From assembly GCA_951406725.2 (NCBI GenBank), contig OX597814.1, positions 176,390,001 through 176,454,000 on the forward strand: a stretch of 64,000 nt of DNA. Direction: 5' to 3'. Below the pieces are notes generated by a model. The model had not been told where the DNA came from and made no database searches. It was given only the letters and a program-made list of their open reading frames with translations. Position 1 is the first letter of the stretch. Each line of letters begins with the position of its first letter. Positions 1 through 64,000 of the stretch are shown here, in pieces. A program made the position numbers and the translations under genes. Origin of the DNA: Octopus vulgaris (Eukaryota).

Positions 1-700
1 AGCTTTTTTGGCATGAATATTCGGCTTTGGTTGCTGTTTTGGGGGATCCTTACACAAACTCCAGGATCATTTTCACACTCCGTTTTCGTACACAATCCAT
101 TTTTCATCTGCAGTTACAATTTGTTTCAAAAAAGGCATGATTTTATTCCGTTTCAAAAACATATCACAAATGGAATACCAGTTCAAGCAATTATTTTCTG
201 AGAATCTGTGTGGAACCCATATATTATAGCGAGAAATGTATTTTAGCGCCACTGGGTGTTCATGAGCCATACTTTTAGAAACTTCCAACTCCTCTGCAAG
301 TTCTGTAGTCATGACATTTGAGTTTTCTTAGATTTTTTACCTTCAAACCATCTTCATCCAGTTTTGAAGGTCTTCCACTGCGGCTGTCATCTTCCAAACT
401 AAACTCTCCAGCTTTTAATTTTGCAAACTACTTTCAAACAGTTGATTCACCATAAACTTCACAAATGTTTTTGCAAGTTTTTGTAGCATTTTCTCCTTGT
501 TTCAAAAAAGAAAAGCATTACAATGTGAGTATGAAATTTTTGACTATCCATTTCAAATGTCAATAAAAGGTAACCAGAATGAAAGATAAATCTATTTTTA
601 GTCAGGAACAAAAAGAAGAGATGCACCGCCACTTCAAGCAACGCCAAAGAAGTGTTAAAAGATTTAGCTTGAAAACGCTCGGAACTTTTCGGACAACCTA

Positions 701-702
<2 letters not shown>
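1..702 (-). mobile_element. Degenerate mariner transposon, 5' half (runs off the window start)
   Basis: TIR-like ttaggttgtccgaaaagttccgagcg next to a TA run; frameshifted transposase pieces with WVPH and IVTADEKW (first catalytic D). Confidence 0.85.
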
Positions 703-790
<88 letters not shown>

Positions 791-1179
791 AACTACACAC
801 AGTCACACATAAATATATGTACATGTGTGTGTGTCTGTGTGTCTGTGTGTCTTTGCGTATGAGTCTGTCCCCCACCACCGTTTGACAACAGGTATTGGTT
901 TGTTTATACCCCTGTAACTTAGAGAGTTTCGACAAAAAGAATACCCCTGTATTCTTTTTGTTATATCCCTGTAACTTAGACAGTTTTGACTGAAAGAATA
1001 AGTTACCATGTCCAAAGATAAGTATCGAGGTCGATTTATTCAGCGAAACCTCTCAAGATTGTGCCCAAGCATGGTTGCAGTCCAAAGACAGACAAGTAAA
1101 AAATAAATTGCATTTTATGTACTGGACCTTTGTATTGAGGATGAAAATAGCTGCTATAATTATATACGACCTCTAATAA

Positions 1180-1547
1180 TCCTTTCTACAATAGGCACAA
1201 AGCCCGAAATTTGGTAGGGAGGATCTAGTCGATTACATCGACTCCAGTGTTTCAATAATACTCAATTTTTCGACCCCGAAAAGATGAAAGGCAAAGTCAA
1301 CCTTGGCGGAATTTGAACTCAGAACGTAGCGGCAGACGAAATACCTATTTCTATTTCTTTACTACCCACAAGGGGCTAAACACAGAGAGGACACACAAGG
1401 ACAGACAAACGGATTAAGTCGATTATATCGACCCCAGTGCGTAACTGGTACTTATTTAATCGACCCCGAAAGAATGAAAGGCAAAGTCAACCTCGGCGGA
1501 ATTTGAACTCAGAACGTAACCGCAGACGAAATACGGCTACGCATTTC
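1180..1547 (-). mobile_element. SINE family B dimer
   Basis: Two copies of the gagttcaaattccgccgagg..gcctttcat..ggtcga..agtaccag core with different tails. Confidence 0.75.
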
Positions 1548-1805
1548 GGTTCGGCAAAAAAAGACCGATCGATTACAAAGAATAAGTCCAGGGGTCGATT
1601 TGTTCGACTAAAAGCGGTGCTCCAGCATGGCCGCAGTCAAATGGCTGAAGCGAGTAAAAGAAAAGAATGTGTATGCGAGTGTGTGTGTGTGTGTGTGTGT
1701 GTATACATATACATTTACATACATATATACAAATATAGTCATACCTATATGCATGACTATATATATGTGAGGACTGTGTGTGTATGTTTGTAAGTGTCTA
1801 GCCAT

Positions 1806-2338
<533 letters not shown>

Positions 2339-3130
2339 TCTTTTTTTATTTGTTCCAGACATTGGACTACGTCCATGCTGGGGCAACCTTTTTAAAGAAT
2401 TATTTTCGATTGTATCGCCCCAGTAATTACTCTTAAGTACTTGCGTGTATATGTATGTACCCATGTATGTGTATGTGTATGTGCGTGCGTGCGTGCGTGC
2501 GTGCGTGCGTGAGTGCACGCGCGTGTGTAAGTGCGTGCGCAAGCATATTAATATTCGAGCGGTAATTAACGTGTCACTACAGATAGTGCGATAGCGTCGG
2601 GGCAGTAATATAGACGCACATTGTTATTAAACCAACACAGCAGAGGTTTACCGAATCGATACGGCGAAATGTAAAGTATTCTCTGGAGAACCACTTTCAG
2701 AATTATCGTAGTGAATGATCTGCACATATAATATGTATTGCAAAACTGAATATTTGGTTACTAAAATGTCCACAACATCATATTAGTGAAGATATGCTGT
2801 CACGGCTCTTGTCATCACAATAAGATAACGGGAGAATCTCGATACGCTTGCTTGACTTGCTGAAATTTGTAGCGACATCTCCCTCAAAATCTATCTTAAA
2901 AAAGTGACACATTGGTTAAATGTAGTCCTTTAATATTTCTGCTCTGTCAAGGCTGATCTTCAATACAAACAACTGCAGATGCGACAAATCACTCGACCTT
3001 ATAGAAATAACAGCCAGATTTTTCCTCTAATCACAACCTGCCGTCTTTAAAAGAAAAAGGAATCGAACTCACGACATTGCGATCGTCAGCCGATTACCCT
3101 AACCACTAAGCCACGCTGATGGAAAAGACA

Positions 3131-4506
3131 TGTAGTGAATCTTGCATGCATGAAGTGGATTCGATCCACCACAGCCAAATTTCAATTAACACTGGAACAG
3201 AACTTTTCCCACGATGGAACAATGGTTTTTCTCTGACAGCAGTTTTACATCTTGCAGATGCCTTCAGCTAGGCTGAAGTAATGTCTTCACCACTTGACCC
3301 TTTCTAACCTCTTCTACTTCACCAAAAGCTAGAATAGAGATAACAAGACCACCAACTAAATCTATTTCCAATGGTATGTCTATCCTTCTGGATTGTTATA
3401 AAAGCAAGAATACCCAAAACAAAAATCAGTTAGTTACCAGCCGGTGACGACTCAACCAAGTTCGTCACATCGTGACGACTCAATTAGTTAGGGAACGGAC
3501 TGCTAGAATCATGATCACAAAGAAATGCAGCAACAGAAGATAATGGTCCGCGAGAGAAATGAAGTTTACTGTCAGCAACTCTCACTAGCTCTAATTACTG
3601 TCACACAACTCTCACTGGCTCTAATTCTGTTCTCTTACAACATCATTCTATCTCTCTCTGTAATTACTACTACTAAACAATGAAGAGGAAGCAAACACAA
3701 ACTTTACTTCGCATGCTTTTGGATTTATTATAACCTGCCCGTCGAAGCAAGGTATTTGTAACGTAACGGTAAATAAGTACTTTCTTAAAACTTAATACAT
3801 TGTCTATCTTTCACATCCTACAGTATGCGATTATAACAACAAATAATTATCGTCACACCAGCTGACTACGACATCATCATATTAATGTTTACAAATCAAC
3901 ATCTCGTTACAATTGGTGACTTCGACAATTCATAATATTGTTTTCAAATCAAATTCGGTCGTTACAATTGGTGACTCCGACTAATCAATATAATGTTTAC
4001 AATTGGTGACCCTCGACTTCGAACGAAAGGATTAACCGTTACAATTTGATGACCCCGTGGAAAAAGAATCCTAGATGGAAGCACTCCGTCGGTCACGACG
4101 ACGAGGGTTCCGGTTGATCCGAATTAACGGAACAGCCTGCTCGTAAAATTAACGTGTAAGTGGTTGAGCATTCCACAGACACGTGTACCCTTAACGTAGT
4201 TCTCGGGGATATTCAGCGTGACACAGAGAGTGACAAGGCCGGCCCTTTGAAATACAGGTACAACAGAAACAGGAAGTAAGAGTGAGAGAGAGTTGTGGTG
4301 AAAGAGTACAGCAGGGATCGCCACCATCCCCTGCCGGAGCCTCGTGGAGCTTTAGGTGTTTTCGCTCAATAAACACTCACAACGCCCGGTCTGGGAATCG
4401 AAACCGCGATCCTATGACCGCGAGTCCGCTGCCCTAACTACTGGGCCATTGCGCCTCCACGGAAAAAGAATCACAGCCTTCTGAAACAGCAGAACCAACC
4501 GTTACA
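3131..4506 (+). mobile_element. Solo LTR (probably Gypsy-type) with nested SINE
   Basis: Starts TGTAG at 3131, ends GTTACA at 4506, 4-bp TSD GACA (3127-3130 and 4507-4510); internal tRNA-Trp PBS-like motifs. Confidence 0.7.
4071..4460 (-). mobile_element. tRNA-derived SINE family A, full length
   Basis: Head gtggaggcgcaatggcccagt (A box) ... ggtttcgattccc (B box); 12-bp TSD GGAAAAAGAATC at 4059-4070 and 4461-4472. Confidence 0.9.
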
Positions 4507-6084
4507 GACAGGATAGTTATGACTGGAATGAATTTGATCATAAATCTAGTGGATCAATGATGACCTGGGGTTAAACAACAACAAAACATTCTCATTAAAT
4601 ATAAATACCTAAGATGAGTTGTAATTAAGATTATAATTTTCGGCTTTATTTTCAATAATTACATCTACTCTACTTTTTGATCAGCTTGATTCCTAATTGT
4701 CCTCAGGTGTCTTATTCCAGGATATGCTCAGAGTGTCAAACTGGGTTCAAACTTGGCAAGTTTGTTGCTGAGCTTAAAAAACATAAAGGAAGCGTTATAA
4801 TATTTCTGATCCGGGGTACGCAATTGAGGCCGTATTAAATTAAAATAGCCATATATGTAACACACTTAATGTATGTACACTGCTGATAGACCAGTTATTG
4901 CAGCATTCGTCCTAAGATAAGATCTCTTATGGACGTGCTGCGTTAAAAACATGATAAACATCGGAAGAAGACTAAAAATTGCCGCAGCAGCGTCGGTGAC
5001 ATCATCGATAAAAGTTTTACTCCCCTTTGTATAGAAATAAAGGTTACTAATTAAAATCCAATCTGGACAGCGTACACATCCAAGAACAAGATACCCGATG
5101 ACAGCAGTAGATGAAATCTATGTTTTCATGTTTTTCAGTTTACTGTAGCTAGTTTAATGTTTTGACATGCCGATGCCCCCCAGCGAACGCGCTGTTTTCT
5201 GGTTGGCTGAAAATTCTGAAAATTATCAAACTTTGAACACTGTAACATTTTTGCGAAATTTTTCTGAAAAAAATTAATAACAAATTCGGATTCAGCATTA
5301 AAGATTACATCTATATGATACATTAAAAAAAAAAATTTTATAGATAACTGTAAACAGTGACGAAAACCACAAAGATCCGAATAATGTAGTCCTAGATTAT
5401 ATAAAGTCAGAAAAAAAACCCATATCGTCACGAATGGCATGCCTTTAGTTTATAAGCCTGTTCGTTCAGGGTTGGTCTGAGACCAAACAACAACAACAAC
5501 AGCAATTACTACATAAATACAGCGATAGGTTAATGAACCACTAATGAAGCCTCTATATGGTGTCTCGCCATAAAAGAAATAGTAGTCAAATCTCTCTTAG
5601 AAGAATACATTAGATATTGTACTCCTAGATACACTATGCTTTCCAAAATATAGGATAGTCACGGCCGATCTTTGACTACTCAGCAACAACAATATCCAGA
5701 ACAGCGACTATTGTTACTAAATGTGTGTGTGTGTGTGTGTGCATGCATGCATGTGTGTGTGTGTGTGTGCATGTGTGCGTGTTGGGGGTATGTGTATAGG
5801 TATATACGTATATGTATATATGTGTGTGTTAGTGTGTGTTTATATATTTTAGAAACTATACCAATAATGATGACATTTTACAACACGTAAAAAAATACAA
5901 AATTAATTTAGATTCAGTATATAGAAACATGAATTTAAATAATAACGTAGAAAAAAATTATATATAGTAAAAAGAAAAAGCCTGTTTAATTATTCGATAT
6001 TACATGAAATGCGAGCCGAGCTGTCGAGGACGGGTCTTTTAAAATTTCATAAAAATCGTATTTACCGTATATTTTTAGGAAATT

Positions 6085-7810
6085 CAGTGACGCCTTACAT
6101 TATGACTCAAAGCGCGCCCATTGTATTGAGGATTGTTTGTATCTTCAATTACCACATTCTGCAAACCTAAGTCTTTGTACTTTGCGTTTTTGCCATATTC
6201 TTTAGCGGATATATTTCGTTTTAGAAGATATAGCCATGTCAATGAGTAGACATGTTTTATTTTTAAAATCATTAACGATAATATCAGACTAATCGGCGTT
6301 TATGGTAAGGTCTTTGGAGATTGTATAACTTATAAAATTGCTGCATCTTTTGCTTCGATTGCTGATTGGAGATGGTATCCGTACGAGTTTTAACATTCTC
6401 TGTATCATATTTGCATAGTATCCAGTGAGTGGAGGCGCAATGGCCCAGTGGTTAGGGCAGCGGACTCGCGGTCGTAAGATCGCGGTTTCGATTCCCAGAC
6501 CGGGCATTGTGAGTGTTTATTGAGCAAAAGCACCTAAAGCTTCACAAGGCTCCTGTAGGGGGTGGTGGTGAACCCTGCTGTACTCTTTCTCTCACTCTTT
6601 CTTTCTGTTTCTGTTGTACCTGTATTTCAAAGGGCCAGCTTTGTCACCCTCTGTGTCACGCTGAATCTCCTCGGGAACTACGTTAAGGGTACACGTGTCT
6701 GTGGAATGCTCAGCCACTTGCACGTTAATTCCACGAGCAAGCTGTTCCGTTGATCGTATCAGCTGGGACCCTCATCGTCGTAACCGACGGAGTGCTCCTA
6801 GGTTTATATATCCAGTGAATGCATTTACCGACTCGATCATGTTTACTTCTGTATTACATTGGAACCAAGGTCTATTTTCTCGATTTGTTCATTACTCATT
6901 CTGCATTTTTAGTTCACTCCATTTCTGAGGACGTTTCCTTGATAGTTTCTTGCAAATAAGCTCTGGTCTAGGGCAGCAAGGATAAATGCCCTCGTGTCAA
7001 CTTTTAATCCTAAATTTCGCAGCTACTGATGGGTTTGTGGTTGGTGCGAATGTTGTACTGATGCGAAGCGGAAATTAGCCATATAGAAGATTTTGTTACC
7101 AGCTATCTTTCAGAATTTTAAGGTCCTTAGACTTTGCTTAAATTCTGTAGATTTTAACTACTTCGGTTGGTAGTAGCTTAGTCTCACTGATAATCTCTAC
7201 GTTCTGGATCCTTCCTCATTTCTGTCGCTTGCATTGCGGAATGGAGTCTCTTCTTGTTTTCGTGATCATTTATCACTATCGTCATCCAATCTTAGTCTTG
7301 TTTAAATATTTTTTCAGACCAGTCAAGCCTCTTTTATAGGATAATTCAAGTTGAACGAGTCTCTTCCCATTTTCTTTTCTCGCAGATAAACATGGTAGAT
7401 GCCTGCCTTAGGGTGTTGCATTTTGTTGATGTTAAAAAGATTTTGTGTTTTCCCATCCATTCTCTGAATGTCAGGTGAGTTCCAGTTCATTATATTGAAA
7501 CCATATTCCATTACAGTTACAGCTTAAGCGCTGATAGCTTCGCTACGACTTTTAGAGTTGAGTTCAGTTTTCCGGGCCAACCTTACTCCTCTTTTATACT
7601 TTTTTTCCTTTATTTCAATATGTTGGATTCAGTTACCGTCGCTTATACCTAGATATTTATAAATGCCCTTACGATATAGTTCTTAAATAGAGGTGTCTGG
7701 GTCAAGCCTGATGGATGATGTAATGATCTTTCCTCTCTTGCAAGTTGCCTTTGTACATTTATCAACTCAAAATTCTATTCCTATGTTACGAAGAAGACAA
7801 AGATCTATTT
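6085..7810 (-). mobile_element. Highly degraded R4/Dong-type LINE fragment
   Basis: Remnant peptides (FNIMNWN..MDGKT..MQHPKA; KYKDL) collinear with the better-preserved element at 26181-28066. Confidence 0.65.
6429..6808 (+). mobile_element. SINE family A nested in the LINE relic
   Basis: Same head and body as 4071-4460; 10-bp TSD TATCCAGTGA at 6419-6428 and 6809-6818. Confidence 0.88.
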
Positions 7811-7992
7811 GAATTTTTGCAGTACTTAAGTTCTTATTCTGTGTACAACAATCTCCTAGTATAATTTTATTAAGCATATATATATATATATGTATATATA
7901 TGTCCCACAAGAGGAGTCGATGCTAGATGTGTCGAAAGAATTGTTGTGATTAATAGTATATTTTCGTATATTCCATCTTCTGTCTTTTATTG

Positions 7993-7993
<1 letters not shown>

Positions 7994-8083
<90 letters not shown>

Positions 8084-8086
8084 CAT

Positions 8087-8149
<63 letters not shown>

Positions 8150-8153
8150 CATG

Positions 8154-8194
<41 letters not shown>
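7994..8194. repeat. (TA)n microsatellite
   Basis: About 200 bp TA run. Confidence 0.97.
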
Positions 8195-8196
<2 letters not shown>

Positions 8197-8665
8197 TTCA
8201 AGCACGATAGTGGTTCAATATATTATTAAGTCCACCATTTCGTCAATCGCTTCCAAGCTTCACCACTAATTCAGTTCTCAACTAAATTGCAAACAGTCAA
8301 CAGTTTTAAAGAGGACACCTCCTCAGCTACACTTTGGCATAAATAGTTTGAGATTTGGTTTAGTAGAAAAAAGTTACATCAAGATATGTCAGACCTCAAG
8401 TGGGCAGTATTGCAAATATTCACCTTCATTTCACATAATTTTTTTAATTTTAAATTAAAAGTATACATTTCTTGGGCTTAAGTGATAAAAAAAAATGCAT
8501 GAGGAATTCAGAATCGTTAGTCGCATTGAACAAAAATTAGTAGAAAAGCAGTTATGAGGTAAAATGTTACGAAATTTTATGTCAGTAAATAAGGCAGTAA
8601 GAAGTAACGCTTAAGCAATAAGAATGAAGAATATATTTCTAAAATGAATCTTTACTTTTTTTTTT

Positions 8666-8952
8666 AAGGCGATGAGTTGGCAGAGACGTTAGCACGCCAG
8701 GCGAAATGCTTTGCGGTATTTCGTCTGCCGTTACGTTCTGAGTTCAAATTCCGCCGAGGTCGACTTTTCCTTTCATCCTTTCGGGGTCGATAAATTAAGT
8801 ACCAGTTACGCACTGGGGTCGATGTAATCGACTTAATACCTATGTCTGTCCTTGCTTGTCCCCTCTGTGTTTAGCCCCTTGTGGGTAATAAAGAAATAGG
8901 TATTTCGTCTGTCTTTACGTTTTGAGTTCAAATTTCGCCGAGATCGACTTTG
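8666..8952 (+). mobile_element. SINE family B, one full unit plus a partial second unit
   Basis: aaggcgatgagttggcaga head, core, tail ...gggtaataaagaaata then restart at ggtatttcgtc. Confidence 0.8.
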
Positions 8953-11079
8953 ACGTACAGATTATTTAATTAATTTTTTTAAACTAAACACTTTCAAACT
9001 TCCGATACTGGTAGAATATATCACATAGAACAGGGTTTGCTCTTAACGTTTTTGACAAAATGTTGTATTTTAAAAGCTGTTTTTCGTCTGTCTTTACGTT
9101 CTGAGTTCAAATTCCACCGAGGTTGACTTTGCCTTTCATCCATTTCCGTTCTATTCAATTAGACCTACAGATTATTTAATTATTTTTTATAACTAAACAC
9201 TTTCAAACTTCCGATACTGGTAGAATATGTCACATAGAACAGGGTTTACTCATAACGTTTTTGACAAAATTTTGTATTTTAGAAGTTATTTCGTCAGAAG
9301 TTACAGTGACAAGGGAAAATTCGTGTTTGATAAGTACCAATACACGAAACTCTCAGCTTTTGACTTACTCTCTAACTTCTGCCGATGATATATATACATA
9401 TTACATATATGCGTAAAAAAATTTCATCACGCAATCGAACCAATGAAAGAGCCTCTACCTGGTCGCTCGATACGCTAAAAATAGCAGCCAAAGTATTCCC
9501 CTACCTAAATCAACGCCCATTATATGTAATGTCCTAGATTATCTCTAAAAAGACGGTTTGCTGAAGGCTGGAATATCTTTGATGACAGGTTTGCAGTATC
9601 AAGGTTGATTTGAGGCTAAATAACAATATTATGGCAAATTTCTATATTAATACCTGCACGATTTTCACTAAGAAAAAAATTTGATCTTTTTGCATGGAAT
9701 CAAGTACCCTGACCTAATATGCTGCAAAACCCTTATTTTGATTCGGAAGAAATGAGGTGGGGTTCCCTTCCCCCAATCCCGGAATCATTGGAATTTTTTT
9801 TTTTTTCGCTGAATGAATTCCTGTGACCTCCTAATAGTCAACGATCCACTTCACACTGTTTATGTAGTGATCATTCCTCTCTTGAAAGTTGCTTTTGCCC
9901 ATTTATTGCAAGAGAAGAAGGATCACTACAACACCAACGATCCATTTCTCACTGTTTATTGCTCCATTTCTTATCGTCTTTATATATATTAAGCCACGGT
10001 TTTACCTCTTAAATGACCTACTACCGTATACCTTATAACAAGGACCATACATATTGAAGTAATGCCAGGAGTGCCTATGGATACATCTATCCCTTAGATG
10101 GTTACATTACCTCTAACTTATATCTTACACAACCTATATATATATATAAAGTTAATCCAAACAAGAAAACAAAAAACAACAACGCAAGGATGTGGAACAA
10201 ATAAAGTATTATTGGACGCTCAGGAAAGAAGGGAAGAAATATATATATATATATATAGTTAATAAAAACAGTAGGTTGCAATATTTCGTCAAAAAGGAGA
10301 ATTATAATTGTCACGATATGTGACTAGGGTGTTAAAAAGGCACCCACATTGCTAGAAATAAGAGCTAAAAAGTTCTAATGCTGTAGTTAATTCACATGAA
10401 TGAAAACATATACGCTAACAGGGACCACAATAGTACGAAAAATGCCGACCGAGAATTCTTAAGACTGACGTCAGTTTCGACTACTTCCGTTGCTTCATTA
10501 GTTAAGCCAGCTCGGTGTTCGGCTTTTTCCGAACCTCTTTCTCTATTAGTATTTATGTTTTCGTCATCCAAATGAACGGATAATTTAACGATTCGCTAAT
10601 GTGTATACACACAATTACAATAAACAGCAGGTTGCAGTGTTTCGAAAAATATATATATATATAATTCTAAGAAAGAGATTGTGAATTCAACCAACTAAAG
10701 GATAATATCTATCCAATATACCGCTGGTAGAATACCCAATTATTAATACACAAGTGGGTTTTTTTTTTTCATTGCATGGCAATTATATTACCGAGTGTAA
10801 TAAATGGGTGAGGCTAAAGAGATATTTTACCATTAATTTATAGAGCAATAAGAAAATGGATGGGATCAATAAGTGGTATTCATCAACTTTTAGACGTTAT
10901 ATTGTGCCAATTTATTTATTTACTAAAAGGACAATCATAACAATATACATACATGTATAACATATCATGCTTTACATATATAATATATAAAATACAAAAT
11001 ATAAGATATAAGATATAAAAAAATATAAAATATAAATATATATATACTCACATATATGTATATATCTATATCTATATAC

Positions 11080-11130
<51 letters not shown>

Positions 11131-11297
11131 CGTGTGTGTGTATGTGTGTGCGTGTGTGTTCCATTTTTCCGGCGGCGGTTTATATACCCTAATATTAGAC
11201 TGTTTGCTATAGGCAATATACAGTGAAAACTTAGAATTATATATCCAAAATTTTCACTTGTTACCGTCTCTCAACTTACGCAGAATACGCGCGTGCG

Positions 11298-11331
<34 letters not shown>

Positions 11332-11376
11332 CACACACACACACATAGACACATTATTATTATTAACATCGTCATT

Positions 11377-11770
11377 AAGGCGGCGAGCTGGCAGAAACGT
11401 TAGCACACCGGGCGAAACGCAAAGCAGTATTTCGTCTGTCTTCTCGTTCTGAGTTCAAATGCCGTTGATGTCGACTTTGCCTTACTTCCTTTCAGAGTCG
11501 ATAAATTAAGTACCAGTTACGCACTGGGATCGATGTAATCGACTTAATACCTATGTCTGTCCTTGTTTGTCCCCTCTATGTTTAGCCCCTTGTGGGTAAT
11601 AAAGAAATAGGTATTTCGTCTGTCGTCATGTTCTGAGTTCAAATGCCGCCGGAGTCGACTTTGCCTTTTATCCTTTCGGGGTCGATAAATTTAGTACCAG
11701 TTACGAACTGGAGTCGATGTAATCATCTGGTCCCCTCCCCCAAAATTTCGGACCTTGCGCCTTATTATTA
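11377..11770 (+). mobile_element. SINE family B dimer
   Basis: Head + unit with tail 1, junction aaagaaata/ggtatttcgtc, second unit with tail 2. Confidence 0.8.
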
Positions 11771-11801
11771 GCATCATCACTACTACTACTTGTAGTAGTA
11801 A

Positions 11802-11854
<53 letters not shown>

Positions 11855-12326
11855 AATTAGCCGTTGTTTTAATGCCTGGAATAAGCAATACTTTGTTTCA
11901 TAGATATGAGGGGGTATGTGATGGAAAGAAGAAAAATAAAATAAAAACAAATTAAAATAAAATGAACTATACAATAGATCAAAATACATATAAATTTTTA
12001 ATACCATCTACTTTCACGGAGCATATGGCCATCTTCGGATGTATTGTCTCTAAATAATGGATTTAATTCGTAAAGCAGCTGAGGAATATAAAACTGTCTA
12101 TAAAAAAATTATCATTCAACTATTTTTCTGAAGAGGTAGAATAGAAGAAACGTAGGTGGACAGTGCCTGTCAGTTGTCTATGTTACTTGTGTATTGGGTG
12201 AAAGTTCGAGATAAAAACAGTGGCAAATGGATAGGGAGAAGAGGGTGGGAAACACAGACAGTAGACAGAGCTCGAGGTGAAAACAGTGATAGATTGATAG
12301 ATAAGCAGAGAGATAGATTGATAAGC

Positions 12327-12429
<103 letters not shown>

Positions 12430-12442
12430 CAGACAGATAGAT

Positions 12443-14439
12443 AAGTTTCTTTATTGGCCACACAGGGCTGCACACAGATGGGACAAGTTACAAGGTAGAG
12501 CTTTTCTTTTGGGGGATGAAGAGAACAAAAAACAAAAGAAAAAAAGGGGGTGGCGTAGGTTTTCGATCAAGAGGGATCGTAAAAGGGAAGAAAAGAACAA
12601 AAACAAAACAAAAAAATTGAATAAAATAAAAAAAATAAAAAGAAAAGGAAAAGGAACAAAAGGAAAGAGAAATGAAAAAAGAAGAAAAAAGGGGAAAAAA
12701 GGGGAAGAGGAAAAAAAAAAAAAAAGAACGATCAATAGGAATCGTGTATCACAGTGTTATGATATATGGTGTAAAGGAGAAAGCAAGTAAGGTTTATCCG
12801 TGGGAAGAAAAGCCTACGAAAAAGACCACGGTAACCTTGGTCAATATTGTTATATGTTACCACATTTGTTTGCAAGTGGGTAACCCTCTGTTTTCAATTT
12901 CTGGGTTCATAGGATTATGCTCAAGGTGGCTTCGTCATTCATACGTGCCATCCTTGCTACATTCACCCATCTTTTTTTAAAACATTCGCTAGACAAAACT
13001 TGCCTCTCTACTCTCACTTTCCTTTTCAAGTGGTACTTGAAGAAGTTGATGAGAGATTGACCAGAGAGGAAAGTGTTTGTCTCCAATCCTTTCAGACGCG
13101 TCCACCAGATACATTCTTTCGCCATAGCCACAAGGATGATGAAAAAAGCTCTTCCTTCCCGTTTGAAGGAAGGAGGCGTGACAATATTGACGATAGACTC
13201 AGCTGATAAACCGACTCGCCCCACACGTGACAGCAGTTGTTCGACATAAGCCCACAGGTCGGAAATTGTTGGACACTGCACGATTGCGTGCAGAACGGTT
13301 TCGTCGCTCTGACCGCATCTCGGGCAGGTCGGCCCCGTGTTTCTCGAGCCGTGTCTGTAGAGCTTATCCCGAACGGGTAGCGCTTCTCGGTAGCACTGCC
13401 AGGCCAGGGATCTCTGGAAGTTGTCCATGGGCCCTGGCCCGAAAGTCGTCCTGAACAGGCGGGTCAGGTACTCCTCGTCGACGTCCAGGTTCGCCCCGAG
13501 CTCGTCGTCGTACCTCCCCTCCACTAATCCCCTATAGAATGCTTTGGTTGTGTTGAAGTCACTCAAGGTCGACCCGGGACGGCAGAGTTGCTTGAGAGCA
13601 ACGCGACACTCGCGGTGCCAATCGCCCTTCCTCGGCCTCTTTTTGATCCACGACTGCAGTTCGGTCATGGAGACGAGCTGCGGGAAAGCGTGCCTCACAA
13701 ACGGCGACCACACCTGTCACCGCTTCGTAGTTTTTCAGTGTCTCGCCGACCTGCTCGATGTGCTCGTGGCTAGACACTATGACGGTGACGTCGTCCGCGT
13801 ATGCAGACACGCTCGTCCCGCATCCCAGTTCTCGCGGGATGCCCCTCAAAGTTGCCAGCTTCCGCAATAATGGCTCGAGAGTCAATACGTATAGAAGCGA
13901 CGAGAGGGGGCATCCCTGACGGACCGAATGTGCGATGTCGAAGGGTCTCGATAGATGTCCATTCACGCGAATTACCGAACGGATGCCTCTGTACAAAGCG
14001 GCTATCCAGCCGCGGAAGACGGGACCGAAGCCTGCCGCTCTGAGGACCGCCTCCAAGTATCGATGGTCTACCCTATCGAAAGCTTTCGATTGATCCAAAT
14101 TGATCAGCGCCCCAACCATGCCAGGTTCGTTAACTACCCTGTCTATGATGTAGCGCATCAGGTGGAGGTTGTCATGGATGGTCCGGCCCGGCACGGCGCA
14201 TGTTTGCGCCCTGTCGACCAGTTTCTCGATGACAAGCGCCAACCTCTTGGCTAGCACCTTGGCCAAAATTTTAAAGTCTGCATTAAGCAGAGTGATGGGC
14301 CTAAAGTTATCTATTACATTTCCCTTGTTTAGATCTTTCTTCAGCAGTGTTACGGCTCCTCGGCTCACAAAACCAGGAATGCTCCCGTTTTGCTGCCAGT
14401 TGCAGTACACCGCCGCCAAGAGATCTCCAAACAAGTCTG

Positions 14440-14440
<1 letters not shown>
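12443..14440 (-). mobile_element. 5'-truncated Tx1/L1-clade LINE (RT + C-terminal zinc motif + 3' UTR) embedded in (GATA)n
   Basis: ORF 13559-14434 has [30 protein letters not shown] and YADD; ORF 12907-13713 has CPRCG..ETVLHAIVQC. The 3' UTR ends AATAAAgaaactt directly into (ATCT)n. GC-rich relative to flanks. Confidence 0.9.
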
Positions 14441-14510
<70 letters not shown>

Positions 14511-14551
14511 CAGACAGGCAGACAGGCAGACAGACAGACAGGCAGACTGAC

Positions 14552-14647
<96 letters not shown>

Positions 14648-14651
14648 TGAC

Positions 14652-14698
<47 letters not shown>

Positions 14699-14715
14699 CA
14701 GACAAACAGACAGAC

Positions 14716-14765
<50 letters not shown>

Positions 14766-14786
14766 GTAGGTAGGTAGGTAGGTAGG

Positions 14787-14871
<85 letters not shown>
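14441..14871. repeat. (GATA/GACA/GGTA)n microsatellite
   Basis: Tetranucleotide array; counterpart of the array at 12327-12442 on the other side of the LINE. Confidence 0.97.
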
Positions 14872-14936
14872 CCTTTGAAAGAAATTGCTTATAACAACAT
14901 AGGAAGAAACATTAGGAATCGCCATTCTCTCTATCT

Positions 14937-14991
<55 letters not shown>

Positions 14992-15092
14992 TTTCATTAT
15001 ATAATGACACGCATATACACGTACATACAGTTAAAGTCTTATGAATATGACAGCAGTATTGTCTGTGTGTCTGTCTCTCAGTATGTATGAAT

Positions 15093-15540
15093 GTACAGGC
15101 TGTTCAGACTAAATCTGGCAATTTGTATAAAAGGAAAAATAAACACATCCCGTCCAAAAATAAAAGTAGTTTCAAAAAGACCAAAATATATTAAGTAAAT
15201 TATGGCTGGGAGATAGCAGTTTACTCAGAGTAGCCGCCCTCACCTTCCACTATGGCTTCAAGACAGTTCCGGAATGGCGCATGCGTTCCTCAGTGTCCCT
15301 GGAAAGATCCTCCAACACTTCCTTGATCATCGCCAGCAGTTCGGTCTTGGTGTTGCAGGTAGAGTGGTTGGTGTCTTTCACAACCGCGCCCCACACATAG
15401 TAATCCGTGGCATTACCATCGAGGGGATTAGGTGACCAGAAATTGGGGCTGGTTAAGTCATAGAAATTCCCCCAAAACCAGTTCTTTCTGGAGATATAAC
15501 AAAGAACCGAATCCTGCTGTCATACATATTTGCCTTCTGT
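15093..15540 (-). mobile_element. DD37D/maT-type transposon 3' fragment
   Basis: Reverse strand reads FYDLTSPNFWSPNP..DYYVWGAV..TCNTKTELLAMIKEV..LEAIVEGEGGYSE*; TIR-like tacaggctgttc end. Confidence 0.75.
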
Positions 15541-15549
15541 CAGCACGCC

Positions 15550-16300
15550 AGGCGGCGAGCTGGCAGAAACGTTAGCACGCCAGGCGAAATGCGTAGCCGT
15601 ATTTCGTCTGCCGTTACGTTCTGAGTTCAAATTCCGCCGAGATCGACTTTGCCTTCATCCTTTCGGGGTCGATAAATTAAGTACCAGTTACGCACTGGAG
15701 TCGATATAATCGACTTAATCCGTCTTTCTGTCCTTGTTTGTCTCCTCTGTGTTTAGCCCCTAGTGGGTAGTAAAGAAATTGGTATTTCGTCTGTCGCTAC
15801 GTTCTGAGTTCAAATTCCGCCGAGGTCGATTTTTGCCTTTCATCCTTTCGGAGTCGATTAAATAAGTACCAGTTACGCACTGGCGTCGATATAATCGACT
15901 TAATCCGTTTGTCCTCTCTGTGTTTAGCTCCTTGTGAATAGTAAAGAAATAGGTATTTCGTCTGCCGTTACGTTCTGAGTTCACATTCCGCCTTGGTCGA
16001 CTTTGCCCTTCATCCTTTCGGGGCCGATTAAATAAGTACCAGTTACGCACTGGGGTCAATATAATCGATTTAATCCATTTGTCTGTCCTTGTTTATCTTC
16101 TCTGTGTTTAGCCCCTTGTGGGTAGTAAAGAAAAAGGTATTTCACCCATCGCTACGTTCTGAGTTCAAATTCCGCACTGGTAGACTTTGTTTTCAATTAC
16201 TTCCTTGAGTTATAAATTAAGTACCAGTTGAGTACTGGGGGCGATGTAATCGACTATCCTCTTCCTCCAAATTTCAGGCCTTGTGTCTTTAGTAGAAAGG
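15550..16300 (+). mobile_element. SINE family B tetramer
   Basis: Head followed by restarts at ggtatttc (15781, 15952, 16136); the last unit has tail 2. Confidence 0.85.
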
Positions 16301-16339
16301 ATTGTTGTTGTTGTTGTTGTTGCTGTTGTTTTACTTCTC

Positions 16340-16830
16340 AGAGTACTCGATCTTGTTTGCTCAGGTAGATTCTGTGAGCGCACACAACGACCTGTTGTCA
16401 GAGGTCTCACAGGGTCTCTTTCCGCACATTATAATCTTCGATAATTTGTTAATTATCATGGGAGACATTTCCTTATCTACCATAACAATGTCTGGTCTCC
16501 GAGCATCGATTAGGGAGTCGCACTGGATTGTAAAATCCCACAGTATCTTATATTGATTGTTCTCGGTGATTCCTTCTGGTTCATGTTCGTACCATTTCCA
16601 TGCTCTGTCCAGGCCGTTCTTTTCACAAAGTTTCCAGTGAACAAACTTAGCCACGTTATCGTTTTGTAGCGCTTTTGGGCCAGCTTGCTGAACTCACTAT
16701 ATGTGAGGTTGTTTCGCTTTGCTACACTCGCTCACAATATGTGAGATTGTTTCGCTTTGCTACACTCGCTCACAATATGTGAGATTGTTTCGCTTTGCTA
16801 CACTCGCTCACAATATGTGAGATTGCTTCG
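16340..16830 (-). mobile_element. R4/Dong-type LINE C-terminal fragment
   Basis: VHWKLCEK..WYEHEPE..ILWDFTIQCD..ARRPDIVMVD (restriction-like endonuclease region); abuts (TAA)n. Confidence 0.8.
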
Positions 16831-16832
16831 TT

Positions 16833-16843
16833 TATCATTATAA

Positions 16844-16930
<87 letters not shown>

Positions 16931-16936
16931 GCATCA

Positions 16937-16994
<58 letters not shown>

Positions 16995-17017
16995 TATTAT
17001 CATTATCATTATTATTA

Positions 17018-17054
<37 letters not shown>

Positions 17055-17074
17055 CATCATCATCATCATCATCA

Positions 17075-17111
<37 letters not shown>

Positions 17112-17158
17112 TATTATCATTATCATTATTATTATCATTATTATTATTATTATCATCA

Positions 17159-17243
<85 letters not shown>

Positions 17244-17379
17244 CATTATTATTATTAGAGTGCGACTGTTATCAAATGAACAATATTTCGACATCTACTG
17301 GAGGAGTAACATCAATCCTATAAATATTATTATTATTATTGTTGTTATTATTATTGTTGTTACTATTATTATTATTGTT

Positions 17380-17437
<58 letters not shown>

Positions 17438-17476
17438 CCATCATCATCACCATCATCATTATTATTATTATTATTA
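16833..17476. repeat. (ATT/ATC)n trinucleotide microsatellite
   Basis: About 640 bp array with a short interruption; source of poly-I and poly-M pseudo-ORFs. Confidence 0.97.
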
Positions 17477-17499
17477 TACACACAGCAGATTAGACTATT

Positions 17500-18420
17500 G
17501 GAAAAGAAAAAATCCTAACATCGGGTACAGGTAACCTTAGATACCAAGAACCCTCGCAGGTATCCTATCTGTCCCTAATAACACTGTTTTCTGGAGCTGT
17601 ACTAAACTGGGTTTTATGTCTTATTTCCCCTAACCATCTGTTCAAATCTTTGGGGATAGTTCCCAGTGCACCTATAATGACTGGGATATATTTTACCCGC
17701 ATTTTCCATAGCCTCTGTAATTCAATGGCTATGTCCTGGTGCTTTGCTATTTCTTATATACCTCTCATACTGATTTTTTCATCATTTGGGATTGTAAAGT
17801 CAATTATCTGGCACTTTCCATTCTTTTTATCTACCACTACTAAATCAGGCCTTCTAGCTTCTATTACTCTGTCAGAGTGAATATTAAAGTCCCACATTTT
17901 GTATTTCTTACTTTCTAGTATTTTACTAGGTTCATGTTCACACCATTTATCAATATGTTCAAATCCTAGCTTTCTACATAGCTCCCAGTGGATTACTCCC
18001 CCTTGTATTCTTTCTGTGCCAGCATACTACATTCACTTACTATAAGGGTAACGTTTTCCTCTTTTGATTAGAATAGTCTACATTGGGAATTTGATTGGCT
18101 TTTGTTTATCTTGGTTTTTATCCAATTAGTCTTAAATGCCTGATTTTATGCTGATGCTAACAAACTTTCCGTCTCCTCTCTCTCTCAGCTTTCCTTTCTG
18201 TAACCATAACAATATCTCACTACGACTATTTGCTGCAACTATCTTTAGGATTCTACCATGCAACGCCTTCTCCTGCCAATCAAATAATTTTTGTTCTTTT
18301 TCTGGTTTTTAACTTCGGTTGGGTTTTTGGTTTCCTATGTCTTGCCGTGACTCTAGCAGCTTTTAATAAACTTTCTTCACTATTACCTACAGAGAAGTCT
18401 ATAGCTACAGTATTTAAATA
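17500..18420 (-). mobile_element. Degraded R4/Dong-type LINE 3' fragment (different subfamily)
   Basis: Reverse strand gives IHWELCRK..EHEP..WDFNIHSDRVIEARRPDLVVVDK..IIDFTIP; its 3' end lies beside (TAA)n. Confidence 0.75.
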
Positions 18421-20023
18421 GTTGAAACTCCGATAAGATCTGGTTTACTGCTGATGAATATGCTGATATTGGCAGCTTAGTACTTCGCTTTTGATATCTT
18501 ATTTGCATCTCTTGAAAGACCTTTGGAAAGATACAAGAATATATTGAAATATTTGTTCTATTTCAATGCATCATTTGGTTACTAAAAGCAATATCTATTT
18601 TACATCTGCACATTATCAATTACTTCCTTGAGTTATAATCTACTCAATCCGTAAATGAGATTTAAAATTAATGTGTGTGTGTGTGTGTGTGTGTGTGCAT
18701 GAATGTATGTGTGTGTGTGCGCGTGCGTGTGTGTGTTGGTGTAGTACAAAACTATTTGGAGCATTGTTAAATAGAATTATATAATTTTTGAAAAAGCCAT
18801 AACAATGCAAATCAGAAATAAATGAGTGAATGCAAAAATAAAATGTCACAAAAATTTGCGGTTTGCATGAGTTTTCGAAATAAATATGGGAAATAAGTAA
18901 TTATGAGGAAAAGTGTAAAGAATATTGTTTTAGCTTTCGTTCTTTATTTTTAACTTGCATTGATCTGGCTTTTTCAATCACTTCTTATTCTACTTCATAA
19001 TGCTTCGAATAAATTACATTATTCTAAAATATTTAATTGAATTTAGCTTCTTTCTCTCACACACACATTCTTTCTCACTCTTTGTCTCTCTTTGTCTCTT
19101 TCTCTCTCTCTCTTTCGCTCTCTCTCTCTCTCACCACTCACGAAATGTCAGATACTTCTTCCCAAGACAGACAAACTTCTCCAAGTTCAATAATTCCAAC
19201 ATAATGTGTATAAGTGTGTGTGCGTGTATGTGTGTAAATACACGCGTATATACAATATATATGCAAGTGTGTATACATTTTTGCATACATATTTGCATGA
19301 ATAAATGCAAATTTACATGTAATTTATGTAAACTCACAAAATAAACTAAGCAAGTAATAGTATATATATTAAAATATAGTATATATTTACTGGGACGCAA
19401 TTTGTCTTTCTGAAAACTGACTGCATTATTAAAAGTACAACCAGAGCTGTTGTCTACCAGAAATAAATAAAACAAACTTGAATTTACCAATATAATGTAC
19501 AATCACAACAACAACAGCACCAACATAAAATATGAAGTATAAAATTTTCTTCAAACTTCACCGAATTTAAATTTACGACCAGATGATTTTGTTTTCTTAC
19601 TTATCATGCGTCATTTGGCTAGAAGACATGTGCCCAAGGTGCTACGCAGTGGGACTGAACCCGGAACCATGTGGTTGGTAAGCAAGCGACTACCACGCAG
19701 CCATTCCTGCGCATATATATAATAGATCAGGACTCGAGTGAATCAGGCACTTAAATAGTAAAGCACCAGGTGGGGTCGAAAAGTAAAATATGTACACAAC
19801 AAAATAAGAGGAAAACATACGCGAATACCGAAGTACAAACAGAAAGATATTCAGGTTATGTACACGATTAACTGTACCCGACTGAGAATATCATGAGCCC
19901 TGCGGCTCATCAGGAAACGCACATTGTACTAAATGTACGGTCCATAATATACTTCGGATCTTCGCAAGGAGCAAGTTCCGAGTGAGGTGAATAGTAAATA
20001 ATAAATAACAACAGATGGATAAT

Positions 20024-20277
20024 TGTTTCTTGTTTCTTTATTACCCACAAGGGGCTAAACATAGAGGGGACAAACAAGGACAAACAAACGGATTAAGTCG
20101 ATTACATCGACCCCAGTGCAAAACTGGTACTTAATTTATCGACCCCGAAAGGATGAAAGGCAAAGTCGACCTCGGCGGAATTTGAACCCAGAACGTAACG
20201 GCAGACGAAATACCGCTAAGCATTTCGCCCGGCGTGCTAACGTTTCTGCCAGCTAACTTTTCTGCCAGATCGTCGCC
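20024..20277 (-). mobile_element. SINE family B monomer
   Basis: Full head, core and tail; TSD CAACAGATGGATAAT (about 20009-20023 and 20277-20291). Confidence 0.85.
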
Positions 20278-20677
20278 AACAGATGGATAATGTTTCGATC
20301 CACTACAGCTGTTTCCAACGACTTTTTAATTGATTACTGGAGACATTACATCGTTAGAAAAACCCTTTTTTATCAGGTGATTACATGAATCGCAACATTC
20401 AAAATCATTCAAAAGCCAACAGCATGTACACTTTCATAATTTGATGACCTTTGCCTAGACTTTTTCTGGTGATGTAATGATTCCATTAATCAATAAAAAA
20501 AACTCGTTGGAAACAGCTGTAGTGGATTGACACATTAGCCATCTGTTGTTCTTAATACACACACACACACACACATATTAATCGAAGTGCACACGTACTC
20601 TGTTGACAAATATACGATTGCATATTTTTAAATTCTTAGACTGTTATAGCAATGTTTGTGTGTGTTGTGTGTGTGTT

Positions 20678-20717
<40 letters not shown>

Positions 20718-20866
20718 TGTGTGTGTAAAGAGATAGATATACACACACATATGTGTATGTATGCATCTATGAATATGCGTGTGTGTATAAATGTATACAT
20801 GTATGTGTGTCTGTATACACATACGTACATACATAGGTGTGTGTATTGTGTGTGTGTGTGTCTGTG

Positions 20867-20901
<35 letters not shown>

Positions 20902-21565
20902 CTGTGTCTGTGTCTGTGTGTCTGTGTGTGTGCAATGGTATCACTGTGAGGATTTGTCTGAGTAAGCAGATATGTTCAGCACTTCAGAATTAAATGCTAA
21001 GCAAAGTCAATCGTCCAGTCACTTTGTCTGAAATTATTTTCTAACTGTTAGTTTCGAAGCCAATTTATTATGCTATAGTAATCTGCCTAATAGGATTAAC
21101 TTACATTTATGTATATTTTGGACACAAAACTAACCAAGGCGAAGAAAAAGGTGGGATTAATCTAAAAATATATTTACGACAGCCTGAAAATTAGTCTTCC
21201 TTGCCTAGAATAATTGATACGCGAGATTTTGAGAACGAGGAAGGAAGTTACCGTACCTTCATCTCGGCAAACTATTTCAAACGACCAGACTTGATAATGA
21301 TATCACATAACAAACTTCTTGTTAAAGCTTCTTGACAATTAAACAGTTACATCTCACCACCAATTCGTAAAAATGCTGCAGCTTCGTCAAATGCCCCAAA
21401 ATTAAGCGTTAATATCTTATGACAGAATACTAAATTTTCAGTATGAGTAAATTAGCTAATAAGCATCACAAAGTGGAACAACCTAATGGCGTAAGCGGTT
21501 GATATTTCTGTACCGTTAGCAAGCAATTCCTCAGCGTGTAGTCTTATGGTACTGATTTCAAATAA

Positions 21566-22112
21566 AAGGTGGCGAGCTGGCAGAATCGTTAGCATGTCGG
21601 GCGAAATGCGTAGCCGTATTTCGTCTGCCGTTACCTTCTGAGTTCAAATTCCGCCGAGGTCGACTTTGCCTTTCATCCTTTCGGGGTCGATAAAATAAGT
21701 ACCAGTTACGCAGTGGGTCAAATGAATCAACTTAATCCGTTTGTCTGTCCTTGTTTGTCCCCTCTGTGTTTAGCCTCTTGTGAGTAGTAAAGAAATAGGT
21801 ATTTCGTCTGCCGTTACGTTCTGAGTTCAAATTCCGCCGAGGTCGACTTTGCCGTTCATCCTTTCGGGGTCGATAAATTAAGTACCAGTTACGCAGTGGG
21901 TCGAATGAATCGACTTAATCCGTTTGTCTGTCCTTGTTTGTCCCCTCTGTGTTTAGCCTCTTGTGAGTAGTAAAGAAATAGGTATTTCGTCTGCCGTTAC
22001 GTTCTGAGTTCAAATTCCGCCGAGGTCGACTTTGCCTTTCATCCTTTTGGGGTCGATTAAATAAATACCAGTTACGCAGTGGGTCGATATACTTGTGGGT
22101 AGTAAAGAAATA
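21566..22112 (+). mobile_element. SINE family B trimer inside one TSD
   Basis: Units restart at 21798 and 21981 (183-bp period); 14-bp TSD GGTACTGATTTCAA at 21548-21561 and 22113-22126. Confidence 0.88.
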
Positions 22113-22349
22113 GGTACTGATTTCAAGTCTTGCAATGATACTGTCATTGTAGCTATTGTTTATTCCATGTAATCTTTGACCAATGGAAGGCGGTGAGCTG
22201 GCAGGATCGTTACTTTCGAGGTCGCTAAAATAAGTACCAGTTGAGCACTCGGGTTGATATAATCGACTTAACTCCGCCTCCGAAATTGGTGGCCTTGTAC
22301 CAAAATTTTAAACTAATCTTTGACCAAGAGTATTCCAGCTGTGCTAACT

Positions 22350-22398
<49 letters not shown>

Positions 22399-23002
22399 AT
22401 GCAAAGTATAACAAAATCTCAAGCTACAGTATAGCTGAATGGTTAAATCGTTCGCTTTACATCCTCGAGATCCCGGGTTCGATCCCACCTTGTAGCAACT
22501 TGAGCAAATTTCATTTCTTTATAGCTTTGGATCAATCCATTTTTGATCCAAAGGTATAAAAGTAAAATTGGGTAGACAAAAACTACAGAAGCCAGCGAGG
22601 TGAACTGCCTTTGTAATTTAAACGACCCGACGTTGTCACTCACAGTATCGCGCAGATTTTTGCCTAAGGATTACGTTGGGGGCACAGGTGTCAGTAGAAT
22701 TATCACCCATTTACACGATAAACCAGAAATAAATAATTCATTTGATCGAACAACTTAATTCCTCATCGTCGAACGACGGAAATCAACCATAATTAGGACC
22801 ACGTAATCCAAAACCTTCTACCCTCTTTTTTTTTTTGTCTTTAAGACATAAGGTAACAATAAAAGAGGAATTTGACTGCTGGTGAGCCCATTCAAATAAC
22901 TATAATACACTCTCCTATCCCTTGTCATGGTGGTAATCTCTCGTAGTTCGACAAAGACGGTTCTACAATTTCTGAACAAATGATTTGTTTATATTTATTT
23001 AT

Positions 23003-23167
23003 GGCGTAGGAGTGGCTGTGTGGTAAGTAACTTGCTTACCAACCACATGGTTCCGAGTTCAGTCCCACTGCGTGGCACCTTGGGCAAGTGCCTTCTATTA
23101 TAGCCTCGGGCCGACCAAAGCCTTGTGAGTGGATTTGGTAGGCGGAAACTGAAAGAAACCCGTCGTA

Positions 23168-23240
<73 letters not shown>

Positions 23241-23480
23241 GTGTGTGTATGTGTTTGTGTGTCTGTGTTTGTGTGTCTGTGTTTGTCTCCCCCAACATCG
23301 CTTGACAACTGATGCTGGTGTGTTTACGTCCCCATAACTTAGCGGTTCGGCAAAAGAGACCGAGGGAACAAGTACTAGGCTTACGAAGAATAAGTCCTGG
23401 GGTCGATTTGCTCGACTAAAGGCGGTGCTCCAGCATGGCCACAGTCAAATGGCTGAAACAAGTAAAAGAGTAAAAGAGTG
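23003..23480 (+). mobile_element. tRNA-derived SINE family C with internal (TA)n(TG)n
   Basis: ggcgtaggagtggctgtgtggtaag head, B-box-like gttcagtccc, CORE-like ccttgggcaagtg, tail gtaaaagag repeats; many other copies in the window. Confidence 0.85.
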
Positions 23481-24856
23481 ATCAAATGTATGTGTCGTAC
23501 ATTAGTTCGCTCGCTTCATCAAATCGATGGTGCCTGAACAGGCAGTACGGTGTACTGCACGCCTGGCGTTGAAATGATTGCAGATCAACGTGGGATGAAG
23601 TGTTTTGCTCAAGAACACAACGGACCAGCTGATCTAGAAATTGAAGCTACGATCTCGCGATCGTAAGAGCAACACCGAAACCGTTTGTTCAAGCGTCCTC
23701 GCATCTCTAGTCACACAATATGTAAAAAAATCAATATTTAACGGCCAACAAAATGCTAATTTGATATTAGTTTCTATTTAATCAAATTCCTTTTGATTTC
23801 GATAGAGAATATTTAGTTGTTCAATCAAGGGAACAATGAAGAAAACTACCTGATCATTTGATTAGCATGTAAGCCAGTAACTAATCATACAGACGAGTGT
23901 ACCGTTAATATAATGCTCAGGTGGAAGCTGCATGATGCAGTGTGACAGTGTTGCTGTCTTTTAAAACAAATTACGGATACAATCAAGCCAACGGGTTTTC
24001 CTACTTGCTGAAGGTGTCATGTAGTGAGATTGAATCTAGGATCTCCTGAGTGCAAAGCAATTTTCATGAATATTCAGTCATATGATGTATTAATGTCGAC
24101 AATTGAAGAGTTACTGAGATCAGTTAGTTAAAAAAAGACTGCATATTTCGAGGTAGGAATTGATTTTATTATAGCCATAAAGGCCAAACAGAGGGGACTG
24201 CCATCAGTTAGCTTCTGCACATGCATTGAGCAGACGGAAGGAAGTTGAGACAGAAAATAATTTTTTTTTATATATGACAAGATACACACACACACGCGCG
24301 CGCACACAAAACATGTCGAATTCGATGGGAAAGGCCATCGTAAATGTGCAGAAATGCATATCAAGTATGCATGTGTGGTGCACGCATGTGAGTGGTGTAC
24401 GCATGTGTGTATAAGTATATAATCTTTTCCGGCAGACCACTCATTAGAATGGTTTTGACAAAAACATTAAAACATTCATCCTGAACACTGACACGAAATT
24501 ATAATGTTTCTTTTTGGAATAATAAATAAATAAATAAATGAATCAATAAATAAATAAATGAGTAAATAAATAAATAAAACAACGACATCGATAACAACAC
24601 CAACAAAAACTATTACGAAATGAAAAGAAAACTAATTAACGTGAGATTTAAGTCGGAATTTGTCCGATATAATGAGACGTTTTAGTAAAAATGTGTCATA
24701 GCATTTTGATTGATCAGCTTTAGAGACATCTGATATAATAATCTGTAGAGGAAGATATACAAGGAGATGCACTGTAATGAAGGAAAAGAGTAAAAGAATG
24801 ATCATTTTAATTTTTCCATAAATAATGAACGAGAAAGATTGAAAGAAGGAAAAAAT

Positions 24857-24885
24857 TGATAGATGGATGGATGGATGGATGGATG

Positions 24886-24950
<65 letters not shown>

Positions 24951-24964
24951 GTAGAGAGAGAGAG

Positions 24965-25028
<64 letters not shown>

Positions 25029-25068
25029 GGATAGATAGATGGACAGATGGATAGATAGATAGATGGAC

Positions 25069-25122
<54 letters not shown>
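24857..25122. repeat. (GATA/GATG)n microsatellite
   Basis: Tetranucleotide array. Confidence 0.95.
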
Positions 25123-25123
<1 letters not shown>

Positions 25124-25667
25124 AACAAAAGAAGAAAATTAAGAAAGAAAGAAAGAAAGAAATTAAATATGAAAGTGAAAAAATGAAAGAAAAACAATAA
25201 AAGATATTAATAAGAGAAGAGACGATAATCAGATGGAAATTCGAGGATTTTAAGTGGTTAAAAGAATGAAAGAAGCATATTTGGTTTAATGAACAAATGT
25301 CAGGTAGAGATAAAAATAAAAATAAAAAAATAATTAAAAAAAACACAGAAAGAAATGAGAAGAGGAGCGATATAACGAACGAAGTGTAGGCAAGAACGAA
25401 TGAATGAATGAAACCTGATGTCAGTACTCTTAACTTTTCTCATTATTTTCAAAGAAAAAAAAATTTGAGATCAAAAAAACATATTAGAAAAAGAACACGC
25501 TTTCCAAGACATATTTTTTTTTAAGAATCCTTGGACTAAATGCTCCATCACATTATTGAAGATTTCAGTATACGGACTTTTTCTTGTTGTAGTCATCATC
25601 ATTATCATCATCGTCGTAATCGTCGTCGTCGTCGTTGTTGATGTTATCATTATTGTTGTTATTGTGA

Positions 25668-25727
<60 letters not shown>

Positions 25728-25744
25728 TATTATCATTATTATTT

Positions 25745-26117
25745 TATGTTTGACTTTTGCATTGCATTTGTACGAGTTGGCTCCAAGTCTCACCCAGAGA
25801 CCTCAAGAGACAACAAGTTAGAAGTTCATGTTAGTGTTATGCCTAGGATGTCATATATTTGGTTTTGTACATAGTGTTGTTCTAGAGAATGTTTAAGAAA
25901 CCATAAGAAAATTATGTGTTTGTTTTAAAACTTGAGATTACATAGAAAGTATTTTGTGTAGGATATGGGCAGTTCCCATGAGCACTATCTTTTGAATTTC
26001 TGCCATTTTGGGGTTTCCTGGTATCTGAGCAAGGTAGCAATCAGCCCCCTTTGCTATCATTCCCAGGGCACCTATGACAACAGGTATTGTTTTAGTCTTC
26101 AAGTTCCACATTTTGCT
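25745..26117 (-). mobile_element. R4/Dong-type LINE 3' end flanked by (TAA)n
   Basis: SKMWNLKTKTIPVVIGALGMI..IQKIVLMGTAHIL* plus 3' UTR; (ATT)n on both sides. Confidence 0.8.
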
Positions 26118-26121
26118 ATTA

Positions 26122-26180
<59 letters not shown>

Positions 26181-26183
<3 letters not shown>

Positions 26184-28061
26184 TAATATATTTTTTATAA
26201 CGTGCTTTCACTTCACTACCGAGCGCAGCTCTGTGTGCCTTGGGTATGTGCTGTGATTTGTTATGATGTTCTGATGGTTACTGTATGGAAAGTGTTCTGC
26301 GTAGGGTGTGTGCAGTGCCTAGTAGTGCAATTTTCTGTATGTTATATGTGTTTGTAAGTCCTGGTGTTTTTGTTATGTATTTGTCTGAATATTTTTTTTT
26401 ATCATGCCTAATGCACCTATTAGGATAGGAATTGTTTCTGTTTTTAGATTCCACATTCTGGTTACCTCTATTTCCAGGTCTTTGTATTTTGAAAGTTTCT
26501 CCATTTCTTTTGGAGACACGTTGTCATCCGCTGGTATTGATACATCAATTAGAAAACATTTTTTTCTTCATGATCTCTGACAACTATATCTGGTCTGTTG
26601 GCCTTAATTCTTCTATCTGTGTGTATTGGCATATCCCAGAGTATGGTTGCTTTCTCGTTTTCTGTGACCTTTTCTGGTGTGTGCCTATACCATCTTTTTT
26701 CTGTTGTTATTCCATAATGTTGGCATAGTTTCCAGTGTATATAGGTCCCAACTCTGTCGTGTCTGTGAATATATTCCTTCTTAGCCAGGACTGGGCAACC
26801 AGAGATAATATGATTTATTGTTTCTTGTCCATCTCCACATATTCTGCAGTTACTTGTTATATTTCTTTTCATTACATGTTTTTTGGTAATTTCTGGTGGG
26901 GAGGCTTTGGTCTTGTGCTGCAATTAAAAATCCTTCTGTCTCTGCTTTAAATCCTGAGCTTCTCAACCATTGTTGGGATTTTTCTTTGTCTATTTCTTTT
27001 GCATTTAGCTTAGTCCAGTATTTGCCATGAAGGGGCTTTTCTTGCCATCGTTTTATCATGGTTCGTTGCTGTTCTATTTTTAGTTTGGATTTCATTTGTT
27101 TTATTGCTTTTGTTGTTTCTTCATCTTCTTCTTCTTCTTCTTCATATTTGTTAGGTGGTATGATTTCTTGTTTGTATTTGTCAGCTTCCTTAAATACTGA
27201 GAACAGTTTTTTGTTTTGCTCGTGTTTTGCCGCTATTTGTATCAGTTTTCCTTCCTTCTGAAGTAGATATTTTTGCAGTCCTAAGGTGGCTATTTTATAA
27301 TAGTTTTCCAGCTGTATAAAGCCTCTACCACCTTCTATACGTTGTATATATAGCCTTTCTATGTCAGATTTTGGGTGATGCATCCTAGATCCTGTCATTA
27401 TTTTTCTTGTTTTCCTATCTATTTTGGTTAGTTCATTTAGTGTCCAGTTAAGGATATTGTAGCTGTAACTTATAACTGGGACGGCTAATGTGTTGAAACC
27501 TATTATCTGGTTTTTAGCATTGAGCTCTGTTTTCAGTATTGATCTAACTCGTCTGTAATATTCTTTTTTTATTTTCTCTTTCATTTGTGTGTGTTGTGTC
27601 TTATCTAGTTCATAGATTCCTAAGTATTTATAAGTTTGGCTTTGGTCTAATTCTTTTATTTCATTGGTTTTATCTAGTGTGATGTTGCTACTCTTAACTA
27701 GTTTTCCTCTTTTCAGGGTTACTTTGGCGCACTTCTCCAATCCAAATTTCATATCTATTTCTTTGGTAAATCCATGAACTGTCTTTAGTAGTGTTTCCAG
27801 CTGTTTGTCATTTGTGGTGTATAGTTTTAGGTCATCCATATATAAAAGGTGGCTGATCGTTTTGCCGTAACATTTATATCCGCATCCAGTTCTGTTTAGC
27901 ATATCCGATAGAGGTGACAGTGCCAAGCAGAAAAGGAGTGGAGAGAGCGTGTCTCCCTGGAATATTCCTCTTCTAATGGGGATGGCTTTGGTTTTCACAA
28001 GTCCCTCTTTTGTTTGGAGCTGTAGCACTGTCTGCCACTTATTCATAGAATGTCCTATGTA

Positions 28062-28066
<5 letters not shown>
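26181..28066 (-). mobile_element. 5'-truncated R4/Dong-clade LINE (RT + CCHC + RLE endonuclease) in (TAA)n
   Basis: 398-aa ORF with GIFQGDTLSPLLF and LLYMDDLKLY; frameshifted continuation CRICG..ETINHIISGC, RHDRV, RPDIVV; (ATT)n at both ends. Confidence 0.92.
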
Positions 28067-28109
<43 letters not shown>

Positions 28110-28830
28110 AGCAGTGAGCTGGCAGAATCGTTAGCACGCTCAAAGTTCAAATTCCACCGAGGTCGACTTTGCCTTTCATCCTTTCGGGATCGATTAAATA
28201 AGTACCAGTTATGTACTGGAGTCGATCTAATCGACTGGCCCCCTTCCCCAAAATTTCGGGCCTTGTGTCTAGAGTAGAAAAGAATATTATTGATTATTGC
28301 GGACATAGGTCATATCGGCTGCCGAAGATGTGTAAATTTTGTTGAAAAACAATTTGTTTGTGGTTGTTTATGGTTATTATGGTTTGTTAAAACTTAAAAT
28401 GAGAACCCATACTTCACTGAGTGAAGAAGGAGCTGTCAAATTGTTCCCTAAAGGGCAAAAAAAAGAAGAAGAAGAAACAGGTAGCAGCAAAAAAGCTGTC
28501 GCCTGTTTTTTTTTTCTTTTTTCTTTTTGTTTTTTTTTTTTTTTGCTGTTGGAATCATGGCATCAGTAACGCCTACTATCAAGTTCAGCAAGGACGTAAC
28601 AGGAAAAATAACTTCTACCAAAACCAGCTTCATTAGGGAATATTAATCCCACCGCTTCATTCTTATACAACGTACACTCAGACTAGCTGTAAGAAGAAGT
28701 GCGTACACAAGAACAGCAGCCATAACAGCAGCAGTAACGACAACGGTAGCAATAGTAAAGGCGGCGTTTTTTTACAACGAGAACACCAACACAAGCAACA
28801 ACGGTAGCAGCAGAAACAACAACAGCAACA

Positions 28831-29022
28831 GTGGAGGCGCAATGACCCAGTGGTTAGGACAGCGGACTCGCGATCGTAAGAACGCGGTTTCGATTCCCAG
28901 ACCGGGCATTGTGAGTGTTTATTGAGCAAAAACACCTAAGCTCCACGAGGCTCCGGCGGTGGGGTGGGGGATGAACCCTGCTGTACTCTTTCACCACAAA
29001 TTTCTCTCACTCTTTCTTCCTA
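28831..29022 (+). mobile_element. SINE family A, 5' part
   Basis: tRNA-like head as at 6429. Confidence 0.8.
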
Positions 29023-29137
29023 CTTTAGGTAAAGAAACAGTAATAGAGAAGTCTAGCCTTAGAAGAGGCACTCAGAAGATCATCGCAACCTACGTGCCCG
29101 CAGTGAGATTAATCTTTAACCATTTTTTTTTAACGCA

Positions 29138-29299
29138 AAGCGTAGGAGTGGCTGTGTGGTAAGTAGCTTGCTTACCAACCACATGGTTCCGGGTTCAGTC
29201 CCACTGCGTGGCACCTTGGGCAAATGTCTTCTACTATAGCCTCGGGCCGACCAAAGCCTTGTGAGTGGATTTTGGTAGACGGAAACTGAAAGAAGCCCG

Positions 29300-29351
<52 letters not shown>

Positions 29352-29600
29352 GTCATTGTATTTGTGTTTGTACCCCCAACATCGCTTGACAACCGATGCT
29401 GGTGTGTTTACGTCCCCGTAACTTAGCGGTTCGGCAAAAGAGACCGATAGAATAAGTACCAGGCTTACGAAGAATAAGTCCCGGGGTCGATTTGCTCGAC
29501 TAAAGGCGGTGCTCCAGCATGGCCGGGGTTGGTTTGCTCGACTAAAGGTGGTGCTCCAGCATGGCCACAGTCACATGACTAAAACCAGTAATAGAGTAAA
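29138..29600 (+). mobile_element. SINE family C with CpGs intact
   Basis: Near-identical to 23003-23480, with a small internal duplication near the 3' end. Confidence 0.85.
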
Positions 29601-30094
29601 GCACCAAAATTGTGTTGTCAGTGCGAGGGAGCGTACTCTAAGATATGAAAGAATGAAAAGTCACCTCGGGCGCAAAATTTCATCTGACCTATCATGCTTA
29701 ATAATCAAGGTGGGGTGGGGTATTTCAAAAGTGTCTTTGACCCCGAACCTTGAAAACCCCCTGATGCGCCACAGTATTTGCAAAGAAAATTAAAATAAAT
29801 TGGTTTCAACAGAGAACAGAACAGAAACGGAATTATTGGCATTCAGTTCGCACGGAGTTTACTTAACTAATCTGTACTGTGCGTCCTGTAAGAATAAAGA
29901 ATAGACTACTTGGTTAGCAGATGTTTAAATATTCATCAGCTTCAAAGTTTTAACTTAATTATACAAATAACTTTTTATTGAAACACAAGGGAAAATAAAC
30001 AAACTGCAATATCACACAGAATAATAATATTGATTTAAAAAAATAAAACAAAAAAATACATTAATATAAAAAATAATGACTTCTAAATAATAAC

Positions 30095-30328
30095 TATTTC
30101 TTTATTAGCCACAAGGGGCTAAACACAGAGGGGACAAACAAGGACAGACATAGGTATTAAGCCGATTACATCGACCCCAGTGCGTAACTGGTACTTAATT
30201 TATCGACCCCGAAAGGATGAAAGGCAAAGTCGACCTCGGCGGAATTTGAACTCAGAACGTAGCGGCAGACGAAATACCGCTAAGCATTTCGCCCGGCATG
30301 CTAACGTTTCTGCCAGCTCGCCGCCTTA
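30095..30328 (-). mobile_element. SINE family B monomer
   Basis: Complete head, core and tail with CpGs largely intact. Confidence 0.85.
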
Positions 30329-30491
30329 ATAACGTATCTATGTGGTTAGAAGTTTGTTTCTCAACTACATTGTTCCGGGTTCAGTTCCACTGCGTGGCAC
30401 CTTGGACTAATGTCTTCTATTATAGCCCCGGGTCGACCAAAGCCTTATGAGTGTGAGTGGATTTGGTTGATAGAAAACGAAAGAAGTCAGT

Positions 30492-30548
<57 letters not shown>

Positions 30549-30620
30549 TTATATGCAGTTAAATATCTGTCCGATCATAGAGTGACCAACGGCTTCGCAC
30601 AGCAGTATTTGAATTCAGAA

Positions 30621-30854
30621 GGGCGGCGAGCTGGCAGAAACGTTAGCACGTCAGGCGAAATACGTAGTCGTATTTCGTCTGCCGTTACGTTCTGAGTTCA
30701 AATTCCGCTGAGGTTGACTTTGCCTTTCATCCATTTGGGGTCGATTAAATAAGTACCAGTAACGCACTGGGGTTCGATGTAATCGACTTAATCCGTTTGT
30801 CTGTCCTTGTTTGTCCTCTCTGTGTTTAGCTCCTTGTGGGTAGTAAAGAAATAG
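30621..30854 (+). mobile_element. SINE family B monomer
   Basis: 16-bp TSD GTATTTGAATTCAGAA at 30605-30620 and 30855-30870. Confidence 0.88.
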
Positions 30855-31404
30855 GTATTTGAATTCAGAATTTAAAGAGCCAGAAGTACTGCAACATATT
30901 TTGTCCAACGCTGGAATGATTTTGCCAGCTCACTGCCGTAGTATTGTTGTTTCTAATTTAGGCATAGGACCAGCATTATTGAATAGAGGGCTATTCAATA
31001 CCATCGATACAGTACTTTACTTCTGATATATTTTATCGACCCCGTAAGGATGAAAGGCAAAGTAGACCTCAGTGCAATTTGAACTCAGGATACAAAGAGC
31101 CAGAACAAATTACACAAGGCATTTTGAATGACTTCAAATGATTCTACTAATTCACTACTTTATAGTATCCCCTCGTCATATCGCGGTTCACCTATCGCGC
31201 ACTCAGCACAACGCGGATTTTTCTGGCTAATATATGTAAATTTACATCGCGGACTCCTCAGTATATCCAGGTTTCTGCGGACGATAAGTATTTATATTTT
31301 TTTAGATTTTAATTATTTCTGTGAGATGTTTTGGAACATAACACCCGTGATAGTCGAAGGATTACTGAAATAATAATAATAATTATTATTATTATTATTA
31401 TTAT

Positions 31405-32165
31405 AAAGCAAAATCCCAACAATGGCTATGTTCAGGACTCAAAGCAGAGACTGAAGGGTTTTTAATTACAGCACAAGATCAAAGCCTTCTCACCAGAAAT
31501 CACCAGAAGAAGATGAAAAGAAATAAAAGTAACTGCAGAATATGTGGTGATGGAGAAGAAACAATTAATCCTATTTCTCTGGCTTCCCAGTCCTGGATAT
31601 GAAAGAATACATTCACAGACACGACCGAGTTGGGACCTATATACACTGGAAGCTATGCCAACACTATGGAATAACAACAGAAAAAAGATGGTATAGGCAC
31701 ACCCCAGAAAAGGTCAAAGAAAATGAGAAAGCAACCATACTCTGGGATATGCCAATACACATAGGTAGAGAAATTAAAGCTAATAAGCCGGATATAGTTG
31801 TCAGAGATCACCAAGAAAAAAATGTTTTCCAATCGATGTATCAATACCAACAGATGACAACGTTTCTCTGAAAGATACGGAGAAACTTTCAAAATACAAT
31901 GATCTGGAAATAGAAGTAACTCGAATTTGGAGCCTAAAAACAGAAACAATTCCTATTGTAATAGGTGCATTAGGTATGATAAGAAAAAACATTCAGACAA
32001 ATACATAACCAAAACACCTAAACTTACAAGTATATATAACATACAGAAAATAGCACTAGTAGGCACCGCACAAACATTTTCAATACAGTGAAAATAAGAG
32101 CACATACCCGAGGCACACAGAGCTGCGCTCGGTAGTGCAGTGAAAGCACGTGATAAAAATTTGCT
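31405..32165 (+). mobile_element. R4/Dong-type LINE 3' fragment, same family as 26181-28066
   Basis: KEYIHRHDRVGTYIHWKLCQHYGITTEKRWYRHTPEKV nearly identical, same 3' UTR, preceded by (ATT)n. Confidence 0.88.
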
Positions 32166-32399
32166 GGAAGGCAGCACTTTCCTCTCCGTTCTTATTTTCC
32201 CTTCCAAATGAAATTTGAAAAAAAAATCGATGACGGCTTGCCCAAAGCGGGAGATGCTTTGTTTCGACTCTTTCAGTCTCTTTTGCCTCGGTTACTAGAC
32301 AGATAAAAATTACCTACTCTTCCCGACCAAAAGCAGGAGGTGGGACGATCTTCATAATGGACTCCATGAACTTCCGAATCCGTTCTTACACGCAAGAGC

Positions 32400-33720
32400 A
32401 ATTGTTTGACGCAACTCCACATATCAGCACCCAGTGCGTGCAGAACGGTTTCGTTGCCTTGCGTGCCTCCCGCAAAGTCATTCTCATTACAAACAAGTCT
32501 GATTGCCTCTCCTATCTCACTTATCTATTTTTCTCTATCGCTACTACATTGATAAATCCTAAAGGTTCCATTTTAATATCCCTCTTCAGAGTGGTATCAG
32601 ATTGTCACTGATTGTTGACAATCACCTCCGTTACCTACCATTCAAACATTTTTTCTAATTCGATCGCTGTAGGCTTTGTGAACTGGAAACGACGTGTTCA
32701 GCTCCCAGTAGCTGGATCCTTTCCTAAACGTCCTTTCTATATCGGCCGTACTGGTTGAAAATTTGTGATATGTGAGGCCGAATGGTTAAAAATGTATCCA
32801 TCCTTCACTATCTCTGTCTACTGATCTTGAAACTACATTACTTAGGTATCATCTGAATAACCCGATGAGATTGCTTTGAACCCGCATTTGTACATTAGAA
32901 ACACCCAGTCGATACATGTCACGCAGCTGGAGCTACCTGTGTAGCTTTGCGAAGCATTTACATCTCACTCTTCTTTCGGTTAATCTCAGTCGCAGCAAGG
33001 CGGCGAGCTGGCAGAAACGTTAGCGCGCCGGGCGAAATGCTTAGCGGTATTTCGTCTGCCGCTACGTTCTGAGTTCAAATTCCGCCGAGGTCGACTTTGC
33101 CTTTCATCTTTTCGGGGTCGATAAATTAAGTACCAGTTACGCACTGGTAATCGACTTAATCCGTTTGTCTGTCCTTGTTTGTCTCCTCTGTGTTTAGCCC
33201 TTTGTGGGTAGTAAAGAAATAGGTATTTCGTCTGTCGTTACGTTTTGAGTTCAAATTCCGCCGAGGTCGACTTTGCCGTTCATCCTTTCGGGGTCGATAA
33301 ATAAAATACAAGTTTCGCACTGGGGTCGATATAATCGACTTAATCCCTTTGTCTGTCCTTGTTTGTCCTCTCTATGTTTAGCCCCTTGTGGGCAGTAAAG
33401 AAATATAATCTCAGTCGCAGCATGCATCTAACGTGCCGTTCTCGTCTCCCAAAGTACTAAAAAACAGGACATTCCCAAGAACGCTTCTAGATGTCGGAAG
33501 AAATTCATCCGCCCTGTTTCAGTCGAGGCGTTGTACCTCGAACAAAGCAGATGGGTCTGAAGCAAGCATGAAAATACCGACATCGCAGCACTTCGCATCA
33601 AGCACCACAAAGCCTGCGTTTCGGAAATCCTGGGTCCCTTATATATTCTATATTTACACCTAGTGATCTTACTGCGTTGAGCAATTGACCTAGATTCGAA
33701 ACCAACCCTGTTCATACGCA
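32400..33720 (-). mobile_element. Old degraded Tx1/L1-type LINE relic interrupted by a SINE
   Basis: 33425-33650 reads ..GRMNFFRHLEAFLG..LVL(L)GD.N.. (APE-endonuclease-like); 32435-32455 gcgtgcagaacggtttcgt matches 13286-13304 of the Tx1-type element. Confidence 0.55.
32998..33405 (+). mobile_element. SINE family B dimer inside one TSD
   Basis: 17-bp TSD TAATCTCAGTCGCAGCA at 32981-32997 and 33406-33422. Confidence 0.9.
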
Positions 33721-33917
33721 TTTATACAACTTACTTTGAGTAGGGGTCCAATTTGATTTCTTTCGTTAATTTATGTGATCGTGTGTATTTCACCTGAGAC
33801 GATGGCTAACATATCACACACCAGTGCAAGTGACACCATTAGCTTTCTCAGTGCGTTCAGCCAATGAGCAATGTAATTGCTTGCTCCTAGGCATTAGAAA
33901 TGATAGTCATCAACACA

Positions 33918-33954
<37 letters not shown>

Positions 33955-34245
33955 TTCTGATACATGTAACTACTTCTAAATAATAGTGCAATTGCTGATT
34001 GGTTCAGATGATAAATAGATACCAGAAGCAATGAAACTTGTGGTGATTTGTTTAAGCAGAAATCATTTAGTAAAGATTGCGGATTTAGATTACTTCATAC
34101 GCAGTGAGAAAGCAAAAGATGCTAACGTTTCAAATTAAACTTACGAAAAGAGTTGATCGAAACGTCAGGGTGGTGATTAGCAGAATCATTAAGTATTGGG
34201 CCGAAATACGTCCTTAGTTCAAATTCCGACAAGGTCTCCCTTTTA

Positions 34246-35060
34246 TGGCGGCGAGCTGACAGAATCATTGGCACACCGGACGAAATGCTTAGCAGTATTT
34301 CGTCTGCCGCTGCGTTCTGAGTTCAAATTCCGCCGAGGTCGACTTTGCCTTTCATCCTTTCGGGGTCGATAAATAAAGTACCAGTTACGCACAGGGATCG
34401 ATGTAATCGACTTAATCCGTTTGTCTGTTCTTGTTTGTCCCCTCTGTGTTTAGCCCTTTGTGGGTAGTAAAGAAATAGGTATTTCGTTTGCCGTTACGTT
34501 TTGAGTTCAAATTCCGCCGAGATCGACTTTGCCTTTCATCCTTTCGGAGTCGATAAATTAAGTACCAGTTACGCACTGGGGTCGATGTAATCGACTTAAT
34601 CCGTTTGTCTGTCCTTGTTTGCCCCCTCTATGTTTAGCCCCTTGTGGGCAATAACGAAACAAGAATCATTAGCACGCCGGACAAAACGTTTAGCAACATT
34701 TCGTCTGTCTTTGCGTTCGGAGACCAAAGTTCGCCAAGGCCGAATTTGCCTTTCATCCTTTCGTGGTCGATAGAATAAGTACCAACTGAGTACTGGAGCC
34801 GATGGTACTGACTAATCCCTCCCGCTAAAAATTGCTGGCCTTATACAAACATTTGATATAATTAAGGCGGTGAGCAAGAAGAATCGTGGGCGCGTCGAAC
34901 AAAATACTTAGCGATATTTTCCCCGATTCTTTACGTTCTGGGTTTCAAATGCCACTGAAGTTTTTGTCTCTCCTCCTTTCGGCGTCGATAAAGTCGAACA
35001 CGAGAGCCAATGTAATCAACTTCCCCCTCCCTTCTAAATTGCTAGCTTTATTCCAAATTA
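34246..35060 (+). mobile_element. Cluster of SINE family B copies (young dimer followed by older units)
   Basis: Repeated head and core motifs in the same orientation. Confidence 0.75.
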
Positions 35061-35495
35061 AGAATAAACCAGACGGGTTAGTAGAATTGTTGGAGCATTG
35101 GACCAAATGCCGTGTGGTATCTAGTTACAGCACTTAACAATTTGAGATCATGAGACCAAATCGTACCATGATTGACTTAGCTGTAGTTAATATAATTGAC
35201 AGCTTCCTCCCTGCAAAATTCTGGTCTTGTGCATCATCGTTACTGTCGATTTTAGTGCATTTTTCCACGCTTGCATAGGTCAGATGGAGTTGTTTTGTTC
35301 TTTTTATTGAGGTAGCTTTTCTACGGCTGGATGCCCTTCCTGTCACCAACTCTCACCTGTTTCCTAGCAAGGTAATGTTTCTCCATGGCCAAACGTTCTC
35401 CCCAAATATTGGAAATGAATGACACTGCTTGTATGATAATGGTGCTTATTCACAACTATCATGTGATGCCAAAGCAAGGTCACACACACACACAC

Positions 35496-35593
<98 letters not shown>

Positions 35594-36149
35594 CACGACA
35601 GACTTCTGTTAGTTTCCACCTACCATATCCACTCACAAAGCTTTGGTCAGCTCAGGGATATAGTAAGACACTTACCCAAGGGACCTCACAGTGAGACTGA
35701 ACCTAAAAACTATGTAACTGGGAAGCAAACTTAACGACAAAACCACGCCTGCACCTATATTAGAAATCAATATGTAAGAGAGAATCGACCATGCCACCTG
35801 CTGGACTACTGACCAAAGACAGTTGCACATTAACAGCATATAGTCAGTACTACTCTGTTTTTATTGTCAACATGCTTTTTTTTAATTCTTTCATTTTATC
35901 TAGCCAGAATTTTTTTTCTTTTTGTAATTTTGTTTTCTAACAGTTTGTCAGAAAGGAAAGGGCAGTACTCATGTCACTTTATTTTTTCAAAACACTTGAG
36001 ATTGGTGGGAGACAGGGAAGAAGTTTATCTCCAAATCAAGGACCTACTCTGAATACTTGCAACAAAATGGACTCTGCTGAAATTACCCAAAGACTAGATG
36101 ATGGTGTTAAACCATCTCCTCACCAATTGGTGTCACCTGCACTCAGGAG

Positions 36150-36510
36150 ATTGAATATCAGGGATTTCCATTCAGGTCTTATCTCTGCCATTCTTACATA
36201 AGATAGTTTAGTCCAGTCCTTGATTTTATAAAAGTAGTTTGTTCTCAGTCTTCTTCTCAGCATTTGCCATTTATCTTTCCTTTAAGTAATAGTCTTTGTT
36301 TACCTCGTGCTCTTATGATGTGACCAAAGTACTTTAGCTTCCTTCCTTAATAGTTGAGAGAGTAATTATCTATTTTTTAGTTGTAGCACATAATCAGTTT
36401 TGTGTTTTGTCTAAGATATTCTTAATATCCTTCTATGTCTGTTTCAAGAGCTTCTAGTTTTTCAGATAGGGACTGCATCAATGTCCATGCTTCTGAACCA
36501 TATAATGGTA
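36150..36510 (-). mobile_element. Degraded RTE-clade LINE C-terminal fragment
   Basis: YGSEAWTL..LEALE..RRILRIS..RKLKYFGHIIR..LLLKGKING on the reverse strand. Confidence 0.65.
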
Positions 36511-37776
36511 TATGGTGCAGTGCTCCACAACCAGTATGCTGTGGCACATTGATGTGCCACAAGACGATGTTAGATGTGTTGCAACATAACCTGAATATAA
36601 TTATTTTCTCTATACTTTTAGTTATATTTTTTTTAGTTCAGGTGTGCCACTGAATTTTGAAAATATAAGTGTACCAGAGCTGAAAAAAGGATGCAGAGCA
36701 CCGATATAGACCATAGGTAACATTTACACAGCCTTTTTCTTGTTTGTGTGTCTACCAACCAAAACTCAGAATGCAAAGAGCCAGAACAAATATTACAAAT
36801 TATCTCATCAGACAATTAACCACGTAACCATCATCATCATCATTTAAACATCTGTTTTCCATACTGGCAAGCTGGAGATCTGCACCAGGCTCCACTTGTG
36901 TTTTGACATGGTTTCTACGGCTAAGTACCCTTCCTAATGCAGAGTATACTAGGTGCTTTTTATGTGGCTTGGGTATGGGTGCTTTTAACATGCCACCAAC
37001 ACCAGTGGGGTGGCCAAGTAACTTACAAGACCTCTTAGTGCAAAGAAGTAGAGCTGAGGGAGGTGGTCATGCGCCAGGTGAGAGTATGATAAAGGAACAG
37101 AGATAGTTGAATAACTATATATACTTCAATGTCGCAGTGGGACAAAGAAAGTGGGAAAGAGAAAGAGAAATAGATGGTGTTGGAGATGCGTTGGGGACTA
37201 CACAGTGAACAGTGCGGTGGGGTATAAGTAGTACAGAGAGGATAAAAGTGGGTATTCCAAGTGTGTGAGGGGACATGTTTAGAGATGGGGGAAGACATGA
37301 CTGTAGCAAGAGAGGATGAGGAAACTTGGAGTGGACTTGGCGGAGGGGAAGGTGAAATAAGGAAGAGAAGAGGTAAGGGACCATGTAAAGAATAAATCAA
37401 AATTGACCTCAGTTGGCTTTGAATTGAAAGCGAGGACAGTAAACCAGAACTAATGTTGCCAAAGAATTTTCTTCTATACATTAATGACCCACCTATATGT
37501 CACAGTCTCAATAAATTAATTCGCTTGCCAATTAATAGAAATTATATTGCACACTAGGTGAATTTGGCAAACTAATTTAATTTTGTCCAAGTGAGCATAT
37601 ACTATAAATAGATACAAACTTATTCTCTCTGTAGACAAGAATAATAAATTAATCTCTGATGACATTTATAAATTCTGAAAGGTACATGCTGAATGCACCT
37701 CTTGTAGATTTAACTTACATTTCTACTTATTCTATTGTGTAGTGTTTCTATAAATAAATACATACACACACACATG

Positions 37777-37835
<59 letters not shown>

Positions 37836-38583
37836 AAAAGCTGTTCAATTCACTTCAACATTTAAGTTTAATTTATCAAAATATTTTCATCGCTTTAAGA
37901 CCGCAACCTGTTCACTGACAAAAATCCGTGCTGAAAGCGACGAAAATATTTTGACAAATTAAACTTAAATGTCGAAGTGAATCGAACGGCTTTTGTGTGT
38001 TTCTTAAATGGTTTACAAACACCTTCCACACTGCAATTGTTTTCGTTTCAGCACACGATCTCAGATCAAATCACTTGCTATGCAAGTACATCTCCATAAT
38101 ATATATATATATATATCTGTAAATACATGTGACAATTATTCAGTAGCCATGATAAAACTCCGAGTTTTGGATGTCAGGGCGGAAACCCACACCGCCATCT
38201 CTTCAGTTATCCGGCCATCGAAAAATGCTATATGCGCTTAATAAGGACTGTAATTTTCTCCAAATGTTTCTTAGAGTATAGTTCCCTTGATGGTATAGGT
38301 ATGTTTTTCATAGAATAATCAATGTAGTAGGTGTCCATATTGAATTCTTCTGCAGGGCAGAGTCTTCAACCGATTTCTGGTGATTTTCCAAAATAAGCTG
38401 CATTAGCATTTTTTTGATGACCAAGTAACTGAAGAGATGGCAACGTGGGTTTCTGACCCGACACCCGAAACTCAGAGTTTTATCATGGCTACCAAATAAT
38501 TGTTACATATATTTACAGGTAAATTCCTCTATTTATATAATATCAAGGTCTCTTTTATTCTTTTGTTATCTTACCATTTCCAT

Positions 38584-38627
<44 letters not shown>

Positions 38628-38630
<3 letters not shown>

Positions 38631-39878
38631 GAGGGTGCAGATGGTATTTGAGGACAGATTTATGGTTTTTAAAAAAATGCTTATATAATAACAGAAAAAA
38701 CTGTCTTTTTATAGAAATAACAAAGCTAAATAATCAATTTAATAATTTCATTCAATAAAACCACCATAAGCATCAATAACTGCCTCTATGTGGGGTCGAA
38801 ATCATTTACAAGCTCGGATTAAGTGGTCCTTGTCCATACTGGACAGGCCTCTAACTATGGTGGCTTTCAAAGAATTTTGGTACTATGTGGGTGTTCATAG
38901 AGATTTTCCTCAACTGTGCTTCATACATGGTAGTCCAATGAATTGAGATCTGGAGAATTAGGAGGCCAAATGTTGGGGGTGATGTGATCATGCAAATTAT
39001 CAACCATCCATTCTTGTATCATTTGAGCCTTTGTGTAATGGTGCAGAATCTTGTTGAAAGACATAAGGAATTCCATTGCATACACTGTTGATCCAAAGCT
39101 TAACAACTTTATCCAGAACCTCAATATATACAGCAGTATTCATCCTAAAGCCTTGTTGAAAAAAGTGAGCAGGTATCACATGTCCTTCTTTGCTAACAAC
39201 ACCCAAAACCATGACACTTGCAGGAAATCTTGTGTGCATTACTTTTGGAACCTCAGAATGGTCTGCAGATAGCCATCTGTCATTTCTTCAGTTAGTTTTC
39301 TGGTCCTGGTCAAAGATTTTCTCATCTGAGGAAAACCAAATCACACCATCTTCTGATGGATTTTTAAGTTTGTTCAAAAGTCTTTTGGATCTGATTAAAC
39401 AGGTTTCTTTTTTTTTTTCTGAATTGACCTCTCCTCATCACGTAAGATTTGTATCTGATGTCTTCATGCACATCATTTCTGATAGTTTTTTTCTGACACA
39501 CAATTTGCAATTAACCTCATTGATTTTCCTGCATTGTCTTCAATATTTTACTTAACTTCCTGAATAAATTCAGGTGTCTTGATAGAATCAGAGCATTTGG
39601 AAGGTTTTGTACGTATTGATACAGGTAACATGCTTCCATCTTCTTTCTCTAACTCACACCAAATCTTGTGGACAGAAGATCCTGCAACTTTCAAAAAATG
39701 AAAAATTTCTAAGTCACCATGCTTAGCCTTCAAAGCCCCAATGACAGTATGCTTTTTTATTTCATTAGTAAGCATAGGGCCTGTCATAGTTATTTTCTGA
39801 AATAGAAGTTCAATAAAAGTTAGTCAACTAAAAAATGACTAAAAATACATGTCCTCAAGATACCGTGCACACCCTGTA
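38628..39878 (-). mobile_element. Full-length but inactive DD37D (maT) Tc1/mariner transposon
   Basis: Imperfect TIRs (cagggtgtgcacggtatcttgaggaca); frameshifted transposase with FSSDEKIF, SVMVLGVVS, FQQDSAP and WPPNSPDLNSLDY; 37 residues between 2nd and 3rd D after repairing one frameshift. Confidence 0.88.
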
Positions 39879-40891
39879 TATATATATATATATATAATAT
39901 ATATATATATGAATGAGTGATTTCCTAATTGCCATGTGTTCTATTTCTTGTCTTCCGTGTGGTCAATTTCCTGTTCATTTACAGTTAGACAGACTTGATT
40001 TTTAAGAGCTGGCCAGATTACAATATGATTAACAAGATACAAACTACCACCAAAGAGCCAAGGTTTTCGATATCCGATATAACCAGTGCAAGCTTTACAC
40101 TCAAACCAACTTCAATAAAAAATACAAAATCAAAAAAAAAAATACAAAATCAAAAAAAATACAAAATCAAAAAAAATACAAAATCAAAAAAAATGTCAAG
40201 TTTATTTATCAACTTTTAAGCAATTATCTGTTTCTTTGTTACGTCTTGCTTTGTTTTGTTTTGTTTTTTTTCTTTTTTTTTTTTCTTCATTTTTATAACC
40301 ATTCAATTAACTTCTATAAAATAATTACATGAATCAAGCAAGATTCTGGAAAGCAACCATTATTTAGTCCACAGCCAGTAACCATTCATAGCAGAAATAA
40401 CAGTTCTCTTCTAACAGCCTTCATCCTTTTGGCCATTTTTAGTTACATAGATCACATTTTGATATTTAGTCTTTTTTTTGGCTTTTCTATTTAGTAAAAT
40501 AGAAAATAGATATGATGTGACACTCAAGACTCAGACTTTCATCACATAATGCTTTTTCCTTTTTTTTTTTTAATTTTTATTTGCTACAAATCTGCATAAC
40601 CATTTAACACCTGTCAACTTACTCAGTCAGCATTTTCACTTTAAGTATATGCAAACAATATGGATGGGGTAGTTACATAATATACCCAGCATATCTATAT
40701 GTATGAATGTACACATACCCGCACATATATATATCTATATACACACACACATACATACATACATTCACACGTGCAGGTGTGTGTGTGTGTGGAAGAAGGG
40801 GGTGAATATTTGTGCATGTGTGTTTCATCTATGCGTATACATTCACGTATGTATAAGCCATTTAATTGCCCTATTCAATAGCAAAGCAGCA

Positions 40892-61216
<20,325 letters not shown>

Positions 61217-61983
61217 CTGCATATAATTAACAACAACAACATCAGTAGTTTATATTTCCATCTTTTTCCATGAATAAGATGGTCAAAAAATATTTCGGGG
61301 AATACTTTTTTTTTTGTTTTTTCTTTTGTATGCCTGTTCTTTGAATATTTAAAAGAATCTTTAAAAAAAAAAATTGACTGAAGGCACATCATAATTCAGG
61401 TTTAAATGAAGATCCAAATTAAGTTATTCCAAAAGGAACACCAATGACTTATTATTAGCATCTGTATGATGATGAGGATGACAACAATTATGAAGTGCTG
61501 CTGATTGCCTAACTGAAGACCATACAGCACATTCTAATAGACATTGGTTTAACTCTATATGATACAACATGACAGTTTGGACGTGCTCTCTTTTCAGTAT
61601 GTTTCTGTTGTTGTTGATGTTAAGCAACAAGACGGGTAAGGGTGATTAGGGCTTAGGGGCGGGAGACCTCAGAACTTGCAAAAAAAAAAAAAACTTTGGT
61701 CATCTTGTAATCGAGAGCTCTTCGTTGACGCCCGACACCACTGGGAGGTGGCCCTCGAAGTCACTGGAAATGGAGATCTCCAGGTCCAAATTCTTGAACG
61801 GCATACGTTTCTGTAGAGTCAGGTGGTAGCTACAGAGGAAACAAAATAGACTTGGCCTGAACATAACAGTTCATACTTGTCTGTACTTTATCACTGCTGC
61901 TATGCATCCCAGCACAGTGTTTAGACCTAATAATGCTATTGATGCTGGTGCATATATATTTTTTTATATATATATTTGTTTGA

Positions 61984-62404
61984 GGATATTTTCGGTTTGA
62001 ACGGCAGTTTTTAACATAATTTCTAGGTAACTAAAAAATTTTAAACTTCGTATACTGGTAGAATGTGTTTATAAAACATCTTTTTCTCTTGGCTTTATTG
62101 AGAAAATTCTATAGTTTGTAAGATATTTGGTCTTTAATTTCTTGCATTTCGGCAATTTCAACCAATCAATGACTGTCTATTGAGGTGAAAACATTCTGTG
62201 CCGTATGAATATGTCCCTCATTTAAGAAACAGATTGGGTTTATTTACATTTGTGAAGAAAAAAAAGATACCCTTCCTCCCACCCCAAACCAACCCTAACC
62301 TAAAACAGATTGAAATGCAATAGATCGATACTAGGGTCATAATTATGGGTGACAATTTCATATGACACCGCTAGAAAAAACTGCCGTTCAAACTGAAAAG
62401 ATCC
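61984..62404. mobile_element. Merlin-like MITE
   Basis: TIRs GGATATTTTCGGTTTGAACGGCAGTTTT / AAAACTGCCGTTCAAACTGAAAAGATCC; 8-bp TSD TTGTTTGA at 61976-61983 and 62405-62412; interior related to 49164-49860. Confidence 0.82.
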
Positions 62405-62984
62405 TTGTTTGAACCAGTCAGAAGATAAAGTGTTCCCAAAGTGCTGTACTGATGTTCTAGAGTATTGTAGTTACATCAAAGGAGGAAGGGATATGCATGC
62501 ATATAGTGGCAGGGTTTACAAGTGTTGGAAGTTATTGCCAAAACGAACTTTGTTCCCTGCATGTCTAGATAGTCTTTCACTTTTTTGTATATTTGCATAT
62601 GTAATCTGAGTGTGAACTGTTTGGAGCCTCTGATAACGTAGAGTGCACCATTTTGTGTTCTTTGTAATTTACTATGATTTATTAAGAAGATATTGAAGGT
62701 TGGGGAGGTCTGACACAATCTAGAATGATTCAAATGCACCATTTGCATTGGAGATTAGAGGCCTAATAGGACTGAAATAATTCATAAAGGATCAAATGCA
62801 CATTTTGTATTGGAGACTGGATGTCAAGTAGGACTGACACAGTCCATAATGGATCAATACTCTGTTTATATTGGTGTCTGGATGCCTAAAAGAACTGACA
62901 AAATCTATAATGGACTGAATGCATTGTTTATATTGGAGATTAGGTGAGACTGACAAAATCCATAATGAATCAGATGTAATGATT

Positions 62985-63379
62985 CTTTTATTCATTTCAG
63001 TCATTTGGCTGTGGCCATGCTGGAGCACTGCTTTTAGTCGAGCAAATCGACCCCAGGACTTATTCTTTGTAAGCCTAGTACTTATTCTATTGGACTCTTT
63101 TGCCGAACCACTAAGTTACAGGGACATAAACACACCAGCATCGGTTGTCAAGCGATGTTGGAGGAACAAACACAGGCACACACACACATATAAATATATA
63201 TATACACACATATATACGACGGGCTTCTTTCAGTTTCCATCTACCAAATCCACTCACAAGGTTTTGGTCGGCCTGAGGCTATAGTAGAAGACACTTGCCC
63301 AAGGTGCCACGTAGTGGGACTCAATCTGGAACCATGTGGTTCGTAAGCAAGCTACTTACCACACAGCCATTCCTACACC
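62985..63379 (-). mobile_element. SINE family C
   Basis: Reverse complement of the family C consensus. Confidence 0.85.
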
Positions 63380-64000
63380 TGATTGTGCATGAATGTTTGT
63401 TTGTTTGTTGGCCAAACATGATGCCAGTGGGTGCTCTGTATGGTTACGTACCATTTTGCTTGATTTACTAGGTCTTTTATACTGTGAGTTTTGTAGAATT
63501 GTTATTTATGATTTCTAGTATTTTTGCCTTTTGTGTATGCTATGCAATATTTTTATGTTGTTGAGTGTGATGCTTGCAATTCATTATTTTCTTTTCTTGC
63601 TGACAAGAAGCAAAAGATGGTGGATTTGGAAAAGGGTACTTAAAACATGTTGCTTCGGGGTGAGGTTTCTAGGTGGAGACATTGTGCAGCTTCCTGACTG
63701 AGATGTTATCTGCACATCATGGGTGTGTGCCTCTCTCTCTCTCTCTCTCTCTGCACGTGTATGTAACTGTAAATATGTATGTAAATTGCTATCAAATATC
63801 TATTTGTAATCTATCTTGACCTTCGAAACGCGGAGTAGATGAAACAGAGGTGACTGAAGAAGGGGAATTTTCCTTGTGTTGTATGTCCTGAACTCTATTT
63901 TTTTGTTGTTTAAGAGAAATGTCCATTTCCTTGGTTTTGTGTTTATGTTTTCGTTTCTCATTGTGTTCGACGTTTTTTTGGTGTCCTGTACCCATATATG

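What the first reader, a model, noticed from the sequence alone, without database searches (positions are those of the whole stretch)
3855..4506. Solo LTR carrying a serial array of LTR-end + tRNA-Trp PBS motifs
Seen: the element 3131-4506 has TG..CA ends and a GACA TSD. Its 3' part contains four copies of (G)TTACA-AT(T)-TGGTGACYYCGAC-like sequence (3906, 3961, 3997, 4038) separated by short linkers (about 15-45 bp once the nested SINE is removed), then a final AACCGTTACA terminus. A fainter fifth unit lies near 3860. Established: TGGTGACCCCGAC is the complement of the tRNA-Trp 3' end, and a PBS normally lies once, just outside the LTR. Inference: U5 grew by repeatedly absorbing the old LTR-end/PBS junction, giving a repeat-spacer-like record of priming shifts. 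The extra copies might act as alternative priming sites or as decoys for 3' tRNA fragments.
Basis: partly seen in the sequence, partly recalled or inferred. Interest (0 to 1): 0.75.

Follow-up and report, generated by a model that had tools for sequence, protein, structure and literature searches.

The report
Retrotransposon end grows by primer-tRNA copies
This is the leftover end-piece (LTR) of a gene-less jumping element whose tip carries a variable stack of small modules, each a fragment matching the host tRNA primer plus a fresh LTR end; the modules likely arise when the copying enzyme over-reads its primer and slips back, and likely join the LTR when copying starts at a later primer site.

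Summary
Window 3131-4506 is a solo LTR (TG..CA, GACA duplication) of a multi-copy, non-coding LTR family. Two-LTR copies carry a leader array of [2-3 nt + tRNA-Trp primer site + linker + ..GTTACA end] units in a fixed order (16 of 16). LTRs stop after different units, each with its own 4-bp duplication (28 of 53 solos; chance 1.1). New here: fresh units exist, made of LTR end + an 18-41-nt copy of mature tRNA-Trp + a re-copied LTR end, in this family (L250, L253, L259) and sister families (four with exact duplications). The window's last unit keeps a second tRNA-Trp stretch (p=0.0015). So units are likely born by primer over-reading and slip-back, then shuffled between copies. Against: two of six LTR pairs are discordant; most old unit types show no distal tRNA match; no helper with this LTR was found; function and the decoy idea are untested. 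Ten literature searches found no such array described. The scan noted similar arrays in two other genomes.

The parts
3127..3130 (+). left 4-bp target-site duplication GACA
   Evidence: 4 bp is the family's length
3131..4506 (+). whole solo LTR with absorbed unit array and nested SINE
3131..3857 (+). LTR body (U3-R-core U5) ending in the first att-like end (U0)
   Evidence: 79-88% identical to about 40 scored copies; 2 of 8 U0-ending solos have exact duplications
3772..3777 (+). poly(A)-signal-like hexamer; places the array in U5 (inferred)
   Evidence: position 3777 is A in nearly all laid family contigs
3858..3911 (+). unit A1: family-wide old unit with a decayed primer site (9 of 13)
   Evidence: most family LTRs end here (46 of 91)
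3912..3966 (+). unit A2: second A-type unit with intact TGG primer start (11 of 13)
   Evidence: closer to other copies' A units than to A1
3967..4001 (+). unit A3: A-type unit truncated at an inner TGTTTACA (12 of 13 primer match)
4002..4043 (+). B-type unit: primer site with a 1-nt insertion, 7-nt T-loop complement (p=0.09, not significant), att end
4044..4070 (+). F-type unit, 5' part: primer site at 4047 (10 of 13)
   Evidence: F units in leaders and in the 3' LTR L007
4059..4472 (.). SINE inserted later, with a 12-bp duplication at 4059-4070 and 4461-4472
   Evidence: three further copies in the window; very high depth
4473..4506 (+). F-type unit, 3' part: 11-nt exact complement (4474-4484) of tRNA-Trp nt 28-38 from the 3' end, then the terminal att end
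   Evidence: shuffle p=0.0015
4507..4510 (+). right target-site duplication GACA

Best explanation
The element is a solo LTR of a non-coding LTR retrotransposon family, likely moved by tRNA-Trp-primed gypsy helpers, whose U5 end carries a variable stack of [2-3 nt + tRNA-Trp complement + linker + att end] units that are likely born when reverse transcriptase copies the primer tRNA and slips back to re-copy the LTR tip, and likely enter the LTR when a later primer site is used. Step 1, birth (products shown, enzyme step inferred): plus-strand synthesis copies 18 nt of the primer or reads on to about 32-41 nt, jumps by short homology to the U5 tip and copies the att end again. Step 2, storage (shown): units accumulate in the leader behind the 5' LTR. 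Step 3, absorption (end points shown, priming inferred): each unit ends in an att motif, so priming at site k makes an integrable DNA whose LTRs hold units 1 to k-1. Step 4, shuffling (inferred): strand transfer between non-matching primer sites, or between co-packaged RNAs, duplicates or drops units and resets the TGG start. Step 5 (inferred): decay of an upstream site locks its unit into the LTR, as for unit A. The window copy was likely primed behind an F unit of an A-A-A-B-F leader, reduced to a solo LTR, then hit by a SINE.
For: Family: 42 matches, 40 of 1879 candidates scored; 104 exact copies of the 31-nt 5' end. 28 of 53 non-microsatellite solos have an exact 4-bp duplication at the parsed end (null mean 1.07, max 7), after U0, A, AA, AG, AB or AGB. 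16 of 16 leaders hold arrays in one order, among them an A-A-B-F-F-E leader like the window's. L111 (LTRs 93.8% identical, TATA duplication) and L148: the 3' LTR ends exactly before an inner primer site. PPT-preceded 3' LTRs end after AB (3), AG (1) or F (1). 22 genomic copies of at least 32 nt of mature tRNA-Trp complement, control 0; 17 of 22 follow an LTR-like end; 6 of 22 continue with a re-copied end and then flank, 4 with exact duplications (L242, L244, L246, L248), 2 of this family (L250 3 of 4 bp; L253 end 2 nt short); L259 is a 3' LTR of this family with an exact 18-nt copy plus a new end; 3 of 22 show the leader state (L252, L255, L256), and in L252 the 3' LTR ends at the first att. 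4 of 22 copies stop at nt 39, just before the G behind the anticodon. First-place A units start TGG in 1 of 95, later A units in 3 of 4 plus both in the window. Helper link: 77% internal identity to the two-LTR element L264, whose LTR family has RT, RNase H and integrase in gypsy order. Read-through of the primer to position 37 is a known minor product (PMC13191261, passages).
Against: Of six two-LTR elements with both ends readable, L035 and L114 are discordant, L160 agrees only in its last units and L100 ends at U0 with no 5' flank to check. 25 of 53 solos lack an exact duplication at the parsed end (some end after short extra units, others are truncated or mutated). The distal tRNA match is clear only for F (median p 0.02) and borderline for C (0.05); A, G, B, D and E are not significant (0.66, 0.41, 0.60, 0.20, 0.11), and copies are not independent. 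Linker tails resemble other unit ends only slightly above shuffles, so the origin of A, G and B is by analogy. 13 of 22 long tRNA copies have no re-copied end, and lengths are cut off below 32 nt by the search. The four exact newborn cases are from sister families. A slip during minus-strand synthesis would give the same junctions. No coding element with this LTR was found (40 candidates scored each).
Confidence: 0.72

Rival explanations
1. The window copy is not a true solo LTR but an internally deleted element: 5' LTR (3131-3911) plus leader array, joined by short homology to the tip of the 3' LTR.
For: The unit order A-A-B-F is a leader order (L132/L151); all units end in the same 7-10 nt; five units exceed the other 91 solo or 3' LTRs (max 4); L180 looks like such a deletion product.
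Against: PPT-preceded 3' LTRs carry AB, AG and F units, so absorption into LTRs happens; the window ends at the native end of an F unit (compare L112, L007); recombination over about 700 bp of LTR should far outweigh 10-bp homology (general knowledge).
Confidence: 0.12
2. Ordinary tandem duplication (slippage or unequal crossover) of the U5/primer-site junction in chromosomal DNA, followed by divergence, with no special reverse-transcription step.
For: TRF calls a 55-bp period, 2.6 copies, 79%; C-C-C and F-F runs exist; discordant LTR pairs fit post-insertion change.
Against: It cannot supply 32-41 nt of CCA-bearing tRNA between two LTR ends; window A1 and A2 are each closer to other copies than to one another (scores 32.5 and 34 against 28.5); later A units have a reset TGG start.
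Confidence: 0.1
3. The array is kept by selection as extra tRNA-binding surface (two-part primer sites, landing sites that rescue over-read plus strands, or decoys for 3' tRNA fragments).
For: All 16 leaders hold at least two sites and end in unit E; C, F and E keep the stretch matching tRNA nt 27-39 while the T-arm part is lost; all 12 D units have their best second match at the tRNA D-arm; C, D and E stay in leaders (12, 10, 16 of 16) and are rarely absorbed (3, 2, 1 of 91). HIV has a primer over-extension sequence (PMC13191261).
Against: Shared ancestry and distal position explain these patterns without selection; B binds as well as C by computed duplex energy (-23.6 against -24.8) yet is often absorbed; no expression or small-RNA data.
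Confidence: 0.25

Closest known systems
Non-autonomous LTR retrotransposons (TRIM/LARD type) moved by gypsy helpers (PMC10886601, part 1 of 6 and passages; LARD recalled)
   Same: Two LTRs, primer site, polypurine tract, non-coding interior, 4-bp duplication as in animal gypsy-dependent elements.
   Different: About 2.4-3 kb; several primer sites in series; the LTR's 3' end is not fixed within the family.
Primer read-through and the primer over-extension sequence in retroviruses (PMC13191261 and PMC8599865, passages)
   Same: Plus-strand synthesis can run past position 58 to later modified bases, including position 37.
   Different: There the product that stops at 37 is described as inactive; here such copies stand in integrated elements with clean ends and become heritable LTR parts.
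HIV-1 with duplicated or multiple PBS (MAL 23-nt partial duplication, PMC3185550, one passage; multiple-PBS revertants, PMC1084362, two passages; Voronin and Pathak 2004, title only in a reference list)
   Same: More than one primer site in the leader; the title reports frequent dual initiation.
   Different: Single, partial or engineered duplications without a repeated att end; no LTR growth or family-wide ordered array was seen in the passages read.
Helenus (TRIMp3; Kojima 2024, PMC10886601)
   Same: tRNA-derived sequence inside the LTR of a non-autonomous element.
   Different: Helenus holds a tRNA-like Pol III promoter with no complementarity to its own PBS; here the pieces are antisense 3' parts of the primer tRNA itself, repeated at the U5 end.
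CRISPR-like repeat-spacer arrays (analogy only, recalled)
   Same: Conserved junction repeats with variable linkers in a stable order.
   Different: The captured piece is always the same host tRNA; no acquisition protein, no guide function shown.

Membership tests
LTR retrotransposon solo LTR | TG..CA ends with a short target-site duplication | tested here: met
   GACA at the window; 28 of 53 solos, 4 bp only
LTR retrotransposon solo LTR | two-LTR relatives with primer site and polypurine tract | tested here: met
   L035, L111, L148 and others
LTR retrotransposon solo LTR | primer site complementary to a host tRNA 3' end | tested here: met
   genome's tRNA-Trp(CCA); matches are 9-12 of 13 nt, not a full 18
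LTR retrotransposon (canonical) | a single primer site just outside a fixed LTR end | tested here: not met
   2-6 units per leader and variable LTR ends
LTR retrotransposon (canonical) | both LTRs end alike at insertion | tested here: inconclusive
   concordant L111, L148; partly L160, L100; discordant L035, L114
Autonomous Ty3/gypsy element | gag-pol with RT, RNase H and integrase between these LTRs | tested here: not met
   interior about 1.4-1.8 kb without a recognisable long frame in L035; all 16 leaders lead into the same interior
Gypsy-dependent non-autonomous element | shared termini, primer, duplication length and interior with a gypsy family | tested here: met
   shared TGTAGTG start, CGTTACA-AT end, Trp site, 4-bp duplication; 77% interior match to L264; Pfam domains in the sister family
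Gypsy-dependent non-autonomous element | mobilisation in trans by that helper | not testable with these tools
   inference from shared cis signals
TRIM | total length under 1000 bp (PMC10886601) | tested here: not met
   L111 is about 3.1 kb
Helenus (TRIMp3) | tRNA-like Pol III promoter in the LTR, not complementary to the PBS | tested here: not met
   the tRNA-derived pieces are antisense 3' parts of the primer tRNA; Pol III boxes were not scanned separately

The most novel reading that the evidence does not exclude
A retrotransposon lineage keeps a tRNA-acquiring repeat-spacer array: reverse-transcription errors that are dead ends in retroviruses are rescued into new primer-plus-att cassettes, added next to the LTR and kept because they let a gene-less element capture more primer tRNA and salvage over-read plus strands. 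LTR length then becomes a heritable, switchable trait, and the genome holds a fossil record of where reverse transcriptase stopped on the modified tRNA.
Probability: 0.25. Interest if true: 0.85.

Novelty: new variant of a known kind. Interest (0 to 1): 0.68.

Why it matters
It shows a concrete route by which LTR ends gain sequence: copies of the primer tRNA become part of the LTR. It gives natural evidence that alternative primer sites are used in vivo and that over-read plus strands can still integrate. The end points of the tRNA copies allow reverse-transcription stops at tRNA modifications to be read from genome sequence. It also warns that LTR annotation, which assumes one primer site and one LTR end per family, will split or mis-bound such families.

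Tried and rejected
Search for a perfect 18-nt Trp site behind CGTTACA gave 4 loci, all of a different gypsy LTR family. ARAGORN found no gene in L168-L170, L173, L174; three of these are CCA-bearing partial copies, one a degraded gene. The microsatellite filter was faulty and was redone (27 of 80 solo-like copies set aside). The parser labels the window AAGB because the SINE interrupts F and the truncated A3 is called G; the window was left out of the counts. Gapped pattern searches list only 2 hits each and the looser one missed L244, so they are not exhaustive. L260 could not test 5' against 3' for the newborn unit because its 5' LTR end is deleted. Empty-site test: one contig of run X14 (organism E) stops at 4506, but the right flank is itself repetitive and the loose ends are mixed, so this is inconclusive; raw-read run X22 gave 0 laid reads. 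No RNA holder listed. The idea that absorption tracks weak primer binding holds for G and A but fails for B. Literature: ten searches (listings read) found no description of serial att+PBS arrays or tRNA-copy unit birth; the library lacks most subscription journals and Repbase, so absence is not proven. PMC400373 was not held. No supplements were opened; those of PMC10886601 (PBS figures) could hold similar cases. Scan notes on this genome concern other elements, and a sequence look-up gave nothing.

Full report
1. Observation. The window shows TGTAGTG at 3131 and CCGTTACA at 4506, flanked by GACA on both sides. A SINE with a 12-bp duplication occupies 4059-4472. Four att-plus-primer-site junctions lie at 3907-4055; a loose pattern finds 6 in the whole window against 0.66 in shuffles. 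The genome's tRNA-Trp(CCA) genes were fetched (9 called), and the five window motifs match 9-12 of the first 13 nt of the complement.

2. The family. A search with 3131-4058 gave 42 matches at 79-88% identity, 40 of 1879 candidates scored; the 31-nt start occurs exactly 104 times, of which about 90 were fetched. After removing duplicates, 116 LTR tails were parsed against seven real exemplar units named A, G, B, C, F, D, E (names mine): 16 are 5' LTRs followed by the interior, 12 are 3' LTRs behind a polypurine tract, 81 are solo-like (with the window), 7 lack a start. Of 80 other solo-like copies 27 were set aside for microsatellite flanks; 28 of the remaining 53 have an exact 4-bp duplication at the parsed end (null mean 1.07, max 7; none for 3, 5 or 6 bp). 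By last unit: U0 2 of 8, A 15 of 25, AA 1 of 1, AG 5 of 6, AB 2 of 6, AGB 3 of 4, C 0 of 2, AGDE 0 of 1. So one family has several integrase-type ends.

3. Two-LTR elements. They are about 2.4-3 kb with a non-coding interior. All 16 leaders carry 2-6 units in the order A, G, B, C, F, D, E and end in E. In L111 the 5' side reads A-B-C-D-E and the 3' LTR ends after A-B, followed by the TATA duplication; in L148 the 3' LTR ends after A, just before F. L160 agrees in its last units only, L100 ends at U0, and L035 (96% identical LTRs, unit B only on the 3' side) and L114 disagree. 3' LTRs behind a polypurine tract end after AB, AG or F, which shows that units do become LTR. C, D and E are common in leaders (12, 10, 16 of 16) and rare inside LTRs (3, 2, 1 of 91); the window, with five units, exceeds all 91.

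4. Birth of units. A pattern for 32 nt of the mature tRNA-Trp complement, CCA included, found 22 places, control 0. 17 follow an LTR-like end by 1-3 nt; lengths are 32-51 nt, four at 39 and four at 37. Nucleotide 39 is the last before the G behind the anticodon; that this G is methylated is recalled, not tested. Six continue with a re-copied LTR end and then flank: L244, L246, L248 and L242 (two units) have exact 4-bp duplications and belong to other Trp-primed LTR families; L250 and L253 belong to this family, with one mismatch and a 2-nt-short end. In L246 and L248 the tRNA copy and the LTR tip overlap by 3-4 nt at the junction. L259, a 3' LTR of a divergent subfamily, carries exactly 18 nt of tRNA copy and a new 17-nt end. 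Three show the leader state, a unit followed by a second primer-like site; in L252 the 3' LTR ends at the first att. The other 13 have no re-copied end; some fold back or run into deleted interior.

5. Old units. The window's last unit keeps, behind the SINE, an exact 11-nt complement of tRNA nt 28-38 (p=0.0015). Across copies F is supported (9 of 11 with p<0.05), C borderline, and A, G, B, D, E are not significant, although D's best match is always the D-arm (12 of 12); copies share ancestry. First-place A units start with TGG in 1 of 95, later A units in 3 of 4 and in both window cases. Window A1 and A2 are each closer to other copies than to each other, which favours exchange between elements over local duplication.

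6. Helper and age. A sister LTR family shares the start, the end, the Trp site and 4-bp duplications, has RT, RNase H and integrase in gypsy order, and one of its two-LTR members is 77% identical to 530 nt of this family's interior. No coding element with this LTR was seen. LTR pairs are 83-96% identical where they align well. A contig of organism C spans 3838-4082 with 8 differences, and organisms B, C and D span the right junction, so the insertion and its array predate their split from organism A.

7. Mechanism. Shown: variable ends with duplications, leader arrays, LTRs ending before inner primer sites, newborn units of tRNA copy plus re-copied end. Inferred: slip-back during plus-strand synthesis (a minus-strand slip gives the same junction), priming at later sites, shuffling during strand transfer, locking by decay of upstream sites, and mobilisation by the gypsy sister. 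Untested: any benefit, and the tRNA-fragment idea (3' tRNA fragments do target primer sites in mammals: PMC12853362, abstract only).

8. Known and new. Read-through to position 37 is a known minor, inactive product in HIV (PMC13191261, passages; PMC8599865, passages). Partial or multiple PBS occur in HIV (PMC3185550; PMC1084362; Voronin and Pathak, title only). Helenus has a tRNA promoter in the LTR, a different thing. Ten searches found no report of serial att-plus-primer arrays. Two scan notes describe similar arrays in other genomes; they are unchecked AI notes and neither mentions newborn tRNA-copy units in the lines shown.

9. Verdict. Real, and a new variant of a known kind: the parts are standard LTR cis signals and known reverse-transcription errors, but their fixation as an ordered, shuffled array that sets LTR length was not found in print. 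Interest 0.68.

Noticed in passing
window 3425-3490: A second variable block in U3 with GTGACGACTCA repeats; number and kind differ between copies (45 copies aligned, 22 printed). It looks like an enhancer repeat (AP-1/CRE-like, recalled).
   Followed up: partly
window 3758-3775: An inner TGTAACG motif, inverted to the CGTTACA end, is present in 101 of 116 tails; the last 100 bp of the LTR body may be an older small LTR.
   Followed up: partly
L235, L236, L238, L245 (for example G000:C11:24418435): Long tRNA-Trp copies behind a different repeat end (..GGAAAAT); in L238 the sequence folds back after the copy. A further Trp-linked element family, not identified.
   Followed up: no
L033 (G000:C28:20836251-20839276): Gypsy LTR and 18-nt primer site joined directly to the integrase end, a second LTR and more pol: a deleted or tandem form.
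   Followed up: no
L252/L263, L255, L256: Very small two-LTR elements (TRIM-like) of another family with two primer-like sites in the leader.
   Followed up: partly
L171-L172 (G000:C6:58.38-58.46 Mb): Cluster of at least 9 called tRNA-Trp(CCA) genes; about 17 pattern hits in this interval.
   Followed up: partly
L180 (G000:C4:107334283-107335883): Copy with A-G-D-E plus about 70 nt of interior, then an att end and an exact GGCA duplication: an internal deletion, or a unit born inside the leader.
   Followed up: no
family-wide: Many copies sit in or next to TA, TG or TACA microsatellites (27 of 80 solo-like copies), which may reflect target preference.
   Followed up: no
window 3030-3126: The left flank is another high-copy repeat (high depth); the LTR sits at its edge.
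   Followed up: no
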